Assembly: GCA_963726265.1 (NCBI GenBank) | Contig: CAVSBQ010000002.1 | Span: 6,486-70,485 of the forward strand | Direction of reading: 5' to 3' | DNA length: 64,000 nucleotides | Source of the DNA: Candidatus Aenigmatarchaeota archaeon | GTDB taxonomy: Archaea > Aenigmatarchaeota > Aenigmatarchaeia > QMZP01 > QMZT01 | Part shown: positions 1-64,000 of the stretch, piece by piece | How positions within the stretch are numbered: the first letter of the stretch is position 1 | Layout of the letters: each line of letters begins with the position of its first letter | Notes under the pieces: generated by a model | Seen by the model: only the letters and a program-made list of their open reading frames with translations | The model's database searches: none | What the model was told of the DNA's origin: nothing | Made by a program: the position numbers and the translations under genes

Positions 1-52
1 CTTACCTGAAGGCGGTAAACATGATGCTGAAAAAGCAGAAAGGGAAAGGCTG

Positions 53-709
53 ATGAAAACGCGATTCGGCTTCTCGGCAAGGGAATGCAGGATCCTTGCG
101 AAGCTAGACACGCCCGCAAAAATCCAGGACTACGTCGACGCGCTCGCCTACAACCTGGAGGAGCATGGCGAAACATATTATTCGCCGGCTATGGTCATCA
201 GGTACAAAAAGGCTGACTGCATAGAGGGAGCGATTTTCGCCGCTGCCGCGCTCCGCTTCCATGGTTACCCTCCATTGCTGCTCGATCTTACCGCCAACAA
301 GCGAGACAGCGATCATGTCCTCGCGATCTTCAGGCATAACGGCTGCTGGGGCGCGATAGGAAAATCGAAGTACACGTTCTTCGCCTTCCGCGAGCCGGTA
401 TACAGGACGCTCCGCGAACTGGCGATGTCCTATTTCGAGCTTTACTTCAACTTCTGGGGCGAGAAAACCATGCGCAGTTTCTCGAAGCGGCCGCTGAACT
501 TGGCCATGTTCGACAGCAAGAAATGGATGACCTCTGAAAAATACCTTTTTTTTGTCGCCACAGAACTGGACAAGCTGCCGCATGAAAAAATCCTGAAGCC
601 GGGGATGGCGAGAAGCCTGCGCAGGGTGACGCCGCTGGACAAGGAGTCGGGCGAGATATGGATTCGCAGGAAGGGCATCCTGAAGAAGCTGGAGAAGAAG
701 GGATACTGA
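53..709 (+). CDS. conserved hypothetical protein with a possible transglutaminase/papain-like Cys-His signature
   Basis: Intact 218-aa ORF. It has an ATGA overlap with an upstream partial ORF and a TGATG overlap with the next gene, which suggests an operon. The KADCIEGA ... DSDHVLAIF pattern resembles a catalytic Cys/His pair, but this by-eye match is weak. Confidence 0.6.
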   Translation: MKTRFGFSARECRILAKLDTPAKIQDYVDALAYNLEEHGETYYSPAMVIRYKKADCIEGAIFAAAALRFHGYPPLLLDLTANKRDSDHVLAIFRHNGCWGAIGKSKYTFFAFREPVYRTLRELAMSYFELYFNFWGEKTMRSFSKRPLNLAMFDSKKWMTSEKYLFFVATELDKLPHEKILKPGMARSLRRVTPLDKESGEIWIRRKGILKKLEKKGY

Positions 710-1298
710 TGAACCTCAGGGACGGCGAGTTCGCGGTGAAGTTCGCGCGCAGGGTAATCGAGGCATGGGTTTCCGAGGGGAAGGAGCTGTCAAGGCCGGA
801 GAAGACGCCGAAGCGATTTCTTGCGAAGTCCGGCGTGTTCACCACGCTGTACACCTATCCGGAGCGCGACCTGCGCGGCTGCATAGGGCTTCCTTATCCT
901 TACAAGCCGCTCATCGACGCGATAATAGAGGCCGCGATAAGCGCGACCCAGGACCCGCGCTTCATGGAGTTCGGGAAGGAAGAGCTGGGCAAAACCATCA
1001 TCGAAGTCTCCATCCTCACCCCGCCTGAGAAAATCACGGCAAACAGGCCGGGGATTACCTCAAAAAAATAAAAATCGGCCGCGACGGGCTTATCATAAGG
1101 AAGGGCATGCATTCAGGCCTCCTGCTGCCGCAAGTCCCGGTGGAATACGGCTGGGACGCGACTACGTTTTTGGAACATCTCTGCAACAAGGCATATCTGC
1201 CGCCAGATGCGTGGCTTTCCAGAGAGGCGCAGATATTCAGCTTCCGCTCGGAAATCTTCGGCGAGAAGAGGCCTAAAGGAAAGATAGAAAAGCTGTAG
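709..1298 (+). pseudogene. AMMECR1 domain protein, frame-disrupted near 1050
   Basis: The N-terminal part (frame 1) carries LRGCIG. The C-terminal part (frame 3) carries GDYLKKIKIGRDGLIIRKGMHSGLLLPQV. Both are AMMECR1 hallmarks. The frames join at the G4 run 1050-1053, where one more G would restore NRPGDYLKK. Confidence 0.8.
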
Positions 1299-1351
1299 AA
1301 CCTGCAGAGCTGCATAGCGCAGGTTTATATGAAGACTCCGCCAATTTTCTT

Positions 1352-1672
1352 ATGTTCATTATGATTGTGAAAAGGGTTGCAAGGAAACCGGGCAAGGTCA
1401 AAGTCAGCACAAGCGTGCTGAAAAGGAACGGGAGAAAGGAGAAGTTCAAAAGCGGCAAGATAAGGAAGAGCATCGAAAACGCCTGGAAGGGCTCTGACGT
1501 GACCAAGGCGAAGGCCAAGACGATCGCCTTCAGGATTGCCAGGAGGCTTGAGATGCGGCTGAGGAAGAGCGAGAACGTCAAGAGCTCGGACATCCGCTCC
1601 ATGATACTGGCCGAACTTGACAAGGAAGACAAGAAGCTGGCCGAGAGCTTCAGGGCCTACAGCAAGCACTGA
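1352..1672 (+). CDS. stand-alone ATP-cone domain protein (paralog 1)
   Basis: VLKRNGRKEKFKSGKIRKSIENA ... SSDIRSMILAELD matches the ATP-cone pattern seen in NrdR and RNR N-termini. The N-terminus is lysine-rich. Confidence 0.7.
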   Translation: MFIMIVKRVARKPGKVKVSTSVLKRNGRKEKFKSGKIRKSIENAWKGSDVTKAKAKTIAFRIARRLEMRLRKSENVKSSDIRSMILAELDKEDKKLAESFRAYSKH

Positions 1673-1824
1673 AGTCTTTTCGCAGACCTGGAACCCGCCT
1701 TTCCGCCACGTAAAATTTATAAAGCCTCGGCTCCATTAACAGTTTATATAGGTATAAACGAGGATAAGGGAAAAAGTCATGCTTTTTCTATCGAATCCCG
1801 GTAAAACCATAAAGAGTGATAAAT

Positions 1825-3246
1825 ATGAAAGAATTTAGGAAACTGGGCATCATAGAGCCCATAGTGAAAGTAATAGAGGAACAGAAGTTCGCCAAGCCGA
1901 GCGAGATACAGGAAAAATCGATTCCCGCTGTTGTTGCGGGGAAGGACGTGATAGGAGGCTCGGCGACGGGCTCGGGCAAGACGCTCGTGTTCGGGGCCGG
2001 CATAATCCAGCACGTCGAGCGCGGCCGCGGCCTTCAGTCGCTCATACTCACGCCGACAAGGGAGCTGGCCGAACAGGACGCGAAGGCGCTGGAAATGTTC
2101 TCGAAATACAAGCCGCTGGAAATAATAGCGGTTTACGGCGGCGTCTCGATAAACCCGCAGATTGACGCACTGAGGACAGCGGATGTCGTGGTCGGAACGC
2201 CAGGCAGGATACTGGACCACCTCGAGAGAAGGACCATTTATCTCGGCAACGTGAGAATCCTCGTCCTGGACGAGGCCGACCGCATGCTCGACATGGGCTT
2301 CATCGACGACGTCGAGGATATAATCAGGCACTGCCCGCACGAAAGGCAGACGATGCTTTTCTCCGCGACCATAACCACGGATATTTCGCGCCTGGCGCAG
2401 AACTACATGAGGAACCCGGTCGAGATTTCGGCCGAGAGCTATGTCGACCCGAAAAAGCTGCAGCAGACCTATTATGACGTGCCGGACAACATGAAGTTTT
2501 CGCTGCTCGTCCACCTGCTGAGGCACGAGAAAGCGGGGCTGGTCATGGTCTTCTGCAACACGCGCAGCAACGTCGATTTCGTGGCGAACAACCTCAGGCT
2601 TAACGGCGTCGACGCGGAGGCGATACACGGCGGCTTCTCGCAGGACAAGAGGAGCAAGGCCATGGAGAACTTCCACGCTAAAAACGTTTACGTGCTCGTG
2701 TGCACGGACGTCGCTGCCAGGGGACTGGACATCAAGGGCGTATCGCATGTTTACAATTATGACACCCCGAAGGAGAGCAAGCAATACATCCACAGGATAG
2801 GCAGGACCGCGAGGGCAGGCAACGAAGGCAATGCCATAAGCATCCTTTCCGAGCGCGACCACGATAACTTTCGCCGAGTCCTGCGAGACAACGAGCTGAG
2901 CCCGCACATGGAACCGATGGAGCTGCCGCAATTCGAAAGGGCGCAGATAAGGTGGAGGCAGCCGTCGCGCTTCGATCGCGGCGAAGGCGGTTACCGTGGG
3001 CGAAGAGAAGGCTATGGCCATCGTGAAGGCGGTTACGGAAGCCGCCGCGGCTATGGCGGAGGCGGTGGTCATCCCGGCAGAACGCATGAAGGCGGGAGCC
3101 ACAGGCCGCAGCATGAAAGCGGACGCAGCGACGGCGGCCAAAGCGGAGGCGCCCAACATGAAAGGCGCCACGAAGGCGGCGGCCACCACCAGGAGCGCCG
3201 CGGCCACTCGGACCACCGCGAACGCAGGGGCGGTTACCGCAGATAA
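1825..3246 (+). CDS. DEAD-box ATP-dependent RNA helicase with an Arg/Gly/His-rich C-terminal tail
   Basis: Motifs present are GSGKT (I), DEAD (II), SAT (III) and HRIGRTARAG (VI). The ATG is at 1825, with an alternative GTG at 1816. The last ~95 aa are low complexity (GYRGRREGYGHREGGYGSRRGYGGGGGH...). Confidence 0.93.
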   Translation: MKEFRKLGIIEPIVKVIEEQKFAKPSEIQEKSIPAVVAGKDVIGGSATGSGKTLVFGAGIIQHVERGRGLQSLILTPTRELAEQDAKALEMFSKYKPLEIIAVYGGVSINPQIDALRTADVVVGTPGRILDHLERRTIYLGNVRILVLDEADRMLDMGFIDDVEDIIRHCPHERQTMLFSATITTDISRLAQNYMRNPVEISAESYVDPKKLQQTYYDVPDNMKFSLLVHLLRHEKAGLVMVFCNTRSNVDFVANNLRLNGVDAEAIHGGFSQDKRSKAMENFHAKNVYVLVCTDVAARGLDIKGVSHVYNYDTPKESKQYIHRIGRTARAGNEGNAISILSERDHDNFRRVLRDNELSPHMEPMELPQFERAQIRWRQPSRFDRGEGGYRGRREGYGHREGGYGSRRGYGGGGGHPGRTHEGGSHRPQHESGRSDGGQSGGAQHERRHEGGGHHQERRGHSDHRERRGGYRR

Positions 3247-3350
3247 GCCGAAAGTTTCCCCCGGGTTGCCGTTTCTTAATTTTTTTGCAATTCATGTTTA
3301 AACATAACTTTATTAGGCCATTTCACAACTTTCCTACGAGGTGTTGGGTT

Positions 3351-3623
3351 ATGACAATCGTAATAAAAAGAGACAACAGGAAAGAAGACTTCAGCCGCGA
3401 CAAAATCAGGCGAAGCGTAGAGAATGCGGCGCGAAGAGTGAAGTTAGACAGCAGCAGGTCGAGGGACATCGCAGACAGGGTCGCGAGAAGCGTTGACGAG
3501 CATTTCAGGGACAGGAACGAAGTAAGGGCCACGGACATCCGCGACAGGGTCCTGAGCGAGCTGGACAAGGAAGAGAAAAGAATCTCCAAGGAATTCAGGA
3601 GCTTCAAGAAGCAGCTTAGATAA
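3351..3623 (+). CDS. stand-alone ATP-cone domain protein (paralog 2)
   Basis: The 90-aa protein reads MTIVIKRDNRKEDFSRDKIRRSVENAARR...ATDIRDRVLSELD. It forms a tandem duplicate with the next gene, and the two share the upstream sequence ggtgttggRttATGacaatcgt. Confidence 0.8.
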   Translation: MTIVIKRDNRKEDFSRDKIRRSVENAARRVKLDSSRSRDIADRVARSVDEHFRDRNEVRATDIRDRVLSELDKEEKRISKEFRSFKKQLR

Positions 3624-3647
3624 GTTTAGTAAAAGGGGTGTTGGATT

Positions 3648-3914
3648 ATGACAATCGTTTTGAAGAGGGATGGCGCGTCAGAGGACTTCAGCCGCGACAA
3701 AATCAGGAGAGGCATCGAAAGCGCGGCAAGGCGCGCGAAGATCGACCAGAAGAGGTCGAGGGAGATTTCTGACAGGGTCGCGAGAAGCGTCGAGGACCAT
3801 TTCAACGACAGGGAAGAGGTCAGGAGTTCCGACATACGCAGCAGGATCGTGAGCGAGCTGGACAGGGAAAGCAAGAGCCTTGCAAAGGAATTCAGGTCTT
3901 TCAGAAAGGTCTAA
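3648..3914 (+). CDS. stand-alone ATP-cone domain protein (paralog 3)
   Basis: The 88-aa protein reads MTIVLKRDGASEDFSRDKIRRGIESAARR...SSDIRSRIVSELD. It is about 70% identical to paralog 2. Confidence 0.8.
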   Translation: MTIVLKRDGASEDFSRDKIRRGIESAARRAKIDQKRSREISDRVARSVEDHFNDREEVRSSDIRSRIVSELDRESKSLAKEFRSFRKV

Positions 3915-4016
3915 ACCGCGAAAATCGGTAAAAACCGGAACTGCATTTTTTCCAGTCGAACCGACGGGAATATTCTTATTCCTTAAACTATATTAGCCCA
4001 TGCACAAAAATAATAA

Positions 4017-4808
4017 ATGATGAACAAGAAATTGCTGTTGCTGATTTCTGTGACCGTTGTAATAGTAGCGGGAATGCTTCTCACACCATCGGATGAAAGC
4101 TACGCCATGGTGAGATACGTCCTGAACGGCGTCGGGCTCACGCTCATTCCTTTCATCGGGGCGTGGATCGGCCTCGAGGCCGTGAAGTTTTTCAGTTTCA
4201 AGAGCGCATTCGGCAAGGCCCTGTTCTTCATATCGCTCGGCGTGATAACGTACGGCCTTGGCACTATCGTGTTCTTTTACTACAACATGTTTTTGCAGAC
4301 GGAGATTCCGTATCCTTGCCTGGGGGACATAGGTTTTGCCGCCACCGTAATCCTGGCGAACTACGGCATGTTCCTGCTGCTGAAAGGCATCAAGATGAAA
4401 TTCGATGCCATTACGGTCGCCAAGCTGCTAATATTGCCGATAATCATTTTCGCGATAGTCTTTCCGGTTTTCATTTATGAAAAAGCCGTGGAGGAAGCGC
4501 CCCTCCTGACCAAGTTTTTCAACGTCTATTATGTTGTTGGCGATGCAGTATTCCTGTCCTTTGCCCTGCTCATACTCAGCCTTTCATATGGCAGCATCCT
4601 TTTCAGGTCGGTCAGCGTGCTCAGCGCGGGCTTCATCCTGGAGGCCCTGGCTGACTTCTCGTTCTCGTACACCGCCAGCGCGGGGATTTATTACACCAGC
4701 TGCTGGGTCGACGTGCTCTACTGCCTGGCGTTCTTCGTCATAGGATACGGCATGTATTTCTTCCTGTCCCGCAACAGGGCAGCAGCCGCGCCGGAAAAAG
4801 CAAAATAG
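4017..4808 (+). CDS. polytopic integral membrane protein, function unknown
   Basis: Intact 263-aa ORF with about 7-8 hydrophobic segments. No family was recognised. Confidence 0.7.
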   Translation: MMNKKLLLLISVTVVIVAGMLLTPSDESYAMVRYVLNGVGLTLIPFIGAWIGLEAVKFFSFKSAFGKALFFISLGVITYGLGTIVFFYYNMFLQTEIPYPCLGDIGFAATVILANYGMFLLLKGIKMKFDAITVAKLLILPIIIFAIVFPVFIYEKAVEEAPLLTKFFNVYYVVGDAVFLSFALLILSLSYGSILFRSVSVLSAGFILEALADFSFSYTASAGIYYTSCWVDVLYCLAFFVIGYGMYFFLSRNRAAAAPEKAK

Positions 4809-4870
4809 CTCCACCTGTTTCCGGGACGAATTTCTGGAATTAGAGAAATTTCGGAATGAAAAAAAGGGAA

Positions 4871-5108
4871 CGCCGGGAACAGGATTCGAACCTGTGTGGG
4901 CTTGCGCAAGCGCAAGCATCCGCATGACGCACGCTTCGCGCGCGTCGGTCTGCTTAAGCCTTTTTCGCCCACCGGATCTCCCGAAGGATTGCTGGGGTTG
5001 CTCCTCATGTTCCGCCGATCAGAGTCAAGCCATGAAGTCATCGCGCCACAAGGGCGCTCGTAAGATCCAGTTCTCAAGTCCGGCGCGTTACCGCTCCGCC
5101 ATCCCGGC
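4871..5108 (-). tRNA. tRNA-Ser(UGA), class II, with two insertions (putative introns); no encoded CCA
   Basis: On the reverse strand the acceptor GCCGGGA pairs with TCCCGGC. The D arm is GCG/GAGCGGTAA/CGC. The anticodon stem is CCGGA/TCCGG with loop CUUGAGA. The T arm is ACAGG-TTCGAAT-CCTGT and the discriminator is G. The two anticodon-stem halves are separated by ~95 nt (4977-5071). The variable-arm stem TGGGC/GCCCA encloses ~65 nt (4902-4966). Confidence 0.8.
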
Positions 5109-5172
5109 GTAATTCTAATTAATGTCTGTTCTGTTTAAATATATGCTTTCGCCGCCTGCCGGCTTTAAGAAA

Positions 5173-5376
5173 TCAGAGCTTCAGCTCGTGCTTGAAATCG
5201 CTTTCCTCCGCCTTGTTCAGCTGCCATGCCTCTTCCAATATCATGTTGGGTATGGTTTCGTCGAAAATCGGGAAGGCTAACCCGCACTTCCTGCACAGGA
5301 GAAACATTCCCTTCTCGTGTATCCCGCCCCTGCACCTCGGGCATGCCATGACGTCGAGGAGTCTTTTGTCTATCAT
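5173..5376 (-). CDS. trm112: Trm112-family zinc-ribbon protein (methyltransferase activator)
   Basis: The 67-aa protein carries LLDVMACPRCRG ... LLCRKCGLAFPIFDETIPNMILEEA, which is typical of the Trm112/DUF343 family. Confidence 0.8.
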   Translation of the reverse strand: MIDKRLLDVMACPRCRGGIHEKGMFLLCRKCGLAFPIFDETIPNMILEEAWQLNKAEESDFKHELKL

Positions 5377-5455
5377 ATTGCTTAAATTTTAGAATCAGGT
5401 TTTAAATTCATTTCCGATGTTTAAACACCCGGGTTGAAGCAAAATTCAGGGTCGT

Positions 5456-5743
5456 CTATATGCCCGCGTTTTTCTCCAGCGCTGCCTTCGCCTGCTTCTT
5501 GTCCTTCTTTATCTCGTCCTTCAGCTTCGGCAGCTTCAGGACGAAGCCGCACTTGCCGCATTTGAACGAGAATGGCCGCATCCATGCCGTTTCAATGCGT
5601 CCTGAAAGGCCGCATTCCGGGCAGACGTAATCGACCTGCGCGGTTTCCGTTCCAGTCGGGACCAGGACGCGCATCCTGCCTTTCTCCTCGCCATTCGAGT
5701 TCTTCAGTACCCTGTTGCTCACGAAGCTGTATTTCCTTTCCAT
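5456..5743 (-). CDS. zinc-ribbon protein, function unknown
   Basis: 95-aa ORF with CPECG ... CGKCG (four Cys) and a Lys-rich C-terminus. Confidence 0.55.
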   Translation of the reverse strand: MERKYSFVSNRVLKNSNGEEKGRMRVLVPTGTETAQVDYVCPECGLSGRIETAWMRPFSFKCGKCGFVLKLPKLKDEIKKDKKQAKAALEKNAGI

Positions 5744-5799
5744 GAAATCACTGTTGAATATTATTTATCCCGGCGCCCATTTAAAAATTACCATGGCGT

Positions 5800-6711
5800 T
5801 CAGCGCACGAGCACCCCCGCTATAAAGGCGAGCATCGCGACGAGCATCCCGATTTTCAGGCGCCTGCTTATCCTGGCGTAGCCCTTCTTCCTTTTCACTT
5901 CCCTGCTCAGCGAGTAGATGCATGAGACGAAGAACGCGTCCGCGACGGCGACGACGGCCAGGTAGCCGAGCCCGAGGATGCCGTAGTAATACGGCAGCAC
6001 GGAAAAGACGACCGCGAGCATGAGCGATGCGACGGCGACGATTATCATGCTCCTCTCCGCGTATTTCATCCTGACGCCTCCGGTAGTCAGGCTGAACCTC
6101 TCCGCGACGGGAGCCGACGCCTTCGAAACCTTCGAGGTGAGCTTTTTCAGGAAGCTCTTCTTGTCGCCTTCCATGTCTTCCATGTCCTTGACTATCTCCC
6201 TCGCGACGTTCGCCAGCATCGCCAGCGCGGTAAGCATGAGCGCGAGCTCGACCTTCAGGAACACGGCCCCGCCGAAAAGGAAGACTGAGCCGACCATGTA
6301 GGCGACGACGAGGTTGCCTACCAGGACCTTGTGCTGCAGCGAGAACGAGTAGAGCACGAGCAGCGCCGAGTTTATGAGCGCGAGCGTGAGGCACAGGCCG
6401 TTGAGCATGAAGGCGCACGCGTTGCCCAGGGCGAAAAGCGCGAGTGCGAATGCGAGCGCAGAGTTACTCGAAACCCTGCCCGACGGTATGGACCTGTCCG
6501 GCCTGTTGACCTTGTCCGCCTCCACGTCGAGATAGTCGTTTATCACGTTCCCGGCCGCGGTTATCGCGAAGACCGCAATAACCGCCAAAAGAGCCGGCAG
6601 CGAGAAAAGATCCTGGAAAGAAAGCCCTACGGCCACCAGCATGCCTATGAACGCGCCGAGAGCCGCCATCGCGCAGTTCAGCGGCCTCGTCATCCCAAGC
6701 AGGTCGAGCAT
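5800..6711 (-). CDS. UbiA-family prenyltransferase, likely digeranylgeranylglyceryl phosphate synthase
   Basis: The 303-aa protein has about 8 TM segments. NDYLDVEADKVNRPDRSIPSGRVS is the UbiA Asp-rich motif as found in archaeal DGGGP synthases. Confidence 0.8.
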   Translation of the reverse strand: MLDLLGMTRPLNCAMAALGAFIGMLVAVGLSFQDLFSLPALLAVIAVFAITAAGNVINDYLDVEADKVNRPDRSIPSGRVSSNSALAFALALFALGNACAFMLNGLCLTLALINSALLVLYSFSLQHKVLVGNLVVAYMVGSVFLFGGAVFLKVELALMLTALAMLANVAREIVKDMEDMEGDKKSFLKKLTSKVSKASAPVAERFSLTTGGVRMKYAERSMIIVAVASLMLAVVFSVLPYYYGILGLGYLAVVAVADAFFVSCIYSLSREVKRKKGYARISRRLKIGMLVAMLAFIAGVLVR

Positions 6712-6772
6712 AGTATAAACTTTGACGTGGGGGGTTATAAAAATATTGAAAAAGAGTCTGGTTTGTTTTTCT

Positions 6773-6952
6773 TTAAACAGTCTTGCGCTCTTTCTTGATG
6801 GCCCTGAGCTCCTTGTGCCTGCATTTCCTGCACTTGACCTTTCCCGTCTTCACCTTTACCGCGTCGGCCCTGAGCCTCGCGCCGCAGCGCATGCAGATGT
6901 AGACGCGCGTGAAAAGCCTCGCCTCGGCCTCCGGGAATTTCAGCTTCGTCAT
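6773..6952 (-). CDS. rpl40e: 50S ribosomal protein L40e
   Basis: This 59-aa ORF is below the ORF-track cutoff. It reads [59 protein letters not shown], with the FPEAEAR start and C4 zinc ribbon typical of L40e. Confidence 0.85.
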
Positions 6953-7103
6953 GAGAACACCGCAATCATATCAATAGTCAATATAATAAGCATATACTTG
7001 CCCGGCATATTTAAATGTTTGCGGTTTTCCGTTTTTACTCCAAGAAATTCCTCTTCACCGCCGCTTTAAAAATTCAGGGCTGCTGTCTTCCGGCCTCTTC
7101 AGT

Positions 7104-7352
7104 CTAGTCAGTTTCAATATACGTGTAGACATTTCCGATTTTACGCGTATTTTCGTCCTGTATATGTATCGCCACTTCGAACGGTCCGCCGAATGTTGTT
7201 TCACTGCATTCATTTTTCAGTTCGGTCAGTTTATTTCTAACAAATTTGTCAAGGTCCTCGCGGGACAACCCGTCGGGTATCTCGATATCCTCTCTGTAAG
7301 ACCTATACTTCGGCGCCCTGCCAGTGTAATACAGGATCCTAGTTTTTAGCAT
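7104..7352 (-). CDS. hypothetical protein
   Basis: Intact 82-aa ORF in a lower-GC patch. No motif was recognised. Confidence 0.45.
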   Translation of the reverse strand: MLKTRILYYTGRAPKYRSYREDIEIPDGLSREDLDKFVRNKLTELKNECSETTFGGPFEVAIHIQDENTRKIGNVYTYIETD

Positions 7353-7451
7353 ATTAATCCCTTATAAGTAATTACTTTTTCGCTTTAAAAAGACACGTAT
7401 TTTATCTTTTATTCCAGAACGCCTTTCAAAGCTTCCTTCATGCCCGATGGT

Positions 7452-8982
7452 TTAAAGAAGCTCGGCATGCTGCGGTCTGTAGAACGCGATGTGCCTTTCC
7501 CAGGCCTTGCGCTTTTCCGGGTAATCTTCCCTGTAATGCGCCCCCCGCGACTCCTGCCTCGTGAACGCGGCGCGCACTATGAGCTTCGAGACGAGCAGCA
7601 TGTTCCTTATCTCTATGACGTCCGCGTTTATCCCGTTTAAAGCGATTCTTCTCAGCTCCCTCTGCAGCCCGCTTATTTTCTCCAGCGCTGCTTTCAGGCC
7701 GTCCCCGTTCCTCACGATGCCCGCGTCCTGCCACATGATGCCCTTCAGCGCGGTCCTGATTTCGAGCGGCCTCGCCTTCGAAATTTTCAGCTGGTCCGTG
7801 TTTACGAAATCGATGTCCATGCCTATCGCATACGCTCTCGCCGAATCCGCCGAGCGCGAGGAGAACACGAGCGACTCAAGAAGCGAATTGGATGGCAGCC
7901 TGTTCGCGCCGTGAACCTCGGTGCACGCGGCCTCGCCGAATGCGAAGAGACCAGGGATGTTCGTCTTGCCGTCGGTGTCGGTCTTCAGCCCGCCGCACGC
8001 GTAATGCGCGACCGGCTCGACCGGAATCATGGCCTTCGCGATGTCTATGCCGTTCTCCAGGCATTCCTTGTAGATGGCGGGGAACCTGGCCTTAAGGAAG
8101 GCGCTTCCTTTTTTGCGTATGTCGAGATATACGCTCCCTTTATTCAGCTCGCTGAAAATCGCCCTGGCCACCTCGTCCCTGTTCGCCAGCTCTTTGACAA
8201 AGCGTTTCCCGTTCGCGTCCTTCAGCTTCGCTCCCTCGCCGCGCAGCGACTCGGATATCAGGAAGAACGGCTTCCCTTTCCTTCTCATCGCCGTCGGGTG
8301 GAACTGGACGAACTCCATGTCCTCGACCTCGCAGCCGGCGCGGAAGCCCATAGCGACACCGTCGCCGGTCGCGATTTCCGGGTTCGACGTGTTTTCGTAG
8401 ACCCCGCACAGCCCGCCAGTCGCGACAGCGACGGCTTTCGCAAAAAAATCCTCGACCTTCGAATTCCCGATATCGAACACCCGCGCCCCTATGCACTTCC
8501 CTTTTTTCAAGTATCAACTCAAAAGCGAGATGCTTCTCAAAAATGCGTATTCCGTTGTCTTTCGCGGCGGCTATCATCGCTTTCTCTATTTCCGCGCCCG
8601 TCATGTCGCCGCGGTGGACTATGCGCTTTCTCGAATGGCCGCCTTCCATGCCTAACTCGAAACCGCCCGCCTTCGAATCCCGGTCGAACCTCGCTCCCGT
8701 CGACATGAGCCTCTCGATTTCTTCCGGCGCCTGCTTCACCATGAGTTCCACGGCTTCCCTATCGCACAGGCCATCCCCCGCTTCAAGCGTGTCCTTCACG
8801 TGCAAGGCGAAGCTGTCCTTCTTTGAGAAAACGGCGGCGATCCCGCCCTGCGCGAAGTTCGTGTTCGATTCAAGCGCGTCCTTCTTGGTCACTAGGCAGA
8901 CGCTCCCGAACTCCCTCGCCCGAAGCGCGAAGTTGAGGCCCGCAATCCCAGAACCAATCACCAGAAAATCGGACTTTATCAT
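7452..8982 (-). pseudogene. nadB: L-aspartate oxidase (NadB), one frame disruption in a homopolymer
   Basis: The N-terminal part reads DFLVIGSGIAGL...NFAQGGIAA. The C-terminal part reads FVQFHPT ... ESRGAHYREDYP. The two frames meet at the T6/A6 run 8502-8507. Removing one A gives ELILEKGKCIGARV. Confidence 0.88.
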
Positions 8983-9034
8983 TACGATTTATTTGCAATA
9001 ACTGAATTTAAATCTTCACTGTAATTATATTATT

Positions 9035-10050
9035 ATGAAAAAACCAACCATCTGCTATTCTCTTTCCATTCTTGCCATTTTTGTTTTTTCGTCCATTATC
9101 CTCGCGGCCGGCGCGGGGGCGGCCAAGAGCCAAATGACAACAAACCCCTACAGCATAGGCATAAGTGGAGCGTTATACTGCGATACTGGCTGCGGAGGCA
9201 CATGCTCTTCATATTGCATAAGAACGAACTGTCCTCACGTAGTTGTTACCGGATGTCCTTCCTGCAATGCATATTGCACCAGAACCTGCAACAAGGCCAC
9301 GTGCGGCGCTGAATGTCGATACGATAGCGACTGCACTGCTGATTATTGCGCAGGCACATGCGGAACGGGCACGAACAGCTGCATTTGGAGGGATTATTTC
9401 TGCGACACCTCAGCATGCACGAAATGCTCGTGCACATATACGGCCTACGACGCGGATGCTTCATCGTCATACTGCACCGGTTGCAAGGGTTCGGGTTACT
9501 GGGCTCTTGGCGGCGAGGGGTCCGGGAACTGCTGCGGTGATGACAGCAACGAATACGTGATTACGGAAAAGAGCAGCGCAGACGCGCCAGCAGGTTATAA
9601 CGATGGCGGAAAAACATGCTGTGATACGAGCAGCTGACTGCGCTTATACAGCATATGGTTATGCTGACATATGCAATGCATATGGAAGCGTGTCCGACCC
9701 CGCTATTCCCAATAAGGCATATTGCGGCTCGGGCAACACATGGTACGGCGGCGATTCCGGCTCAGGCACATGCACAGCAATAGCCGGCGCAGGCAGATGG
9801 AACATCGGCGGTGAAGTTGACTGCCACAACCTGCTGCGGAGACGATAATGGCGAGTACTACAGGTATTGCCAGGCCGCGGCCGGCTTCCCTGACGCTAGA
9901 AGCTGCACCAGCGCGCATAACGCGTGCTGCGACTCGGCGACGGACTGCGTGGCGACGGACGGGACGACGTGCGTGGCCAGCGGCACGTATATGGACGCCG
10001 ACTGGGACGGGGACGACGACTACTGCGACTCAGGAATATGGTATGACTGA
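9035..10050 (+). pseudogene. secreted cysteine-rich protein with repeated CCGDD-x-EY motifs, two +1 frame disruptions
   Basis: It has an N-terminal signal/anchor (LSILAIFVFSSIILAAGAGA). Cys content is very high. NCCGDDSNEYV and TCCGDDNGEYY recur across three successive frames (2 to 0 to 1) near 9600-9640 and 9810-9850. Confidence 0.65.
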
Positions 10051-10116
10051 ATCCTGAGAAAAAAATAAATTATCTGAGCTTCATCATCCTGTTCAGAGCC
10101 TTTCTCGCTTTCTTCG

Positions 10117-10972
10117 CTACGTCGTCGGGGACGTGACCTCGTTAGTCTCGTATTTCAGGCAATCGTAGACCTTTTCCAGCGTGATCATCTTCATGTTCTC
10201 GCACGTGCCGCCGGCGGGGTAGAATTGCTTCCCCGGGACTTCGCGGTCCAGGCGGTGGCACATGCCCTCTTCTGTCGCGACTATGAACTCCTTCGCCTCC
10301 GACGCCTTCGCGTATTTTATCATGCCGCCCGTGCCGCAGACGCAGTCCGCCAGCTTCAGCACTTCCGCAGGGCATTCCGGGTGGGCGAGGACCTTCGCGC
10401 CCGGCCTTTCCATCTTCATGAACTTTACCAGGTCGGAAACTATGAAGTCGTGCACGTAGCAGAAGCCGTGCCACGGGATTATCTTCTTGTCCGTTTTCGT
10501 CTGCGCGTAGGCGGCCAGGTTCTTGTCAGGCACGAAGATTATCTCCTTCTTCTTGATGCTCCTGATGGCCTTCTCGAAATTCGCGGAGGTACAGCATATG
10601 TCGCTTTCCGCCTTCGTCGCGGCGCTGGTGTTGATGTAGGTTACGGCCGCGGCCTTGGGGAATTCCTCCTTCTTGGCCTTCAGCGACGTCGCCGTCAGCC
10701 ATCGCCGCCATGGGGCATTTCGCCTCCATGTCGGGGAGCAGGACCTTCTTCTTCGGGTTCAGTATCTTCGCCGACTCGGCCATGAAGTCCACGCCGCAGA
10801 ACACGATTATTTTCGCCCTCGTCTCCTTCGCGCGGAGGGCGAGTTCGAACGAGTCGCCTATGTAATCCGCCACGTCGTAAATCTCAGGCCTCTGGTAGTT
10901 GTGGCATAGGATAACCGCCTTCTTCTCCTTCTTCAGCGCGATAATCTCGCGGACCAGCTCCTTTTTGTCCAT
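10117..10972 (-). pseudogene. nadA: quinolinate synthase (NadA), one frame disruption near 10699
   Basis: Recognisable segments are [23 protein letters not shown], ...CPMAAM, then a shift to [40 protein letters not shown] ... AHPECP ... ATEEGM. The ATG is at 10972. The longer upstream in-frame extension looks spurious. Confidence 0.88.
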
Positions 10973-11023
10973 AAACAACTTTATTGGCGGACTGCTTAAA
11001 AATAAATCTTTAACCGTCATAGA

Positions 11024-11512
11024 ATGCGCATGGAAAGGCAAAACAGAAGGTTTGAGATGGAAAGGGACGGCAACGTCTTCATATCGAGCAGCGGCCATGT
11101 CCCGTTCGATATCCAGCTTGACAAACTTTCCCCCATACCGTGTTACAGGGGCGGGAGAAACTACTACGACATCACAATACGCGATCATGGCGCCATTTAC
11201 ATGGCCTATTTTCATGTCGATATACCCTCGAAATTTTGCAGCAAATCTTACCACGCTTACCTTTCATTGCTTGGCCAGGAAAAGCATGGCACCAAAGCTT
11301 ATTTCGAATATCTCAAATGGATTTTGAAGTTCCAAGAAGAAAACGAGCCATGGGACCTCGTGCCAGAAACGGAAGAGAATGTCTTCACAAAAATCACTAA
11401 ATTTTACAATGAGCTCTTTACTGCTTCCGCACTCCGGCCTGTCCAGCTTTCAGCGTCCCCGACACGCGCACTGTATGGAAAATCACCCTGGCGTCTCCAA
11501 TCTGATGAATGA
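11024..11512 (+). CDS. hypothetical protein
   Basis: The 162-aa ORF is divergent from nadA. Its 3' end overlaps the convergent Pop5 gene by ~95 nt, so the true stop or extent is uncertain. Confidence 0.45.
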
Positions 11513-11759
11513 GGGCTAGGCCCATTTTCACGTCGTCAACGTACCTGTGCGTGCACTGGATCACGCCTTCATTCGCGTTCCAGAGGTTGCGGATGACCCA
11601 CGGCTTGGCCTTCGCGAAGCCCGAGTTGCCCATCCATGTGAGAAGCGCGTCGTTTATCGCGTTCCTCGCCTCGGAAAAGTCGAGCCTCCTGCTCGACCTC
11701 ACCCTGAAAAAGACGTAGCGCTGCCTTTCCGTCTGGCTGGGCAGGGTTTTAAGCTTCAT
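11418..11759 (-). CDS. rnp2: RNase P protein component 2 (Pop5/Rpp14 family)
   Basis: MKLKTLPSQTERQRYVFFRVRS ... GFAKAKPWVIRN ... GVIQCTHRYVDDV ... VRVSGTLK parallels archaeal Pop5, for example the Pyrococcus pattern KTLPPTLRDKKRYIAF...AKAKPWLI. Confidence 0.8.
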   Translation of the reverse strand: MKLKTLPSQTERQRYVFFRVRSSRRLDFSEARNAINDALLTWMGNSGFAKAKPWVIRNLWNANEGVIQCTHRYVDDVKMGLALIHQIGDARVIFHTVRVSGTLKAGQAGVRKQ

Positions 11760-11930
11760 GCTTGATTATTTCCTCTCGCTTATATTTATATTGAAATTAT
11801 TATATTAGAGCGGAGTTTTTCCTACCGTCAAGTATAAAAAACTTATCTACATATAAAAACTAAGTAATCACTGACAAGGTATTAAAAATAAATAATATCT
11901 TTTTACCCGTTAAGATTTCCGAGGAAAAGC

Positions 11931-12335
11931 ATGTCCGCAGACGAGCCCGTAAATCTGGATTCTATTGAAATCAACCTTACTGCGAGCATGGTCTGCGCGA
12001 ACCTGAACCGCCTCTGCATCCTTTATCTTCTGAGGAAATGCGACAACAATGCGATGCAGGCGGAGAAAATCGCTTCCACGTTAGGCATCTCGCACAGGAC
12101 GGTCCTCTACCACCTCGACATCCTGAAGGACTACGGATTAGTCGAAGTGCGCGAGTTCAGGAAAAAGGGTGCGAAGCTCCTGCGCTCGGTCTGGGGCCTC
12201 AGCGGGGAGAACGACGACGACGTCGAGAAGGTCTTCGGCAGGATCTACAGGAAGTTCGAGACGGACGCGCTGGACAAGATGGTGAGGTTCAGCCAGAACG
12301 GCATGGCCTCGTGCTCGAGGAAGAAGCTGAACTGA
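11931..12335 (+). CDS. ArsR-family winged-helix transcriptional regulator
   Basis: RLCILYLLRK...MQAEKIASTLGISHRTVLYHLDILKDYGLVEV is a typical ArsR/SmtB HTH. Confidence 0.8.
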   Translation: MSADEPVNLDSIEINLTASMVCANLNRLCILYLLRKCDNNAMQAEKIASTLGISHRTVLYHLDILKDYGLVEVREFRKKGAKLLRSVWGLSGENDDDVEKVFGRIYRKFETDALDKMVRFSQNGMASCSRKKLN

Positions 12336-12450
12336 CATAACCATCTTTTTTGAAAACATGAGCAAGGCAAAGCTCCAGAACATCGCTGATTATGGTCAAA
12401 ACCATCCGTTTTTAAGGTTTTTATACCGGGAATTGACATAATTTTATTTA

Positions 12451-12467
12451 TACCGGGATTCCCGGTA
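12451..12467. promoter_or_regulatory. perfect 8-1-8 palindrome TACCGGGA-T-TCCCGGTA upstream of the AbiEi-like gene; candidate operator
   Basis: The palindrome is seen directly. The half-site-containing string TTTATACCGGGA also occurs at 12420-12431. It lies ~80 nt upstream of the 12548 start in an AT-rich promoter-like region. Confidence 0.4.
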
Positions 12468-12547
12468 AAAACGAAGTGTTATATGATAACTTTATATACT
12501 TTATAATTTATATTATAAAATCATAAAAATGTGATTTTGTGATATGT

Positions 12548-13180
12548 ATGAAAAAGGATATCATACTTAAAAAATTGTACCTCGATGGCAAAGATTTCGT
12601 CACTTCAGGCGATATCAAGGAATATTGCGCTTCCCTGGAACTGAAATATGATTCCACGTTCAGATATTTGCTTTCGAGAAAATATCTAATAAGAATTTTC
12701 AAGGGCGTATTCTACCTGAAAACGCTCGACGAGACAAAGTTCGGAAGAAACAAATACAGCCCTCTTGAACTGGTTGCAAAGGGCCTTGAGATGAAAGGCG
12801 TGAAAAAATGGTATTTCGGCCTTTATAGCGCTCTAAAAATGAACAACATGACTCATGAAAATTTCACAGTGGATTACGTAATGAATGACAAGATATTCAG
12901 GGCGAAACCCATGGAAATAGCGGACTCTAAATTCAGATTCCTGAAGATCAGGGACAACCTGCTCGATTTCGGGATTATAGGCGATAAAATAAGGCATTCC
13001 GACCCAGAAAAAACAATTCTCGATTTCATCTACATCTGGCGTTATAACGGAATACCGGAAGATAAAATAATAATGGACATATCGGAATATTCAAAGAACG
13101 CCTCGCGAAAAAAGCTTGCAGATTACGCGAAAAAATACCCCAAATCGGTAAGAATGATTACGGATAAAGTGGTTGGATGA
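12548..13180 (+). CDS. AbiEi-like antitoxin / wHTH regulator (type IV TA family)
   Basis: The region is low in GC. LIRIFKGVFYLKT, WYFGLYSALKMNNMT and HSDPEKTILDFIY match the AbiEi-family pattern. It overlaps the downstream NTase gene by 4 nt. Confidence 0.7.
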   Translation: MKKDIILKKLYLDGKDFVTSGDIKEYCASLELKYDSTFRYLLSRKYLIRIFKGVFYLKTLDETKFGRNKYSPLELVAKGLEMKGVKKWYFGLYSALKMNNMTHENFTVDYVMNDKIFRAKPMEIADSKFRFLKIRDNLLDFGIIGDKIRHSDPEKTILDFIYIWRYNGIPEDKIIMDISEYSKNASRKKLADYAKKYPKSVRMITDKVVG

Positions 13181-14058
13181 GAAAGGATTTCGTGAACGAG
13201 GTCGCAAAAAAACTGAAAATAAAAAGAAAAGACCTCGTGGAGAAGGATTTTATCCTGCACCAGCTTCTTTCGAGCCTTTCAGAGGACAAATTCTTCCGTG
13301 AAAACTTCCTGTTCAAAGGGGGCACGTGCCTTATCAAATGCTATTTGGGATATTTCAGGTTCTCTGAAGACATGGATTTCACCTGGAAAAAACAAGAGGC
13401 GTTTAAGGGGAGGTCACAGAAGGCAATAAGGCGCCACCTCTCGGAAATCATAAACGCCGTGGGAAAATTGCTTGAAAAAGCGGCAAAGGAGAACGGCCTT
13501 GATTTCCGGTGCGACAAGAAAGACAGGCATTACGTTGAGCTTGGCGGAGGAAACAAAATCGTCACCTTCAAGATGTGGTACGCTTCCGGATTCCTGAACC
13601 GCGAATCCTTCGTGAAAATCCAGATAAATTTCCTCGAAAACCTGCATTTCCCAGGCGTTAAAAAACCCGCAAAGAGCTTATTGGAAGCAGGCAAACAAAC
13701 CGATGAAATCCGGTTGCTCTTTCCGGATGAGTTCAAACAATATTCAAAAAGAGTAGCATTCGATATTTACGATATCAGGGAAATACTGTGCGAAAAAATA
13801 AGGGCCATGCTCACCAGAAAAGGAACGAAAGCGAGGGATTTCGTCGACGTATACCTGATTTCCAAAAAATTCGGCATCAGACCAGAAAGCCTCGAAAAGG
13901 TAATCGAGGAAAAGATCACGTTCATGATGAAGCTCTATTCGAAATATAAAAACAACATCAGCGAAAAGAGACGCCTGCTGGAAACACTGCAGGAAACCCG
14001 AACGTTGTCTATGAGACTGATTACGTTGACACCACGAAGCCCCACACGGAGAAGGTAG
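13177..14058 (+). CDS. AbiEii/DUF1814-family nucleotidyltransferase toxin; the 3' end runs into foreign (giant-gene) sequence
   Basis: FLFKGGTCLIKCYLGYFRFSEDMDFTW is the NTase core of AbiEii. After ~aa 270 (about 13,985) both GC content and sequence switch to the giant-protein repeat read out of frame (...TLSMRLITLTPRSPTRRR*). Confidence 0.7.
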   Translation: MRKDFVNEVAKKLKIKRKDLVEKDFILHQLLSSLSEDKFFRENFLFKGGTCLIKCYLGYFRFSEDMDFTWKKQEAFKGRSQKAIRRHLSEIINAVGKLLEKAAKENGLDFRCDKKDRHYVELGGGNKIVTFKMWYASGFLNRESFVKIQINFLENLHFPGVKKPAKSLLEAGKQTDEIRLLFPDEFKQYSKRVAFDIYDIREILCEKIRAMLTRKGTKARDFVDVYLISKKFGIRPESLEKVIEEKITFMMKLYSKYKNNISEKRRLLETLQETRTLSMRLITLTPRSPTRRR

Positions 14059-17000
14059 TCACGGGCCCGCAGGAACCAGGCACTGGCAACATCCACAAAT
14101 ACATAACCAACAACACAGTGATAGAGCTCACGTGCACTGACCAGCAGCCACACCCATCAGACCATGTGACCCTTAACTGGCAACTCTACTGGAGCCAGAG
14201 CTGCGTCGAGCCGAATTGGCAGCCGATAGACAGCGGCAGCGAGACTGACGGCAACGTTCAGTTAACGAACCTTGAAGATTCGTGCCACAAGCTTGTCTAC
14301 TACTGCGCGGACATCCTTGGCAACACGGAAGACACGCAGGTCGAGATAGACGCGGTCGACAACAAATACCCGCTTGTGCACAAGGATGTCGGCCAGTTCA
14401 AGTATCCGTATTCAGGCGCACCTTTCATGTACATAGAAGCCTACGATGTTGAGGACGCACCTGTGTATGTGACGCAGGGGACCCCGATAACACTGACATG
14501 CGAAGACCAGAACCCGCACCCGGTCGACCAGGTCAAGATATACTACAAATATTACGTGGACGGGATAATCAACGATACGCAGGGCGAGGACTGGACCCTT
14601 TACGGCGGCCAGTTCACTTACCCAGAGGACACATACCACGAGCTGTATTATTATTGCATAGACAAGCTCGGCAACAAGGGACCGACGCACGTCGAGATGG
14701 ACATAGTCGACACGCAGAAACCCCAGACTGTGAAGACCATCACTGGTCCGCAGTTCAACGGCCAGGGCAACATACACAAGTACATAACGAAAGATTCGGT
14801 AATTGACCTTACATGCACGGATCCGCAGCCTCATCCGGTAGACCACGTAACCCTTAACTGGAAACTCTACTGGAGCCAGAACTGCGTCGAACCTTTATGG
14901 ACGCAGATAGGCAGCGGCAGCGAGACTGACGGCAACGTTCAGTTAACGAACCTTGAAGATTCGTGCCACAAGCTTGTCTATTACTGCGTCGATGCCCTGA
15001 ACAACATTGAAAGCACTCAGGAAGAAATAGACGCGGTCGACAACCAGGCGCCGAACGGCACCAAGAACGTCGGCAACCCGGCTATACCTTGCATTCAGAT
15101 GCCACCCGTTGACGGACCTGGTTTGACGATGACAGTTGCACCGCAGCCCGACTGCTACTGGGTCCGCGACCACGTCACAAACATAACGCTTGACTGCACT
15201 GACGCACAGCCTCACCCAATCGGCGGAGAGGTAATGTGCTACCAGATAAAGTTCGACGGCGAAACCTCAGACCTTACACAGCAATACTGCACGCAGTTCG
15301 GCGGCAAGATGGAAGACGGATGGTGCTGCGCTGACGTAGCAGGCGAAAAGAGCTACAAATTCGACTTCCAGGAAGATTCCGTTCACACGCTTGAATACTA
15401 CTGCAAGGACGCTTTCAACAACCAGAACCTGAAAGACCTTGAGACGTTCAAGGTCGATTCAGTCCCGCCAACGACGATAAAGACGTACATCAATCCGTTC
15501 TACGTGGACCCGCAGACAGGCTATCATTACATAGACACGGCATCGAGGGTCAATCTCACGGCGACTGACGGCGGAGCCATCTGCCACGTCGAAGGCATGA
15601 CGACATACTACTGGTACACGGTCGTACCTGATAACTATTGCACGGGAGCATGCGCCCCGATGGAGCACAAGGAATGGAGCGTCTACTCCGAGCCCTTCGG
15701 AATCCCGGAGGAATCGTGCCACCTTATAGAGTTCTACAGCGTGGACGCGCTGGGCAACAAGGAGCAGAAGCACTACCAGTGTGTGTTCGTCGACAAGAAG
15801 GCGCCTGTGACGACGAAGAGCTACGGGACCCCGAGATATCCAAACGATGCGTTGCATCCGAAGTGGATAAACTCCAGCACGGACATAACGCTGACGGCCG
15901 TGGACCAGACGCCACATCCGTCCGGAGTCAAGGAATTGAATTACAGGGTAACCCTTGTGGACAAAGACTATTGCGAGAACACTGAGCTTTGCCTGCGCGG
16001 AGTGCCAGGCCTCGACAAAGCGTACGACAAGGCATCGCCATTGCTTTATGGCGTTGATGGCAGCGCGAGCTACACGTTCAGGATACCCGACGACTCGTGC
16101 CACATGATAGAATACTACAGCGTAGACAATGTTGGCAAGACAGAACCGGTCAGAAGACAGTGCGTATACGTGGACAACCTGCCGCCGAATTCGACGAAGA
16201 CTTTCGACGGCTTCAACATGACATGCGACCAGCTGCCCTGCAAGAGCGCGGGCGACTGCAACTACTACATAAACAAGGACACGAAGATAGTCCTGAGCTG
16301 CACAGACCAGAACCCGCACCCGGTCGACCAGGTCAAGATAATGTACAGATACTTCCTGGACGACGTAATCAATGCAACGCAGGGCAAGGACTGGACCTTA
16401 TACGATCCGCAGAATCCGATACAATACAATGAAGATTCAAAGCACACTCTCGAATGGTACTGCGAGGACGCCCTCGGCAACAGGGAAACGACTCACACCC
16501 AGGTAGAGAGAGTAGACACGACCCCGCCGACAACGGTCAAGACGTTCAGCGGCCCGACATACCCGTTAGACGAGGCTAATCCCAACTACTGGGTGACATC
16601 GGACACCGCGATAACGCTGACGACGACTGACGGCGGACCGATATGCGCGGCAGGACCTGCAACACTTTATTATCAGGTGTGGTGGGACTCCAACTGCGAC
16701 GGAACTGTCGACACTAAACAGGTGGACAGCCACGTGCACACGGACGCGAACTGCAACCTCAACAAGACATTATATCTTCAGAAGGAATGCCTTCACGAGA
16801 TAAAGTGGCATGCAGTTGACGCGCTCGGCAACGTCGAGACAGAGCACGTGCAGTTCCACAAAGTCGACAACACTCCTCCGCACGTCCTGATACTGAAGCC
16901 GGTTGACGGCTGGTATTCTGACGGCGAGGACATAGCGATTGTCACTGAAGCCGAAGACCTGAACAACGTGAACAGCTCTTGCGAACAGAGAGGCGGTGTT

Positions 17001-20000
17001 TGCGATGTGATAGGCATCGGCATATCCTGCGGCAATCCGAACGACTGCAACGGCCTTGGTACAAACTGCGCGGTCGGCATAGCCGAGGATGCGCAGTGCT
17101 ACGCGTACCTTGTCGACGTTGAGAGGACGATTGACAACATAAGGGACAAGAAGATACAGCAGATAATGATAGAGAACATGTCGCTTGACACTGACGGCAC
17201 GCTGCTTTACAACAAGGCAACCAAGCAGTGCGAAGGCTACGCCACAATCCCGGCCGAGAGCGGTCTTGAGGATGGCATAAAGATACTTGTCGTCGGAGTC
17301 GCGGACAACCTGCACAACTACGCAGACAGCCTTGACGAGATAGGCAGGGCCATAAACGAGAGATGCGGCTGCGACGTCTTCGACATGTGCGACAGCGAAT
17401 GCGTCAGGGACGCATTGCAGGACATAGTATTAATATGGAACCTGCCGAAGATCGGCATAGACAACCACGCTCCAGTCGTGGAGATAACTGCGCCTTCAGA
17501 GAACTCGCTGTTCGGCGGCGAACAGGTATACGTTAGCGCCGAAGTGAGCGATTCCGAGAGCGGCCAGGTAACCTCGACGATAACGAGCGGCACGCCATGC
17601 TACATAACGCTTGGCGGCGTCTCGATGGGATCTGTCCCGTACCAGAACGACGCGAGAAAATGCGCGGGAACCATAATGATACCCGAGGACAACGACTTCC
17701 CGCAGGGAACGCAGAGCCTCGAGGTTAGTGTAGCCGACAACGCGGGCAACATCGGAAGCGATTCGATAAACGTTAACGTTGACACTACAAAGCCGGAAAT
17801 ATACGTCGACTACCCTGATGAAAACATGTTCGTAAAGGGCACGGTCGGCGTAGAAATTGTGGTCAGAGACTCCAACCTTCCCGGCGAGCCGACATCGTCA
17901 GACCCGAAAGACCTGCACGAATACGTCGAGGTCTCCACGGACAACGGCCAGACATGGGAAGTAACCGAGAACTGCGCCTACTGGGGCGTTGGCCACTACA
18001 AATGCACTTACAGCTGGGACACGACCAGCGAAACTGACGGCATGGCATACGGCATAGTCGCGCAGAATGACCGACCTTGCCGACAACACGCAGATACTCC
18101 GAGGCCGTGCTCGTGATAGTCGACAACGGCGCGCCGGAAGGCGTGTACATGGTCGACCCGGTCAAGGACAAGATAGTGCAGGGCACGATAACGCTTAAAG
18201 CGCTCGCCACGGATTACGTGAGCGGCGTGACAGGCGTCAATATATACGTCAACAGCGTCCCGTCATTCAATTGCGTTGCAACATTAGTTGGCGGGACATG
18301 GCAATGCAGTTTCAACAGCGCGACATTGCCTGACGGACAGCACAGCGCATATGCGGTTGCGACTGACAAGCTTGGTCAGACAACGACATCGGCGAGCGTG
18401 CCGTTCATCATTGACAACAACGCGCCAAGCACCCCCGTGCTTAGCATATACCCGACAACGAATGGCTACGACACCGACGGCGTGGTGACATGGAAATGGA
18501 CTGACGCTACGGATGCCGGTTCAGGCATAGATTATTATGTAATAGAAATAGGCAGCCCCGTCGTGTACCAGAGCAAGGTCTTTGGAACAATATTCACCAT
18601 AAGCGACCTTTCAGAGACGTCTCATTGCGCAAAGGTAAAGGCTGTCGACAAGGCGGGCCATGAAAGCGCATGGTCAAGTACAGCATGCACAATAGTTGAC
18701 AAGACACCGCCGTCACCGGTCAGCATAGGCGTTGACACGGAGACTGTGGACAAATTTGCCGGCGGAGTCTACTACGACAGGGACGGCGAATTCGACGTGA
18801 TCTGGAGCGGTGGCAGCGACGCGAAGTTCGACCACTTCCAGCTTTACGAGAACGGCGCCGGCGAATACCAGGACACGAACTACAGGTCAACTAGATTCAA
18901 GGAAGACGGAACATACAAATATTACGTGACCTCGAACGACCTTGCAGGCTGGACGACCAAATCAGGCGAAGTCACGGTCGTGGTTGACACGCACGCGCCA
19001 GTCGTGGACATAACAAACATGTATCCGGGAATAGGATTCTTCCTGTTCACGTACACGGCCACCGACGCTGACCCGAGCTCTGGCATAGACTCGCTGGTAG
19101 TCAGCGGCATAGAAGGGCCGGCCTACGGCATTTGCTCAGGAACGCTTCCGACTGGCTTCTGCACGGTGTTCATGGGAACAGCGGCGAAGCTGACAGCATG
19201 CGACAAGGCAGGCAACTGCGGCTACGACACGACACTCGGAAACCACGCTGACATAACGCCACCGACAATAATCTACTCTTCACCCAGCGGCGTGATAAAG
19301 TACAACCAGGTCACAATTAACGTAACCACGGACGAGGCTGCAAGCTGCTACTACAGCGATGTCGACGACCTTGAAGGCATGGATGACATGATCAGCAACG
19401 ACATGATACATCACTCGGTCAGCCTAGGCACGCTTGCGGACGGCCTGTACGTCTACCACGTGCAGTGCGAGGACATGTCGGGCAACATGATGGACCACTC
19501 GAAGACGATAGTCTTCTACGTGAACACCGACAGCCAGTATTGCTACAGAACAGAAGAACTTAAGGCGGGATGGAACACGTTCTTCCTGCCGCAGCTTGTC
19601 TTGGACGACATCAACTTCAACTGCGGTAGCAAGCCGTACGCGACTGAAGACGTGCTGAGTTCAATGGAAGGCAAGTATAGCATAATCTGGTACTATGATG
19701 GTCAAAACTGGCTTTCATATGACCCGATGTATCCGGAATACTCGACACTTACGCAGTTCAACGACCAGTTAAGTAATCCATACTACATAAAGCTGACCGA
19801 GCCTGTGAAGCTCGGCTTACAGTGTGACCAGGGATGTCAAAAGGAAGTGACAGGCGGCCAGTGCGTCGAAGGCGAGCAGCCTTCATGGGCGATATACAAG
19901 GACGGTCTTTACTGGGCATGGGCTTCGCCTTGCGACGGCGGATGCAGCCAGGCATATCCGAACAACGTTCCGGGATGGAGATACGCTACTGTAGAAGAAT

Positions 20001-20401
20001 GGGCCAACAGGCCTCTCAAGAGCGACTTCCTGGTGAATGACATCCTGATATGTGGGTCACAGTATTTCGACAACTATCACACTCATTGCGACTATGAAAA
20101 CCCTGAGGTCAGAGTTCCTTACGGCGGCTATTACGAGCTGTGGTTCGTGACAGACTGCACGAACACCCCGGTATGCGGCAACGACGTGACTGAGATAGGG
20201 GAGGAGTGCGACGATGCCAACACAGTCAATGGTGATGGCTGCTCGGACACGTGCCTGATTGAAAGCGCCGAAAGAAGCATGTCCCCTGAGATAAACACCT
20301 ATGTATGTGATGACGGAATAGACAACGACGGCAATGGCCTTATAGACTGCGCTGACCCGGGTTGCACTTACAATACCTATTGCTACGGGGGAGATGTCTA
20401 A
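13995..20401 (+). CDS. giant extracellular protein (~2,100 aa) of tandem Ig-like modules with Cys-rich C-terminal repeats; 5'-truncated, two adjacent frame disruptions at ~18,060-18,100
   Basis: At least 12 modules of ~105 aa follow the pattern VDxxxPxT...LTCTDxxPHPVDxV...EDSxHxLxYYCxDxLGNxE. The reading frame is open from 13,950, with no start codon or signal peptide. ORFs 14118-18116 and 18077-20401 join through a short third-frame segment (RMTDLADNTQ). The C-terminus carries CGNDVTEIGEECDDANTVNGDGCSDTC (a DUF4215-type Cys repeat) and DDGIDNDGNGLIDCADPGC. Confidence 0.8.
14231..14299 (+). repeat. 69-nt exact intragenic repeat (second copy at 14912-14980) within ~230-nt near-identical module cores
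   Basis: The string cagcggcagcgagactgacggcaacgttcagttaacgaaccttgaagattcgtgccacaagcttgtcta is identical at both positions. A second 37-nt exact pair lies at 14504-14540 and 16304-16340. Confidence 0.9.
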
Positions 20402-20491
20402 ATCCCCATTCCTCTTTTATTCACTGTTCAGGAGGAAAAATAATCCGAAAGGTATATAAAGATAGATTACATATAAAAAGTAAGGTAAAAT

Positions 20492-21691
20492 ATGAAAAAT
20501 AACTTCGCTTTATCCGGAATCGTTTTTATAACACTTGTTTCAATTTTTTCGAGTTCAGCTTTCGCAACGCCATCATGCGTTTTTGCCGGCAACGTTACAG
20601 TAAACGGGAACGCTGTAGCCGGAAATAGCGTTCACGCCTATCTCAACGGAACAGGAGAGTACCTGGCGACCGGAATTCCTGGCTATCCAGATGGTAAATA
20701 CAACATTCCGATTGAAGGCAATGATGGCAAATACATCATATTCAAGGTTGAAAATAGCAGCCTTCCGTTCAACAACACGGTCGAACAAGGACCCCAACTC
20801 TGTAACAATCCTAACAATTATACAATTGTTCATCTGACTGTTGTTGATGATGACAGCGATGGTTATGCGCCACCGGAAGACTGCAACGACAACGACGCAG
20901 CGATCCATCCCGGCGCGACCGAGCTCTGCAACGGCATTGACGACAACTGTAACGGACAAATTGATGAAGGCTCATATTATTGCGACAACGATGGCGATGC
21001 TTATGTTAGCAAAGTCCTTGGCAGCTGCACCGTAGGCAAGAGCTGCGGGACGACCGCTGGAAACGACTGCAACGACGGCAATGCTGCGATTCACCCCGGT
21101 GCGACTGACCTCTGCGATGGCATAGACAACGACTGCGACGGCATCGATAATGGATGCGGCGGCGGTGGCGGAGGGGGCGGCGGAGGCGGTGGCGGAGCCA
21201 GCGCTTACTGCGGTGACGGAATCCTCCAGAAATACAGGGGAGAGGAATGCGAAGCGGATTCGGACTGCGAGACTGATTTTGTTTGTAATACCACATGCAG
21301 CTGCGTGCCATGCACTGAGTCATGGAACTGCGGAGCCTGGGGCGAATGCTCAACAGGCGGCGTGCAGACGAGAACCTGCACCGATGCGAATGCATGCGGC
21401 ACGACCCTGCAGAAGCCTACCGAGAGCCAGACGTGCACGACAGGCGGCAGCGGCTCATCTTCAACGACGCCGCTGACTGTCGTTTGCGGCAACGACGTAT
21501 GCGACGAAGGCGAGACCTGCGAGACGTGCGAAGAGGACTGCGGCGCATGCGCTGGCGCAACGAACCAGGGACTCCTGGGCGGCATCACGGGCATGTTCAT
21601 GGGAACCCAGGGAGCTGCGATGCTCGGCCTGATGGCGCTGCTGATAGTGCTGCTCCTGCTTTTGCTGACCATGAAGAGAAAAAAGAAGTAA
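20492..21691 (+). CDS. secreted, C-terminally membrane-anchored Cys-rich protein with MopE-type putative metal-binding motifs and a Gly13 tract
   Basis: It has a signal peptide (FITLVSIFSSSAFA). DCNDNDAAIHPGATELCNGIDDNCNGQIDEG occurs about twice. A run of 13 Gly lies at 21158-21196. CGNDVCDEGETCETCEEDCGAC is present. The C-terminal TM segment is followed by KRKKK. Confidence 0.8.
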   Translation: MKNNFALSGIVFITLVSIFSSSAFATPSCVFAGNVTVNGNAVAGNSVHAYLNGTGEYLATGIPGYPDGKYNIPIEGNDGKYIIFKVENSSLPFNNTVEQGPQLCNNPNNYTIVHLTVVDDDSDGYAPPEDCNDNDAAIHPGATELCNGIDDNCNGQIDEGSYYCDNDGDAYVSKVLGSCTVGKSCGTTAGNDCNDGNAAIHPGATDLCDGIDNDCDGIDNGCGGGGGGGGGGGGGASAYCGDGILQKYRGEECEADSDCETDFVCNTTCSCVPCTESWNCGAWGECSTGGVQTRTCTDANACGTTLQKPTESQTCTTGGSGSSSTTPLTVVCGNDVCDEGETCETCEEDCGACAGATNQGLLGGITGMFMGTQGAAMLGLMALLIVLLLLLLTMKRKKK

Positions 21692-21824
21692 GCGGATGCA
21701 GAAGTAAATGCCTTTTTAGCTTTTTGAACTTTTTATAAACGCCATCATTCCAATATAATAATAAGCGGGTTTCCTTCAAAACCAAATGAAATAGATACAT
21801 TTGAAAGGATAAGAGGTGGGCCCA

Positions 21825-22004
21825 ATGGCTGAAATATGCCCAGATTGCGAAATAGAAATGAAAGAAGGAGTCAAGAAGTGTTTTGGCAATCCAATCAACA
21901 TAGACGTAGAAGTTCCAGTGGAGATTTGCCCAAGATGCGGCTTTAGCGTCGTCTCAGAAGAACATATAGGGACAATAAAAAAGGCACTGAAAGGGAAATG
22001 TTAA
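21825..22004 (+). CDS. YgiT-type (MqsA N-terminal-like) zinc-finger protein
   Basis: CPDCEIEMKEG....VPVEICPRCGFSVVSEEHIGTIKKAL matches the YgiT zinc-finger pattern. It sits in a low-GC patch. Confidence 0.55.
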   Translation: MAEICPDCEIEMKEGVKKCFGNPINIDVEVPVEICPRCGFSVVSEEHIGTIKKALKGKC

Positions 22005-22080
22005 ACTAAAGGTTAATTTTGTTATTTTTACATTTAGAACTAGTTAATTTTCAGTCATTCAAAAAAGCCTGTCCTTGCTC

Positions 22081-22503
22081 TTATATTTCCCTTTCAGTCT
22101 TTACTTTAATGCCGTTCTTCTTCAGGAGCGCGGCGAAGACGCCGTCTCCTTTCACCAGTTTGCTGGAGAACGTGCCGTCATAGATTTCGCCGCAGCCGCA
22201 GGAAGGCGAGCGCGACGCTAGTATCGCTTCCCTGCACTTCGCCTTTCGCGCGATTTCCAGGCTCCTTTTCGCACCTTTGACGAAAGCGAGGGTCACGTCC
22301 CTGCCTTCGCAGGTGAAGACGCGGCCGTTGATTATCTCCGCTGCGGGCCTCGGCGTGGGCAGGCCTCCCAGTTGTTCCGGACATACGGGAACGGCTTCGC
22401 CCTTCCTCACCATTTCCATGACTTTCGGATGCGGCTTCGCCTTCCCGTCGTATCTGGTTTTCATGCCTGCAAGGCAGGCGCTTACCAGCTTCATAAAAAT
22501 CAA
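22081..22503 (-). CDS. DUF523 family protein
   Basis: SACLAGMKTRYDGK ... VCPEQLGGLPTPRPAAEI ... SPSCG is typical of DUF523. Confidence 0.7.
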   Translation of the reverse strand: MIFMKLVSACLAGMKTRYDGKAKPHPKVMEMVRKGEAVPVCPEQLGGLPTPRPAAEIINGRVFTCEGRDVTLAFVKGAKRSLEIARKAKCREAILASRSPSCGCGEIYDGTFSSKLVKGDGVFAALLKKNGIKVKTEREI

Positions 22504-22506
22504 CTC

Positions 22507-23109
22507 TCATTTGCCGAACAGGGGCTTTGTTTTTGCCTCTATTTTTTTTGCCCCCCTTATGCCCTCTATCCTTTTCAGATATTCGGCCAGCTTCTCCTTT
22601 CTGACTTTTTTCGCCAGTTCAGGCAGGATTTCGTCAAGGAACGGATAGTTGCAATATATCAGGTCTATCAGCGTTTTTTCCGGGTCGGAAACCCTTATCC
22701 AGTCCTTCGCCTCTTCCATGTATTCTGTTTCGTATCCGAAATATAGCTTCTTGCTTATGCTCCGGATTATCACATTCCTTCCGGCGACGACCCTTTCTCC
22801 GACCTTTATTTTCAGCGGCGCACGCGTAGTCAGAACATCGACGTTCGGAATCTGGTCCCATACGCCATGAATGAATGCCGCTGTCCCGAGACCCACGTAC
22901 GCTTCGCCTAGCGGTATGACTATCAGATAAGGCGAATTCCTGAACGAATACCATCCCTTTATCAGCTCAATTATCCTGCCCCTTTTCTTCAGGTTGTGAA
23001 TGAAAACCTTGGCGTAATTTTTTCCCATCCTGCCTTCAATGGTCCTGAAGCTGAATGCGCTGGCATTCTCCAGCTTTTCAGTGAACTCCCTGTAATTATT
23101 TTTCAGCAT
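22507..23109 (-). CDS. AbiEi-like antitoxin / wHTH protein (second copy)
   Basis: IIELIKGWYSF, AYVGLGTAAFIHGVW and VSDPEKTLIDLIY parallel the protein at 12548-13180. The gene lies downstream of its NTase partner and overlaps it by 14 nt. Confidence 0.65.
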   Translation of the reverse strand: MLKNNYREFTEKLENASAFSFRTIEGRMGKNYAKVFIHNLKKRGRIIELIKGWYSFRNSPYLIVIPLGEAYVGLGTAAFIHGVWDQIPNVDVLTTRAPLKIKVGERVVAGRNVIIRSISKKLYFGYETEYMEEAKDWIRVSDPEKTLIDLIYCNYPFLDEILPELAKKVRKEKLAEYLKRIEGIRGAKKIEAKTKPLFGK

Positions 23110-23743
23110 ACATCTTCACCTTTCTGACCATCGTTTCAAATTCCGGAGCTTTGCCGATAAGAATAAGCTCTTTCAGGCCGCTAAAATCTGCAGGCGGCGC
23201 GTTGAGGAATGGCAGCACGCCTTTAATGGTGGTCTTGGCTTCCGGGCCAGTCGCATTGTCCAGCAGATAGAAAATGTCATACAAATCCCTGACCTTGCCC
23301 CTGTCTTTGAAAGCGTCGATTTTTTCTCTGATCAGTTCCTCCGGCGGCAGGGTTTTTAAAACTATGGAATCGCCGCCCACGAGATGAAATTCGCCATCTG
23401 CCGTGCATGTATTTTTGAATGAAGGCGAGGCATTCAGCTCGACTTCTATGCCGTTTTCCATGAATCTCGCATATAAGACATTCGAACTCGTCAGCTTGCC
23501 CCTCGTCATTCCGAACGCCTTTGTTTTTTCGAAGTATTTCAATATTTCGGACGGGTCGGAGTAATATATGTCGATATCGAACGAGAATCTCTTGCCTTTG
23601 TAAACTCTCCATATTGCCGTGCCTCCGTGCAGGACGATCTCGAATTTTGAAACCAGTTCTATTACAAGCTTGTCCTGCAATTCTGCGATTTTCAACATCT
23701 TCCCTTTCAGTATGTTCTTCAGCGGAAATTTTTCATAACTCAT
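23096..23743 (-). CDS. AbiEii/DUF1814-like nucleotidyltransferase (second copy, short form)
   Basis: IVLHGGTAIWRVYKGKRFSFDIDIY is the NTase core and VRDLYDIFYLL is the C-terminal motif. The protein is 215 aa. Confidence 0.65.
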   Translation of the reverse strand: MSYEKFPLKNILKGKMLKIAELQDKLVIELVSKFEIVLHGGTAIWRVYKGKRFSFDIDIYYSDPSEILKYFEKTKAFGMTRGKLTSSNVLYARFMENGIEVELNASPSFKNTCTADGEFHLVGGDSIVLKTLPPEELIREKIDAFKDRGKVRDLYDIFYLLDNATGPEAKTTIKGVLPFLNAPPADFSGLKELILIGKAPEFETMVRKVKMYAEK

Positions 23744-23758
23744 GTTTAATATATACGT

Positions 23759-23780
23759 GGGTTATATTTAAATATAACCC
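23759..23780. promoter_or_regulatory. perfect 22-bp palindrome GGGTTATATTTAAATATAACCC upstream of the NTase/AbiEi-like operon; candidate operator overlapping a TATA-like box
   Basis: The palindrome is seen directly. It lies 16-37 nt upstream of the ATG at 23743 on the minus strand. Confidence 0.45.
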
Positions 23781-23828
23781 AGGTATAAAATAAGCAGAAA
23801 TTCTCTCTTTTTTATCCGTTACCGGCTT

Positions 23829-24557
23829 TCACTCGATTTCCACGCCTGGCATTATCCATTTCGTACCCAGGCGCTTCCTGTTCTCTGCAAGCATTTTGGC
23901 AGAAAGGCTGAGTTTCGCGCGTTTCAGGTCCAGGCCGAGCAGCTTCGCGAGCGAGAGCATCTCGGACGGCGAGCGCAGGTCATAGGGTTCGACGGCGCCT
24001 GACGTGAGAACGAACGGCGCCTTGTATTTCCTCACGAGTTTCGCGTTGTCCAGCATGTGCGAGAAAACGTCGGATCTCGTCTTCTTGTAGGAGAGCAGCA
24101 GCGACCTGAGGTTGAATTCGATGGCTACGCCGTTCTCCTTCGCGAGCCTCGCCATGACGTGGTCGAGCCCGCTGTCGTTCCTGCCCAGCTCCGGATGCGC
24201 CAGAACGTCGATTTCGCTGGTTTCGCAGGCCTTCCTGTTGACCTCCAGGCTGCCGCCGTGGACCATTATGATCTCGGCCTTTTTCCTCGCCATGCGCGCG
24301 ATTTTCGGGACGTGCTCGGGCTGGGTGGTCTCTATCTTGTAGCCGAAGCAGACGTCCAGGTTCGCCCTGGTCTTGGCTAGCGAAGCCTTAAGCTGGTCTA
24401 TCGCCTCCAGCGACTTGCACACCAGGCACACGCCTTTCCATCCAAGCCCTTCCAGCGTCTTGACCATCCCCTCGAGATCGACTTCCGGATGCGCATGGTA
24501 TTCGTAGAAGCTCATATAAGCATAATTGTCCGGCTGTTTTAAAAATGCTTGAATCAA
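23829..24557 (-). CDS. rnp3: RNase P protein component 3 (Rpp30 family)
   Basis: DVLAHPELGRNDSGLDHVMARLAKENGVAIEFNLRSLL...FVLTSGA...DLRSPSEMLSLAKLLGL parallels archaeal Rpp30, for example the PH1877 pattern. Confidence 0.8.
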   Translation of the reverse strand: MIQAFLKQPDNYAYMSFYEYHAHPEVDLEGMVKTLEGLGWKGVCLVCKSLEAIDQLKASLAKTRANLDVCFGYKIETTQPEHVPKIARMARKKAEIIMVHGGSLEVNRKACETSEIDVLAHPELGRNDSGLDHVMARLAKENGVAIEFNLRSLLLSYKKTRSDVFSHMLDNAKLVRKYKAPFVLTSGAVEPYDLRSPSEMLSLAKLLGLDLKRAKLSLSAKMLAENRKRLGTKWIMPGVEIE

Positions 24558-24577
24558 TATGAAGGAGGAGACGTGCC

Positions 24578-25210
24578 ATGTTTGCGGACGAGTTCAGCGA
24601 GAAGCGCGAGCACATGGTGGCCGACCTGATGGCGAACGGCTACCTCAGGAGCGAGCGCATCATAAAGGTCTTCCTCGAAACGCCTAGGCATGTTTTCACG
24701 GGCGAGGCGAACGAACGCTTCGCCTATGCGGATTATCCAGTTCCCATCCAGTCGGGCCAGACGGTTTCTGCGCCGCACATGGTCGCGTGCATGACGGAGC
24801 TGCTGGAGCCGAAAGCGAAGGACAAAATTCTGGAAATAGGCTCGGGCTCAGGCTACCAGGCTGCGATACTCTCAAGGCTCGTCAGGAAGGTCTACACGGT
24901 CGAGATAGACGAACGGCTTGCCGCCTTCGCGCGCTCGAATCTCAGCAGCGCTGGCATAAGAAACGTCGAAATCATAGCGGCAGACGGCAGCGAAGGCTAC
25001 GCGAAAGCGAAGCCCTATGACAAGATAATCGTGACCTGCGCCACCCCGGAGATATTCGCCCCGTGGCTGAAGCAGCTCAAGACGGGCGGCATGCTCATCG
25101 CGCCGGTGGGCGAAGGATTCTACCAGGAGCTGACACGTATCAAGAAGACGAAAAAAGGCCTCGAAAAGGCTAATTTCGGAGGCTGTGTCTTCGTGCCGCT
25201 GAGACGCTGA
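24578..25210 (+). CDS. pcm: protein-L-isoaspartate O-methyltransferase
   Basis: QTVSAPHMVACMTELL...ILEIGSGSGYQAAILSRLV...VYTVEI gives the Pcm signature and SAM-binding motifs. Confidence 0.9.
   Translation: MFADEFSEKREHMVADLMANGYLRSERIIKVFLETPRHVFTGEANERFAYADYPVPIQSGQTVSAPHMVACMTELLEPKAKDKILEIGSGSGYQAAILSRLVRKVYTVEIDERLAAFARSNLSSAGIRNVEIIAADGSEGYAKAKPYDKIIVTCATPEIFAPWLKQLKTGGMLIAPVGEGFYQELTRIKKTKKGLEKANFGGCVFVPLRR
25174..25206 (+). repeat. 33-bp direct repeat, left copy (last 11 codons of pcm)
   Basis: tttcggaggctgtgtCttcgtgccgctgagacg compares with 26062-26094 tttcggaggctgtgtAttcgtgccgctgagacg at 32/33 identity. The single difference is a synonymous Val codon. Confidence 0.95.
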
Positions 25211-25266
25211 GCAACCGACACATCGGTGTATAGCTGTATTTAAATAAAGGGAACAAAACCTTATTT

Positions 25267-25623
25267 ATGAAAGGCATAGCAGCTGTTGTGAACGCAATAA
25301 AGAAGGAGAAGGCGGTGGAAGCCGTATATCTTTTCGGCTCGCATGCTTCCGGAAAGGCGAAGCCGTATTCTGATATTGATTTATGCGTGATAACCGGTAA
25401 AAGAGCAAAAAAAGAACGCATACTAAGCCACTCATCCGATAAAATCGACACGTGCGTTTTCTGGGACCTCCCGCTGAACATCAGGTTCCGGGTGATGAAG
25501 GAGGGCACACCACTCTATGTCAAAAATGAGCTCGAAATGCACAGGATAAAGGTAAACACAGTGCTTTCCTATCTCGATTTCAAGCCGTTGCTGGCAAGGC
25601 ATTTTTCAAGGTTTTTGACCTGA
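25267..25623 (+). CDS. minimal nucleotidyltransferase (MNT/MntA-type antitoxin)
   Basis: VYLFGSHASGKAKPYSDIDLCV is the GSxxxG...DxD NTase motif. The protein is 118 aa and the region is low in GC. Confidence 0.8.
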   Translation: MKGIAAVVNAIKKEKAVEAVYLFGSHASGKAKPYSDIDLCVITGKRAKKERILSHSSDKIDTCVFWDLPLNIRFRVMKEGTPLYVKNELEMHRIKVNTVLSYLDFKPLLARHFSRFLT

Positions 25624-25635
25624 TAGGTTGATAAC

Positions 25636-26052
25636 ATGTATGACACGGAAAGGATAGGGAAAATACTGAGCGATATTGAAAGATATTTTGCAGACATGGA
25701 GACCATAAACGTCAAAACAATGCAGGATATCGGGGACAAAAAGAACTTCTATTCGGTTTCGATGCTGTTATTCTCGATAATAAACAGGACCATAGACCTC
25801 GGTGAAGAAGTCGTCACAGCCAACAACCTCGGCACACCGAGCACATACAAGGACATTTTTTATCTTCTGAGAAAAGGGAAAATAATAAACGACCAGATGA
25901 AAAATGAGCTTTCAGAATTGACATCATACAGGAACCTTTTTTCCCACGAATACCACAGCTTCACGGAAAAAGACGTGCTCAAGGCAATGGCTAAAATCGG
26001 CGCAGTCAAGGATTTCGTGAAAAGAATAAAATCAAGAATCAGAAGCCAATAA
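25636..26052 (+). CDS. HEPN domain protein (DUF86/HepT-type toxin)
   Basis: The YRNLFSHEY motif (Rx4H) sits in the C-terminal third of a 138-aa helical protein, immediately downstream of the MNT gene. Confidence 0.8.
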   Translation: MYDTERIGKILSDIERYFADMETINVKTMQDIGDKKNFYSVSMLLFSIINRTIDLGEEVVTANNLGTPSTYKDIFYLLRKGKIINDQMKNELSELTSYRNLFSHEYHSFTEKDVLKAMAKIGAVKDFVKRIKSRIRSQ

Positions 26053-26061
26053 ACAAACCAG

Positions 26062-26094
26062 TTTCGGAGGCTGTGTATTCGTGCCGCTGAGACG
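26062..26094 (+). repeat. 33-bp direct repeat, right copy (displaced pcm 3' end; reads FGGCVFVPLRRV*)
   Basis: See 25174-25206. The in-frame remnant is followed by a stop codon. Confidence 0.95.
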
Positions 26095-26097
26095 TGT

Positions 26098-26337
26098 TTA
26101 GACGACAGGTGGAAGAATCTGGGTTTCGAGTGCATCTGGAGAAGCGCCAAGCTCGTCGAGTTCATTTCGTACCATTTTCTTGAAGAGACCATTACTTACC
26201 GGGTCAATTGCCCATACGCTTCTGTTAGGAAAAACCACTATAGGATATTTTCTACCCCGACCTTCGTCTACGTAGAAGCCTAATCGGACTCTACCGTTGT
26301 ATTCTCCTAGTGTCTTTTGAATGCTCATATTTATCAC
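26098..26337 (-). CDS. hypothetical protein
   Basis: Intact 79-aa ORF with no recognised motif. Its stop codon abuts the right direct repeat. Confidence 0.45.
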   Translation of the reverse strand: MINMSIQKTLGEYNGRVRLGFYVDEGRGRKYPIVVFPNRSVWAIDPVSNGLFKKMVRNELDELGASPDALETQILPPVV

Positions 26338-26440
26338 CCCATGTTCGTTTAAGGTTATTTAATTTTATGTTTCAAGGCTATATAAAGCTTTCGTTTTGTT
26401 GTAACTAATAAATAGTGAAAAAGAAAGGAAAAGGGGTTCT

Positions 26441-26653
26441 TCACCCCTGAATGAGGAGCTCGTTCTCGATTTCCTGCGCGGTCATGTCGTCAAGAGACTG
26501 GTCCACTTCCTGGTCGACCGTCTGGAACGCCTGCTGTTCGGGCGTGCCCGCCGCGGTCGCTGCCCCGCCGCCTGTCGCGCCCTGCTGGATGCAGCCGCTT
26601 ATCGCGACCGCCACTATCAGGACTGCGAATGCAAGAGCCAATACAGTTTTCAT
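26441..26653 (-). CDS. small acidic secreted protein or lipoprotein
   Basis: The signal peptide has a lipobox-like AISGC. The C-terminal half is acidic. Confidence 0.55.
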   Translation of the reverse strand: MKTVLALAFAVLIVAVAISGCIQQGATGGGAATAAGTPEQQAFQTVDQEVDQSLDDMTAQEIENELLIQG

Positions 26654-26662
26654 GTTATCACC

Positions 26663-27607
26663 TTAATTGCCTCCTGAATTCGGCCCGCCGTTCGGTCCTC
26701 CGTGCGGTCCGTTTGTCAGCTCCGGAACGTCGTCCTCGCTTTCAATGTCGTTCGACAGCTTGTTCTTTATCCTTTCCCTGACCTTTTGGAACCACTGCGG
26801 CGCGTTTTTTAGCAGGTTAACCTTCTTTTCGTCGTACTTGCCGTACATGTTGGCCAGCTTGTCGCACGCCGTGCTGTTGGTGCTGTTCTTGCAGTACTCT
26901 ATGATGTTCTGCCTGCAGTTCGCGTCGTCGAGTTTCAGGGCGCACGATGCTAACGTAAGCGCTTTGCACCTGTTGTCGTCAGGATGCGATTCGCAGAACG
27001 CCTTTATCCTGTCCCTGCAGCTCTCGTTCCCAGCCGGGTCGCATACTATGTTGCCCAGCGCCTTCATCACGGCCTTGCATTTTTCAGGGTTGTTCTCGCA
27101 GTAGTCCTTTACCTTTTCGGCCTTTTCCACTGCCTTCCAGAGCCTAGCGGCCTGTATGACATACGCGTTGTAGCTCACTCCGCCGAGGGTAAGCGTCCCG
27201 GCCCAGATCTCCTTGTCGCCTTTGACATACGAGTTGAGGGAAATGGAACCCAACTGATTCGTGCCGTTGATGTCGTACACGTTCGCCGTAGCCGTGCCGT
27301 TGCCTATCACCACGTCCTTTAGCCTGTATTTCGTTTCTCCGAAGTGGAGCACGCCAGTTCTCACGATAGTTTCAGTGCCGTTCGCGTCCGTCACGCTCAC
27401 GCCGGCGATGCCGACCTTGAGCAGCTCGAAGTCCATGGGGTTCGTCTGTGAAATCGCAAGCCCGTTGCCTAGCGCTCCCATGGTATGTATCTTGGCGCGC
27501 ATCTGGGCCTGCGAACCCAGTGTTTCGTCTGCCATCACTGCCGTTCCTGTTATGCCTATCAGCCCTATGACCAGAAGGGCGATTGCCAATGCCGTTATTT
27601 TCTTCAT
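26663..27607 (-). CDS. secreted protein with a Cys-rich helical C-terminal region, function unknown
   Basis: The probable start is MKKITALAIALLVIGLIGITGTAVMA at 27607. C-x-n-C motifs recur (CENNPEKC, CDPAGNESC, CESHPDDNRC, ...). The tail is PNGGPNSGGN. Confidence 0.65.
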   Translation of the reverse strand: MKKITALAIALLVIGLIGITGTAVMADETLGSQAQMRAKIHTMGALGNGLAISQTNPMDFELLKVGIAGVSVTDANGTETIVRTGVLHFGETKYRLKDVVIGNGTATANVYDINGTNQLGSISLNSYVKGDKEIWAGTLTLGGVSYNAYVIQAARLWKAVEKAEKVKDYCENNPEKCKAVMKALGNIVCDPAGNESCRDRIKAFCESHPDDNRCKALTLASCALKLDDANCRQNIIEYCKNSTNSTACDKLANMYGKYDEKKVNLLKNAPQWFQKVRERIKNKLSNDIESEDDVPELTNGPHGGPNGGPNSGGN

Positions 27608-27760
27608 CTCATCTACCTCCTGTATTATATTCAAATATTTTGATTCTGCTCGGAACCGTCCTCGCGGAAAGTCCCGCGAACTCATGCTAATACTATACCG
27701 TTTCGCCTATTAGAAAACTCCCTGAAACAATGTGAAACAATTATTTTTTTCGTGCGTAAT

Positions 27761-28619
27761 TCATTTCTTGTAGAAGAGGCGGTTCGTCCTGCCGACGCGC
27801 TCCTTCTCGACCAGGCCTTTCGCTTCCAGCTTCTTCACCAGCCTCGTCATCTTCGCCCGCGAGAATTTCAGCTCCTTCCCGACCTTGTTCTGCATTATCC
27901 TTTTTTCCTTGGCGAGGATGAGCAGAAGCCTGCGCTCGTCCTCGGAGAAGCCGCGCTCGAACTCGTGTTTCATCCTTCTTCCTGTAATACGCTACAAGGT
28001 AGGCGCTATCGGCAACAATGGCGAAGCCCATCACGGCCATCACGATAAGCGAGTAGTCGCTGTTCGTGTTGTAGAACTTCAGCGACACCAGCGTCTCCAC
28101 GCCGCCTTCCGGGTGCCATGCGATGTAAATCCTCTCGCCGTCGCTGAGTAGTTTCATGCGCTTCGGGATAGACCACGTTCCTGTATACCGCGAAACCGGC
28201 CGGCAGGAAGGCCCTTATGCTAATCCTGTCCGCCTGCGGCGGCTTCAGGCTGGCCGAAAAGCTGTAGACGCTATCGCTGGAAAAAACAAGGTCCTTTGCC
28301 GTGAAGCGCATGAGCAGCCTTTCCGTCGCTTGGGGCGACGGTGAACCTGACGTTGTATTCGCCGCCGCTTTTATCCAGGGTGTACTGGGATGCTGTTAAC
28401 GCCGTCGGAGACCGAGAGGTCGGATATCTCCCCGAGGACGGCGTAGTTCAGCGAGCTGGCGTTGAGCGCAGAGGCGAAGGCCATCGAGACGCTCTCGTGA
28501 ACGCTCGTGTCTGGCATTATCTCGAATGTGATATTGTAGTCGGATATGTCCAGCGCGCTCGCTGCATGCGCAGCAAGGGCCAGCCATAAAAACAATACAG
28601 CAACAACTGCTCCTCTCAT
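27761..28619 (-). pseudogene. membrane-anchored protein with C-terminal MarR/TrmB-like wHTH, four frame disruptions
   Basis: A coherent protein can be traced through four frame changes. It runs signal peptide (MRGAVVAVLFLWLALAAHA), then QYTLDKSGGEYNVRFTVAPSDGK, then LLMRFTAKDLVFSS..., then MKLLSDGERIYIAW...TM(LIVMAVMGFAIVA), then wHTH (ERRLLLILAKEKRIMQNKVGKELKFSRAKMTRLVKKLEAKGLVEKE). Confidence 0.65.
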
Positions 28620-28855
28620 AATTCAAAAATAAAGGAAATGGAAATAAATTGGTTTTCAGTCAGCGAAGTGTCCAGTTTATTCCTTTTTGTGCTCGTGTTT
28701 CGCTTCCGCGTGCTCGGCCTTGTGTTCGTTTTTGCGCTTCCGTGTGGCCTTCATGCGCGTGTTCCGCAGGTTTCTCGTGATGAGCTTCCTTGTGTTCCTT
28801 CGCTTCTTCGTGCTTCTTTTCGGCATGCTCCGCTTTGTGCTCTTCCTTGTGTTCC

Positions 28856-29299
28856 TTATGCTCCGCTTTCCTCTTTTTTCTCCTCGTGTTTCGCTTCTTT
28901 CTTCTCTTCCTTGTGCTCTTCCTTGCCGAAAAGCTTCGCGAGCGATTCCTTGCCGTACGCAATGGCTTTCATGTTGACCTGGACTATTTCCTCGGAAAGC
29001 GTGTTGCCCCTGATGATTTTTCGCCTTCGTTCGCCTTTCGTCGTCGGGTGGAAGCCCGTTCCGCCCGTGAGCAGCATCTTCTTCCTGCCGACGCCAATCA
29101 CCTCTGGTCGCATGGGGAAGCCCTGCTTGTCCGAGCCGCCGGTTATCTGGAATTCGTAACCCTGCATGCCCAGGAAATCGCCTTTTACCTTTTCGCCTAT
29201 TCTCCTGCCCAGAAGGCCGGATTCCTTTTCCCCGACTTCCTTCTGGAACGTTCGCTTCGTCTTCGGATCCGCTACAACTATCTTGAACACACAAACCAC
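28856..29299 (-). CDS. rps6e: 30S ribosomal protein S6e (the core is intact; a His/Lys/Glu-rich tail continues to ~28677 in other frames)
   Basis: FKIVVADPKTKRTFQKEV...GYEFQITGGSDKQGFPMRPEV...KGERRRKIIRGNTLSEEIVQVN is canonical S6e. Confidence 0.9.
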   Translation of the reverse strand: MVCVFKIVVADPKTKRTFQKEVGEKESGLLGRRIGEKVKGDFLGMQGYEFQITGGSDKQGFPMRPEVIGVGRKKMLLTGGTGFHPTTKGERRRKIIRGNTLSEEIVQVNMKAIAYGKESLAKLFGKEEHKEEKKEAKHEEKKEESGA

Positions 29300-29379
29300 C
29301 TCTCCTCAGGCAGGCCCATAATGCCGGGCCGTTCCGAGTTCTTTATACCTCTATAATTGGGCTCATCTTTTAAAAGCGT

Positions 29380-29677
29380 TTAGCGTTTATAGTGCAGGTC
29401 AGGCAGAGGGCAGGCAAGCGTCTTCTCAACATCCTCTTTATTCGCTCCTCTGACCAGTATGACCTTGTCCTTCGCCCTGAAGCCGCTCACGATTTCCACG
29501 TCCTTCCCCAGCAGCCGCTTCAGGCCTTTCACTATTTCGAGATTCGCCTTCCCCTCATGCGGCGGCGACGTGACTTCGAGAATAAGCTTGACCGTCTTTC
29601 CCGTAAAGGGCGAATTTCCTGGAGCCTGGCTTGACCCTTACCTCCAGCAGCACGCCGTCCCTGGTTTCCCTTATCAT
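29380..29677 (-). pseudogene. DUF167 (YggU-like) protein, one extra base
   Basis: MIRETRDGVLLEVRVKPGSRKFALYGKD is followed by a shift, then VKLILEVTSPPHEGKANLEIVKGLKRLLGKDVEIVSGFRAKDKVILVRG. The span is 298 nt (3n+1), and the extra base is at gac[g]gtc. Confidence 0.7.
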
Positions 29678-29715
29678 ATCAGTTCTTATTTTAATTTGAA
29701 ACAATATTAGTTATT

Positions 29716-30508
29716 ATGGATTTTGATGAAGGAGGGCTGTTCTCGAGGCAGATTCCGTTTCTCGGTGAGGAGAGGCAGGACGCGCTTTCTAAGGCGAAAG
29801 TCGCCGTCATCGGCGCCGGAGGCCTGGGCAGCTTCGTCTCCTCGCTGCTGGTGAGGGCAGGCGTCGGCGTCATCCGCATAATCGACCCTGACGTGGTCGA
29901 GCTTTCCAACCTTCCGAGAACGATTATATACAGGCAGAAGGATGCCGGCAAATCCAAGGCGTTCATACTCGCGGAGCGCCTGTCGGGCATTAACCCCGAT
30001 TCCAGGGTCGACGGGAAGATAGAGAGCTTCAATGCTTACAAAGCGGAAAAGCTGCTCGCGGGCTTCGGCGTGGTGGCCGACTGCACTGACAGCATGGCGT
30101 CACGCCACGAGATAAACAGGTTCTGCGTGGATAACAGGCTTCCGTGGGTTCACGGCGCGGTGACCAGGGACGAGGGCGTCTCAGCGACATTCGCAGCGGC
30201 GGAAGGCCGTGCTTCAACTGCCTCTATCACGACAAGATGGACGAGATGCGAATGAGGCGGAAAAAACAGGCGCAGTAAAAACCGGCGACGCCGGAGTCAT
30301 CGGCCCTGCTGTTGCGACCGTCGCGGCATGGCAGTCTATGGAAGTGATAAAGATAATCACGGGCCTGGCCGAACCGAATTATGGCAAGCTTTACAGACTG
30401 AAGCTCGGCAGGCCGGGCTTCGAGATTCTCGCGCTCAAACCCTGGGAGGACTGCGGCGTGTGCGGCAAGGACATGCTGAGCAGAAGGCTCAGGGACAAAG
30501 AGGGATAG
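29716..30508 (+). pseudogene. ThiF/MoeB/HesA-family E1-like adenylyltransferase, two frame disruptions (~30,195 and ~30,250)
   Basis: KVAVIGAGGLGSFVSSLLVRAGVGVIRIIDPDVVELSNLPR is the Rossmann/E1 motif. The CFNCLY Cys motif falls in the middle frame. The C-terminal part reads GVIGPAVATVAAWQSMEVIKIITG ... CGVCG. Confidence 0.75.
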
Positions 30509-30511
30509 ACG

Positions 30512-31661
30512 ATGCTCAGGAAAATGTTCAGGAAAAAAATAATCATCAAATACGGCGAGCTCTGGCTGAAATCAGAGCCGGTGCGCATGCGCTTTTTGGA
30601 AACGCTCGCCTGACAACGTGAGAAGCCAGCTCAAGCGGGCTGGGGTAAGGGACTTCAGACTGGAGAAAGACGAGGGACATGCTGATTCTCGAGTGCACGC
30701 ACAGGAAATGCCCCGAGGTTCTCGGAAAGGTTTTCGGGGTTTCATGGTTCGCTTTCGCAGTTGAGACGCAGCCGACGATGAAGGCGATAGAGAAGCCCGT
30801 GCTCGCGCTCGCGAAAAAAATCGGCAGGGAGCAGACCTTCGCCGTCCGCGCGAGCAGGAGCGACAAGACGCTCGCCGTTCACCAGCAAGGACGTCGAGAA
30901 CAGGATGGGCGCCAAGATAAGGAGGAAGGTCGACCTTTCGAAGCCCGACGTCACGCTTTTCATCGAGTTCAGAAAGGACAGGGCTTATGTTTATTCGGAA
31001 AAGATAAGGGGCGCGGGAGGGCTTCCATACGGCGTTACGGGCAAGGTCCTGTCGCTCATTTCAGGAGGCATCGATTCGCCCGTCGCGAGCTGGCTCATGA
31101 TGAAACGCGGCTGCTCGGTCGATTTCGTTCACTTCAACGCCGTGGAAAGCGATGTCGCGAAACTCAAAGGCCTGGTGAAGAAACTCGGCGAATATGCGCC
31201 CGCGAAGCTCGCGCTTCACGCAGTGCCTTTCGCGATCTGTCCAGGAGGCGATTGTGAAGCACTGCGAGCGCCGCTTCACCTGCGTGCTCTGCAAGAGGCT
31301 CATGTACAAGGCCGCGGCGCAGCTCGCGGAAACGACGAAAGCGAAGGCGTTGGTGACTGGCGAAAACTTGGCCCAGGTCGCTTCCCAGACGCTGGACAAT
31401 CTCGTCGCGAATGACGATGCGGTTTCGCTGCCGCTTTTCAGGCCGCTGCTGTGCATGGACAAGGAGGAGACCATCATCCTCGCGAAGAAAATCGGGACAT
31501 ATGACCTCTCGATAAAGCAGGCGCACGCATGCAGGTTCGTGCCGCGCAAGCCGGCCACTGCCGCAAAAAGCGGAGTCCTCGTGCGCGAGGAAAAGAGGAT
31601 AAAGCAGCTGGACAGAATCGTAAAGAAGGCGGTAAGCTCGCCGATAAAAACGCTGGTGTGA
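30512..31661 (+). pseudogene. thiI: tRNA 4-thiouridine synthase ThiI, four frame disruptions
   Basis: IIIKYGELWLKSEPVR is the N-terminal ferredoxin-like/THUMP start. VLSLISGGIDSPVASWLMMKRG is the PP-loop SGGxDS. LVTGENLAQVASQTLDNL is also present. The frames change at ~30,609, ~30,676, ~30,876 and ~31,240. Confidence 0.85.
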
Positions 31662-31663
31662 AA

Positions 31664-32177
31664 ATGGCCAAAAAGAAAAAGTTCAGGAATGCGCTTTTCA
31701 TCGGCCGCTTCCAGCCGTTCCACGACGGCCATCTCAAGGTCATCCAGGACATCGCGCAGGAAAGCGAGGCGCTCGTCATAGTCATCGCAGGCCCCGCCCG
31801 GCCGGACCGCAGGAATCCCTTCTCGTTCAAAGAGCGGAAGCGCATGGTTCAGCTCGCGCTGCGCGGCGAAGGGATAAAATATTCGATACACGAGACCCAT
31901 GACGTCAACGACGACGGGAGATGGAACAGGCACGTCAAAAAGTTCGGCCGCTTCGACGTCGCGTATTCTCGCAATCCCTGGACGGCGCGCTGTCTCAAGG
32001 CGCTTGGCATCCCCGTGAAAAAGCACAGGTTCTACGAGCGCTACAAGAACTGCGGCAGGGAAATAAGAAAGCGCATCCTGCACGGGAAGCGCTGGGATTC
32101 TCTGGTGCCGCAGGCTGTTTACAGCGTACGTCAGGAAAATAAACGGCGAGGCAAGGCTGAAAACAATATGCAAATAA
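31664..32177 (+). pseudogene. nicotinamide-nucleotide adenylyltransferase (archaeal NMNAT type), C-terminal frame disruption (~32,125)
   Basis: ALFIGRFQPFHDGHLKVI is the (H/T)xGH motif. After ...WDSLVPQAVY the plausible ending YVRKINGEARLKTICK* lies in the +1 frame. The span is 3n+1. Confidence 0.75.
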
Positions 32178-32202
32178 AAATCTTAGCCGCGTTTAATACC
32201 TT

Positions 32203-32403
32203 ATGGGTTCCGTTTCTGATGGTGATTCGAAAAGCCTGCATCTTAAATGCTGGTGCGGGCATGAATATGATGTTCCGAACAACCTCGTCTTAATGGATGA
32301 TGGCCTGACCCATCAATACAACATATCTGGCAAATGTCCTAGTTGCGGAAAAGAAAGCGATCATAATTTGCTGTATGATTCCAAAACAAGAAACTTGACA
32401 TAA
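32203..32403 (+). CDS. small zinc-ribbon-like protein
   Basis: 66-aa ORF with CWCGH ... CPSCG. It lies at the left edge of the low-GC islet. Confidence 0.4.
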   Translation: MGSVSDGDSKSLHLKCWCGHEYDVPNNLVLMDDGLTHQYNISGKCPSCGKESDHNLLYDSKTRNLT

Positions 32404-32542
32404 CGCTTGCGTGAATTCTCCGGCCGCGTTCCCGGTAAAAACCGCTATACTTCGTCCAAATTTATGGGTTTTCATAAAAAGAGACAAATATTATCACCCT
32501 CAGTCTTTATATATTTTATTTCTAACTTATTAGTAATAAATT

Positions 32543-34141
32543 ATGAAAAAAAGGAAATATGAAGATGGAGAAGGTCAGAAAATAGCTGCTCAGAAAGTTC
32601 GTGACCTGTTAAAAAGGTTGGATATTTCCGAAGAAAAGATACCTGATGAACTGAGCGCAAGACTATTTTACGATAATGGAGCGGCGTCTCTCCTTTCTAT
32701 TGCCTATAACAGTTCAACTATAAGGGCAATTGAGGCTGCATATCCTGGTAAATTCAAACCTTGGCAGTTCAAACGAAAACCAAAAGGCATATGGCAGGGG
32801 GGAAATGCTTACAAAAATGCAGCGGAAGCAACCAGATGGCTGGTGGAGGAAAAACTCAAAATTTCTCTCAAAAAAGCCTCAAAAAAGGTAACCAGAGATG
32901 TTTTCACAGAATATGGATTATCTGGGATGTTAGATACCCTCTTTGGTGGGAACCCTTATCGTGCACTAGTCAATGCCTACCCCAAACTATATAAAGTTAG
33001 TGATGTTCAAAAAACTGAAAAGAGGGGAATAGAATCCACGGAAATTAGTGATGACGATAAAGAATTTATAATTAAGAGATTTGAGCCATTAGCAAAGTAT
33101 TTGGCTTCCAAATATTTGCATCAGACCAAGTCATTAAAATATGATGATTTGGTTCAGATGGGTAGGATTGGAGTTTACTTTGCTGTAAGAGATTTAGGCT
33201 TAACCAAAAAAAACTTCAAGAGATTCAGCAGACAAATAAAATATTACATAATCAATACAGTGAGAGATGCTATCAATAAAGGATACGACAGAATACTTGA
33301 TTTCTCATGCAGTGTGGATGACTATGTCTTCGAAAATAACAAAAAAAGATCTCTCGTGGAGATAATAACTGAAAAACACAAGGAACTTTTTGGTGAAAGA
33401 ATTTTAACTTCCAAAGAAAGGAATTTGAGGTTCTATGGCATCTTAGAAAGGGGACTTTCTAAAGAGGAATACGAAAAATTAAAGGAGGAAATAGCAAAAA
33501 CCATTACGAGACTAGAAACGAGAATGGCTAATATCTCTTGGGATCCTATGGACGAGGCTTTGGAATTTGTTAGAAAATATGCACCTCGTCATAAAAATAC
33601 CCAGAAATGGGAACTTGGAAAACGTACAAATCTATGGGGAGGAGGAGCGGGAAGAAGGTTGGCAAAACAAGCTATACGTTACCTGTTTGAAGAAAAGCTA
33701 AAAATCCCAGAGGAAACAATCCCAGAGGTTACAAGTAGCCGTCTATTTCACGATAATGGATTGGGTGGTATGCTGCTTCAACTTTACGATGGTATGTCAT
33801 TTTTAGCAGTAAGTGATGCTTATCCAAATAAATTCAAACCTTGGGAATTTAAAAACAGACCGCATCTATGGGGAACTAAGGATGGAATGAAATACGCGGC
33901 GGAAGCAACCAGATGGCTGGTGGAGGAAAAACTGGGGATTCCGCCAAATGAGGCATTGAAAAAAGTCAAAGCACAGGACTTCAAAGATTATAGATTATGG
34001 GGGATGCTGATGACACTTTTTAAAGGTGATGGTGGATACCATCATGCCATTTTAAATGCCTATCCTGAATTAGTCCAAGCGGATCAGCCTACTGGAGATA
34101 TAAATCCACATATAAGAAAATCTAATAATAGCTATAGATGA
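32543..34141 (+). CDS. protein with a sigma-70-like core (regions 2 and 4-like) flanked by two copies of a ~145-aa unknown domain
   Basis: Intact 532-aa ORF in a low-GC region. The centre reads LAKYLASKYLHQTKSLKYDDLVQMGRIGVYFAVRDLG..FKRFSRQIKYYIINTVRDAI (compare sigma-70 r2 ..KY....L.DLIQEGNIGL..AV.KF...FSTYA...I..AI) and LTSKERNLRFYG...TITRLETR (compare r4 L..RE..VL.LRFG...RIRQIE). N-terminal aa ~20-165 and C-terminal aa ~370-515 are paralogous. An exact 35-nt repeat lies at 32822-32856 and 33899-33933 (AAEATRWLVEEKL). Confidence 0.75.
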   Translation: MKKRKYEDGEGQKIAAQKVRDLLKRLDISEEKIPDELSARLFYDNGAASLLSIAYNSSTIRAIEAAYPGKFKPWQFKRKPKGIWQGGNAYKNAAEATRWLVEEKLKISLKKASKKVTRDVFTEYGLSGMLDTLFGGNPYRALVNAYPKLYKVSDVQKTEKRGIESTEISDDDKEFIIKRFEPLAKYLASKYLHQTKSLKYDDLVQMGRIGVYFAVRDLGLTKKNFKRFSRQIKYYIINTVRDAINKGYDRILDFSCSVDDYVFENNKKRSLVEIITEKHKELFGERILTSKERNLRFYGILERGLSKEEYEKLKEEIAKTITRLETRMANISWDPMDEALEFVRKYAPRHKNTQKWELGKRTNLWGGGAGRRLAKQAIRYLFEEKLKIPEETIPEVTSSRLFHDNGLGGMLLQLYDGMSFLAVSDAYPNKFKPWEFKNRPHLWGTKDGMKYAAEATRWLVEEKLGIPPNEALKKVKAQDFKDYRLWGMLMTLFKGDGGYHHAILNAYPELVQADQPTGDINPHIRKSNNSYR

Positions 34142-34220
34142 AATAAATCAAGATTGGAATTCTATTTAGGAAGGGCTAAAGCCTTAAGAAAAAATGCCGT
34201 ATGCGCCGGCCGCGGACTTA

Positions 34221-34715
34221 TTATTTGCCCAGGACTTTCCCGCTCGTGTCGATTTCCTTTGCGCGTATCCTCGTCGATGAAATCCTTTCCCGGTCGTCTG
34301 AAAGTTCCGCGGGCACGCCGAATATATAAACTTCGTAAAGACCGCTTTCCCTCCTTCTCAGATTAAGTTTGTATGCCTTGGCCAGGGAGTCTTGGCCTAC
34401 AATCATGACCTCGCTGAGATTTCGAAATTTGCAACTGGTGCAGTCCTCTTTGCCGTCAAGCGGCAGTATCTCGAATCTGCCTCCGTAAAATTGATACAGA
34501 TGTTCGTACAACTTCCCGAATCTCTCGTCATAAGGTTGTATCAATTCCCGGAAATGCTTTTTTGAGAATTCACCAATATATCTGTCAGTCGTGAGTCTTA
34601 CGACAACGCTGTCGGAAAGATTGAATGCATAACTGAACAACTTTTTGTGGCCTTCATGCAGGGGTCCGTAAGTCCCTCCCGTGCAGGCGCAGATGAACAT
34701 GCGGGGGTCCTTCAT
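34221..34715 (-). CDS. archaeal-type phosphopantetheine adenylyltransferase-like cytidylyltransferase (paralog 1, lower GC)
   Basis: CACTGGTYGPLHEGHKKLF is the (T/H)xGH nucleotidyltransferase motif. The C-terminus reads ISSTRIRAKEIDTSGKVLGK. Confidence 0.7.
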   Translation of the reverse strand: MKDPRMFICACTGGTYGPLHEGHKKLFSYAFNLSDSVVVRLTTDRYIGEFSKKHFRELIQPYDERFGKLYEHLYQFYGGRFEILPLDGKEDCTSCKFRNLSEVMIVGQDSLAKAYKLNLRRRESGLYEVYIFGVPAELSDDRERISSTRIRAKEIDTSGKVLGK

Positions 34716-34812
34716 AGTGAAACATTGGCAAAAAATTTTAAAAATAGCTCATTTCCCTAAAATCTTCCCATGCTTGTCGATTTCATTCGCCCTTCAGGAA
34801 ATCGCTCTGACT

Positions 34813-35304
34813 TCACTTTCTTCCTTTCAGGATTTTCCCGCTCCTGTTGATTTCATTCGCACTTATGCGCGTCGACGAGATGGGCGCCCTGTCGGAGGCC
34901 AGGATCATGCCGATTTGCACTATTTCCAGCGGCTTCATGCCGTAGTCCTCGCGGATGAGGTTTATGCCTCTCGCGCCTGCTATGGTATCGCCGCTGACGA
35001 TTATCGCCTCTATGCCCTTCTTCGGGTCGAGCACCTCGGGCGAGAAAAAATTCTCCAGCGGCGAAATGCGGTAGCGTTTTTTATCTGCTTTTATGGAAGC
35101 CATGAATTTCACAAGACTCGCTTTCCTTTTCTCGAATTCGCTCACCCCGCGCTTGCCCCTGCGCATGGCGTACTCATCGCTCGACAGGCCGATGTAGCAG
35201 AACTGCGCGACCTCAAACGCCTTTCTGATCAGCGCCTCGTGGCCCTTGTGCAAAGGGACGTCGAAAGTCCCGCCGAAGCAGGCGGCCTTGTATTTCTTCT
35301 TCAT
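34813..35304 (-). CDS. archaeal-type phosphopantetheine adenylyltransferase (paralog 2)
   Basis: ACFGGTFDVPLHKGHEALI and ISSTRISANEINRSGKIL are present. The protein is 163 aa, as expected for the archaeal PPAT (COG1019-like) family. Confidence 0.75.
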   Translation of the reverse strand: MKKKYKAACFGGTFDVPLHKGHEALIRKAFEVAQFCYIGLSSDEYAMRRGKRGVSEFEKRKASLVKFMASIKADKKRYRISPLENFFSPEVLDPKKGIEAIIVSGDTIAGARGINLIREDYGMKPLEIVQIGMILASDRAPISSTRISANEINRSGKILKGRK

Positions 35305-35361
35305 GACACAGACTTCCCTTCCTGCTTTAAAAAATTAATTAGCGGATGAAGCCAATTATTA

Positions 35362-35979
35362 ATGGATATAATGGTGCACGAGATACTGATTGTCACGATT
35401 TCGCTCTTCGCGATTGTCGACCCGATAGCGGCGATTCCCGTTTTCGTGTCGTTCTTCGGCGGCTTCGACGCGAAGAGGAGGAAGAAAGCGGCCACAGAGG
35501 CGGTGGTCGCGGCCTTCGTGCTCCTAGTCGTTTTCGCTGCGGGAGGCATGGCCCTGCTTTCATACCTCAACATCTCGATTTCCGCGTTCATGATAGCCGG
35601 CGGCCTTCTTCTCCTGTTCCTGTCCTTCGAGTTCCTGCTGGGAGAGCTGCCCAAGTCGAGGAGGGTGGAGAGCGACCCGAGCGACGCGATCGTCCCCATA
35701 GGCACGCCGCTCCTGACAGGGCCGGGAGCGATAACTTCGGCGATATTCTTTACCCATTTGTATGGCTTCCTGGTCACTTTCATAGCGATAGTCATCGTCA
35801 TGGTCGTTTCCTTCGTCGCGCTTTACGCCAGCAACAAGATAGCTGTGATTGTCGGCAAGAACGGCCTGAGGGTCATAACCAGGATAATGGGCCTGATAAC
35901 CGCCGCGATAGCCATCAGCCTGATAGAAAAGGCGCTTGTTGCCTACGGGGTTATCTCTGCAGTTGCGCCTGCCTTATAA
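35362..35979 (+). CDS. MarC/UPF0056 family integral membrane protein
   Basis: FAIVDPIAAIPVFVSF ... IVPIGTPLLTGPGAITS with 6 TM segments is typical of the MarC family. Confidence 0.8.
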   Translation: MDIMVHEILIVTISLFAIVDPIAAIPVFVSFFGGFDAKRRKKAATEAVVAAFVLLVVFAAGGMALLSYLNISISAFMIAGGLLLLFLSFEFLLGELPKSRRVESDPSDAIVPIGTPLLTGPGAITSAIFFTHLYGFLVTFIAIVIVMVVSFVALYASNKIAVIVGKNGLRVITRIMGLITAAIAISLIEKALVAYGVISAVAPAL

Positions 35980-36285
35980 GGCTCTTATAACAGGGCCCTA
36001 GCGCCATTTATAAACCCTGCCCTTTTTACGCTTTATAAATGATGTGGCGATATATAGCGTTTTTAGGCTCATATTTTGCTTTAAAAAGGCTTTCTGGCGC
36101 GAAACGGCCCGGATGGCTGGAAATCCCAGTGTTCACAGGATAATATTAATATCATATTCACATATAGACATTTTAAAATGTATATAGTCACCAATAGAAA
36201 AGTATATAAGTATCTTCATATAAATTATAAATTGCCCGCGTGAATGTTCGATTAAAGAAAGATAAATGGGGATGGGTGATGGGGA

Positions 36286-37329
36286 ATGGAGATAGACAAC
36301 ACGACTGATTTCGAGGCGCACCAGGCCAAGATCATGGTTTTTGGCTGTGGTGGAGGCGGTTCCAATACGATATCGAGACTCACTAACATGGACATACAGG
36401 GAGCGGTCACGATAGCAGCCAACACCGACGCCAGGCACCTTGCGGTTACGAAAGCGCACAAAAAGATACTGCTGGGAAAGGACATTACAAGGGGCCTTGG
36501 GGCGGGCGGTTATCCCGAAGTGGGAAAAAGGGCCGCCGAGGAATCGAAGGACGAGATAAGAAGGACGCTTACGGGTTGCGATTTGCTGTTCGTTACATGC
36601 GGTCTTGGAGGCGGAACAGGGACGGGCTCGGCACCGGTTGTGGCGAATATTGCGAAGGAACTGGGAGCGATAGTCATAGCCGCAGTCACACTGCCTTTCA
36701 AGATGGAAGGCGCGCGGGTCGGGAAGGCCGAGGACGGGCTTGTCAACCTCAGGGACGCTTGCGACACGGTAATCGTGATAGAGAACCAGAAGCTGGTCCA
36801 GCTGGCCGGAAGCAGGCCACTGGGAGAGGCTTTCGCAGTCGCGGACGGCCTCATAGCGACGATGATAAAGGGCGTTACGGAGACGATATCACAGCCCTCG
36901 CTGGTGAACCTGGACTACGCGGACGTCAAGACCATAATGCATTCCGGCGGAGTCGCGACGATCGGCGTAGGAGTTTCGGACACGAAGAACCGCGCTTACG
37001 AGGTCGTCGAGCAGGCCATGAAGAATCCGCTGCTTGACGTGGACTACGAAGGCGCCACAGGCGCGCTGATACAGGTGATCGGCGGAGACGACATGACGCT
37101 TGATGAGATAAACGTCGTGGGAGAGAGCATATCCAAGAAGATGAACCCCGACGCGACGGTCATGTGGGGCGCGAGGATCCTGCCTGAATTCAAGGGCAAG
37201 CTGCAGGTAATAACGATAATAACCGGAGTGAAGTCGCCTTACATAATGGGCAAGTGCCAGGAAGTCAAGCAGGCCAGGTCAGTTGCCGAGAACTTTTCGA
37301 AGGAGTTCGGCATCAGGGTTTACGCTTGA
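36286..37329 (+). CDS. ftsZ: cell division GTPase FtsZ
   Basis: The motifs FGCGGGGSNTISRL, the tubulin signature GLGGGTGTGSAPVVA, and NLDYADVKT are present. Confidence 0.95.
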   Translation: MEIDNTTDFEAHQAKIMVFGCGGGGSNTISRLTNMDIQGAVTIAANTDARHLAVTKAHKKILLGKDITRGLGAGGYPEVGKRAAEESKDEIRRTLTGCDLLFVTCGLGGGTGTGSAPVVANIAKELGAIVIAAVTLPFKMEGARVGKAEDGLVNLRDACDTVIVIENQKLVQLAGSRPLGEAFAVADGLIATMIKGVTETISQPSLVNLDYADVKTIMHSGGVATIGVGVSDTKNRAYEVVEQAMKNPLLDVDYEGATGALIQVIGGDDMTLDEINVVGESISKKMNPDATVMWGARILPEFKGKLQVITIITGVKSPYIMGKCQEVKQARSVAENFSKEFGIRVYA

Positions 37330-37375
37330 AGCGCTCAGACACACCTAGGACATATCATTAGTTACATGAAGGGAG

Positions 37376-37420
37376 GGGAGGCTGTAGGCCTCCCTTTCCC
37401 TTTCATTTTCTTCTTTTTCC
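37376..37420 (+). terminator. hairpin (GGGAGGC-tgtag-GCCTCCC) followed by a T-rich tract downstream of ftsZ
   Basis: A 7-bp GC stem is seen directly and is followed by tttccctttcattttcttctttttcc. Archaeal termination commonly uses oligo-T tracts. Confidence 0.4.
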
Positions 37421-37483
37421 GCGTTTTTTGTTTAAACGCGCGTTTAAACATAACTTCTTAATTCCCTTCTGGGAATTTTATGC

Positions 37484-47628: not shown

Positions 47629-48891
47629 ATGGAAGATGAAACATTGATGCTCGTGACCGGAGGCGGCCACGTTCATTTCGGGCCTGGAATAAAGACACTG
47701 GTAGAAGCCAGCAAAGAAAGGGGCTGGAAAGTACTGGGTTCTCTCTACGGCTGGAAAGGCGTGGATGCGAATTCTGGCGAGGAAGAAGTTGTGAATTTGG
47801 GGCTTCTGGATTCCGGCAGACTGGAAAGGATGATGAGCATAGGCGGTTCGCCGCTGTTTTCTTCAAGAACCAAGGCACAAATGGAGAGGACGCGGGCCAC
47901 AATGAGAAAGTATGGCGTTACATACGTTATCGGTTTTGGTGGTGATGATACCCTGAGCGTTGATGCTGGGGTTCCCATAATAGGATGGCCGAAAACAATG
48001 GACAACAACCTCGGCCCACAGTCTTCAGAACCAGACCTGTCTCGTGGAACTTATTTTACCATAGGATACCCAACTGCCGTTGAAAAAGCAGGTAAAGCGA
48101 CAGCCGTAGGCCATTCGAATGCACAGACCAACAGCAGCACTCACATAATAATACCATTCGGAAGGAGCCAGGATTTCGTTGGCGTGGGCGCGACAGCTTA
48201 CGGAGCTGCTGATTTCATGGCTCCCGGAGAAAGAAATGTCAATTTCGAAGAATTCTACCAAAGACTTCAGGAGGCCCGTCTTAAAAACGCGGAACTTTAC
48301 AAATGCAAGCCCTTTGCCGTTGCGGTCGTTCCGGAAGGAGTGAACAGAGGTAATGTTGTCGAATTTTTAGAGGAGTTTGCGCCTCCTGAACTGGTTCAAT
48401 ATGCAAAGAATGAAAATTATTTCAAAAAAGATGATTTCGAGCACATGGAACTTAACCCAGAACTGATAAGCATGATGTTGTCCGAAAGTCTTTTGAAAAG
48501 AAGCAAGGACGAACCTAAAGAAAGAAAAATAACAAAGGTTACATCAAAGGTGGTCAGTTATCATCTGAGGGACGGAGTTTCCACGGAAATAGACCAGCGC
48601 ATGGGCTCGGAAACGGCTATGAAGTGCATTGAACTCATAGAGCTGGGCAAAGAGGGGCTCATGGCAACGGTACGATGGGATCCGGTTAGTAGCGATTTCA
48701 CCACAGGCGATGTTCCCATAAAGGATGCGATAAAACAAAGATATGTCGACGGCACTGGATTTTTTGATTACGCAGGGACGTGGAAACCCACAGAAAAATT
48801 TATTGTGTACGCCAGCAGATTTGCAGGAACCCCGCCCCAGAAACAGGATCTCATTCACGGACCTTACCAGAAAGCCGTGCCTGTTGGTTAA
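47629..48891 (+). CDS. phosphofructokinase-family protein (divergent)
   Basis: IGFGGDDTLSV and WPKTMDNNL correspond to the PFK GGDGT/PKTIDND motifs. The N-terminal nucleotide motif is atypical, reading TGGGHVHFGPG where GGDxPGxN is expected. Confidence 0.7.
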   Translation: MEDETLMLVTGGGHVHFGPGIKTLVEASKERGWKVLGSLYGWKGVDANSGEEEVVNLGLLDSGRLERMMSIGGSPLFSSRTKAQMERTRATMRKYGVTYVIGFGGDDTLSVDAGVPIIGWPKTMDNNLGPQSSEPDLSRGTYFTIGYPTAVEKAGKATAVGHSNAQTNSSTHIIIPFGRSQDFVGVGATAYGAADFMAPGERNVNFEEFYQRLQEARLKNAELYKCKPFAVAVVPEGVNRGNVVEFLEEFAPPELVQYAKNENYFKKDDFEHMELNPELISMMLSESLLKRSKDEPKERKITKVTSKVVSYHLRDGVSTEIDQRMGSETAMKCIELIELGKEGLMATVRWDPVSSDFTTGDVPIKDAIKQRYVDGTGFFDYAGTWKPTEKFIVYASRFAGTPPQKQDLIHGPYQKAVPVG

Positions 48892-48948
48892 ACAACTTTT
48901 TAATAGACCGGGAAATTCCTGCAAAAAATGAACCGGCCCTGGAGTGGC

Positions 48949-49485
48949 TCATTTCTTTTCATGCTGTTTTTTCATGAAGAACTCGCAGGCGGGACATCCC
49001 AGCTCCATCTGCTTACAGTGCGGGCATGCAAGCTTGCCGTACACAATCGGGTTGCCTAGGAAAGTGACAACCAGCGGCCAGACCGCAATCCCTATCACGG
49101 CAAGGCTGAAGTTTGGCCAGTTCACGTAAGTCAGATATGCTCCTGCTATCACCGCAATTATCACCGGCAGCATAGTGGGGATGAAATTCTTCACGGTCAG
49201 CTTCCTTTCGTTGAATTTCCTTTTCTCGTCCTTCTTCATGAAAACCTTCGCTATCTTACCCTTGCCGCATACGCAGCGCTTTCCGTAATAATAGCAGCGC
49301 ACGCACCCTCCCCTGAGCGCCTGGACTTCGAGAAACGCGGTGTAAACGAAAACCAGCAGCGCGAGTAACGGCAATACCATGTATGACAGGTAAAGCGCCG
49401 ATGCGTAGACGGAAAACGAGAAAAAATAGTAGACAAGCATCATCCATGCCGGATAGCTTTCAAACAATTTATCAGCCATATTCAA
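48949..49485 (-). CDS. membrane protein with Cys clusters
   Basis: The 178-aa protein has 4 TM segments, plus CVRCYYYGKRCVCGKG and CPHCKQMELGCPAC. Confidence 0.6.
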   Translation of the reverse strand: MNMADKLFESYPAWMMLVYYFFSFSVYASALYLSYMVLPLLALLVFVYTAFLEVQALRGGCVRCYYYGKRCVCGKGKIAKVFMKKDEKRKFNERKLTVKNFIPTMLPVIIAVIAGAYLTYVNWPNFSLAVIGIAVWPLVVTFLGNPIVYGKLACPHCKQMELGCPACEFFMKKQHEKK

Positions 49486-49523
49486 ACCACCTCAATTGGT
49501 TTTATCAAACGTCTCAGTAAACC

Positions 49524-50762
49524 TCAATAAACCTGGAATCCCCTGCAGAGCTCCCGGACTTCTGTGCGAACCTTCGCCAGCGCCGCGTCATCCTTGTAAT
49601 GCATTATCGCTTTCGCAATCAGCTCCCCGACGCGCTTCATCTCGCTTTCCTTCATGCCTCTGGTCGTGATTGCGGGCGTTCCCAGGCGGATGCCGCTCGG
49701 GTCGAAGGGCGAGCGCGGGTCGTAGGGGATCATATTCTTGTTCACGGTTATCCCCGCCTTGTCGAGCGCGGTTTCCGCTTCCTTCCCTGTCACGTTCTTG
49801 TTGCGCAGGTCTACGAGAATCAGGTGGTTGTCCGTGCCGCCTGAAATGAGGGTAAAGCCTTCGCCCATAAGCGACGAAGCGAGCGCCTTCGCATTCTTCA
49901 CGATTTGTTTCGCGTAATTCTTGAACTCGGGCTTCATCGCTTCTTTGAAAGCGACTGCGACGGCCGCAATCGTATGCTCGTGCGGCCCTCCCTGGAGGCC
50001 GGGGAAAACGGCCTTGTCAATCGCTTCGGCGAAACGCTGTTTGCACATTATCATTCCGCCCCTCGGCCCGCGAAGGGTTTTGTGAGTCGTGGTCGTGACC
50101 ACATCGGTAAAGGGGAACGGCGACGGATGCACGCCGCCGACGATCAGGCCGGCGATGTGCGCGATGTCGGCCATCGATATCGCCCCCGCCTCCTCGGCGA
50201 TTTCCGCGAAGGCCTTGAAGTCGAACTGGCGCGGATACGCCGTCGCTCCTGACACGATTATCTTCGGCTTCTCCTTCAGCGCGAGCTTGCGGACTTCATC
50301 ATAATCTATCAGATGGGTTTTCGGGTCGACGCCGTATGAGACGACCCTGTAAGCCTTGCCCGAGAAGTTGACCTTGTGGCCGTGCGTGAGATGCCCTCCT
50401 TGCGCGAGGTTCATGCCCATGAGCGTGTCGCCGAAATTCATCAGGGCGAAATAGACCTCGATGTTCGCGGGCGAGCCTGAAAGCGGCTGGACGTTCACGT
50501 GCTCGCAGCCGAACAGCTTCTTCGCGCGTTCGATGGCGAGGTTCTCGACCTTGTCTATGACCTGGTTACCGCCGTAATAGCGTTTCCCTGGGTAGCCTTC
50601 GGCGTATTTGTTGTTGAAGACCGAGCCCAGTGCATGCAAAACAGCCTTGCTCGGAAAGTTCTCGGAAGGGATGAGCTCGAGGCCCTCGTTTATCCTCCTC
50701 GTCTCGTCCTGCTCCAGCCCGAAAATGTCCGGGTCAGTCGTCTTGAGATTGTCATTCCACAT
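49524..50762 (-). CDS. glyA: serine hydroxymethyltransferase
   Basis: [19 protein letters not shown] and the PLP site [14 protein letters not shown] are present. Confidence 0.95.
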
Positions 50763-50850
50763 GCAAGCACCATTAGATATAATGTTAAATTTTTGTCGCG
50801 CAGATTAAAAAGTGTTTGCAGAATCTAAAACCCGCCTAAAAATTCTCAAT

Positions 50851-51090
50851 CTACCAGGTGTCTTGGGTAAATTTTAATTTGAGGTCGTTTGCCAAAGAGT
50901 CTAATCCTGACAAATTTGCAGGTGAGTACACAAATGGTATTGTGTCAATTAATTTTTCACCTTTGTATATTTCCGCGCATATAGGATGACGTGGATCCGA
51001 AGATCTGAGAAAGTGTATGTGAAGATCGGGCGCTATTGAGAAATACCACGCTATATGCCGGTCGCTTAGTTGTCCATTTTCGTTAATCAT
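50851..51090 (-). CDS. hypothetical protein
   Basis: Intact 79-aa ORF in a low-GC patch. Confidence 0.4.
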   Translation of the reverse strand: MINENGQLSDRHIAWYFSIAPDLHIHFLRSSDPRHPICAEIYKGEKLIDTIPFVYSPANLSGLDSLANDLKLKFTQDTW

Positions 51091-51173
51091 AAAATTAATG
51101 GAAGTTAAATTTTATAAACTTAACTACTACCTACTCATAGTCTCAGAATCTTGAGTTTTTCCTGAGAAATCAG

Positions 51174-52707
51174 CTACCTCGTCGGGCCTTCTTCCATGTC
51201 GACTTTTATGTATTTAGCCAGCAGCGGGTGGACGCGCTTGACTTCCTTGTAAAGCTCCCATGCCACGCGCCTGTATGATATGTGGCCTTCCTTCGAGGAG
51301 CGCAGGCGTATGAAGTGGTAAAGCTCGCGCAGGTTCCACGTGAACAGCGTGCGTTTCCTGTAGGCCAGGGGAACGACGTATTGCGCCTCCTTGGGGAAAC
51401 GCTCCGAGATTTTCCCGAACGCGTCGCTGGCGGCTTCCATGGCCTGCCTGAAGCGCTTTTCGCAGCCGATGGCGGCGATTTCCGGAGGCATGTCATAGCC
51501 ATTCGCCGTCGTTAACGTCTGGTTGGTCTGCGTCGCCATGCGGTGCCGCTGGATGTCGCGGAAGGCGCCGTAATCGACTAGTATGTCAAAAGTATAATGG
51601 GCGTGCTCGAGCTCGCGCATGGGCATGTCGTGCTTCCCCATTCGCTTCATGAACTCGTCGAACACGCGCTCTTTCTCCGCCTGCTCCATGCCCTTAACCT
51701 TTTTCAGTATCCGGGCGTATGGCTGGCTGGAATACTTGTAGATGATGGAGGCGATGACCTTGTTTTCCGCGTCCCTGTCGTAGTCGACGAGCGCGACCTC
51801 CTTCCGTTCCTTCGTCCGCGACGGCTTCGAACGCCTTGCAGGCGCTCTCCATCCAGAAATCCGTCTCGTGCATGTAGTGGTTCCTCTCGGCGTATTTGAC
51901 CAGCGTGGGTATGAGTTTCACGACCTCGGTTTTCATGTCCGCGCCGATCCTGTTCATCTCTTCGAGCGGGCTCGAAAGCAGCTTCGTGAGCATGCGCTCC
52001 AGCGCGCGGGCGTTGGCGGTTATCGCGAGATTCGTCAGCGTCGAGGCGGGCAGCGCATACCTGCAGACGTCGCATGCCCTCGCCTTCGTGACGGCCTCGT
52101 AAAGCTTCGCGTCCATGCCATCGGGCTTCGGATGCGTTTTTTCCATGTGGGCAAGCATCTTCGGCATCATTTCCAGGTAAAGGTCGAACAGCGAGCTGCA
52201 CGTCTTCCCGTAGAGCTCGGCGAACTCGGAATCCATGAGCTTCCCCGGCTTGTAGAACTTGTCGCGGTCGAAGACCTGGTAGCGCGTCGATTTCTCGGTG
52301 TATGAGGCGAGCCGCGAATCCTCGATGGCTTTCGTCGCAAGGATGGAGACGTTCTCGACCGCGATGCTGGCGACTGCGTGCTCCGCGACGGATGAATGAC
52401 CATAACCCACGACCCAGCGCTCATGGAACTTGCGCGCCTTCTCCTTGGCGTCCTTGTAGTCGAGGCCGTTTCCCGAATAAATGCGCATGACATCGCCCAT
52501 GTCTATGTCCCTGCTTTTTATCAGCTTCAGCAGGTTCTCGCGGAAACTCGCAGGGCTGCGCGACACGTAGGCGAACAGGACCGCGACGACCTCGGGCGGG
52601 AGATTGTATATTACGTAGATGTCCTTGTCCATGCTGCTGACGTGGTTCTTCAGGATCGTCTCGTCCTCTTTCGAAAAGCTGCCTTGACCGTCTTTCCCCT
52701 CTTCCAT
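51174..52707 (-). pseudogene. thyX: FAD-dependent thymidylate synthase ThyX, long two-domain form, one frame disruption (~51,800-51,850)
   Basis: The first part carries GHSSVAEH and YTEKSTRY. The second part carries RDIQRHRM and LRELYHFIRLRSS. The ORFs 51694-52707 and 51174-51689 join through the +1 frame (KEVALVDYDRDAENKVIASIIYKYSSQPYARILKKVKGMEQAEK). Confidence 0.85.
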
Positions 52708-53397
52708 TCACCTCAACCCCGATGAAAAGATTATCCGTCCAAATTTTATAAGCGTTTTGCGCCGGGCGCGCTTGGCTCGAAACATGAGCAAAAGGGCCTC
52801 AGCAAGTAATTTAAAACTGCAATTCATCAGATTAAGGCATGCATCATCAGACACGGCGTGTTCAAACGCCTATGCGCAGTCATTTGTTCAGAAACCACCC
52901 TCAGCAGCCACACAAACAGATGCACTAAGCTGGATAACTGAAGGATGAACTGACCCAGAAAAAGGACGGGGATGGAAAAGAAGTTTTAAAGAGTTGCAGA
53001 GTTATATCGCATGAAAAACAGAAGTCAAAATACATGAATATTATTTGAGGGAAATGGATGTGAGAATTACAAAGAGAAGGGAAATCGATTACGTGAAACT
53101 GAGGCGCAACGGCGATGTATTGCCTGAATAATTGATACTCTGGCAGAATATTCATAAAAAAAATTTACGAATCTCGCGAGTCATGAAATTCATTAGAAAC
53201 AGTGATGGGGCAACAAATATTACGTTTTGAAAATACCGGGCCGAACGTAAAATAGTCAACTAAACATTTCGTGTTTCAATGAAGAGATATTCGGATTACA
53301 GCAAACATATACGAGTAAAATGCTTAACGCTATGAAGCAATTTTTCTGATGAATAATTTAAACCACGGATTCAATAATTTTTAATGAAAGTGGTGCT

Positions 53398-54328
53398 ATG
53401 GGTGTTTATGACGTCGTGATTGTGGGCCTCGGTCCTGCCGGCCTGACCGCGGGCATCTATGCCACGAGGTTCGGGCTGAAGACCCTCGTCATAGGCAAGG
53501 AGCCGGGAGGCCAGGCCAACGAGGCGTACGAGGTCGACAACTACCCCGGCATGCTGCGCGCGAAGGGCATGGAGATAATGAACAAGTTCCGCGAGCAGAC
53601 CAAGGCGCTGGGAGCAGAGGTTGTGTATGCGGAAGTCGTCGACATGAAGAAGAAGGGCGGAAGCGGTTTCATAGTCAAAACCGAGAGCGGCGAATACGAA
53701 GGCGAAGTCGGTCATAATCGCGACCGGCTCCAGGAAGCGCAGGCTCGACGTCCCGGGCGAGAACGAGCTGCGCGGACGAGGAGTTTCGTATTGCGGCACG
53801 TGCGACGCGCCGTTCTACAAGGGCAGGACCGTCGTCGTCGTAGGCGGAGGCAGCGCGGCCGTCATGACCGCGCTCATGCTCACCGAGCACGCGAAGAAGG
53901 TTTACCTCGCCTACAGGAAAGAGAAGGACGACATGCGCGCCATGCCCGCGTGGATCAGGATGGCGGAGCAGAACAAGAAGATAGAGATGCTCTTCTGCGC
54001 GGTGCCGAAAAGAATTGCGGGAAAGGAAAGCGTCGAAGCCGTCGTTTTCGAAAAAGGCGGGAAGGAATTCAGGCTTAAGGCCGAAGGCGTTTTTGTCGAA
54101 ATAGGCTCCGACCCGCAGAGCGAGCTCGCGCACAGGCTCGGCGTTTCGCTCGACGCCAAGTCGGGCAAGATAAAAGTCGGGCCTGACATGGCGACGAACG
54201 TGAAAGGCGTATTTGCAGCGGGGGACGTGACCAACGGCTCCGCGGACTTCGAGCAGATAATAATCGCGGGCGCGGAAGGGGCGAATGCCGCACGCTCCGC
54301 ATACAAGCATGTCAGGAAGCGCGCTTAG
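53398..54328 (+). pseudogene. trxB: thioredoxin reductase-like FAD/NAD(P) oxidoreductase, one extra base near 53,701
   Basis: YDVVIVGLGPAGLTAGIYA is followed by a shift, then AKSVIIATGSRKRRLDVPGENELRGRGVSYCGTCDAPFYKGRTVVVVGGGSAA...GVFAAGDV. The redox motif is CGTC. Confidence 0.85.
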
Positions 54329-54427
54329 TTTTCTGTCGTTCACTGAAGCAAAACCCTAATAAATCTTGAATGCAATAAAATAACTACCGTTTGATTTTTC
54401 AAATTCAGAGTTGAGGTGGGGTGGTTA

Positions 54428-55687
54428 ATGATGGCAGAAAAAGCTGAGAAAGTTGATCCTTTCGAATCCGCTCAGAAGCAGCTCAAGAAGGCGATTGATG
54501 TTCTCAAGATGGGCGACGACGTTTATGAAGTTCTCAGGAACGTGAGCGAATACCTTGAGGTCTCGATTCCCGTGAGAATGGACAACGGCAAGATGCGCGT
54601 TTTCAAGGGCTACCGCGTGCACCACAACAACATGCGCGGCCCTTACAAAGGAGGGATACGCTTCCATCCCGACGTCAATATCAGCGAGGTCAAGGCGCTC
54701 GCGTCGTGGATGACCTGGAAATGCTCGGTGGTCGGGATTCCCTACGGCGGCGCGAAGGGCGGGGTCGTCTGCAATCCGAAAGAAATGAGCGAGGGCGAGC
54801 TCGAGCGGCTTTCGCGGGGCTACGTCCGCGCGATGGGCGATTTCATCGGGCCCAAGAAGGACATTCCCGCGCCGGACGTCTACACCACGCCCAAGATAAT
54901 GGCATGGATGATGGACGAGTTCTCGAAGAGGAAGGGTTACAACGTGCCCGGCGTCATAACTGGGAAGCCAGTCGACGCCTTCGGTTCGGAAGGTCGCGAC
55001 GAAGCGACGGGCTACGGCCACGCCGTCATCACGAGAGAGCTGCTGAAATACCTCAAGCTCGACCCGAAGAAGATGACCGCCGTGATACAGGGCTACGGGA
55101 ACCTCGGCCACGTCGTCGCGGAGCAATACACCAGGATGGGCATAAAGGTCGTCGCCGCGTCCGATTCGAAGGGCGGCGTATACGACCCGAACGGCCTCGT
55201 TCCCGCAGACGTGATGGCGCAGAAGGACAAGACGGGCAGCGTCGTCGGCCTCAAAGGGGCGAAGGCCATAACCAACGACGAGCTCTTCAGCCTGAAATGC
55301 GACATCCTCGCTCCGTGCGCGCTCGAGAACGTTATAACGAAGGAGAACGCGCCGAAAATACAGGCGAGGTTCGTGATAGAAGGCGCGAACGGTCCGACGA
55401 CGCCTGAAGCGGACGAAATACTTTTCAGGAAAGGCATCATGGTCGTGCCGGACATTCTCGCGAACGCCGGCGGCGTGACGGTCTCGTATTTCGAGTGGGT
55501 ACAGAACAACATGAATTATTACTGGTCGAAGGAAGAGGTGAACGAGAGGCTGGACAGACTCATGACAAAGGCCTTCAAGGAAATCGCGGCCATAAGGGAC
55601 AGGCTGAAGGTCGACATGAGAACCGCCGCGTATATACTTTCCGTGAAGCGCGTCGCGGAAACCATGAAATTGAGGGGAGTGGGGTGA
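54428..55687 (+). CDS. gdhA: glutamate dehydrogenase
   Basis: KGGIRFHP, GIPYGGAKGG and the dinucleotide fold IQGYGNLG are present. The protein is ~420 aa. Confidence 0.93.
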   Translation: MMAEKAEKVDPFESAQKQLKKAIDVLKMGDDVYEVLRNVSEYLEVSIPVRMDNGKMRVFKGYRVHHNNMRGPYKGGIRFHPDVNISEVKALASWMTWKCSVVGIPYGGAKGGVVCNPKEMSEGELERLSRGYVRAMGDFIGPKKDIPAPDVYTTPKIMAWMMDEFSKRKGYNVPGVITGKPVDAFGSEGRDEATGYGHAVITRELLKYLKLDPKKMTAVIQGYGNLGHVVAEQYTRMGIKVVAASDSKGGVYDPNGLVPADVMAQKDKTGSVVGLKGAKAITNDELFSLKCDILAPCALENVITKENAPKIQARFVIEGANGPTTPEADEILFRKGIMVVPDILANAGGVTVSYFEWVQNNMNYYWSKEEVNERLDRLMTKAFKEIAAIRDRLKVDMRTAAYILSVKRVAETMKLRGVG

Positions 55688-55692
55688 CGGTA

Positions 55693-56013
55693 ATGCACGT
55701 GACGGAACTGGACGACGCGAAACTGAAAGGCTTCCTGGTCAAGAACAGGCTCGCTCTCATCGATTTCTATGCCGACTGGTGCGGCCCGTGCCAGGCGCTC
55801 AAGCCGGTGATAGAGGAGCTCGCCGGCGAGATGAAAGGCAAGGTTGCATTCGCCAAGATGGACGTGGACCAGAACAGGGAGAGCGCAGGCAAATACGGCA
55901 TCATGTCGATGCCCACGCTTCTCGTGTTCAGGGAAGGGAAGCTGGTCGACCGGCTCGTCGGCGCGCTGCCCAAGGATGCGATAAGGCAGAGACTCGTCAA
56001 GTTCACCGAATAA
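55693..56013 (+). CDS. trxA: thioredoxin
   Basis: The 106-aa protein has the WCGPC active site. Its start is coupled to the gdh stop. Confidence 0.9.
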   Translation: MHVTELDDAKLKGFLVKNRLALIDFYADWCGPCQALKPVIEELAGEMKGKVAFAKMDVDQNRESAGKYGIMSMPTLLVFREGKLVDRLVGALPKDAIRQRLVKFTE

Positions 56014-56085
56014 AAAGCCCAATTATGCGCCTTTCCTTGCGCCTTTCCACTAGTTTATATAATTGTAAATAAAATAATTAATAAC

Positions 56086-63487
<7,402 letters not shown>

Positions 63488-63542
63488 ATCTTTTCACACC
63501 CGAACACCCCGGTAATCACGTCTGCCGGTATATGCAAAGCAA

Positions 63543-63974
63543 GTGAAATTTATGGCGATGGTTGGAATTTCGCCCCTGATATCCGTGATAATGCTCATAG
63601 CCTTTACTCTCGCCGTTTCAGGCATCCTATTCGGCTGGATTTCGCAGTTCACCTATGCAGAAAGGGAGGAGTTCCAGACGTGTTCGAAGGCCCAGATAAG
63701 CCTGCAGAAGGCCTATTACAACCCGGAGACTGGCAACATCAACCTCGTCGTGCAGAACACGGGCAGGGTCGATTTGAAAGGTTTTACCGTCCTCATTTCA
63801 ACTGACAAGAGCGCGGAGACCGACAGGAGCTCCCTGGAAAAGGAGATAAAGGAAGGCGGCATAGGGCTTTTGCAGGTCAAACGCAGCGACGCCATCAGGA
63901 CCATCGTGGTCCAGGCGGTCGAATGCAAGAATGCGCAGGACATGGTAACGATATACGACGTGGAGGGTTTGTGA
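63543..63974 (+). CDS. archaeal type IV pilin-like protein (class III signal peptide, DUF1628-like N-terminus)
   Basis: The N-terminus VGISPLISVIMLIAFTLAVSGILFGW is typical of archaeal pilins and archaellin-like prepilins. The protein is 143 aa. The gene lies 55 nt downstream of the giant surface protein gene. Confidence 0.7.
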   Translation: MKFMAMVGISPLISVIMLIAFTLAVSGILFGWISQFTYAEREEFQTCSKAQISLQKAYYNPETGNINLVVQNTGRVDLKGFTVLISTDKSAETDRSSLEKEIKEGGIGLLQVKRSDAIRTIVVQAVECKNAQDMVTIYDVEGL

Positions 63975-64000
63975 TATGAAAGCGAGAACGGGTCTTCTGT

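What the first reader, a model, noticed from the sequence alone, without database searches (positions are those of the whole stretch)
4871..5108. 238-nt tRNA-Ser(UGA) locus with two insertions: ~95 nt at the anticodon loop and ~65 nt inside the variable arm
All mature tRNA elements can be read (acceptor, D arm, anticodon UGA, long variable-arm stem TGGGC/GCCCA, T arm), but they are interrupted twice. The first insertion is at or near the canonical 37/38 site (4977-5071). The second sits in the variable-arm loop (4902-4966) and contains strong GC hairpins, for example GCTTGCGC-tt-GCGCAAGC. Multiple and non-canonically placed tRNA introns are known in some archaeal lineages. A long intron in the variable arm of a class II tRNA is unusual and would need a broad-specificity splicing endonuclease.
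Basis: partly seen in the sequence, partly recalled or inferred. Interest (0 to 1): 0.6.

Follow-up and report, generated by a model that had tools for sequence, protein, structure and literature searches.

The report
Twice-interrupted serine tRNA gene with guide RNA
This is a real serine-tRNA gene of a tiny DPANN archaeon that is interrupted twice, in the anticodon loop and in the loop of the long variable arm; the first interruption also appears to carry a conserved, rearranged methylation-guide RNA aimed at the tRNA itself and at the ribosome's decoding site.

Summary
Window 4871-5108 (minus strand) is the only tRNA-Ser(UGA) gene found in a 1.13-Mb Aenigmatarchaeota-like genome.

- **Two inserts.** A 95-nt intron sits at the canonical 37/38 site (4978-5072). 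A 61-nt intron sits in the variable-arm loop (4902-4962). Removing both gives an 82-nt RNA that ARAGORN calls tRNA-Ser(UGA).
- **Comparative support.** Sister genomes without the second insert carry exactly the predicted arm, UGGGC-GAAA-GCCC.
- **Splice motifs.** Both junctions fit bulge-helix-bulge motifs. Compensatory changes support the variable-arm motif.
- **Machinery.** The genome encodes a full-length three-unit (epsilon2) broad-specificity splicing endonuclease and RtcB ligase.

Its lengths were slightly off, and variable-region introns are already known.

The first intron also looks like a box C/D guide RNA.
- It has a K-turn whose stem covaries in 33 orthologues.
- A 12-nt guide gives 10 Watson-Crick pairs with 16S rRNA and places A1408 at the target position.
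- A second guide pairs with the unspliced pre-tRNA and places U39 at the target position, the same tRNA position as in the Haloferax tRNA-Trp intron.
- Box order is circularly permuted relative to more distant relatives.

No RNA data could be obtained, so splicing and methylation are inferred.

The parts
4871..5108 (-). tRNA-Ser(UGA) gene, 238 nt, three exons and two introns
   Evidence: Rfam tRNA 39.1 bits. ARAGORN -i calls Ser(tga). The spliced product is called tRNA-Ser(tga) by default ARAGORN.
5073..5108 (-). Exon 1 (36 nt): acceptor 5' half, D arm, anticodon stem 5' half, C32-G37 with anticodon UGA at 5074-5076
   Evidence: Read from the sequence. Conserved in orthologues.
4978..5072 (-). 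Intron 1, 95 nt, at canonical position 37/38. The BHB has h = anticodon stem (5 bp), H = C32-G35 paired with CGGG (4980-4983), and bulges AG|A and AG|A.
   Evidence: In 39 orthologues h is 5/5 in all. H is 4/4 in 30 and 3/4 in 9, with H3 varying between CAAG, CAGG, CGGG, CGAG and AAAG.
5062..5072 (-). Putative D guide AACUGGAUCUU. It pairs with A36/i-2 ... U44 of the unspliced pre-tRNA, and the fifth nucleotide upstream of box D faces U39.
   Evidence: 9-11 contiguous pairs in nearly all of the 33 orthologues tabulated (8 in two). Guide N+3 covaries with the last intron nucleotide, and N+7 covaries with nt 41.
5058..5061 (-). Box D-like ACGA (consensus A-N-G-A); its GA abuts stem I
   Evidence: Table of orthologues.
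5043..5057 (-). Stem I hairpin GCGCC-CUUGU-GGCGC, the canonical stem of a K-turn closed by a loop
   Evidence: 33 orthologues carry 32 distinct stems. Mean 5.6 contiguous pairs starting at the GA/NNU boundary, against 1.4 in 2000 shuffles (maximum 2.5).
5035..5041 (-). Box C-like AUGACUU (consensus RUGAYUU), preceded by the 3-nt K-turn bulge
5023..5034 (-). D' guide CAUGGCUUGACU, 12 nt. It makes 10 Watson-Crick pairs with 16S rRNA GUCAAGCCAU (E. coli G1405-U1414), with N+5 = A1408.
   Evidence: A compensatory change is seen in family f5 (16S U to A, guide A to U). The same target site is predicted for sRNAs of S. acidocaldarius and N. equitans (PMC4644070).
5019..5022 (-). Box D' CUGA
   Evidence: Conserved as C[U/G/C]GA.
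5009..5018 (-). D'-C' spacer UCGGCGGAAC with the invariant GGCGG
   Evidence: Its role is unknown. It could pair with 16S C1399-C1403 (CUGCC), which is inference only.
5002..5008 (-). Box C' AUGAGGA
   Evidence: Conserved as AUGA[G/A/U/C]GA. Its fifth base co-varies with the second base of D' (U.G, U-A, C-G, G-C, U.U, G.A), read.
4963..4977 (-). Exon 2 (15 nt) AUCCGGUGGGCGAAA: A38, anticodon stem 3' half, U44, variable-arm 5' strand and loop
   Evidence: Identical to intron-less orthologues L007, L013 and L015.
4902..4962 (-). Intron 2, 61 nt, in the variable-arm loop. BHB: H = GCGA (4965-4968) with GCGC (3 pairs plus A.G), bulges AA|A and AA|G, h = GG/CC, h' = AGGC/GCUU.
   Evidence: The same register holds in 13 non-redundant orthologues (47 of 52 H pairs). 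It is the best of 63 registers tested. H covaries between GCGA/UCGY, GCAU/AUGC and GUGC/GUGC.
4871..4901 (-). Exon 3 (31 nt): variable-arm 3' strand GCCC, AC, T arm, acceptor 3' half, G73; no encoded CCA
5133..5144 (-). A/T box ATATATTTAAAC about 25-36 nt upstream of the tRNA 5' end (promoter-like). It is followed by the conserved leader TTAATTAGAATTAC.
   Evidence: Read from the sequence. The same arrangement occurs in orthologues L002-L005. The promoter role is inferred.
4859..4865 (-). T7 run 6 nt after the discriminator base (terminator-like)
   Evidence: Read from the sequence. The terminator role is inferred.

Best explanation
The locus is the single, functional tRNA-Ser(UGA) gene of an Aenigmatarchaeota-type DPANN archaeon. 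It is transcribed as a precursor of about 240 nt with two protein-spliced (bulge-helix-bulge) introns.

Intron 1 (95 nt, position 37/38) and intron 2 (61 nt, in the variable-arm loop after GGGC-GAA-A) are cut by the genome's three-unit epsilon2 splicing endonuclease. The exons are joined by RtcB. The product is an 82-nt class II tRNA whose variable arm is U-GGGC-GAAA-GCCC-AC.

Intron 1 is in addition a box C/D guide RNA in circularly permuted order: D guide, box D, closed stem I, box C, D' guide, box D', box C'. With L7Ae, Nop5 and fibrillarin, its D guide would direct 2'-O-methylation of U39 on the unspliced pre-tRNA. Its D' guide would direct methylation of 16S rRNA A1408 (E. coli numbering).

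What is shown: gene anatomy, conservation, covariation, and presence of the enzymes.
What is inferred: splicing itself, circularisation, and both methylations.
My confidence is about 0.85 for the two-intron functional gene and about 0.6 for the guide-RNA function; the single figure given (0.7) is for the statement as a whole.
For: Gene and introns
- Rfam tRNA hit of 39.1 bits. The spliced 82-mer is called tRNA-Ser(tga).
- Intron-less orthologues L007, L013 and L015 have UGGGCGAAAGCCC[A/U]C, identical to the predicted splice product.
- The in-genome Ser(CGA) tRNA has UGGGC-AUCC-GCCCGC.
- Intron 1 BHB: h is 5/5 in 39 orthologues, H is 4/4 in 30 of them, and H3 varies.
- Intron 2 BHB: a fixed register gives 47/52 pairs, the best of 63 registers, with compensatory changes.
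- This is the only Ser(UGA) gene in the assembly.
- A conserved upstream A/T box and a T7 run flank the gene.

Enzymes
- EndA of 398 aa is a full-length match to 4FZ2, E = 2.6e-108. In the printed alignment the residues at the positions of Y236, H251 and K282, and of the loop Lys K161, are identical.
- RtcB is present.

Guide RNA
- K-turn stem covariation: 5.6 contiguous pairs against 1.4 in shuffles.
- The D' guide is exactly 12 nt and forms 10 Watson-Crick pairs at N+2..N+11 with 16S.
- A compensatory 16S/guide change is seen in family f5.
- The same 16S site is predicted as an sRNA target in two other archaea (PMC4644070).
- The D guide pairs with the pre-tRNA 3' junction, with covariation that includes the last intron base.
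- The target position U39 is the same as for the Haloferax tRNA-Trp intron (PMC7714728).
- Fibrillarin, Nop5 and L7Ae are encoded.
- The guide core is single-copy in 66 of 301 genomes sampled across the phylum, with 0 hits to the reversed control. It lies inside the tRNA-Ser(UGA) intron in every case inspected.
Against:
- In the window's own copy the central helix of the intron-2 BHB has an A.G mismatch. The BHB conformer is 8 kcal/mol above the minimum-energy fold (-29.3 against -37.3).
- The outer helix h' of intron 1 is weak or not adjacent in most orthologues.
- Boxes C (AUGACUU) and D (ACGA) depart from the RUGAUGA/CUGA consensus, and the box order is not the standard one.
- Two genomes (G012, G021) have degenerate D' guides while their 16S is unchanged.
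- The 16S/guide compensatory change may be a single evolutionary event, and one f5 genome (G060) lacks it.
- Rfam has no matching sRNA family; the best is sno_ncR4 at 19.6 bits, E = 0.14.
- The assembly is 88% complete, so a second Ser(UGA) gene cannot be strictly excluded.
Confidence: 0.7

Rival explanations
1. The conserved core of intron 1 is not a methylation guide. It is an L7Ae-binding K-turn or other structural element that helps folding, splicing order or stability of the precursor. On this view the complementarities to U39 and to 16S have no catalytic consequence.
For: - Boxes C and D are off-consensus, and the box order is non-standard.
- The helix between the intron 5' end and the 3' junction could simply be an alternative precursor fold.
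- D' guides are degenerate in G012 and G021.
- The invariant GGCGG in the spacer is not explained by the standard C/D model.
Against: - The D' guide is exactly 12 nt between C and D', with 10 Watson-Crick pairs at N+2..N+11 to a decoding-site sequence. The chance of any 10-mer match in about 4.5 kb of rRNA is about 0.004.
- A compensatory change in family f5 keeps the pairing.
- The same 16S site is predicted as an sRNA target elsewhere.
- The D guide puts U39 exactly at N+5.
- The full sRNP protein set is encoded.
Confidence: 0.25
2. The 61-nt variable-arm insert is not removed. It stays in the mature tRNA as a giant expansion of the variable arm.
For: - No spliced RNA has been observed.
- The minimum-energy fold keeps the UGGGC/GCCCA stem and stacks further helices on it.
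- The BHB conformer is 8 kcal/mol less stable in the window's copy.
Against: - A BHB register is conserved in 13 non-redundant orthologues, with compensatory changes, and is the best of 63 registers.
- Outside the motif the insert sequence is free to vary.
- Presence and absence alternate within genera while the mature arm stays UGGGC-GAAA-GCCC.
- The arm length of the other Ser tRNAs in the genome is 15 nt.
- A broad-specificity endonuclease is present.
Confidence: 0.07
3. There is a single 147-nt intron at 37/38 (ARAGORN's parse). The anticodon stem 3' half would be UGCGG, and the hairpin GCUUGCGC-UU-GCGCAAGC would be the variable arm.
For: ARAGORN -i reports exactly this.
Against: - It needs a G.G mismatch in the anticodon stem, while a perfect UCCGG lies upstream.
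- Orthologues without the second insert read AUCCGG-UGGGCGAAAGCCC directly.
- An 8-bp, 2-nt-loop variable arm matches no relative.
Confidence: 0.03
4. The locus is a decaying tRNA pseudogene or the remnant of mobile-element insertions, and is no longer expressed.
For: - Default tRNA finders miss it.
- Intron 2 shares a hairpin module with other loci.
Against: - Exons are conserved across about 50 inspected genomes, with compensatory changes in the stems.
- It is the sole decoder for UCA (and UCG by wobble) found in the assembly.
- Promoter-like and terminator-like signals are conserved.
Confidence: 0.03

Closest known systems
Multi-intron tRNA genes of Candidatus Micrarchaeum acidiphilum ARMAN-2 with epsilon2 EndA (Fujishima et al. 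2011, PMC3239211; Hirata et al. 2012, PDB 4FZ2)
   Same: - DPANN archaeon of about 1 Mb.
- More than half of the tRNA genes are interrupted.
- Introns at non-canonical positions with strict or relaxed BHB motifs.
- A single three-unit endonuclease of about 390 aa with the catalytic triad and the specificity-loop lysine.
   Different: - A different phylum by record titles (Aenigmatarchaeota). The EndA is 45-50% identical to Micrarchaeota homologues.
- The ARMAN-2 paper shows T-loop introns and a 37/38 intron, not a variable-arm intron.
- No intron-borne guide RNA is reported there.
Box C/D guide RNA in the tRNA-Trp intron of Haloferax volcanii and other Euryarchaeota (Clouet d'Orval 2001; Singh 2004; summarised in PMC7714728 and PMC7994747)
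   Same: - A canonical 37/38 intron carries C, D', C' and D boxes.
- One guide pairs with the 3' exon of the unspliced precursor and targets U39.
- The guide duplex and the BHB are mutually exclusive folds.
- The excised intron is expected to be circular.
   Different: - The host tRNA is Ser(UGA), not Trp.
- The second guide targets 16S rRNA (A1408) rather than C34 of the tRNA.
- Box order is circularly permuted: D guide and D lie upstream of a closed stem I and C.
- More distant relatives (L160, L162) keep the same core in the standard order.
- Boxes are off-consensus (AUGACUU, ANGA).
- Nothing has been tested experimentally here.
Variable-loop or variable-region tRNA introns (Kjems et al. 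1989, Thermofilum pendens, cited in PMC3978253; class II variable-arm insertions in Asgard archaea, preprint 10.64898/2026.10.13.758758)
   Same: [quoted passage not shown]
   Different: - Here it sits in the apical loop of the long arm of a class II tRNA.
- It occupies one fixed site across an order.
- Its presence is patchy, alternating even within genera.
- I could not read the 1989 paper, so its exact position and tRNA class come only from its title.
C/D box sRNAs predicted to target 16S position A1408 (E. coli numbering) in Sulfolobus acidocaldarius and Nanoarchaeum equitans (Dennis et al. 2015, PMC4644070)
   Same: The same predicted target nucleotide in helix 44 of the decoding site.
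   Different: As far as the passage read states, those sRNAs are not described as intron-borne. Sequence relatedness to this intron was not tested.

Membership tests
Archaeal endonuclease-spliced (BHB) tRNA intron | Two 3-nt bulges separated by a 4-bp helix, flanked by helices (hBHBh'), or an accepted relaxed form, with the cuts in the bulges | tested here: met
   - Intron 1: h is 5 bp, H is 4 bp (CUUG/CGGG), bulges are AG|A and AG|A, and h' is weak, so the form is relaxed.
- Intron 2: h is 2 bp, H is 3 pairs plus A.G, bulges are AA|A and AA|G, and h' is 4 bp. H has all 4 pairs in 8 of 13 non-redundant orthologues at the same register.
Archaeal endonuclease-spliced (BHB) tRNA intron | Removal restores a canonical cloverleaf | tested here: met
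   The 82-nt product is called tRNA-Ser(tga) by default ARAGORN. It equals the intron-less orthologues in the variable arm.
Archaeal endonuclease-spliced (BHB) tRNA intron | Splicing endonuclease and RNA ligase encoded by the organism | tested here: met
   EndA at G000:C2:198780-199976. RtcB at C2:662647-663915.
Archaeal endonuclease-spliced (BHB) tRNA intron | Spliced tRNA and excised or circular intron observed as RNA | not testable with these tools
Class II tRNA-Ser | Serine anticodon, long variable arm, G73 discriminator, standard arms | tested here: met
   Anticodon UGA, 15-nt variable region U-GGGC-GAAA-GCCC-AC after splicing, and G73. The layout matches Ser(CGA) and Ser(GGA) of the same genome.
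Box C/D guide sRNA | Boxes C (RUGAUGA) and D (CUGA) forming a K-turn: tandem G.A pairs, a 3-nt bulge and a flanking canonical stem | tested here: inconclusive
   The GA / NNU-GA geometry and a strongly covarying stem are present. The boxes read AUGACUU and ACGA rather than the consensus. L7Ae binding was not tested.
Box C/D guide sRNA | Internal C' and D' boxes | tested here: met
   D' is CUGA and C' is AUGAGGA. Both are conserved, and the 3b.3n position co-varies.
Box C/D guide sRNA | Guide of about 12 nt upstream of D or D', with at least 9-10 bp to rRNA or tRNA and the target at the fifth position | tested here: met
   - D' guide: 12 nt, 10 Watson-Crick pairs with 16S, N+5 = A1408.
- D guide: 9-11 pairs with the pre-tRNA in nearly all orthologues tabulated, N+5 = U39.
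Box C/D guide sRNA | Linear order 5'-C, D' guide, D', C', D guide, D-3' with a terminal stem | tested here: not met
   The order here is D guide, D, closed stem, C, D' guide, D', C'. The standard order is seen in the same intron of class-level relatives L160 and L162. I therefore say it works like a C/D sRNA and is a permuted variant, not a standard member.
Box C/D guide sRNA | sRNP proteins L7Ae, Nop5 and fibrillarin present | tested here: met
Box C/D guide sRNA | 2'-O-methylation at the predicted sites | not testable with these tools
   Needs RiboMethSeq, primer extension or mass spectrometry.
Epsilon2 (three-unit) splicing endonuclease | One polypeptide of about 390 aa with alphaN, alpha and betaC units, the catalytic Tyr-His-Lys triad, and the specificity-loop Lys | tested here: met
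   - phmmer aligns residues 16-398 to residues 16-387 of 4FZ2 (365.7 bits).
- In that alignment the residues at the positions of Y236, H251, K282 and K161 are identical. Residue numbers are from PMC6379350.
- Pfam finds the N-terminal and catalytic domains.
- Dimer formation was not tested.

The most novel reading that the evidence does not exclude
Intron 1 is a circularly permuted, intron-borne double-guide box C/D RNA. It has been kept inside the tRNA-Ser(UGA) gene across much of the phylum.
- It methylates U39 of its own unspliced precursor and A1408 of the 16S decoding site. Modification of the decoding site would then depend on a guide made only from the tRNA-Ser(UGA) precursor.
- The permuted order in this order of archaea arose from the standard order still seen in sister families. 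The route would be either re-opening of the circular excised intron or tandem duplication followed by loss.
- In family f6, ligating the intron ends would bring C' to within about 15-18 nt of box D. That suggests the circle is the working form.
Probability: 0.45. Interest if true: 0.75.

Novelty: new variant of a known kind. Interest (0 to 1): 0.6.

Why it matters
The two-intron gene itself adds one more example to the known link between broad-specificity splicing endonucleases and heavily interrupted tRNA genes. It also places that link in Aenigmatarchaeota. The papers I read list the epsilon2 enzyme only for Micrarchaeum-type archaea (PMC5829648).

Three points go further.
- **Splicing looks essential.** The only tRNA-Ser(UGA) gene found needs two excisions, so splicing appears essential for reading UCA codons in this organism.
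- **The variable-arm intron is a natural gain/loss series.** It sits at one fixed site but comes and goes between species of the same genus. This offers a way to study how such introns are gained or lost.
- **The first intron would be new if its function holds.** In the literature I could search, an intron-borne methylation guide is described only for tRNA-Trp. A guide that serves both its host tRNA and the ribosomal decoding site, in a circularly permuted gene order with the unpermuted form surviving in relatives, would be a rare traceable rearrangement of a small RNA.

All of this is directly testable with RNA from enrichment cultures, or in vitro.

Tried and rejected
- **Default ARAGORN** finds nothing. 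ARAGORN -i gives a one-intron parse, which I rejected against the orthologues.
- **D' guide aimed at the tRNA's own anticodon loop (by analogy with tRNA-Trp C34).** Rejected: GGCUUGACU has the same sense as CUUGA, not its complement. The only rRNA match is the 16S site.
- **Guide/16S covariation in G012 and G021.** Negative: the guides are degenerate and the 16S is unchanged.
- **Strict BHB search on the window's own variable-arm insert.** It found nothing. The motif appears only when one A.G mismatch is allowed, and its register was fixed from the orthologues.
- **Energy test.** The BHB conformer of intron 2 is 8 kcal/mol above the minimum.
- **Rfam at a permissive threshold.** No sRNA family matches; sno_ncR4 scores 19.6 bits and is not significant.
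- I used a pattern with one N too many, so it missed the genome's own copy. It was repeated correctly.
- **Unavailable resources.** The primary tRNA-Trp papers (PMC92551, PMC275556) are not held, so that system is cited through PMC7714728 and PMC7994747.
- **Search of earlier findings by sequence** returned nothing.
- **Not attempted.** No covariance model was built and no structure was predicted.
Full report
**1. What is at the coordinates**

Rfam's tRNA model matches window 4871-5108 on the minus strand. The score is 39.1 bits against a gathering score of 29, over model positions 1-71. ARAGORN in default mode finds no tRNA in the whole window. With introns allowed it reports tRNA-Ser(tga) at the same place.

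Read on the minus strand, the gene has these elements:
- acceptor GCCGGGA / UCCCGGC with discriminator G73;
- a D arm;
- anticodon stem CCGGA and loop CUUGAG with anticodon UGA;
- T arm ACAGG-UUCGAAU-CCUGU.

No CCA is encoded.

There are two inserts.
- The first is 95 nt. It lies between G37 and A38 (window 4978-5072, or equivalently 4977-5071 because an A is repeated).
- The second is 61 nt. It lies inside the variable-arm loop (window 4902-4962, +/-2 nt because of repeated A's).

Joining the three exons (36 + 15 + 31 nt) gives an 82-nt RNA. Default ARAGORN calls it tRNA-Ser(tga).

**2. The organism and its machinery**

The window lies in a 1.13-Mb assembly of 4 contigs, 52% G+C, about 88% complete. 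ARAGORN finds only 14 tRNA genes without introns. It finds 36 candidates when introns are allowed, some of them mis-parsed. Rfam finds 32. Interrupted tRNA genes are therefore the rule here.

The genome has one splicing-endonuclease gene (C2:198780-199976, 398 aa).
- It aligns over its whole length with PDB 4FZ2, the three-unit epsilon2 enzyme of ARMAN-2 (E = 2.6e-108).
- In that alignment the residues at the positions of Tyr236, His251 and Lys282, and of the specificity-loop Lys161, are identical. The residue numbers are from PMC6379350.
- That enzyme type was shown to cut both strict and relaxed BHB motifs (PMC3239211).

RtcB ligase is present.

The closest homologues of this EndA (up to 83% identity) are in MAGs titled Candidatus Aenigmatarchaeota. 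Micrarchaeota homologues are 45-50% identical.

**3. Comparative test of the two-intron reading**

A BLAST of the locus against 60 relatives found the gene in nearly all of them. I read about 40 orthologues from the order.

Variable arm without the insert:
- Orthologues without a variable-arm insert read AUCCGG-U-GGGC-GAAA-GCCC-(A/U)C directly (L007, L013, L015, L134).
- Others have equivalent 15-17-nt arms.
- This is exactly the product predicted for the window's gene.
- The genome's own Ser(CGA) and Ser(GGA) genes have arms of the same layout.

This rules out ARAGORN's alternative of one 147-nt intron, which needs a G.G mismatch in the anticodon stem.

Distribution of the variable-arm insert:
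- It occurs at the same site in all five genomes of the window's genus.
- It also occurs in scattered genomes of at least eight other genera, including other families.
- It is absent from congeners of several carriers.
- Its sequence varies freely outside the junction motif.

Other introns in orthologues:
- in the D loop;
- in the T loop;
- inside the anticodon stem;
- nested inside intron 1.

Some genes therefore carry three or more interruptions.

**4. Splice motifs**

Intron 1 in 39 orthologues:
- The anticodon stem (5 bp) is intact in all.
- The 4-bp central helix forms between C32-G35 and intron positions -6 to -3. It is complete in 30 and has 3 of 4 pairs in 9.
- The intron strand of that helix varies (CAAG, CAGG, CGGG, CGAG, AAAG).
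- The 3-nt bulges put the cuts after nt 37 and before nt 38.
- The outer helix h' is weak or displaced, so this is a relaxed form.

Intron 2 in 13 non-redundant orthologues (14 with L005, which duplicates L004):
- One fixed register gives a central helix made of the last two variable-stem bases plus the first two loop bases. In most copies this is GCGA, paired with UCGY just before the 3' bulge.
- Compensatory variants occur (GCAU/AUGC, GUGC/GUGC).
- Bulges are NN|N, followed by an inner helix.
- The register scores 47 of 52 possible pairs over the 13 non-redundant copies. It is the best of 63 registers tried; the next best score 41.
- In the window's own copy the helix is GCG/CGC plus an A.G mismatch, with h' = AGGC/GCUU.
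- This conformer is 8 kcal/mol above the minimum-energy fold.

**5. Is the gene used?**

- No other tRNA with a UGA anticodon was found. This holds for BLAST of the exons, for a search for intron-less UGA anticodon stem-loops next to a T loop, and for ARAGORN.
- ARAGORN's second "Ser(tga)", at C2:639849-639971, is a class I tRNA with the loop CUUAUAA, so it is Ile(UAU).
- An A/T box about 25-36 nt upstream, a conserved leader and a T7 run downstream are shared with orthologues.

**6. Intron 1 carries a box C/D-like RNA**

Positions 38-113 of the locus are conserved at 75-86% identity across the family and the order. That is unusual for an intron.

The anatomy in the window is as follows:
- 5' splice site;
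- AACUGGAUCUU (D guide);
- ACGA (box D-like);
- GCGCC-CUUGU-GGCGC (hairpin);
- GAU (bulge);
- GA-CUU (rest of box C);
- CAUGGCUUGACU (12-nt D' guide);
- CUGA (box D');
- UCGGCGGAAC (spacer);
- AUGAGGA (box C');
- a tail of 24 nt whose last six bases are the BHB strand CGGG and the two bulge bases AG.

The K-turn. The hairpin is flanked by GA on its 5' side and by NNU-GA on its 3' side, which is K-turn geometry. In 33 orthologues there are 32 different stems. The mean is 5.6 contiguous pairs starting exactly at that boundary, against 1.4 when the strands are shuffled between genomes (maximum 2.5 in 2000 shuffles).

The D' guide.
- It is perfectly complementary over 10 bases (guide positions N+2 to N+11) to 16S rRNA GUCAAGCCAU.
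- I place that sequence at E. coli G1405-U1414 by alignment with the E. coli sequence as I recall it. A1408 then falls at the fifth position.
- A given 10-mer is expected in about 4.5 kb of rRNA with a probability of about 0.004.
- The 16S site is invariant in the family.
- In family f5 the 16S has A instead of U at 1414, and seven of eight guides have U instead of A. This is a compensatory change, though possibly a single event.
- Two genomes have decayed guides.
- Dennis et al. 2015 predicted sRNA-guided methylation at the E. coli A1408 equivalent in S. acidocaldarius and N. equitans (PMC4644070).

The D guide.
- It pairs over 9-11 contiguous bases with the 3' junction of the unspliced precursor in nearly all of the 33 orthologues tabulated (8 in two). 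The paired stretch is the last two intron bases plus A38-U44.
- U39 lies opposite the fifth base upstream of box D.
- Guide position N+3 covaries with the last intron base (C:G, A:U, G:U). N+7 covaries with nt 41.
- U39 is one of the two targets of the intron-borne guide of Haloferax tRNA-Trp, which acts on the precursor (PMC7714728).

The proteins. Fibrillarin, Nop5 and L7Ae are all encoded.

**7. Distribution and the permutation**

The motif GGCUUGACUC[C/G/U]GA followed by a 2-32-nt gap and GGCGG marks a single locus in 66 of 301 genomes sampled across the phylum. Rows that list two matches are overlapping matches of the variable gap at one place. The reversed control gives 0 matches. Wherever I looked, the motif lies in the 37/38 intron of tRNA-Ser(UGA).

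In class-level relatives such as L160 and L162 the intron has the standard order: C, D' guide, D', C', D guide, D (AUGA). The BHB outer helix doubles as the terminal stem of the K-turn.

In the window's order the D guide and D lie upstream of C, and the terminal stem is closed by a loop. The cyclic order is the same, so the two forms are circular permutations of each other.

Inference:
- The permutation arose either by tandem duplication and loss, or through the circular excised intron.
- In family f6, ligating the intron ends would bring C' to within about 15-18 nt of box D.

**8. Comparison with what is known, and verdict**

Already described:
- multi-intron tRNA genes and the epsilon2 enzyme, for ARMAN-2 (PMC3239211);
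- an intron in a variable loop, in 1989 (cited in PMC3978253);
- class II variable-arm insertions, in a 2026 Asgard census.

The finding as given is therefore a sound new member of a known kind.

The intron-borne guide differs from the tRNA-Trp precedent in host tRNA, in having an rRNA target, and in box order. I could find no description of it. I rate the whole as a new variant of a known kind. Splicing and methylation remain to be shown at the RNA level.

**9. Leads from earlier notes**

Notes on other windows of this genome describe further multiply interrupted tRNA genes and an RNA end-processing neighbourhood. They agree with the genome-wide picture. I did not check them individually.

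Noticed in passing
G000:C2:198780-199976 (outside the window); loci L042-L121: Three-unit epsilon2 EndA homologues (55-83% identity) occur in dozens of MAGs titled Aenigmatarchaeota, and at 45-50% in Micrarchaeota. The papers I read state that this enzyme type was known only from Micrarchaeum/ARMAN-1/-2 and Mancarchaeum (PMC5829648).
   Followed up: partly
G000: C2:81946-81971, 167577-167602, 184215-184240, 236413-236438, 478433-478456, 483733-483760, 488579-488604, 670343-670368, 840639-840697, 916450-916475, 938176-938200, 959845-959870; C1:12796-12821: A recurrent module occurs in introns of other tRNA genes, just upstream of tRNA 5' ends, and in the rRNA operon. It is a 7-10-bp GC-rich hairpin (often GACGCnnnn...nnnnGCGUC) followed by YUUCG, often preceded by CAGACC or CAUGCC. 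Intron 2 of this locus and several orthologous variable-arm introns contain the same kind of hairpin. It could be a mobile intron core or a processing signal.
   Followed up: partly
G000:C2:81903-82120 (minus): ARAGORN labels this Glu(ctc). Read by eye it looks like tRNA-Arg(UCU), with an intron of about 126 nt at 37/38. That intron contains a UGAUGA box and ends in a near copy of the intron-2 hairpin. It may be another intron-borne sRNA.
   Followed up: no
G000:C2:~484060 (16S rRNA, minus strand) and loci L025-L039, L142-L154: All 16S genes of this order read CACACUGCCCGUC. That puts a U at the position of E. coli C1400, which I recall as almost universally C.
   Followed up: no
G000:C2:~483930-483960 (16S 3' end, minus strand): After AAGUCGUAA the 16S sequence continues GACGGUGAGAUGGGC instead of the usual CAAGGUA... 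This suggests an intron or insertion near the 3' end of the 16S gene.
   Followed up: no
Loci L008, L010 (nested insert after box D'); L129, L134-L136, L139, L140 (family f6): Some orthologues have an extra 25-60-nt element between box D' and the GGCGG spacer. In L008 and L010 it looks like an intron within the intron. In f6 it is a conserved hairpin, AACCUUCC...GGAAGG.
   Followed up: no
Loci L004, L005, L011, L012, L013, L015 (D loop); L006, L007, L013-L015, L017-L020 and others (T loop); L160, L161, L165, L168, L169 (anticodon stem): Orthologous tRNA-Ser(UGA) genes carry further introns: after GGUAA in the D loop, after GGUUCGAA in the T loop, and between the anticodon stem and loop. A single gene can have up to four or more interruptions. 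The reviews I read give three as the maximum (PMC3239211, PMC8450103).
   Followed up: partly
window 5009-5018 and all orthologues: The pentamer GGCGG in the D'-C' spacer is invariant across the phylum. It could pair with 16S C1399-C1403 (CUGCC) just upstream of the guide target, as an accessory helix. This is untested speculation.
   Followed up: no
window 4584-4925 and 4718-5077 (minus strand): Two mechanical ORFs of 113 and 119 aa overlap the tRNA gene. They are almost certainly not genes and could be mis-annotated as hypothetical proteins.
   Followed up: no

What the first reader, a model, noticed from the sequence alone, without database searches (positions are those of the whole stretch)
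12340..14060. Low-GC AbiEi/AbiEii cassette fused abruptly to a 5'-truncated giant surface-protein gene
At ~13,950-14,000 the AT-rich AbiEii-like ORF changes composition and continues out of frame into sequence that, in another frame, is a canonical module of the giant protein (NPNVVYETDYVDTTKPHTEKVVTGPQ...IELTCTDQQPHP). The giant gene therefore has no start codon or signal peptide, and the toxin gene has a chimeric 3' end. Possible explanations are that the cassette's arrival deleted the 5' part of the adhesin gene, that a recombination junction lies here, or that the assembly is chimeric at a repeat.
Basis: seen in the sequence. Interest (0 to 1): 0.65.

Follow-up and report, generated by a model that had tools for sequence, protein, structure and literature searches.

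The report
Deletion fusing broken toxin to surface-protein gene
A deletion of several kilobases in a small DPANN archaeon (Aenigmatarchaeota) removed the end of an AbiE toxin gene and the promoter, start and first third of the giant surface-protein gene next to it, joining the two remnants; this is real but ordinary gene decay.

Summary
The AbiEii ORF (13177-14058) is native only up to codon 270 (base 13986). Its last 23 codons are giant-gene sequence read out of frame. The giant gene has no promoter, start codon or signal peptide.

A 92%-identical metagenome contig (L001) carries the same HTH-abiEi-abiEii neighbourhood with a full-length 316-aa AbiEii. After it come a 327-bp spacer holding a conserved promoter and the start of the giant gene (MYNKNLKAYVGAVGAT...). 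L001's homology to the window stops exactly at 13986.

More distant Aenigmatarchaeota have Pop5-HTH-giant gene with no cassette. There the giant gene is an intact ORF of more than 3,200 codons that begins with the same signal peptide.

So the cassette arrived first, between the HTH gene and the giant-gene promoter. A later deletion in the window's lineage removed 141 bp of abiEii, the spacer and roughly 1,050-1,650 codons.

A second assembly (L002, 99.3% identical) is collinear across the junction, which argues against a chimeric assembly.

The toxin keeps catalytic motifs I-IV but loses a conserved C-terminal helical segment. The antitoxin gene is intact. Related contigs show other, independent abiEii disruptions with abiEi kept.

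Verdict: a real deletion junction of low novelty.

The parts
11931..12335 (+). ArsR/SmtB-type HTH regulator gene. It is the conserved left-hand neighbour and serves as the syntenic anchor.
   Evidence: Pfam HTH_20/HTH_5. NCBIfam ArsR/SmtB subfamily model, below its cutoff. 90% aa identity to L001 and L012, 78% to L004, 59-62% to L073. It lies directly upstream of the giant gene in cassette-free relatives L073, L075, L076 and L080.
12336..12547 (+). AT-rich spacer (GC 0.29) at the left edge of the low-GC cassette. It holds the presumed abiE promoter, a perfect palindrome TACCGGGATTCCCGGTA (12451) and a direct repeat TGTGAT..TGTGAT (12530).
   Evidence: Composition; sequence. The promoter and operator roles are inferred, not tested.
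12548..13180 (+). abiEi antitoxin/repressor gene, intact (210 aa from ATG 12548; the listed ORF starts at GTG 12539).
   Evidence: PADLOC AbiEi PDLC02273 E=2.6e-52, profile positions 13-201 of 205. 210-aa orthologues in L001 and L002. 82% aa identity to L001 and 91% to L004. Its stop overlaps the abiEii start as ATGA.
13177..13986 (+). Native part of the abiEii toxin gene, codons 1-270.
   Evidence: PF08843 and PADLOC PDLC02321. 96% aa identity to L001's full-length AbiEii up to base 13986. Motifs I-IV are present: G48-G49, D65/D67, K207..R214 and R220-D221-F-V-D224 (alignments; motif definitions in PMC3985639).
13986..13987 (.). Deletion junction (breakpoint).
   Evidence: Homology to L001, L012 and L004 ends at 13986 (13982 for L004). 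L002 is identical to the window through the junction.
13987..14058 (+). Chimeric tail of the abiEii ORF: 23 codons plus the stop, which are giant-gene sequence read out of frame.
   Evidence: Frame translations. None of the aligned AbiEii homologues matches this tail.
13987..18070 (+). Giant Ig-like surface-protein gene remnant, first frame. It begins inside a module at ...(T)AGN and has no promoter, start codon or signal peptide.
   Evidence: Open frame 13950-18113. Homologues P0124, P0125 and P0126 at 47-56% identity. Internal module repeat 14025-14363 / 14706-15044 at 78.6% identity. First start codon is GTG 14118, with no Shine-Dalgarno-like sequence before it.
18066..18095 (+). Two +1 frame changes in the remnant: 'AATG' and 'CAGA' each stand where homologues have a single codon.
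   Evidence: Sequence, compared with P0124 and P0127 (...AKATDLAGNTGYSE...). Not covered by L002. Other genes in the window are frameshifted too, so these may be assembly indels.
18071..20401 (+). Giant gene remnant, second frame, running to the natural stop codon.
   Evidence: Pfam Big_13, Big_7 and Big_3_3. 48-67% aa identity to the C-terminal parts of P0124, P0126 and the L076 gene. Followed by the syntenic MopE-repeat gene 20492-21691.

Best explanation
This is the scar of one genomic deletion in an Aenigmatarchaeota (DPANN) lineage.

Ancestral gene order: Pop5(-) | ArsR-type HTH(+) | ~400-bp spacer with a conserved promoter | giant secreted Ig-repeat protein of more than 3,200 aa.

Step 1. 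In one sub-clade, a low-GC abiEi-abiEii toxin-antitoxin operon was inserted between the HTH gene and the giant gene's promoter.

Step 2. In the lineage of the window and L002, a deletion ran from abiEii codon 270 to a point inside the giant gene. It removed:
- the last 46 codons and the stop of abiEii (141 bp);
- the 327-bp spacer with the promoter;
- the giant gene's ribosome-binding site, start codon and signal peptide;
- roughly 1,050-1,650 further codons.

Consequences:
- The toxin ORF runs 23 codons into out-of-frame giant-gene sequence. It has lost a conserved C-terminal helical segment, so it is probably inactive or unstable (inferred).
- The antitoxin gene is intact.
- The giant gene remnant cannot be secreted and very probably is not translated, so it is a pseudogene (inferred).

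Shown by comparison: the breakpoint, the gene order in relatives, the order of the two events and the support from a second assembly. Inferred: the loss of function of both genes, and illegitimate recombination with little or no microhomology as the mechanism.
For: 1. **Intact cassette in a close relative.** L001 (JGI Ga0315295_10016783) aligns to window 12490-13986 at 91.6% and stops there. It then continues with the rest of abiEii (316 aa, P0121), a 327-bp spacer and ATG-MYNKNLKAYVGAVGAT.
2. **The same holds in two more contigs.** L012 and L004 (79% nt, syntenic from nadA to abiEii) also continue as intact abiEii sequence past the breakpoint.
3. **Cassette-free relatives.** L073, L075, L076 and L080 have Pop5-HTH-giant gene with no AbiE. 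In L075 and L076 the giant ORF is uninterrupted for more than 3,209 and more than 3,193 codons. It starts M..NK.LKAYVGAVGATKLTAI.VMACILGVFAVSM..VFA. The same promoter block (TGGAACAAA.T..TTTATAAACGTT...AAGGTATATAAA) precedes it in L001 and L066 as well.
4. **The missing pieces are not in the window.** That promoter block, the KAYVGAVGAT coding sequence and the N-terminal domains are absent from all 64 kb.
5. **Size of the loss.** The first retained module maps to about residue 648 of P0126 (plus at least 396 residues of upstream open frame), residue 369 of P0124 (plus a 720-aa upstream ORF), and codon ~1,646 of the L075 gene.
6. **Second assembly.** L002 is collinear with window 12100-17874 at 99.3% identity and is identical through the junction.
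7. **What the toxin lost.** Residues conserved in 57 homologues are missing: E279 and F295 (invariant), and F274, W276, G277, L282-284, E289, F292, Y293, L296, F302 and L303 (at least 90% conserved). So are two confidently modelled helices, 278-282 and 289-315.
8. **Independent decay of the toxin gene.** L012 has an out-of-frame internal deletion in abiEii with abiEi intact. L066 keeps only abiEii residues 283-313.
Against: - The ancestral sequence of the deleted giant-gene part is not known for this lineage. The deletion size is therefore an estimate from relatives at 47-67% identity whose module number varies. Microhomology at the right breakpoint cannot be checked.
- Whether L002 was assembled from reads independent of those behind the window is unknown.
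- Loss of toxin function is inferred. All four catalytic motifs remain.
- The two extra frameshifts in the remnant cannot be counted as decay, because several conserved genes in the window are frameshifted too.
- Only 64 kb of the 1.1-Mb contig could be searched for a relocated 5' part. The database search for it was dominated by Cys-rich repeats, so its negative result is weak.
Confidence: 0.85

Rival explanations
1. Assembly chimera: the assembler wrongly joined an AbiE-bearing contig to an internal repeat of the giant gene, and the true genome has an intact abiEii and an intact giant gene.
For: - The giant gene is internally repetitive (78.6% module repeat). Three related short-read contigs (L001, L004, L012) end at or just after abiEii, so this region does break assemblies.
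- The window shows many frame changes in conserved genes, which suggests an imperfect assembly.
Against: - L002 is a separate assembly with 33 substitutions and 6 deleted bases relative to the window. It carries exactly the same junction and 3.9 kb beyond it.
- The left side of the junction is unique abiEii sequence, not a repeat.
- The two sides share no repeat that could mislead an assembler; the nearest thing is an imperfect 11-nt resemblance (CTGCTGGAAAC / CTGCAGGAAAC).
Confidence: 0.04
2. Insertion-coupled truncation: the AbiE cassette, already lacking its 3' end, landed directly inside the giant gene and its arrival deleted the 5' part.
For: - The cassette has foreign composition (GC 0.40 against 0.54).
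- It is absent from more distant relatives at this position, so it was acquired at some point.
Against: - L001, L012 and L004 have the cassette at the same left-hand position next to the HTH gene, and their abiEii sequence continues past the breakpoint.
- In L001 the complete 3' end of abiEii is followed by the giant-gene promoter and start codon.
- L066 retains the abiEii 3' tail followed by that promoter and a signal-peptide-bearing giant gene.
- One insertion followed by a deletion is much more parsimonious than two insertions at the same left junction.
Confidence: 0.05
3. Functional rearrangement: the promoterless giant-gene fragment is kept on purpose. It could be a silent donor cassette for recombination into expressed giant surface-protein genes, or it could be transcribed from the abiE promoter to give a new product.
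For: - The remnant is on the same strand directly downstream of abiEi-abiEii, and the native end of the operon is deleted, so read-through transcription is plausible.
- The remnant is almost identical between the window and L002: 1 difference in 3.9 kb.
- Giant genes at this locus are mosaic between lineages. The L066 gene shares only its C-terminal part.
Against: - There are no near-identical tracts between the remnant and any other gene in the 64-kb window, only its own internal repeats.
- The first in-frame start (GTG 14118) has no ribosome-binding sequence and no signal peptide.
- Two further frame changes lie at 18066-18095.
- The near identity to L002 is expected if the two simply diverged recently.
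Confidence: 0.03

Closest known systems
AbiE (AbiEi/AbiEii) toxin-antitoxin / abortive-infection systems and the related MenA/MenT systems of M. tuberculosis. The toxin is a DUF1814/PF08843 nucleotidyltransferase and the antitoxin is a COG5340-type wHTH protein.
   Same: - Bicistronic operon with the antitoxin gene first and a 4-nt ATGA overlap.
- Full-length match to an AbiEi model, and AbiEii/PF08843 matches.
- NTase motifs I-IV as defined by Dy et al. 2014 (PMC3985639) are all present, as is S63, invariant. I place S63 at the phosphoacceptor position by sequence inspection; the phosphoacceptor is described in bioRxiv 10.64898/2026.01.19.700257.
- Weak sequence match to MenT4 (6y56, E=0.0016).
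- The best fold match of the modelled full-length relative is JHP933 of H. pylori, deposited as a putative nucleotidyltransferase (4o8s/4ok0, E~9e-6, TM 0.4-0.5).
   Different: - The host is a DPANN archaeon.
- The toxin gene is truncated after codon 270 of 316 and carries a 23-residue foreign tail.
- No activity was tested.
- AbiEi has no Pfam-A hit and is recognised only by PADLOC models.
Toxin-first decay of toxin-antitoxin loci, leaving orphan antitoxins and toxin pseudogenes. This is general TA biology, cited from my own knowledge.
   Same: In every damaged copy seen that still has the cassette, the toxin gene is hit and the antitoxin gene stays intact:
- window: 3' deletion;
- L002: additional frameshifts;
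- L012: internal out-of-frame deletion.

L066 has lost abiEi together with most of abiEii.
   Different: Here the inactivating lesion is a multi-kilobase deletion that also destroyed the neighbouring gene, rather than a point mutation or a small indel.
Giant Ig-like, Cys-rich repeat surface proteins of DPANN archaea. Sources annotate the homologues only as 'Ig-like domain-containing protein', from Aenigmatarchaeota and Parvarchaeota metagenome-assembled genomes.
   Same: - Big_13, Big_7 and Big_3_3 domains.
- 47-56% identity to P0124, P0125 and P0126.
- Same position between the HTH gene and a MopE-repeat gene as in L073, L075 and L076.
   Different: - The window copy lacks about the first third of the protein: the signal peptide, the N-terminal domain and the Cys-rich MopE/disintegrin-like region.
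- It also lacks its promoter.
- Module number and even whole central regions differ between lineages.

Membership tests
AbiE toxin-antitoxin system | Two-gene operon with the antitoxin gene upstream of the toxin gene, translationally coupled or overlapping. | tested here: met
   abiEi 12548-13180 and abiEii 13177-... are on the same strand with a 4-nt ATGA overlap. The same arrangement is found in L001, L002 and L004.
AbiE toxin-antitoxin system | Antitoxin of the AbiEi type (COG5340-like: N-terminal wHTH plus a C-terminal domain). | tested here: met
   PADLOC AbiEi PDLC02273 E=2.6e-52, covering profile positions 13-201 of 205, plus nine further AbiEi models. No Pfam-A or NCBIfam hit. Domain structure was not modelled.
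AbiE toxin-antitoxin system | Toxin of the DUF1814/PF08843 nucleotidyltransferase family with motifs I-IV. | tested here: met
   PF08843 E=6.6e-27 and PDLC02321 E=1e-71. G48-G49, D65/D67, K207..R214 and R220-D221-x-x-D224 are invariant in the alignments. Motif definitions are from PMC3985639.
AbiE toxin-antitoxin system | Complete toxin polypeptide, including the C-terminal helical segment. | tested here: not met
   The window protein covers profile positions 3-264 of 296, against 3-292 for P0121. The last 46 residues are replaced by 23 unrelated ones. The lost residues are conserved, and helices 278-282 and 289-315 are confidently modelled.
AbiE toxin-antitoxin system | Toxicity neutralised by the antitoxin; nucleotidyl transfer to tRNA; phage abortive infection. 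| not testable with these tools
   Needs expression and toxicity assays.
Secreted giant Ig-repeat surface protein (orthologue of the L075, L076 and P0126 genes) | Ig-like repeat modules and orthologous position in the genome. | tested here: met
   Big_13, Big_7 and Big_3_3. 47-67% identity to homologues. Synteny Pop5-HTH-...-MopE gene.
Secreted giant Ig-repeat surface protein (orthologue of the L075, L076 and P0126 genes) | Own promoter, start codon and N-terminal signal peptide. | tested here: not met
   The promoter block and the KAYVGAVGAT N-terminus found in L001, L075 and L076 are absent from the window. The first in-frame start is an internal GTG at 14118.
Deletion-generated pseudogene pair | Collinear homology to an intact relative on both sides, with an abrupt loss of the intervening segment. 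| tested here: met
   Left side: L001 matches up to 13986 and then diverges. Right side: orthologous giant-gene body and downstream MopE gene. The intervening abiEii 3' end, spacer and gene start are present in L001. The right-hand breakpoint in the ancestor could not be seen directly.

The most novel reading that the evidence does not exclude
The spacer between the ArsR-type regulator gene and the hypervariable giant surface-protein gene may be a recurrent landing pad for toxin-antitoxin modules in Aenigmatarchaeota. AbiE sits there in the window's clade, MNT-HEPN has displaced it in L066, and further NTase-type pairs flank the orthologue in L074.

On this reading the TA module constrains which deletions of the giant gene can survive: only those that also disable the toxin while sparing the antitoxin. 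The window's junction would then be the footprint of TA-policed loss of a surface protein, perhaps selected as loss of a receptor or attachment protein.
Probability: 0.08. Interest if true: 0.45.

Novelty: new member of a known kind. Interest (0 to 1): 0.2.

Why it matters
**For annotation.** The 293-aa "AbiEii" and the 1,332-aa and 774-aa "Ig-like proteins" called here are fragments of two pseudogenes. They should not be counted as a working defence system or a working adhesin in this genome.

**For biology.** This is a clean, base-resolved case of how a streamlined DPANN genome loses genes. One deletion took out a toxin's C-terminus and a third of a giant surface protein. Sister lineages preserve the intermediate states: no cassette, intact cassette, and other kinds of toxin decay. 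It also shows AbiE modules being acquired and then decaying toxin-first in archaea. None of this challenges current understanding.

Tried and rejected
- **Exact-sequence look-ups** of the window's AbiEii, HTH and AbiEi products found nothing on record. No further assemblies of the same strain could be recruited this way.
- **Viral contigs.** Scanning them for the AbiEii found no relative, so there is no sign that the cassette is phage-borne.
- **Relocated 5' part, within the window.** N-terminal regions of P0126, P0124, the L074 upstream ORF and L073's upstream frame hit only the internal modules. The promoter and signal-peptide patterns gave 0 matches.
- **Relocated 5' part, rest of the source genome.** I searched the protein database with the L076 N-terminal 1,100 aa and looked for hits on a 1,105,251-bp contig. 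None of the 120 listed hits (of 128) was on it, but DUF4215 Cys-rich repeats dominated the search, so this is a weak negative.
- **General linkage between AbiEii and giant genes.** Tested in 25 other AbiEii loci. None had an ORF of 1,500 aa or more downstream, and one had one upstream, so the linkage was rejected.
- **L066's giant gene as the ancestral model.** Rejected, because its first 2,089 aa are unrelated to the window's remnant.
- **The two frameshifts at 18066-18095 as proof of decay.** Rejected as strong evidence, because nadA and several other conserved genes in the window are frameshifted too.
- **Gene-conversion tracts** between the remnant and other genes in the window: none found.

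Full report
**1. What is in the sequence**

The region holds three same-strand genes ahead of the giant ORF.
- An ArsR-type HTH regulator lies at 11931-12335 (Pfam HTH_20/HTH_5).
- A 210-aa ORF lies at 12548-13180. It has no Pfam hit, but it matches the PADLOC AbiEi model PDLC02273 end to end (E=2.6e-52).
- A 293-aa ORF lies at 13177-14058. It matches PF08843 AbiEii (E=6.6e-27) and PADLOC AbiEii PDLC02321 (E=1e-71).

The two abiE genes overlap by ATGA. GC content is 0.40 for 12336-13986, 0.556 for the HTH gene and 0.54 for the giant ORF.

The giant-gene frame is open from 13950. It reads ...TAGNPNVVYETDYVDTTKPHTEKVVTGPQ...IELTCTDQQPHP..., and its first in-frame start codon is GTG at 14118.

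**2. Where the break is**

Among 2,985 AbiEii homologues, the closest are 305-331 aa long, and the close ones align to only about 92% of the window protein. In the alignment, similarity ends at ...SEKRRLLE(T). The tail LQETRTLSMRLITLTPRSPTRRR has no counterpart.

The window protein's own 90%-identity cluster contains a 316-aa member, P0121. P0121 is encoded on JGI contig Ga0315295_10016783 (L001).
- L001 aligns to window 12490-13986 at 91.6% identity and stops exactly at 13986.
- L012, from the same sample, does the same. L004 (79% nt, syntenic from nadA onward) aligns up to 13982.
- After GGAAACA all three read AAAGAAATTTTC.CGTGGGGCGA... (or GGGGAA... in L004). The window reads CTGCAGGAAACCCGAACG...

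The breakpoint is 13986|13987. In the giant-gene frame, the retained sequence begins inside a D-x-A-G-N-type motif near the end of a module.

**3. What used to lie between the two halves**

In L001, abiEii runs on for 46 more codons. It is followed by a 327-bp spacer and then GGAGAGGTGAGG-N7-ATG MYNKNLKAYVGAVGAT, at which point the contig ends.

A scan of GTDB species-representative genomes with an alignment of the HTH protein found eight relatives, all DPANN archaea and three of them labelled Aenigmatarchaeota. L075, L076 and L080 from that scan, together with JGI locus L073, have the order Pop5(-), HTH(+), giant gene. They have no AbiE cassette.

In L075 and L076 the giant gene is one uninterrupted ORF of more than 3,209 and more than 3,193 codons, and it runs off the fetched locus. 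It begins MNTNKMKAYVGAVGATKLTAIIVMACILGVFAVSMASVFA... (L075) or MSNKNLKAYVGAVGATKLTAIVVMACILGVFAVSMSGVFA... (L076). By inspection this is a signal peptide.

The block TGGAACAAA(C/G)T..TTTATAAACGTT...AAGGTATATAAA precedes the start codon in L001, L066, L075 and L076, and in weaker form in L073. AAACCGGTTTCA-type palindromes lie upstream of it. L001's downstream gene is therefore the orthologous giant gene with its promoter.

**4. Order of events**

The cassette sits at the same left-hand position in the window, L001, L004 and L012. L001 still has a complete abiEii together with the giant gene's promoter and start. The cassette insertion therefore came first, and a deletion followed in the window's lineage.

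The deletion removed:
- 141 bp of abiEii;
- the 327-bp spacer;
- the 5' part of the giant gene.

The size of the last item can only be estimated from relatives.
- The first retained module aligns to about residue 648 of P0126, whose reading frame is open for at least 396 more codons upstream.
- It aligns to residue 369 of P0124, which is preceded by a 720-aa ORF carrying a signal peptide and Cys-rich repeats.
- It aligns to about codon 1,646 of the L075 gene.

That gives roughly 1,050-1,650 codons, and a deletion of about 3.6-5.4 kb in total.

None of the missing parts is found anywhere in the 64-kb window. A database search with the L076 N-terminal region returned no listed protein from a 1,105,251-bp contig. 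That contig length is the one recorded for the window protein's own cluster. This search is a weak test, because Cys-rich repeat hits filled the candidate list.

**5. Is it an assembly artefact?**

ENA contig ERZ25039515:contig_57425 (L002, 5,769 bp) aligns as a single block to window 12100-17874 at 99.3% identity. It is identical to the window from 13936 through the junction and beyond. It differs from the window by 33 substitutions and 6 deleted bases, so it is not the same assembly.

The left side of the junction is unique sequence. The two sides share no repeat that could mislead an assembler. I put the chimera explanation at about 4%. I could not establish whether L002 comes from different reads.

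**6. Consequences for the genes**

*AbiEii.* It keeps motif I (G48-G49), motif II (D65, D67), motif III (K207...R214) and motif IV (R220-D-F-V-D224). These are the residues whose mutation abolishes toxicity in S. agalactiae AbiEii (PMC3985639). It also keeps S63, which by sequence inspection sits at the position of the phosphoacceptor described in bioRxiv 10.64898/2026.01.19.700257.

It loses residues 271-316. In 57 homologues, E279 and F295 are invariant. F274, W276, G277, L282-284, E289, F292, Y293, L296, F302 and L303 are at least 90% conserved. An AlphaFold2 model of P0121 (mean pLDDT 87.7, pTM 0.86) places helices at 278-282 and 289-315 with pLDDT of about 85-95 up to residue 310. Its best PDB fold match is JHP933 (4o8s/4ok0), deposited as a putative nucleotidyltransferase.

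I infer that the chimeric protein is inactive or unstable. This is not shown.

*AbiEi.* The gene is intact.

*Giant gene remnant.* It has no promoter of its own, no ribosome-binding sequence before its first start codon and no signal peptide. I treat it as a pseudogene.

It also shows two +1 frame changes at 18066-18095 relative to P0124 and P0127. I do not rely on these. Other genes in the window change frame relative to intact orthologues too: nadA, a 510-aa gene, a 202-aa gene, a 316-aa gene and a Cys-rich secreted-protein gene. The assembly may therefore carry indel errors.

**7. Wider pattern**

abiEii is damaged in several independent ways in this clade.
- The window and L002 share the 3' deletion.
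- L002 has additional frameshifts, so its gene is called as only 139 aa.
- L012 has an out-of-frame internal deletion, with abiEi intact.
- L066 keeps only abiEii residues 283-313. An MNT-HEPN pair sits where the rest of the cassette should be. A different giant gene follows that shares only its C-terminal part with the window's gene.

This fits toxin-first decay of a TA module and a variable locus. A general linkage between AbiEii homologues and giant genes was tested in 25 other loci and not found.

**8. Comparison with what is known, and verdict**

The cassette is a member of the AbiE/MenAT family by gene order, by both protein families and by the catalytic motifs. It fails the completeness criterion for the toxin, and its function cannot be tested here. 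The giant gene is an orthologue of Ig-repeat surface proteins annotated in Aenigmatarchaeota metagenome-assembled genomes.

The event is an ordinary deletion that produced two pseudogenes, documented at base resolution with the intermediate states preserved in relatives. Novelty is low: a decayed new member of a known kind.

Interest is 0.2. Its main value is to prevent these fragments from being annotated as a working defence system and a working adhesin. It is also a tidy example of gene loss in a DPANN genome.

Noticed in passing
window ~1050, ~8508, ~9640, ~9800, ~10700, 18066-18095, ~27970, ~28160: Conserved genes change reading frame relative to intact orthologues in L004, L073, L075, L077 and L080. 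Affected are nadA, a 510-aa gene, a 202-aa gene, a 316-aa gene, a Cys-rich secreted-protein gene and the giant remnant. Some sites are A6-7 homopolymers; others lie in GCAGA or ATGA contexts. The cause is either long-read indel errors or an unusual load of pseudogenes.
   Followed up: partly
L002 versus window 12844-13935: 30 of 33 substitutions and all 6 deleted bases between the two assemblies fall in 1.1 kb of abiEi/abiEii, against 1 difference in 3.9 kb of the giant remnant. In 12844-13206, L002 carries L001-type states. In 13200-13935 it has about 20 private changes, including 5 small deletions. Neutral decay alone does not explain a roughly 100-fold contrast. Possible causes are an imported allele, a strain-mixture consensus or sequencing errors.
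   Followed up: partly
L066 7830-16779 (Ga0315274_10000269): An MNT (PF01909) - HEPN (PF05168) pair sits where abiEi and most of abiEii should be. Only abiEii residues 283-313 remain (10001-10093). The conserved promoter follows, then a different 2,089-aa giant ORF. Only the C-terminal region that follows it (ORF 16662-18383) is related to the window's gene (53% aa). The locus looks like a hotspot for TA turnover and for mosaic surface-protein genes.
   Followed up: partly
L012 2207-2954 (Ga0315295_10091073): A strain from the same sample as L001 has abiEii broken by an out-of-frame internal deletion of about 125 bp (residues ~73-114). Its abiEi is intact but only 72% identical to the window's. 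Intact and broken toxin alleles therefore co-occur in one community.
   Followed up: partly
L001 369-3787: L001 has about 3.5 kb between Pop5 and the HTH gene that the window lacks (there 11762-11817 is only 55 bp). It encodes a 987-aa protein with weak methyltransferase hits and a Pur_DNA_glyco protein.
   Followed up: no
window 8994-10058: About 1 kb is absent from the syntenic contig L004. It encodes a secreted Cys-rich protein (MKKPTICYSLSILAIFVF..., ending ...DYCDSGIWYD) that is split over three frames.
   Followed up: partly
L001 6150-6180; L066 10130-10165; L075 ~10480-10510; L076 ~3030-3060: AAACCGGTTTCA-type palindromic repeats are conserved between the HTH gene (or the cassette) and the giant-gene promoter. 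They are a candidate operator for the ArsR-type regulator. They fall within the segment deleted from the window, leaving the regulator without this putative target.
   Followed up: no
window 12420-12546: Upstream of abiEi lie a repeated TTTATACCGGGA (12420, 12447), a perfect palindrome TACCGGGATTCCCGGTA (12451) and a direct repeat TGTGATTTTGTGATATG (12530) abutting the start codon. These are possible AbiEi autoregulation sites. L001 keeps TGTGATATTGTGATAT.
   Followed up: no
L074 6619-7544 and 17837-19293 (GCA_038998635.1): The orthologous giant gene (P0124) is flanked upstream by an NTP_transf_2/HTH protein with a small partner ORF. Downstream lies a 235-aa ORF followed by a 250-aa AbiEii-family gene. 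This is another TA-rich neighbourhood around the same gene.
   Followed up: no
window 14025-14363 and 14706-15044; 14493-14604 and 16293-16404: Internal module repeats of the giant remnant are 78.6% and 82% identical at the DNA level. There is no similarity to the second giant ORF of the window (57974-63487) at blastn sensitivity.
   Followed up: partly

What the first reader, a model, noticed from the sequence alone, without database searches (positions are those of the whole stretch)
25174..26094. MNT/HEPN toxin-antitoxin cassette bracketed by 33-bp direct repeats that duplicate the 3' end of pcm
The last 33 nt of pcm (25174-25206) recur at 26062-26094 with a single synonymous difference. 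The second copy still reads in frame as FGGCVFVPLRRV*. The 855 bp between the copies is low in GC and contains only an MNT nucleotidyltransferase and a HEPN (Rx4H) gene. This is the footprint of site-specific integration into a gene's 3' end (attL/attR with restoration of the coding end). No integrase is present, however, so this is either a minimal or decayed integrated element or a cassette mobilised in trans.
Basis: seen in the sequence. Interest (0 to 1): 0.7.

Follow-up and report, generated by a model that had tools for sequence, protein, structure and literature searches.

The report
Toxin-antitoxin cassette inserted with target duplication
A two-gene toxin-antitoxin cassette sits at the end of a housekeeping gene in a tiny archaeal genome and has duplicated 33 bases of that gene end; related cassettes do the same at this and other gene ends without any integrase, so this is a repeatable but mechanistically unexplained way for selfish genes to move.

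Summary
A 33-nt direct repeat (25174-25206 and 26062-26094, 32/33 identical, none expected by chance) brackets an 855-bp low-GC segment. That segment holds only an MntA/HepT (type VII) toxin-antitoxin pair and its own TATA-like promoter.

The attL/attR integrase reading is only partly supported.
- The closest relative (pcm 84% identical) has an empty site.
- Four other Aenigmatarchaeota lineages (pcm 66-78% identical to the window's) carry a related cassette at the same pcm end. In the three where the far side is visible, the cassette is followed by a copy of that lineage's own pcm terminus (26-66 nt).
- More distant cassette relatives sit at other genes (ribonucleotide reductase, a tRNA synthetase, a formyltransferase, and intergenic or 5' sites). 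They are hugged by duplications of that local sequence, 15-119 nt long.
- There is no integrase, no terminal inverted repeats, no common core and no fixed repeat length.

This matches "insertion with long target duplication", which the 2010 survey read here reports only for bacterial restriction-modification genes. Here the cargo is a toxin-antitoxin pair and the host is a DPANN archaeon.

My preferred mechanism is inferred, not shown: host recombination uses a gene-end copy that travels with the cassette.

The parts
24578..25210 (+). pcm (protein-L-isoaspartate O-methyltransferase), the target gene. It is intact and ends ...GGCVFVPLRR*.
   Evidence: Pfam PCMT 1.9e-58 and NCBIfam PRK00312 230 bits. 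Orthologues in all related loci end FVPLR(R/K)*.
25174..25206 (+). Repeat copy c1, the functional 3' end of pcm.
25207..25266 (+). Left junction and cassette leader. The junction supplies the last base of the final Arg codon and the pcm stop codon (C TGA, 25207-25210). A TATA-like box GTATTTAAATAAA lies at 25236-25248, about 20-30 nt before the MntA ATG.
   Evidence: Sequence. The GTATTTAAAT motif is conserved at the same place in L008, L010, L012 and L029, and as TTATTTAAATA in L046. Promoter function is inferred from archaeal TATA-box spacing.
25267..25623 (+). mntA, a minimal nucleotidyltransferase antitoxin (118 aa) with the GS...DID motif.
   Evidence: NCBIfam MntA_antitoxin 6.7e-17; Pfam Polbeta and NTP_transf_2.
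25636..26052 (+). hepT, a HEPN RNase toxin (138 aa) with the Rx4H motif RNLFSH.
   Evidence: NCBIfam HepT_toxin 1.5e-16; Pfam HepT-like 3.5e-16. R99 and N100 are invariant and H104 nearly invariant in the 37-member alignment.
26053..26061 (+). 9-nt spacer (ACAAACCAG) between the HepT stop and c2; this is the right edge of the inserted DNA.
26062..26101 (+). Repeat copy c2 (26062-26094) plus the in-frame relic ending ...RRV* (TAG at 26099-26101). This is the displaced copy of the pcm terminus.
   Evidence: It overlaps the stop codon of the convergent ORFan at 26098-26337.
26098..26337 (-). orf79, the convergent neighbour of c2. It is a low-GC ORFan and is listed as context, not as part of the cassette.
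   Evidence: No Pfam or NCBIfam hit. Its only homologue among 5.8 billion proteins is itself. The region 26095-26440 has GC 0.396 and does not align to any relative.

Best explanation
The 855-bp segment is a self-contained, self-promoted MntA-HepT (type VII toxin-antitoxin) cassette. It was inserted at the 3' end of pcm in an Aenigmatarchaeota-like (DPANN) genome, and the insertion duplicated 33 bp of the pcm terminus. The left copy keeps pcm functional. The right copy is the displaced gene end.

This is one instance of a family-wide behaviour. Related cassettes in related archaea are repeatedly found at gene ends, tightly bracketed by a duplicated stretch of the local sequence (15-119 bp). 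They have no recombinase, no terminal inverted repeats, no common core and no fixed repeat length. This is the pattern known as 'insertion with long target duplication'.

The subfamily to which the window's cassette belongs has arrived at the pcm end several separate times in different lineages.

Inferred mechanism: the cassette spreads as DNA together with one copy of the conserved gene end. The host's own recombination machinery inserts it at the matching gene end, and removes it again by recombination between the two copies. The stable HepT toxin penalises loss. The illegitimate event that first seeds a new site remains unexplained.
For: Shown:
- The repeat, the gene content and the foreign composition.
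- Presence/absence among relatives. A cassette sits right after pcm in W, L008, L010, L012 and L046. It is absent in about 15 other related pcm loci, including the sister lineage L045.
- A pcm-3' duplicate is found only where the cassette is. It is present in 4 of the 4 cassette loci with readable right flanks, and absent from the cassette-free loci tested.
- Each duplicate is own-lineage. W's two copies share the Val codon that is otherwise seen only in its empty-site sister L045.
- L046 has the most distant pcm (66-70% identical to the other hosts), but its HepT is the closest to those of L010 and L008 (79-80%). This is incongruent with vertical descent.
- Homologous cassettes at other sites have flanking repeats of local sequence: the RNR 3' end (54-57 nt), an aaRS 3' end, the FTR 3' end (83-119 nt), and 22 nt and 15 nt at 5'/intergenic sites. 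In all, 8 of 10 contexts score above the 95th percentile of control windows.
- No integrase, terminal inverted repeats or attC-like hairpin were found.

Supporting the idea that a gene-end copy travels with the cassette:
- The target is heritable within a cassette subfamily.
- L044 holds an array of four FTR-end copies separating three different cargos. The inner copies look like a different FTR allele.
- Differences between c1 and c2 are biased towards synonymous changes (12 against 6). In L033 all 4 are synonymous, plus one in-frame codon indel.
- c2 often retains a proper in-frame stop.
- W's c1 ends in the canonical RR*, whereas c2 ends RRV*.

Precedent: Furuta et al. 2010 (PMC2853133).
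Against: - In W, L010 and L046 the two copies are almost identical and both carry the host lineage's own states. A copy brought in from a divergent donor should leave donor/recipient chimeras.
- The 15-nt and 22-nt repeats (L037, L041) are short for homologous recombination.
- No excised circle, plasmid or virus carrying the cassette was found.
- The event that seeds a new site is not explained.
- The synonymous bias is only marginal (p = 0.03) against the fairer null in which c1 is constrained and c2 is neutral.
- A sliding-window search for a donor-derived 3' part of pcm was uninformative.
- Only one 64-kb window of a 1.1-Mb genome was searched for recombinases.
Confidence: 0.5

Rival explanations
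1. Site-specific recombination in trans. The repeats are attL/attR, and a tyrosine or serine recombinase encoded elsewhere in the genome (or on a helper element) integrates and excises the cassette, as for cis-mobilizable elements.
For: - The structure is formally attL/attR, with the gene end restored. c1 ends in the canonical RR* whereas c2 ends RRV*.
- The same gene end is used in five lineages.
- Several different cargos have accreted at one gene end in L044, as at classical att hot spots.
- The 15-22-nt repeats are typical att-core sizes.
Against: - No recombinase was found in any cassette, nor among 20 scanned window ORFs.
- Repeat sequences at different sites share no core, and their lengths range from 15 to 119 nt.
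- Within the pcm site the repeat boundaries differ between lineages (33, 38, 66 and 26 nt), and both copies carry host-lineage-specific states.
- The 33-mer is absent from IMG/VR.
Confidence: 0.2
2. True target-site duplication at every event. The cassette DNA carries no address. It is captured at a staggered break or by replication template switching, and the host segment between the two joints is copied. The pcm end is simply one of the few permissive spots in a very compact genome.
For: - Both copies are host-lineage-specific and almost identical in W, L010 and L046.
- Repeat length and cassette edges vary, as expected for an imprecise process.
- Every repeat covers a functional gene end, start or promoter, as expected if only duplicative events survive selection.
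- The slot after pcm is variable in all relatives.
Against: - Five hits on the same roughly 60-nt target by one cassette subfamily, while sister subfamilies sit elsewhere, is hard to get without targeting.
- In L044 the inner FTR copies differ from the outer pair.
- The synonymous-biased differences and preserved in-frame stops in c2 suggest that some copies were once functional gene ends from other alleles.
Confidence: 0.2
3. One ancient insertion in the common ancestor, inherited vertically and lost precisely several times by recombination between the copies. Gene conversion from pcm would keep c2 similar to c1.
For: - Cassette proteins have diverged about as much as pcm (MntA 73-80%, HepT 70-75%, pcm 72-84%).
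- L008 and L012 are sisters and both carry the cassette.
- L032 and L033 are 99.8% identical but differ by a 3-nt patch inside c1, and L033's version equals c2. This shows recombination touching the repeat.
Against: - It needs at least three or four independent precise losses, including in W's sister L045.
- It also needs repeated conversion of a 26-38-nt tract.
- L046 lies in the outgroup clade by pcm, yet its HepT is nested among the others.
- W's cassette is far from compositional equilibrium (GC3 0.55 against 0.76). Cassettes in L037 and L041 match their hosts.
Confidence: 0.12
4. Assembly or chimera artefact.
For: None found.
Against: - An independently built contig spans both copies with 100% identity.
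- The exact identity between the copies is at most 17 nt.
- The same architecture occurs in four other samples and assemblies.
Confidence: 0.01

Closest known systems
Insertion with long target duplication of restriction-modification gene complexes (Nobusato et al. 2000, Gene 259:99; Furuta, Abe & Kobayashi 2010, NAR, PMC2853133)
   Same: - A small addiction-type gene unit with no other mobility gene.
- Flanked by direct repeats of target sequence that are long (over 30 bp) and variable in length.
- The repeat is single-copy at empty sites in relatives and often overlaps the 3' end of the neighbouring gene.
- The insert has atypical GC and the mechanism is unknown.
   Different: - The cargo is a type VII toxin-antitoxin pair (an RNase and a nucleotidyltransferase), not a DNA-cutting system. 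This argues against the authors' suggestion that DNA breakage by the cargo drives the event.
- The host is a DPANN archaeon; no archaeal case survived their screen.
- One cassette subfamily recurs at the same gene end in several lineages.
- Some repeats here are shorter than 30 bp.
Integrase-mediated islands at gene or tRNA 3' ends, and their integrase-less derivatives (cis-mobilizable elements of streptococcal ICEs; archaeal SSV/pNOB8-type integration). From my own knowledge.
   Same: - Direct repeats made of the target gene's 3' end.
- The gene end is restored.
- Empty sites exist in relatives.
- Tandem accretion at one site (L044).
   Different: - No integrase in or near the unit.
- No conserved att core across the family.
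- Variable repeat boundaries at the same site.
- Both copies are host-type.
HepT/MntA type VII toxin-antitoxin systems (Yao et al. 2020, PMC7641770) and the noted 'recent mobility' of MNT-HEPN modules (Makarova et al. 2009, PMC2701414)
   Same: - Gene order, sizes and catalytic motifs all match.
- Model scores are above the NCBIfam cutoffs.
- The distribution is patchy, with recent insertions and deletions between close relatives.
   Different: Those papers give no insertion mechanism. Makarova 2009 does not contain the word 'repeats' in its main text. The repeat signature reported here is additional.
Site-specific transposons with fixed target duplication at gene ends (casposons at aEF-2 or tRNA 3' ends, Tn7 at glmS). 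From my own knowledge.
   Same: Insertion just at or after the 3' end of a conserved gene, with the target duplicated.
   Different: Those elements encode their own integrase or transposase, have terminal inverted repeats, and make a fixed duplication (5 or 14-15 bp). None of this holds here.

Membership tests
[quoted passage not shown] | MntA: minimal nucleotidyltransferase with the GSx(n)DxD motif, scoring above the family cutoff | tested here: met
   NF047752 scores 61.3 bits against a cutoff of 60. The sequence contains LFGSHASGKAKPYSDIDL.
[quoted passage not shown] | HepT: HEPN fold with the Rx4-6H RNase motif, scoring above the family cutoff | tested here: met
   NF047751 scores 60.3 bits against a cutoff of 60. 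The motif is RNLFSH. R99 and N100 are invariant and H104 nearly invariant in 37 homologues.
[quoted passage not shown] | Adjacent co-directional pair, antitoxin first | tested here: met
   mntA is at 25267-25623 and hepT at 25636-26052, separated by a 12-nt gap.
[quoted passage not shown] | Toxicity of HepT and its neutralisation by AMPylation | not testable with these tools
   Needs expression and biochemistry.
Insertion with long target duplication (criteria of Furuta et al. 2010) | Inserted unit under 20 kb, made of an addiction-type gene complex with no other mobility genes | tested here: met
   The insert is 855 bp and holds two genes only. The cargo is a toxin-antitoxin pair, not a restriction-modification system, so this is a variant.
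Insertion with long target duplication (criteria of Furuta et al. 2010) | Direct repeat longer than 30 bp, unique in the genome | tested here: met
   The repeat is 33 nt and occurs only twice in the window. The rest of the genome was not available. Family members range from 15 to 119 nt.
Insertion with long target duplication (criteria of Furuta et al. 2010) | An empty-site genome in which the repeat is single-copy and both flanks align | tested here: inconclusive
   Empty sites with a single pcm end exist (L045 at 84% aa identity, L009 and others). The downstream flank is not alignable at this divergence, and no near-identical strain was found.
Integrase-mediated integrative element (attL/attR) | Tyrosine or serine recombinase in or next to the element | tested here: not met
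   None in the cassette, and none among 20 window ORFs of 213-535 aa. The rest of the 1.1-Mb genome was not seen.
Integrase-mediated integrative element (attL/attR) | A conserved att core shared by related elements, with fixed repeat boundaries at a given site | tested here: not met
   Repeats at different sites are unrelated in sequence. At pcm the boundaries give 33, 38, 66 and 26 nt.
Integrase-mediated integrative element (attL/attR) | Excised circular form carrying attP | not testable with these tools
   No reads were available. The 33-mer is absent from IMG/VR, and there are no cassette relatives in IMG/VR, PLSDB or INPHARED.
DNA transposon / IS / MITE | Terminal inverted repeats and a short target duplication of fixed length | tested here: not met
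   The terminal-inverted-repeat alignment score is 11, against a shuffle mean of 12.8. Duplications are 15-119 nt.
Integron gene cassette | attC imperfect palindrome at the 3' end of the cassette, with IntI and attI nearby | tested here: not met
   Single-strand folds of the c2 region are no better than shuffles (z = -0.24 and +1.81). The repeats are coding sequence of the neighbouring gene, and there is no integrase.

The most novel reading that the evidence does not exclude
MntA-HepT cassettes in DPANN archaea, and perhaps addiction modules in general, may be recombinase-free 'homing cassettes'. Each carries a copy of a conserved host gene end as a portable address. It inserts by the host's own recombination or repair and regenerates the long target duplication each time. 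This would give a mechanism for the 25-year-old, unexplained 'insertion with long target duplication', and would show that it does not depend on DNA cleavage by the cargo. A more radical variant is that the MntA nucleotidyltransferase itself takes part in mobilisation.
Probability: 0.3. Interest if true: 0.75.

Novelty: new variant of a known kind. Interest (0 to 1): 0.55.

Why it matters
Toxin-antitoxin pairs are described as highly mobile, yet how a bare two-gene module moves is largely unknown. The MNT-HEPN literature I read gives no mechanism.

This locus and its relatives provide a tractable natural series. The same small cassette has been inserted at the same gene end in several lineages, with duplications of different lengths and ages, next to empty-site relatives.

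The series extends 'insertion with long target duplication' from bacterial restriction-modification genes to an archaeal toxin-antitoxin pair whose proteins do not cut DNA. That narrows the possible mechanisms.

It also shows how very compact DPANN genomes can take up genes without destroying the tightly packed neighbours: the gene end is duplicated.

Tried and rejected
- **Exact look-up of the window's pcm protein.** It was not on record.
- **Search for a near-identical empty-site strain.** The genome contigs and metagenome-contig scans with pcm found relatives of at most 79% identity. The big protein search found one at 84% (L045), which is empty but too diverged for nucleotide-level junction comparison.
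- **The 33-mer in IMG/VR.** No hits.
- **A vehicle for the cassette.** HepT, MntA and a 37-member HepT profile found no relatives in IMG/VR. HepT found no tblastn match in PLSDB plasmids or INPHARED phages.
- **A third, decayed pcm-end copy beyond orf79, and repeats around orf79.** None.
- **Similar repeats around other toxin-antitoxin pairs.** I checked two AbiE pairs in the window, AbiE pairs in L002 and L009, HicAB in L045, and the larger MNT/HEPN-like pairs in L001 and L045. None had them.
- **Terminal inverted repeats and an attC-like hairpin.** None.
- **Rfam and tRNA scans of the region.** Nothing.
- **Sliding-window test for a donor-derived 3' part of pcm.** Too noisy at 60-85% nucleotide identity.
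- **A decayed prophage or plasmid remnant.** Considered and rejected, because every independent locus is trimmed to the same two genes, with the right repeat usually within 0-19 nt of the HepT stop.
- **Literature searches.** Searches on toxin-antitoxin with direct repeats, and on HepT/MntA with repeats, found no prior description. The phrase 'long target duplication' led to the restriction-modification precedent.
Full report
**1.

pcm occupies 24578-25210 (+). The 33 nt at 25174-25206 recur at 26062-26094 with one mismatch (25189 C / 26077 A, a synonymous Val change). No other copy exists in the 64-kb window at up to three mismatches. None of 100 dinucleotide-preserving shuffles gave two matches.

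Identity ends abruptly on both sides. The repeat stops 4 nt before the end of the pcm ORF. The left copy is followed by C-TGA, so pcm ends RR*. The right copy is followed by TGTTTAG and reads RRV*.

The 855 bp in between has GC 0.422, against 0.58 for pcm and 0.524 for the window. It encodes only two proteins:
- a 118-aa MntA nucleotidyltransferase (NCBIfam 61.3 bits, cutoff 60);
- a 138-aa HepT HEPN RNase (60.3 bits, cutoff 60; motif RNLFSH).

A TATA-like box (GTATTTAAATAAA, 25236-25248) lies upstream of mntA.

A Logan contig from run ERR10755944 is 100% identical to window 25150-26407 and spans both copies. The copies share at most 17 identical bases in a row. Assembly duplication is therefore not an issue.

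**2. Organism and synteny**

The closest genomic relatives are MAGs named Candidatus Aenigmatarchaeota (DPANN). The window's own HepT and pcm proteins are on record from a 1,105,251-bp NCBI contig.

The order Rpp30 <- -> pcm ... <- 70-aa secreted protein <- 300-340-aa protein is conserved in about 20 related loci. Homology to the window stops at the pcm stop and resumes at about 26418. The slot after pcm holds different small ORFs in every lineage.

The window's neighbour there, orf79 (26098-26337, minus strand), is a low-GC ORFan.

**3. Relatives with and without the cassette**

Four other lineages carry an MntA-HepT pair immediately 3' of pcm:

| Locus | Source |
|---|---|
| L008 | Ga0315274 |
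| L010 | Ga0315282 |
| L012 | Ga0315285 (contig ends inside mntA) |
| L046 | Logan SRR7614767 |

In all three where the right side is visible, a duplicate of that lineage's own pcm terminus follows the HepT stop:

| Locus | Repeat length | Identity | Start of second copy relative to the HepT stop |
|---|---|---|---|
| L008 | 66 nt | 52/66, one indel | overlaps the stop codon |
| L010 | 38 nt | 35/38 | 0 nt |
| L046 | 26 nt | 25/26 | 19 nt |

None of the roughly 15 related pcm loci without the cassette has a pcm-3' duplicate.

The closest relative of all, L045 (pcm 84% identical), is sister to the window in a neighbour-joining tree. It has an empty site: pcm is followed 5 nt later by a convergent 110-aa ORF. 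L045 shares the window's derived ...GGCVFVPLRR (Val where all others have Ala). Both window copies carry that Val codon. So the window's duplication postdates a change specific to the W+L045 clade.

L046 belongs by pcm to the outgroup clade (66% identical to W, 75% to L002). Yet its HepT is 79-80% identical to those of L008 and L010. Cassette and host histories therefore disagree.

The window's cassette is also far from the host's codon composition (GC3 0.54-0.56 against 0.76). Cassettes elsewhere (L037, L041) match their hosts.

Together this favours several separate arrivals at the same gene end, with the window's being comparatively recent, over one ancient insertion.

**4. The behaviour is family-wide and not tied to pcm**

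The HepT search returned 50 homologues (46-77% identical). The few with a source name are mostly Aenigmatarchaeota. Their contexts show the same two-gene unit at other places:

| Locus | Site | Flanking repeat |
|---|---|---|
| L032/L033 | after ribonucleotide reductase | 54-57 nt of the RNR 3' end, about 90-94% identical; the second copy starts inside the last HepT codons |
| L029/L030 | after a class-I aminoacyl-tRNA synthetase | about 35-45 nt, degenerate; c2 keeps an in-frame alternative ending RKFRQ* against RKFKD* |
| L041/L042 | between secF and an MJ0043-like gene | 22 nt, 20/22, including the downstream gene's ATG |
| L037 | upstream of a SpoIIM-like gene | 15 nt, perfect |
| L039 = L044 | next to FTR 3' fragments | 83-119 nt |
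| L023, L035 | other sites | none |

Eight of ten distinct contexts exceed the 95th percentile of equally spaced control windows, and five exceed the 99th.

In L044 four copies of the FTR 3' end separate three different cargos: MntA-HepT, a 369-aa membrane protein, and AbiEi/AbiEii plus a 110-aa ORF. The outermost copy is the one most like the real gene end (about 86%). The two inner copies resemble each other and are about 77% identical to the gene end.

The repeats at different sites share no motif. There are no terminal inverted repeats and no attC-like fold. No recombinase is present in any cassette or among 20 scanned window ORFs.

Other toxin-antitoxin pairs in these loci (AbiE, HicAB, larger MNT/HEPN pairs) lack such repeats.

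**5. What it is**

Descriptively, this is 'insertion with long target duplication'. Furuta et al. 2010 (PMC2853133), following Nobusato et al. 2000, defined this class for restriction-modification gene complexes in bacteria. Its features are:
- a small addiction unit;
- no other mobility genes;
- long and variable direct repeats of target DNA, often overlapping a neighbour's 3' end;
- an empty site in relatives;
- an unknown mechanism.

They noted that no archaeal case survived their screen. They suggested that DNA breakage by the cargo might be involved.

Here the cargo is an RNase and a nucleotidyltransferase, so that suggestion cannot apply. Makarova et al. 2009 (PMC2701414) recorded recent MNT-HEPN insertions and deletions but no repeats or mechanism. 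I found no paper in the held library describing this signature for HepT/MntA.

**6. How it most likely works**

*Shown:* insertion, duplication, recurrence at one site, presence/absence polymorphism, and absence of cis-encoded recombination functions.

*Inferred:* the cassette travels with one copy of the gene end, and the host's own recombination inserts it at the matching conserved gene end. Recombination between the two copies deletes it precisely. HepT/MntA addiction opposes loss. Evidence in favour:
- The target is heritable within a cassette subfamily (pcm for the 70-80% group; RNR, aaRS and others for more distant groups).
- L044 shows accretion, with inner repeats that look like another allele.
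- Differences between the copies are biased towards synonymous changes: 12 against 6. This gives p = 7e-4 against a neutral expectation, but only p = 0.03 against the fairer null in which one copy is constrained. In L033 all 4 are synonymous, plus one in-frame codon indel.
- In-frame stops are preserved in several second copies.
- The window's left copy has the canonical RR* ending.
- L032 and L033 are 99.8% identical but differ by a 3-nt patch in c1, where L033 equals c2. This shows that recombination does touch these repeats.

*Against:*
- In W, L010 and L046 both copies are host-type rather than donor/recipient chimeras.
- The 15-22-nt repeats are short for homologous recombination.
- No excised or vehicle-borne form was found.
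- The seeding of a new site is unexplained.

The rivals therefore remain open:
- a recombinase acting in trans;
- a genuine duplicative capture at each event;
- one ancient insertion with losses and gene conversion.

**7. Verdict**

The finding is real, and better than a one-off. However, it is neither an integrase footprint nor a decayed island. It is a new variant (a toxin-antitoxin cargo in a DPANN archaeon, with recurrent same-site homing) of a known but mechanistically unexplained mode of gene insertion.

Noticed in passing
window 22507-23743 (-): An AbiEi/AbiEii (type IV toxin-antitoxin) pair lies between the 2-thiouracil desulfurase gene and Rpp30. The same pair occupies this slot in L002, L009 and L014. 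L001 and L045 have a larger MNT/HEPN-like pair there instead. This is a second variable toxin-antitoxin slot, only 1 kb from the pcm slot, and it has no flanking repeats.
   Followed up: partly
window 12539-14058 (+): A second AbiEi-like (213 aa, no Pfam hit but a weak tblastn match to the other AbiEi) and AbiEii (293 aa) pair. It has no flanking direct repeats.
   Followed up: partly
L044 9460-13669 (JGI Ga0494803_0000938): Four copies of the 3' end of the formylmethanofuran-H4MPT formyltransferase gene (FTR, 13566-14456, minus strand) separate three cargos: MntA-HepT, a 369-aa membrane protein, and AbiEi/AbiEii plus a 110-aa ORF. The copy farthest from the gene is the one most like it, so this looks like a nested or en-bloc insertion.
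   Followed up: partly
L045 4144-4737: In the window's closest relative, a HicA toxin gene plus a 118-aa partner sit in the divergent Rpp30/pcm intergenic region. That region is only 20 nt long in the window (24558-24577). No flanking repeat was detected.
   Followed up: partly
window 26095-26440: orf79 (26098-26337, minus strand) and its upstream region form a low-GC (0.40) ORFan segment found in no relative and no database protein. Its stop codon overlaps the relic pcm ending. Its origin is unexplained.
   Followed up: partly
window 7452-8982 (-): A fumarate reductase / succinate dehydrogenase flavoprotein is split into two overlapping ORFs. ORF 8140-8982 matches FAD_binding_2 profile positions 1-176. 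ORF 7452-8510 matches positions 171-414 plus the C-terminal domain. This may be a frameshift, a pseudogene or a sequencing error.
   Followed up: no
window 18077-21691 and 57974-63487 (+): Very large proteins built of dozens of Cys-rich repeats of about 33-60 aa (nucleotide unit ...TGCAACGGCATCGACGACGACTGCAACGG...). They dominate the window's direct-repeat families.
   Followed up: no
window 39897-41156 and 42363-43694 (+): Two paralogous genes with about 120-nt internal repeats (the ...YAVDAKTGKEVWRFKTG... type, resembling a beta-propeller) flank an MFS transporter gene.
   Followed up: no
window 23743-23796: A 27+27-nt near-perfect palindrome (85% complementary, no spacer) lies in the AbiEii/Rpp30 intergenic region. 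A 36-40-nt part of it is about 90% conserved at the nucleotide level in L002 and L003 (blastn matches).
   Followed up: no
L010 2172-2594: The HepT gene of this lineage has an in-frame stop near its 5' end, so only a 120-aa ORF remains. The toxin may be decaying while the cassette and its repeats persist.
   Followed up: no

What the first reader, a model, noticed from the sequence alone, without database searches (positions are those of the whole stretch)
27741..32177. Indel hot-spot: ~14 frame disruptions in six consecutive genes within 4.4 kb
The disrupted genes are the membrane wHTH protein (4), the S6e tail (2), DUF167 (1), the ThiF-like E1 (2), thiI (4) and NMNAT (1). In contrast, 38.8-50.8 kb (11 genes) and the 5.5-kb ORF at 57974-63487 have none. 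Several resolved sites look like single extra bases outside homopolymers: ctcgcc[t]gac, gaggga[c]atg, acgctc[g]ccg, ttc[g]cga and gac[g]gtc. Others elsewhere fall in homopolymers, namely the nadB A-run, the AMMECR1 G4 run and the S6e-tail A-runs. Uniform sequencing error does not predict such clustering. Possible causes are local low coverage or strain mixture in a consensus, or genuine decay of a sulfur-relay/thiolation/NAD block in a reduced genome.
Basis: partly seen in the sequence, partly recalled or inferred. Interest (0 to 1): 0.6.

Follow-up and report, generated by a model that had tools for sequence, protein, structure and literature searches.

The report
Assembly-made frameshift cluster, not gene decay
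Fourteen one-base frame breaks really are packed into six neighbouring genes of this small archaeal genome, but they look like errors made when the genome was assembled from mixed strains, so the genes are probably intact in the living cell.

Summary
A frameshift-aware alignment to the intact orthologues of a same-genus genome finds exactly 14 frame changes at window 27974-32126, split 4/2/1/2/4/1 over the wHTH membrane protein, S6e tail, DUF167, ThiF-like E1, ThiI and NMNAT. This is the densest such patch on the 1.1-Mb contig, at about 3 per kb against roughly 0.1-0.2 per kb elsewhere.

The lesions do not look like decay:
- All are one-base events and 12 of 14 are insertion-type, mostly outside homopolymers and without a shared motif.
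- There are no in-frame stops in 1359 corrected codons.
- The frame-corrected products give end-to-end Pfam matches and are 60-81% identical to the relative, like the intact neighbour (70%).

The same +1-biased lesions occur genome-wide, including in essential gatD and gatE, and in guaB and purA. Two small contigs of the same assembly are strain variants of the gatE-gatD region. Both lack the extra bases and have the genes open, and the main contig's sequence at each site is the two strain alleles written side by side.

Best reading, at about 0.85: a consensus artefact of a strain-collapsed, probably long-read, assembly. Genuine decay of a sulfur-relay/NAD block is unlikely.

The parts
27761..28619 (-). 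Membrane protein with a C-terminal winged-helix (DUF7343/MarR-like) domain, split over five frames. Single extra bases at about 28388, 28339, 28149 and 27974.
   Evidence: 59.5% identical over 279 aa to the intact 284-aa G004 orthologue, with no in-frame stop. The HMM finds all four switches independently.
28677..29299 (-). Ribosomal protein S6e with a His/Lys/Glu-rich C-terminal tail. The core is intact. The tail is spread over three frames, with changes at about 28870 (A-run, +1-equivalent) and 28728 (extra C).
   Evidence: 81% identical to the 196-aa G004 S6e, which has the same tail in one frame. The terminal HAEAKHEHKKE-stop matches the G004 C-terminus.
29380..29704 (-). DUF167 (YggU family) gene, with one extra base at about 29590.
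   Evidence: The joined product matches PF02594 positions 1-75 of 76 (E 2e-15). The separate fragments gave no hit.
29716..30508 (+). ThiF-family E1-like gene, with two deletion-type frame changes at about 30193 and about 30276.
   Evidence: The joined product matches PF00899 positions 1-236 of 238 (E 5e-60).
30512..31661 (+). ThiI (tRNA 4-thiouridine synthase: ferredoxin-like, THUMP and PP-loop domains), with single extra bases at 30611, 30666, 30877 and 31235.
   Evidence: 74% identical over 374 aa to G004. The nucleotide alignment shows four isolated one-base gaps in G004. The joined product covers 98-99% of intact 383-386-aa orthologues.
31665..32177 (+). NMNAT-like cytidylyltransferase, with one extra base at 32126, 15 codons before the stop.
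   Evidence: 65.6% identical to the intact 172-aa G004 orthologue.
26711..27607 (-). Left flank control: an intact secreted Cys-rich protein with no frame change.
   Evidence: 70% identical to the G004 orthologue in a single frame.
32543..34141 (+). Right flank control: an intact 532-aa ORF in a low-GC (0.39) islet.

Best explanation
The 14 frame breaks are errors of the deposited consensus, not features of the organism.

The genome is a DPANN (Aenigmatarchaeota) metagenome-assembled genome with one 1.1-Mb contig. I infer that it was built by an overlap/consensus (long-read type) assembler from a population holding several closely related strains. Where reads of different strains were collapsed into one consensus, a strain difference was sometimes written as both alleles side by side. 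That adds one base and shifts the frame. The 4.2-kb block is a stretch where this happened unusually often, through strong or evenly balanced strain heterogeneity, poor polishing or low coverage. In the cell the six genes are most probably intact and functional.

Shown: the lesions, their spectrum, their genome-wide spread, and the both-alleles signature at gatE and gatD.

Inferred: that the same process made the focal sites, and the sequencing and assembly type.

Of the 0.85 given to 'artefact', roughly 0.55 is the strain-collapse mechanism and 0.30 a plain low-coverage or unpolished patch.
For: 1. Lesion spectrum. All 14 are one-base events and 12 are insertion-type. There are no in-frame stops in 1359 corrected codons, against about 5 expected at 10 substitutions per indel (P = 0.006). 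There are no larger deletions.

2. The genes are otherwise healthy. The corrected products give end-to-end Pfam matches. Identity to G004 is 60-81%, against 70% for the intact neighbour.

3. No shared sequence motif. About 8 of 11 extra bases lie outside homopolymers.

4. The process is genome-wide. The HMM finds 182 frameshift-like switches with a +1:-1 ratio of 119:63, while ordinary gene boundaries give 189:197. Four of six spot-checked events are true frameshifts (nadA, nadB, trxB-like, AMMECR1). +1 breaks sit in gatD, gatE, guaB, purA, purF and purD.

5. Counts per window are over-dispersed, so the events are patchy.

6. Contigs C3 (98.5% identical) and C4 (95-96%) of the same assembly are strain variants of C2:293177-298824. 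Both lack the extra base at the gatE and gatD breaks and have both genes in one open frame.

7. At both of those sites C3 and C4 differ from each other, and C2 equals the shortest common superstring of the two alleles: GTC-A / GCG-A gives GTCGA, and CCA-C / CAT-C gives CCATC.

8. ThiI is open in 20 or more related genomes.

9. Indel-caused false frameshifts and strain-collapsed consensus are well documented for long-read metagenome assemblies (PMC9262707, PMC8302730, bioRxiv 10.1101/2021.08.23.457338).
Against: - No reads could be examined, so none of the 14 focal sites is tested directly.
- No alternative contig covers the focal block.
- No second assembly of this species exists in the collections. 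Three encoded proteins (two intact neighbours and the ThiF N-terminal fragment) form singleton clusters, and the best ThiI relative is 74% identical.
- The both-alleles signature cannot be demonstrated in the focal block. In 7 of 9 informative sites the extra base would be a synonymous wobble alternative, but the null is 0.65 (P = 0.33).
- The sequencing platform and assembler are not known to me.
- Several affected genes (ThiI, ThiF-like, DUF167) are dispensable in many DPANN archaea. Only the S6e tail and the last 15 codons of NMNAT are hit. Essentiality therefore does not argue strongly for this block by itself.
Confidence: 0.85

Rival explanations
1. Artefact, but without strain involvement. 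The block is a stretch of locally low coverage, or an unpolished or gap-filled patch, in a noisy insertion-prone long-read assembly, and the extra bases are random read errors that survived the consensus step.
For: The patch is sharply bounded at about 4.2 kb, roughly the length of a read. The extra bases are random and non-homopolymer. Low-coverage long-read bins are known to need polishing (PMC9262707). The wobble-alternative test in the focal block is not significant.
Against: At the only two sites with an internal control (gatE, gatD), the extra base is exactly the other strain's allele at a strain-variable position. Random error does not predict that. I estimate the joint chance at roughly 1e-3. 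Residual errors from low coverage would usually include more deletions and homopolymer errors.
Confidence: 0.3
2. Genuine, very recent pseudogenisation. This strain has really lost ThiI, the ThiF-like E1, DUF167, the wHTH protein and the ends of S6e and NMNAT as part of genome reduction.
For: DPANN genomes are reduced, and tRNA thiolation and sulfur-relay genes are variably present. The lesions are in the deposited sequence. C2 carries private, codon-periodic substitutions in the gatE region, so it does represent a distinct lineage, at least in part.
Against: Fourteen independent one-base indels occur with no nonsense mutation, no larger deletion and no drop in conservation. The insertion bias runs opposite to the deletion bias generally described for prokaryotic pseudogenes (my own knowledge). 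The same lesion type breaks essential gatD/gatE, plus guaB/purA, elsewhere. Co-assembled strain variants are intact there. The affected genes are functionally unrelated.
Confidence: 0.08
3. The extra bases are real and are tolerated. Either the cell corrects them (programmed +1 frameshifting, quadruplet decoding, or RNA-level deletion), or they come from a real insertion-biased mutational process tied to recombination between diverged strain alleles.
For: The sign bias is strong (+1) and the downstream frames are perfectly preserved, as in systems with conserved decoded frameshifts (for example Perkinsus mitochondria, bioRxiv 10.1101/2022.02.17.480897). The both-alleles pattern could in principle come from heteroduplex misrepair.
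Against: The 11 sites share no slippery or shift-prone motif and no common codon. No site is conserved in G004, and the gatE and gatD breaks elsewhere on the contig are absent from C3/C4, whereas decoded frameshifts are conserved. Two of the 14 are deletion-type. No such mechanism is known in archaea.
Confidence: 0.03

Closest known systems
False frameshifts from indel errors in long-read (Nanopore or PacBio) assemblies and MAGs, as measured by IDEEL and corrected by proovframe or Kastor (PMC9262707; bioRxiv 10.1101/2021.08.23.457338; PMC12007338)
   Same: One-base indels split otherwise conserved genes. They occur genome-wide, depend on local consensus quality, and disappear in better consensus sequences.
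   Different: The classic Nanopore case is dominated by homopolymer indels, often deletions. Here most events are insertions of a non-neighbour base outside homopolymers, and they come in kb-scale patches.
Collapsed-strain ('strain-oblivious') consensus in long-read metagenome assembly (Strainberry paper, PMC8302730)
   Same: Several conspecific strains are merged into one contig, and alternative strain contigs (here C3 and C4) are left beside it. Indels and frameshifts appear in the merged consensus.
   Different: The paper does not describe the specific 'both alleles written side by side' signature. Here it is shown at two sites only (gatE, gatD) and is inferred for the focal block.
Pseudogene blocks in reduced genomes of symbionts
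   Same: Runs of neighbouring disrupted genes in a small genome.
   Different: Real decay shows mixed lesions (nonsense, deletions of many sizes, deletion bias) and relaxed constraint. None of that is seen here.

Membership tests
Assembly consensus indel artefact (strain-collapsed long-read MAG) | Lesions are only one-base indels in otherwise conserved, full-length genes | tested here: met
   14 of 14 are one-base events with no stops in 1359 codons, and Pfam matches run end to end after frame correction.
Assembly consensus indel artefact (strain-collapsed long-read MAG) | The same lesion type is spread over the genome, essential genes included, and is patchy | tested here: met
   182 frameshift-like switches with a +1 bias of 119:63 and over-dispersed counts. 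gatD, gatE, guaB, purA, purF, purD, nadA, nadB and a trxB-like gene are broken.
Assembly consensus indel artefact (strain-collapsed long-read MAG) | Alternative sequences of the same population lack the indel | tested here: inconclusive
   Met at the gatE and gatD sites, where C3 and C4 are intact. No alternative contig or second assembly covers the focal block.
Assembly consensus indel artefact (strain-collapsed long-read MAG) | The extra base equals the other allele of an adjacent strain polymorphism | tested here: inconclusive
   Met at gatE and gatD. In the focal block it is only compatible: 7 of 9, null 0.65, P = 0.33.
Assembly consensus indel artefact (strain-collapsed long-read MAG) | Raw reads do not support the extra bases | not testable with these tools
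Genuine pseudogene block (genome reduction) | Mixed lesion types (nonsense, multi-base deletions) and a deletion bias | tested here: not met
   No stops and no multi-codon deletions specific to the block, and 12 of 14 events are insertion-type.
Genuine pseudogene block (genome reduction) | Relaxed constraint, or lesions shared with relatives | tested here: not met
   Identity to G004 is 60-81% against 70% for the intact neighbour. G004 has all six genes intact, and ThiI is open in 20 or more relatives.
Programmed frameshifting or recoding | A conserved shift-prone motif at the sites | tested here: not met
   The 11 contexts all differ (ATC[C]CAG, ACC[G]TCG, ACT[A]CTC, GCC[T]GAC and others).
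Programmed frameshifting or recoding | The frameshift site is conserved in orthologues | tested here: not met
   The breaks are absent from G004 at all 14 focal sites, and the gatE and gatD breaks elsewhere on the contig are absent from C3 and C4.
Transcriptional slippage rescue at homopolymer tracts (endosymbiont poly(A) type) | The breaks lie in long homopolymer runs | tested here: not met
   Only about 3 of the 11 +1 sites, plus the S6e A-run, touch runs of 3 or more bases. None is a long tract.

The most novel reading that the evidence does not exclude
The extra bases are physically present in a living Aenigmatarchaeota lineage. A real, insertion-biased mutational process would then leave both alleles of a strain polymorphism in tandem, for example misrepair of heteroduplex DNA during recombination between diverged strains. 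That would give bursts of +1 frameshifts in recombination tracts, which are then either purged or tolerated by some unknown correction.
Probability: 0.03. Interest if true: 0.85.

Novelty: not a real feature. Interest (0 to 1): 0.07.

Why it matters
Its importance is practical. Taken at face value, this genome would be scored as lacking tRNA 4-thiouridine synthesis, an E1-like sulfur-transfer enzyme and parts of NAD, purine and Gln-tRNA metabolism. That would feed false 'gene loss' into reconstructions of DPANN metabolism and host dependence. The deposited annotation already carries fragment proteins: the 179-aa ThiF N-terminal piece is on record as a protein. The patches also mark where strain heterogeneity was collapsed, which is useful for anyone re-assembling the sample. 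The finding is not new biology.

Tried and rejected
- A first metric, coverage by stop-to-stop ORFs of 150 aa or more, failed. Long antisense ORFs in GC-rich coding DNA mask the fragmentation. I replaced it with a frame HMM.
- Plain tblastn ran straight through frame changes. I replaced it with my own frameshift-aware alignment.
- Independent assemblies of the same species: exact-protein look-ups and cluster look-ups found only this genome. The best ThiI relative is 74% identical. The genome-contig scan returned only G004, a Lac Pavin sediment MAG.
- The idea that hot-spots sit next to low-GC, strain-variable islets was rejected. Frameshift-like events lie no closer to low-GC kilobases than random positions do (P = 0.67).
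- Testing whether the focal extra bases are synonymous wobble alternatives gave 7 of 9 against a null of 0.65, which is not significant.
- Counting nonsense lesions genome-wide from same-frame resumptions is uninformative, because ordinary same-frame gene boundaries dominate.
- A stop-codon context (GCC TGA C at 30611, resembling prfB) occurs at one site only, so I treat it as coincidence.
Full report
**What is there.**
The window is C2:6486-70485 of a 1.13-Mb, four-contig genome; C2 alone is 1,105,251 bp. Names attached to ThiI homologues place it in the Aenigmatarchaeota (DPANN archaea). The closest held relative, G004, is a Lac Pavin sediment MAG.

Between 27.7 and 32.2 kb the ORF map is shattered. 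Pfam identifies the pieces as:
- a membrane protein with a DUF7343/MarR-type winged helix
- ribosomal protein S6e
- DUF167
- a ThiF-family E1-like enzyme
- ThiI
- a cytidylyltransferase of the NMNAT type

**Checking the count.**
G004 carries intact orthologues of all six genes. Plain tblastn ran through the breaks, so I wrote a protein-to-DNA alignment with explicit frameshift states.

No stop codon occurs in the corrected frames. Identity to G004 is 60-81%. The intact upstream neighbour (26711-27607) aligns in one frame at 70%.

A nucleotide alignment of ThiI shows the four breaks as isolated one-base gaps in G004. Eleven breaks are single extra bases and one in the S6e A-run is equivalent to +1. 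The two in ThiF are deletion-type.

The contexts share no motif, and about eight of the eleven extra bases are not extensions of a homopolymer. The joined products give end-to-end domain matches: ThiF 1-236/238, ThiI 1-195/197 plus THUMP and the ferredoxin-like domain, and DUF167 1-75/76. The joined ThiI covers 98-99% of intact 383-386-aa orthologues.

**Is it a hot-spot?**
I trained a three-periodic fourth-order Markov model on 524 long ORFs. I then ran a seven-state Viterbi frame tracker over C2. Without any homology, it recovers nine of the 14 focal breaks.

Genome-wide it finds 568 same-strand frame switches. Of these, 182 are 'frameshift-like', meaning the old frame stays open well past the switch. 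The focal block is the top 4.4-kb window: 7 detected against a mean of 0.72, with 0.003 windows of 7 or more expected under Poisson.

Counts per window are over-dispersed, so breaks come in patches. With the true count of 14 and a background of 0.1-0.3 per kb, P is below 1e-9.

**The process is genome-wide and +1-biased.**
Frameshift-like switches split 119:63 in favour of the insertion sign. Ordinary gene boundaries split 189:197.

I spot-checked six background events in this window by Pfam on the joined fragments:
- AMMECR1, nadB, nadA and a thioredoxin-reductase-like gene are true frameshifts, three of the four being +1.
- One event (ThyX) is ambiguous.
- One is a gene boundary.

Reading the HMM segment translations confirms each of them. 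Among them, gatD and gatE are essential in archaea, on my own knowledge of the pathway.

**An internal control.**
Contigs C3 (5,645 bp, 98.5% identical) and C4 (6,026 bp, 95-96%) are strain variants of C2:293177-298824, the gatE-gatD region. Both lack the extra base at the C2 gatE break (about 293898-293900) and at the gatD break (about 297214-297217). In both contigs gatE and gatD read in one open frame.

In the three-way alignment C3 and C4 differ from each other exactly at these two places. C2 equals the shortest common superstring of the two alleles:
- GTC-A and GCG-A become GTCGA. In coding sense this is a Leu wobble CTG/CTC written as CTCG.
- CCA-C and CAT-C become CCATC. This is codon GTG versus GAT written as GATG.

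About 4-6% of columns differ between C3 and C4. The chance that two random insertions both land beside such a column and both copy the other allele is therefore of order 1e-3, by my rough estimate. This is the signature of a consensus computed from reads of mixed strains. A de Bruijn short-read assembler could not create such a string. I therefore infer an overlap/consensus (long-read type) assembly.

C2 also carries private substitutions with three-base periodicity in this region. At least three haplotypes therefore co-occur.

**Why not decay?**
Fourteen independent indels with no nonsense mutation are unlikely under a natural spectrum. About 3.7% of random substitutions in these codons would create a stop. 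At ten substitutions per indel, about five stops are expected, and P(0) = 0.006.

The remaining evidence points the same way:
- The insertion bias is opposite to the deletion bias generally described for prokaryotic pseudogenes (my own knowledge).
- Conservation is undiminished.
- The affected genes are functionally mixed.
- ThiI is open in 20 or more relatives.

**Why not recoding?**
The sites share no motif. None is conserved in G004, and the gatE and gatD breaks elsewhere on the contig are absent from C3/C4. Two of the 14 have the opposite sign.

**What remains open.**
No alternative contig covers the focal block. No second assembly of this species is in the collections.

The both-alleles signature cannot be shown in the block itself. 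In 7 of 9 informative sites the extra base would be a synonymous wobble alternative, but 65% is expected by chance. The focal verdict therefore rests on the lesion spectrum and on analogy with the gatE/gatD control. Whether the patch reflects strain collapse or plain low coverage is not settled.

Proximity to low-GC islets does not explain the patches.

**Context.**
Indel-caused false frameshifts in long-read MAGs, the need to polish low-coverage bins, and strain-oblivious collapse of conspecific strains are all documented (PMC9262707, PMC8302730, bioRxiv 10.1101/2021.08.23.457338). Other agents of this scan report the same 'two alleles side by side' artefact in other genomes. I read those notes after finding the pattern, and I treat them as agreement, not evidence.

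**Verdict.**
It is an ordinary, if unusually dense, assembly artefact.

Noticed in passing
outside the window: contigs C3 and C4 against C2:293177-298824: Two small contigs in the bin are strain variants (98.5% and 95-96% identical) of the gatE-gatD region of the main contig, and both start at the same C2 coordinate. C2 has private codon-periodic substitutions there, so at least three haplotypes co-occur. The bin therefore holds redundant sequence.
   Followed up: yes
window 57244-57996: Four frameshift-like frame switches lie within 750 nt, directly upstream of the 5.5-kb ORF (57974-63487). The giant gene probably starts near 56.9 kb, with its 5' part broken by the same kind of indels.
   Followed up: no
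window ~1045, ~8493, ~10684, ~53698, ~51802: There are more true frameshifts in the window: AMMECR1 (deletion-type), nadB, nadA and a thioredoxin-reductase-like gene (all +1). A possible break in ThyX is ambiguous, because there are two Thy1 stretches.
   Followed up: partly
window 28677-28960 and L011:6217-6807: The His/Lys/Glu-rich C-terminal tail of S6e is also present, in one frame, in the same-genus genome G004. It is therefore a real lineage feature and not a by-product of the frameshifts.
   Followed up: partly
L011 (G004:C4:56000-74000) 5041-6150 and 6866-8054: G004 has extra genes that the window lacks: a 369-aa ORF between the wHTH gene and S6e, and 116-aa and 265-aa ORFs between S6e and DUF167. 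The neighbourhood is rearranged within the genus.
   Followed up: no
window 32813-32856 and 33890-33933: A 44-nt repeat (93% identical) lies inside the 532-aa ORF of the low-GC islet, matching its internally duplicated domain (ATRWLVEEKL... occurs twice).
   Followed up: no
outside the window: C2:812541-820630: A giant Asn/Ser/Thr-rich surface protein of more than 2,600 aa changes frame five times within 1.4 kb. The HMM reads the changes as alternating +1 and -1.
   Followed up: no

What the first reader, a model, noticed from the sequence alone, without database searches (positions are those of the whole stretch)
32180..34720. Low-GC islet encoding a sigma-70-like protein flanked by a duplicated unknown domain, in an archaeal context
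GC content drops sharply between the NMNAT gene and the resident PPAT gene. The islet carries a small zinc-ribbon ORF, a 532-aa intact ORF and a second, lower-GC PPAT paralog. The centre of the 532-aa protein resembles bacterial sigma-70 region 2 (KY..L.YDDLVQMGRIGVYFAV...F.......I...I) and weakly region 4 (LTSKERNLRFYG...TRLETR). Archaea do not use sigma factors, so this would be a bacterial- or virus-derived module. The core sits between two copies of a ~145-aa domain. Each copy contains two sub-repeats of the form F..(Y/N)GL.GML...(s)..A...AYP.(K)FKPW(E/Q)F. I do not recognise this architecture. An exact 35-nt repeat (32822-32856 and 33899-33933) inside otherwise diverged copies hints at gene conversion or a nucleotide-level constraint.
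Basis: partly seen in the sequence, partly recalled or inferred. Interest (0 to 1): 0.72.

Follow-up and report, generated by a model that had tools for sequence, protein, structure and literature searches.

The report
Sigma-like repeat gene inserted in archaeon
A 2-kb piece of foreign, AT-rich DNA in an archaeal chromosome carries one intact gene that fuses a bacterial-type sigma-factor module to four copies of an uncharacterised helical repeat (DUF4046). Its few relatives with an informative context are also in archaea, which have no known use for sigma factors.

Summary

**The insertion**
- Window 32178-34235 (about 2.06 kb, GC 0.38 against 0.53 ± 0.03) lies between the convergent 3' ends of NMNAT and a second PPAT gene.
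- Syntenic relatives (L016, L018) have those two gene ends overlapping, with nothing between them.

**The gene**
- The 532-aa ORF (32543-34141) reads two DUF4046 units, a sigma core, two DUF4046 units.
- The core (aa 164-356) is a divergent two-domain sigma-70-family module, SigH/ECF-like.
- An exhaustive profile search returned 782 hits. Beyond a few close relatives, the top-listed hits are about 200 aa long, and the six of those checked carry Sigma70_r2, five of them also r4_2.
- Only five other representative clusters among 1.84 billion share the core closely. Two lie on clearly archaeal contigs.
- The nearest relative is 65% identical and is the central cassette of a 1657-aa multi-sigma, multi-DUF4046 protein.
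- No viral hits were found. dN/dS is about 0.2.

- The 35-nt exact repeat is a short gene-conversion tract.
- A tandem PPAT pair occurs in several relatives, so it is not islet cargo. The window's copy is a recently imported allele, 94.5% identical to one relative against 71-77% for the flanking genes.

Function is inferred only. It is probably a basic, DNA-associated regulator uncoupled from bacterial RNA polymerase. Sigma-70 genes in DPANN archaea were reported in 2021. I found no description of this fusion architecture.

The parts
31667..32177 (+). NMNAT gene, left flank of the insertion. Its native C-terminus (...AYVRKINGEARLKTICK*, stop at 32175-32177) is reached only after a +1 shift near 32123. 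As assembled, the ORF runs on to 32293.
   Evidence: Homology to M. jannaschii NMNAT 1f9a runs to residue 155 of 168. Relatives end ...KIEGExRIRGL* and the window matches this in the shifted frame.
32178..34235 (.). Inserted low-GC DNA (about 2.06 kb), absent from syntenic relatives.
   Evidence: In L016 and L018, NMNAT and PPAT2 are convergent with overlapping 3' ends. The window has about 2.1 kb between the homologous blocks, which end at 32109-32163 and resume at 34236-34273. GC 0.381, z = -4.55; tetranucleotide distance is above every other window.
32203..32403 (+). 66-aa ORF with two Cys pairs (KCWC...CPSC). A possible zinc ribbon; it is uncertain whether this is a real gene.
   Evidence: ORF list. 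Only sub-threshold zinc-ribbon hits. No exact match on record. No similarity to neighbours of the homologs.
32415..32428 (+). GC-rich direct repeat, left copy (ATTCTCCGGCCGCG). Its partner is at 34201-34214. The two copies bracket the sigma-DUF4046 gene.
   Evidence: Family D7 (12 of 14 identical, 9-nt exact core). Not significant on its own.
32506..32513 (+). TTTATATA, an archaeal TATA-box-like element 30 nt upstream of the ATG.
   Evidence: Sequence. Its function is inferred, not tested.
32543..34141 (+). Sigma-DUF4046 gene, 532 aa, net charge +26.
32570..32998 (+). N-terminal pair of DUF4046 units (aa 10-77 and 86-152). Each unit is a five-helix bundle.
   Evidence: Local jackhmmer unit mapping. 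AlphaFold model of aa 8-152: pLDDT 96.8, pTM 0.86. No structural match in PDB or BFVD.
33032..33610 (+). Sigma-70-family core (aa 164-356). Regions 2.1-2.4 lie at about aa 170-250 and a region-4-like helix-turn-helix at about aa 288-345.
   Evidence: NCBIfam and Pfam, exhaustive profile search, Pfam on the hits, PDB sequence search, alignment with SigH-type sigma factors. AlphaFold confidence is low here (pLDDT 31-68 for aa 150-290, 72-93 for aa 290-350).
33638..34069 (+). C-terminal pair of DUF4046 units (aa 366-437 and 446-509).
32822..32856 (+). Exact 35-nt repeat, copy 1, encoding AEATRWLVEEK. This is the recipient of a short gene-conversion tract.
33899..33933 (+). Exact 35-nt repeat, copy 2, the probable donor of the conversion tract.
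34201..34214 (+). GC-rich direct repeat, right copy (ATGCGCCGGCCGCG).
   Evidence: family D7.
34221..34715 (-). PPAT2, the second phosphopantetheine adenylyltransferase gene. Its last codons (...TSGKVLGK*) differ from all relatives and abut the insertion.
   Evidence: NCBIfam NF001985 at 102.7 bits. It belongs to a 90% cluster with P0273-P0276. C-termini compared.
34236..34784 (.). 549-bp segment 94.5% identical in DNA to relatives L008-L011, while the flanking core genes are only 71-77% identical. This is a recently imported PPAT2 allele.
   Evidence: blastn. The same gene in L016 and L018 is 71-76% identical.
34749..34793 (-). 15-codon remnant (RANEIDKHGKILGK*) of the 3' tip of an L008-type PPAT1, brought in with the imported segment.
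   Evidence: (family D2).
34813..35304 (-). Resident PPAT1.
   Evidence: NF001985 at 138.4 bits. 70-73% nt identity to PPAT1 of the relatives.

Best explanation
Shown:
- An archaeal chromosome acquired about 2.06 kb of foreign low-GC DNA exactly at the junction where the 3' ends of NMNAT and PPAT2 overlap in its relatives.
- The insert carries one long intact gene. Its product is a strongly basic 532-aa protein: a divergent but complete two-domain sigma-70-family module (SigH/ECF-like sigma-2 plus sigma-4) between two pairs of DUF4046 five-helix repeat units.
- It belongs to a very small family. The two other members with informative context lie on archaeal contigs, and some members are giant proteins with two or three sigma-like modules and up to about 14 DUF4046 units.
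- The window gene equals the central cassette of such a protein.
- The gene evolved under purifying selection, and its repeats exchange sequence by gene conversion.

Inferred:
- The immediate donor was another low-GC archaeon.
- The protein is expressed from an archaeal TATA-type promoter.
- Because no bacterial core RNA polymerase is expected in an archaeon, it does not act as a classical initiation factor. It more likely acts as a DNA-associated regulator or architectural protein.
- In that role the sigma module would supply helix-turn-helix and sigma-2 DNA recognition. The DUF4046 arrays would supply an extended binding or multimerisation scaffold, or an in-built control of the sigma module comparable to the fused extensions of some ECF sigma factors.
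- It spreads as a solo gene, without recognisable mobility genes.
For: Insertion: empty site in L016 and L018, with 70-80% nt synteny over window 22.7-41.1 kb. Composition outlier.

Sigma homology: NF006147 E=1.8e-9 over both domains. 782 profile hits; beyond the close relatives the top-listed hits are about 200 aa long, and the six checked carry Sigma70_r2, five of them also r4_2. A word-index search found only a bona fide sigma factor, E=2.4e-5 against 5.8 billion sequences. PDB sequence hits are sigma factors only. The alignment with SigH-type sigma factors is collinear. Relatives pass the Pfam r2 cut-off: P0120 at 42.7 bits, P0096 at 30.8 bits.

DUF4046: above the Pfam cut-off; four units; confident five-helix model.

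Family and archaeal context: P0012 is 41% identical and collinear, on a contig with TFE, TBP and MCM. P0118 is 65% identical over the whole window protein, on a contig with exosome, L37ae, aCPSF1 and proteasome genes, again in a lower-GC stretch. Module map.

Selection: dN 0.21, dS 1.10, ratio about 0.19; core 0.24.

DNA association: net charge +26. In other proteins DUF4046 is fused to sigma-4-type or HTH_24, HTH_7, integrase and sigma-2 domains.

Promoter-like TATA box.

No viral signal. No defence-system match.
Against: - All sigma matches of the window protein itself fall below curated cut-offs (Sigma70_r2 19.5 bits against 24; TIGR02937 24 against 42.9).
- Region 4 is seen only through full-length NCBIfam models and an alignment.
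- AlphaFold is not confident in the core, so the fold is not confirmed structurally.
- The window gene matches only an internal segment of its nearest relative and ends right after the last repeat, so it could be a truncated copy.
- The dN/dS value mostly reflects history before the transfer.
- No expression data, no conserved neighbours, no binding partner and no target are known. The functional part is inference.
- The donor lineage and the host lineage were not identified. The source genome was not found among GTDB species representatives.
- No mobility gene or significant terminal repeat explains how the insertion happened.
Confidence: 0.6

Rival explanations
1. Inert relic. The ORF is a piece of a giant sigma-DUF4046 gene that arrived by illegitimate recombination. 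It happens to remain open and has no function in this host.
For: It aligns only to residues 437-951 of the 1657-aa P0118. Its Met1 corresponds to an internal residue, and the sequence diverges and stops right after the last AYPEL motif, where the relatives continue. The transfer is recent, judged by composition. There are no conserved partner genes.
Against: A 532-codon open frame in 38% GC DNA is unlikely to persist by chance. P0012 is a stand-alone gene with the same layout: two units, core, two units. A TATA-like box sits at the right distance. dN/dS is about 0.19. Gene conversion shows that the repeats evolved after the lineage diverged from the L012 copy.
Confidence: 0.2
2. Remnant of an integrated archaeal virus or plasmid, in which the sigma-like protein is a host-takeover or element-maintenance factor.
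For: Low-GC islets carry the family in two hosts (window and L012). DUF4046 arrays are common on Bacillus and Priestia plasmids, one of them next to a rep gene. Phages are known to encode sigma factors (general knowledge; PHROG 351 gives a weak hit, E=0.007).
Against: There is no integrase, capsid, replication or partition gene in the 2 kb. No tRNA lies at the site. No match was found in IMG/VR (three scans), GenBank phages or BFVD. In L001 the gene has the host's own composition and sits among core genes.
Confidence: 0.12
3. Assembly chimera or contamination. A bacterial fragment was stitched into an archaeal contig.
For: The window shows several apparent frameshifts (NMNAT, ThiI, MoeB), which suggests an error-prone assembly. 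Both modules are typical of Bacillota.
Against: The closest homologs are themselves on archaeal contigs from unrelated samples. Both junctions fall exactly at the ends of two genes that are neighbours in relatives. PPAT2's junction-specific C-terminus (TSGKVLGK*) also occurs in an independent Logan contig, P0276.
Confidence: 0.04
4. A working sigma factor that directs a bacterial-type RNA polymerase.
For: Regions 2.1-2.4 and 4 align with SigH-type sigma factors, including the conserved D..Q.G motif of region 2.2.
Against: The context is archaeal: an intron-containing tRNA, archaeal-type PPAT and NMNAT, and in the homolog contigs TBP, TFE, MCM and the exosome. Archaea have no bacterial core enzyme (established knowledge). 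The acidic residue that follows the conserved Gln in region 2.2 of the aligned sigma factors is replaced by Met, Val or Ile in this family.
Confidence: 0.03

Closest known systems
SigH/ECF-size two-domain sigma-70-family factors (Pfam Sigma70_r2 PF04542 with Sigma70_r4_2 PF08281; NCBIfam PRK08295/SigH models, TIGR02937)
   Same: Length and order of the core. Regions 2.1-2.4 and 4.1-4.2 are collinear. These are the best profile hits, and a reciprocal profile search retrieves such factors.
   Different: Scores are below every curated cut-off. The core is embedded between repeat arrays and encoded in archaea. The acidic residue after the conserved Gln of region 2.2 is lost. No RNA polymerase partner is available.
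Sigma-70-class genes reported in DPANN archaea, especially Woesearchaeota (family fam00359 of Castelle et al. 2021, PMC8204110)
   Same: Bacterial-type sigma genes sit in archaeal genomes, mis-binning was excluded there too, no anti-sigma factor is found, and the function is unknown.
   Different: That paper does not mention any fusion to DUF4046 or any giant multi-sigma proteins. Whether this family is part of fam00359 could not be checked, because the supplementary files held do not contain the term.
DUF4046 (PF13255) repeat proteins of Bacillota, e.g. the 1064-aa array on B. thuringiensis plasmid pHS18-4
   Same: The same repeat unit with a period of about 75 aa and the same W / AYPxKFKPWEF / ATRWLIEEKL signature. 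Typically solo genes in variable or mobile regions.
   Different: Most are pure arrays of 4-15 units with no sigma module, and they are bacterial. No function or structure is known for them.
ECF sigma factors with fused regulatory extensions (ECF41/ECF42-type; recalled from general knowledge, not tested here)
   Same: A small sigma module is covalently joined to helical non-sigma domains that could regulate it in cis, and there is no separate anti-sigma gene.
   Different: Those extensions are C-terminal only, of other folds (SnoaL-like, TPR), and bacterial. Here the extensions are on both sides and consist of DUF4046.

Membership tests
Sigma-70 family (Pfam PF04542/PF08281; TIGR02937) | Region 2 match at or above the curated cut-off | tested here: not met
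   The window protein scores 19.5 bits against a cut-off of 24 for Sigma70_r2, and 24 against 42.9 for TIGR02937. Family relatives do pass: P0120 at 42.7 bits and P0096 at 30.8 bits.
Sigma-70 family | Homology to sigma factors across both sigma-2 and sigma-4, supported in both search directions | tested here: met
   NF006147 E=1.8e-9, aa 170-345 against positions 21-194 of 201. The core profile retrieves 782 proteins; many of the roughly 200-aa top hits align over positions about 5-175 of the 181-position profile, and the six checked carry Sigma70_r2, five of them also r4_2. PDB hits are sigma factors only.
Sigma-70 family | Region 4.2 helix-turn-helix recognisable | tested here: inconclusive
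   No Pfam r4 hit in the window protein. Three helices at aa 290-326 have pLDDT 72-93. MAFFT places the family's WDPxxEAL helix on the 4.2 recognition helix.
Sigma-70 family | Sigma-2 and sigma-4 fold | tested here: inconclusive
   The AlphaFold core has pLDDT 31-68 over aa 150-290. The full-length Foldseek search gave no significant match.
Sigma-70 family | Binds bacterial core RNA polymerase and directs promoter-specific initiation | not testable with these tools
   This requires biochemistry. The host context is archaeal.
DUF4046 (PF13255) | Profile match above the gathering score, with repeat units present | tested here: met
   25.5 bits against 22.8. Four units were mapped. 103 homologs were found through this domain.
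Horizontally acquired genomic islet | Atypical composition | tested here: met
   GC z = -4.55. The tetranucleotide distance exceeds that of all other windows.
Horizontally acquired genomic islet | Absent from the same site in related genomes | tested here: met
   In L016 and L018, NMNAT and PPAT2 abut or overlap. In L019, NMNAT abuts PPAT1.
Horizontally acquired genomic islet | Mobility genes or significant terminal repeats | tested here: not met
   No integrase or transposase. No tRNA at the site. Only a 14-nt imperfect direct repeat is present.
Provirus or viral sigma factor | Homologs on viral contigs, or viral hallmark genes nearby | tested here: not met
   IMG/VR three times, GenBank phages and BFVD were all negative. 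The only PHROG hit is weak, E=0.007.
Known anti-phage defence systems (PADLOC-DB) | Match to a defence-system protein model | tested here: not met
   No hits for the protein, its relatives or the L012 neighbour.
DPANN sigma-70 family fam00359 (Castelle et al. 2021) | Membership in that protein cluster | not testable with these tools
   The family's sequences and table are not in the supplementary files held.

The most novel reading that the evidence does not exclude
Sigma-DUF4046 proteins are an archaeal adaptation of the bacterial sigma module. On this reading, the sigma-2 and sigma-4 core has been re-purposed to act on archaeal transcription or chromatin. It could dock on the homologous clamp coiled-coil of archaeal RNA polymerase, or bind promoter DNA without the polymerase. 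The DUF4046 arrays would be a new nucleic-acid-binding or assembly repeat. The gene would spread between archaea as a self-contained unit. That would make it the first functional use of a sigma-type factor outside Bacteria and their organelles and viruses.
Probability: 0.12. Interest if true: 0.9.

Novelty: new variant of a known kind. Interest (0 to 1): 0.6.

Why it matters
Sigma factors are treated as a defining feature of bacterial transcription. Archaea initiate with TBP, TFB and TFE. Sigma-70-class genes have been noticed in DPANN genomes, but nobody knows what they do.

This locus adds three things:
- A cleanly delimited recent transfer of such a gene into another archaeal chromosome, with an empty site in relatives.
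- Evidence that the gene family is kept under purifying selection on archaeal contigs.
- An architecture I found no description of, which ties the sigma module to DUF4046. That repeat is widespread and confidently folded, yet has no structural relative and no mention in the searchable literature.

The result is a compact 532-aa construct that could be used to test whether a sigma module can work without bacterial RNA polymerase, and to find out what DUF4046 binds. If the protein turns out to be inert cargo, the locus is still a tidy example of recombination at overlapping convergent gene ends.

Tried and rejected
- **Source contig.** An exact look-up of P0001 and of three neighbouring window proteins failed, except for FtsZ.
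- **Word-index searches.** The search with the core profile gave one hit. The search with the N-terminus of P0118 gave none.
- **Metagenome scan.** The scan with the core profile gave none.
- **Viral origin.** Three IMG/VR scans, GenBank phages and BFVD were all negative.
- **Defence system.** PADLOC was negative. The weak ABC-3C CTD6 and EAD6 hits are far below cut-off and were dropped.
- **Fold of DUF4046.** Foldseek against PDB and BFVD, and a profile search against PDB sequences, gave nothing significant. The weak resemblances to tandem SAM domains and to phage Ltp have E > 2 and were rejected.
- **Spurious Pfam hits.** Many Pfam hits in DUF4046 arrays (LURAP, SAM_KSR1, CAMSAP_CH and others) report no stretch that passes the threshold on its own, and were treated as probable repeat artefacts.
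- **Conserved neighbourhood.** There are no shared neighbours among the window, L001, L002, L012, L013 and L015. The multi-HTH neighbours in L012 and L013 are not homologous by BLASTP.
- **645-aa gene in L008.** The idea that this gene, which occupies the same position, is a homolog was rejected: no similarity, and it is CARDB-like.
- **Bacterial promoters.** Bacterial-type promoter motifs in the islet are not enriched, 6 found against 6.6 expected.
- **Plasmid contexts.** DUF4046 contexts on plasmids are heterogeneous and gave no functional hint.


Full report
**1. The observation**

The region is as described.
- GC drops from about 0.57 to 0.33-0.42 between 32.2 and 34.2 kb.
- Taken as 32176-34236, the stretch has GC 0.381 against 0.528 ± 0.032 for every other window of equal length (z = -4.55, lower than all of them).
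- Its tetranucleotide distance from the rest of the window is 0.563, against 0.242 ± 0.053 (maximum 0.377).
- The ORFs are a 66-aa Cys-pair ORF (32203-32403), a 532-aa ORF (32543-34141), a 164-aa PPAT (34221-34715, minus strand) and the 163-aa resident PPAT (34813-35304, minus strand). The two PPATs are 32% identical.
- The exact 35-nt repeat is confirmed at the stated coordinates and does not extend further.

**2. The protein**

*Profile hits.*
- Pfam finds DUF4046 (PF13255) above its cut-off, and Sigma70_r2 below its cut-off (E=8.7e-4, aa 177-242).
- NCBIfam gives thirteen sigma-factor models. The best is the SigH-like NF006147 at E=1.8e-9, spanning aa 170-345 against positions 21-194 of 201, which covers both sigma-2 and sigma-4.

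*The flanks.*
- They consist of four DUF4046 units (aa 10-77, 86-152, 366-437, 446-509). The family's period is about 75 aa.
- Unit 1 resembles unit 3, and unit 2 resembles unit 4. The two flanks are 48.6% identical to each other but 72% and 77.5% identical to the corresponding flanks of the relative P0118. The internal duplication therefore predates the split from P0118.
- A two-unit flank is predicted with very high confidence (pLDDT 96.8, pTM 0.86) as two five-helix bundles.
- Foldseek against PDB and BFVD, and a profile search of PDB sequences, found nothing significant.
- The searchable literature does not mention DUF4046 or PF13255.

*The sigma core.*
- I built a core-only profile and ran the exhaustive HMMER search. 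It returned 782 proteins at E ≤ 1e-3.
- Beyond a handful of close relatives, the top-listed hits are about 200 aa long, and many align over positions about 5-175 of the profile.
- The six of these checked carry Sigma70_r2, and five of them also Sigma70_r4_2.
- The word-index search found only a bona fide sigma factor, E=2.4e-5 against 5.8 billion sequences.
- The only PDB sequence hits are FliA, SigF and other sigma factors.
- An alignment with the best SigH-type hits is collinear through regions 2.1-2.4 and 4.1-4.2.
- The homology is therefore real, but the window protein is below every curated threshold. AlphaFold is not confident in aa 150-290, so the fold is not independently confirmed.
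- The protein is strongly basic, with net charge +26.

**3. The family**

- Of the 103 word-index homologs, almost all match only through DUF4046. They are mostly Clostridia and Bacilli proteins with 4-6 units.
- 254 Bacillus, Priestia and Clostridium plasmids carry such genes. One is a 1064-aa array of about 15 units next to a rep gene.
- Other partner domains of DUF4046 are sigma-4-type or HTH_24 helix-turn-helix domains, HTH_7, a tyrosine integrase and a GspE ATPase. Most of these are DNA-related.
- Only five other representative clusters share the sigma core closely: P0012, P0096, P0118, P0119 and P0120.
- P0012 (606 aa) is collinear with the window protein at 41% identity.
- P0118 (1657 aa) is 65% identical to the window protein over its whole length, but only across its own residues 437-951.
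- A local HMM map shows P0118 and P0120 as: degenerate sigma, DUF4046, complete sigma, two DUF4046 units, (in P0118) a partial sigma-4, then a long DUF4046 array.
- The window gene is therefore the central cassette of this design. P0012 shows that the cassette also exists as a stand-alone gene.

**4. Where the family lives**

- P0012 lies on a 14.8-kb contig with TFE-alpha, TBP, MCM, RPA, aIF2-beta and aIF1A, at the contig's own low GC.
- P0118 lies on a 75-kb contig with exosome RNase PH, L37ae, prefoldin, SepF, aCPSF1 and a proteasome subunit. There the gene and an upstream 575-aa multi-HTH gene occupy a 34-38% GC stretch next to 42-53% GC core genes.
- The contigs of P0096, P0119 and P0120 are too short to judge.
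- No conserved neighbours exist among the loci.
- Three IMG/VR scans, GenBank phages and BFVD gave no hit. PADLOC gave none.
- Castelle et al. 2021 (PMC8204110) already reported sigma-70-class genes in DPANN archaea, especially Woesearchaeota, with no anti-sigma factors and an unclear role. They do not mention this fusion.

**5. The islet and its borders**

A metagenome scan with the NMNAT protein recovered relatives of the host.
- L016 is syntenic with window 22.7-41.1 kb at 70-80% nt identity. There, and in L018, the order is NMNAT, then convergent PPAT2, PPAT1, MarC and FtsZ. The NMNAT and PPAT2 3' ends overlap by about 13 nt.
- L019 lacks PPAT2.
- The window has about 2.06 kb between these two gene ends. 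This is direct empty-site evidence of insertion.
- The native NMNAT C-terminus is still present (stop at 32175-32177), but in a frame shifted by one base near 32123. The apparent 36-codon extension into the islet is therefore a frameshift artefact or a mutation.
- On the right, homology to relatives resumes at 34236. PPAT2's last eight codons (TSGKVLGK*) are unique to this junction. They recur in an independent short contig (P0276), which argues against a chimera.

**6. The PPAT pair**

- The second PPAT is not cargo of the sigma islet. The PPAT2-PPAT1 tandem occurs in L008-L010, L016 and L018, and L014 also has a second PPAT gene downstream of PPAT1.
- However, window 34236-34784 is 94.5% identical in DNA to the L008 group. 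This segment holds PPAT2, the spacer, and a 15-codon remnant of an L008-type PPAT1 tip.
- The adjacent PPAT1/MarC block is 71.3% identical to L008 and FtsZ is 76.9% identical. PPAT2 of L016 and L018 is 71-76% identical to the window's.
- This allele was therefore imported recently from an L008-like relative.
- It may have arrived in a separate event, or together with the sigma gene from a donor that already carried it. I cannot tell which.
- The locus is clearly a recombination hot spot. L014 has two extra genes between PPAT1 and MarC, and L008 carries an unrelated CARDB-like gene after PPAT2.

**7. Is the gene alive?**

- Against the L012 ortholog, dN = 0.21 and dS = 1.10, a ratio of about 0.19 (N-flank 0.21, core 0.24, C-flank 0.12). 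dS is close to saturation, and most of this divergence predates the transfer.
- The frame is open for 532 codons in 38% GC DNA.
- A TTTATATA box lies 30 nt upstream of the ATG.
- Bacterial promoter motifs are not enriched.
- The 35-nt identity is a conversion tract. In L012 the two motif copies differ at two amino acids (K/R, I/V) and at several synonymous sites. In the window, copy 1 carries copy 2's residues and codons.

**8. Interpretation**

*Shown.*
- A recent 2-kb insertion at a defined site in an archaeal chromosome.
- A divergent sigma-70-family core flanked by DUF4046 pairs.
- A rare family with archaeal contexts and purifying selection.
- Gene conversion between the repeats.

*Inferred.*
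- The immediate donor was a low-GC archaeon.
- The protein works as a DNA-associated regulator or architectural protein without bacterial RNA polymerase.
- The DUF4046 arrays act as a scaffold or as a cis-regulator of the sigma module.

*Rivals.*
- The main rival is that this copy is an inert fragment of a giant gene.
- Viral or plasmid remnant, assembly chimera and canonical sigma function are less likely, for the reasons given under the rival explanations.

**9. Verdict**

The finding is genuine, and the sigma reading survives testing. It is not unprecedented, because sigma-70 genes in DPANN archaea are known.

The sigma-DUF4046 architecture, the giant multi-sigma relatives and the unmatched DUF4046 fold appear undescribed. 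Interest 0.6; new variant of a known kind.

Noticed in passing
window 11931-14058: A second low-GC stretch (GC 0.43-0.46) carries an ArsR-type HTH gene (11931-12335), a 213-aa ORF (12539-13180) and an AbiEii nucleotidyltransferase toxin (13177-14058; PF08843, E=6.6e-27). This is probably an acquired type IV toxin-antitoxin cassette.
   Followed up: partly
window ~30200-30260, ~31200-31260, ~32123: MoeB/ThiF-like, ThiI and NMNAT genes each appear split or extended by a frame change, while relatives are collinear at the DNA level. These are either indel errors in the assembly or real pseudogenisation.
   Followed up: partly
window 34236-34784 and 34749-34793: The PPAT2 allele is 94.5% identical to the L008 group, against 71-77% for the flanking genes. 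A duplicated 15-codon PPAT1 tip sits at its edge. This is a recent allele import by illegitimate or homeologous recombination.
   Followed up: yes
window 32415-32428 and 34201-34214: A GC-rich imperfect direct repeat (ATTCTCCGGCCGCG / ATGCGCCGGCCGCG) brackets the sigma-DUF4046 gene inside otherwise AT-rich DNA. It could be a target duplication or recombination site. It is not significant on its own.
   Followed up: no
window 4871-5108 (-): Rfam finds a tRNA spread over 238 nt (39.1 bits), implying a long intron. ARAGORN finds no tRNA anywhere in the window.
   Followed up: no
L012 8269-9996: A 575-aa gene directly upstream of the giant sigma-DUF4046 gene (4-nt gap) contains several sigma-4-like helix-turn-helix motifs (weak Sigma70_r4 and MzaA hits) and shares the low GC. 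P0119 in L013 also has a multi-HTH neighbour (HTH_7, HTH_38), but the two are not homologous by BLASTP.
   Followed up: partly
L014 733-2692; L008 10547-12484; L019 10482-10553: The region around the PPAT genes differs in every relative. L014 has an arginine deiminase and a 221-aa gene between PPAT1 and MarC. L008 has a CARDB-like 645-aa gene after PPAT2. L019 lacks PPAT2. The site is a hot spot of gene flux.
   Followed up: partly
window 14118-18116 and 57974-63487: Two very long ORFs (1332 and 1837 aa) are present. The first visibly contains repeated segments (for example the recurring 'LTCTDQ(Q/N)PHP' motif). Relatives in L008 encode large proteins with PKD, He_PIG, fn3 and Laminin_G_3 domains. 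These are probably surface proteins.
   Followed up: no
window 28590-28829: tblastn shows weak similarity (26%, E=2e-5) to the 166-aa protein encoded just downstream of P0012 in L001. Its significance is unknown.
   Followed up: no
L004 9902-10669: A 255-aa protein made only of DUF4046 units is encoded in a 31% GC contig labelled Candidatus Bathyarchaeia. A Nanoarchaeota hit (P0094) also exists. DUF4046 alone is therefore present in archaea too.
   Followed up: partly
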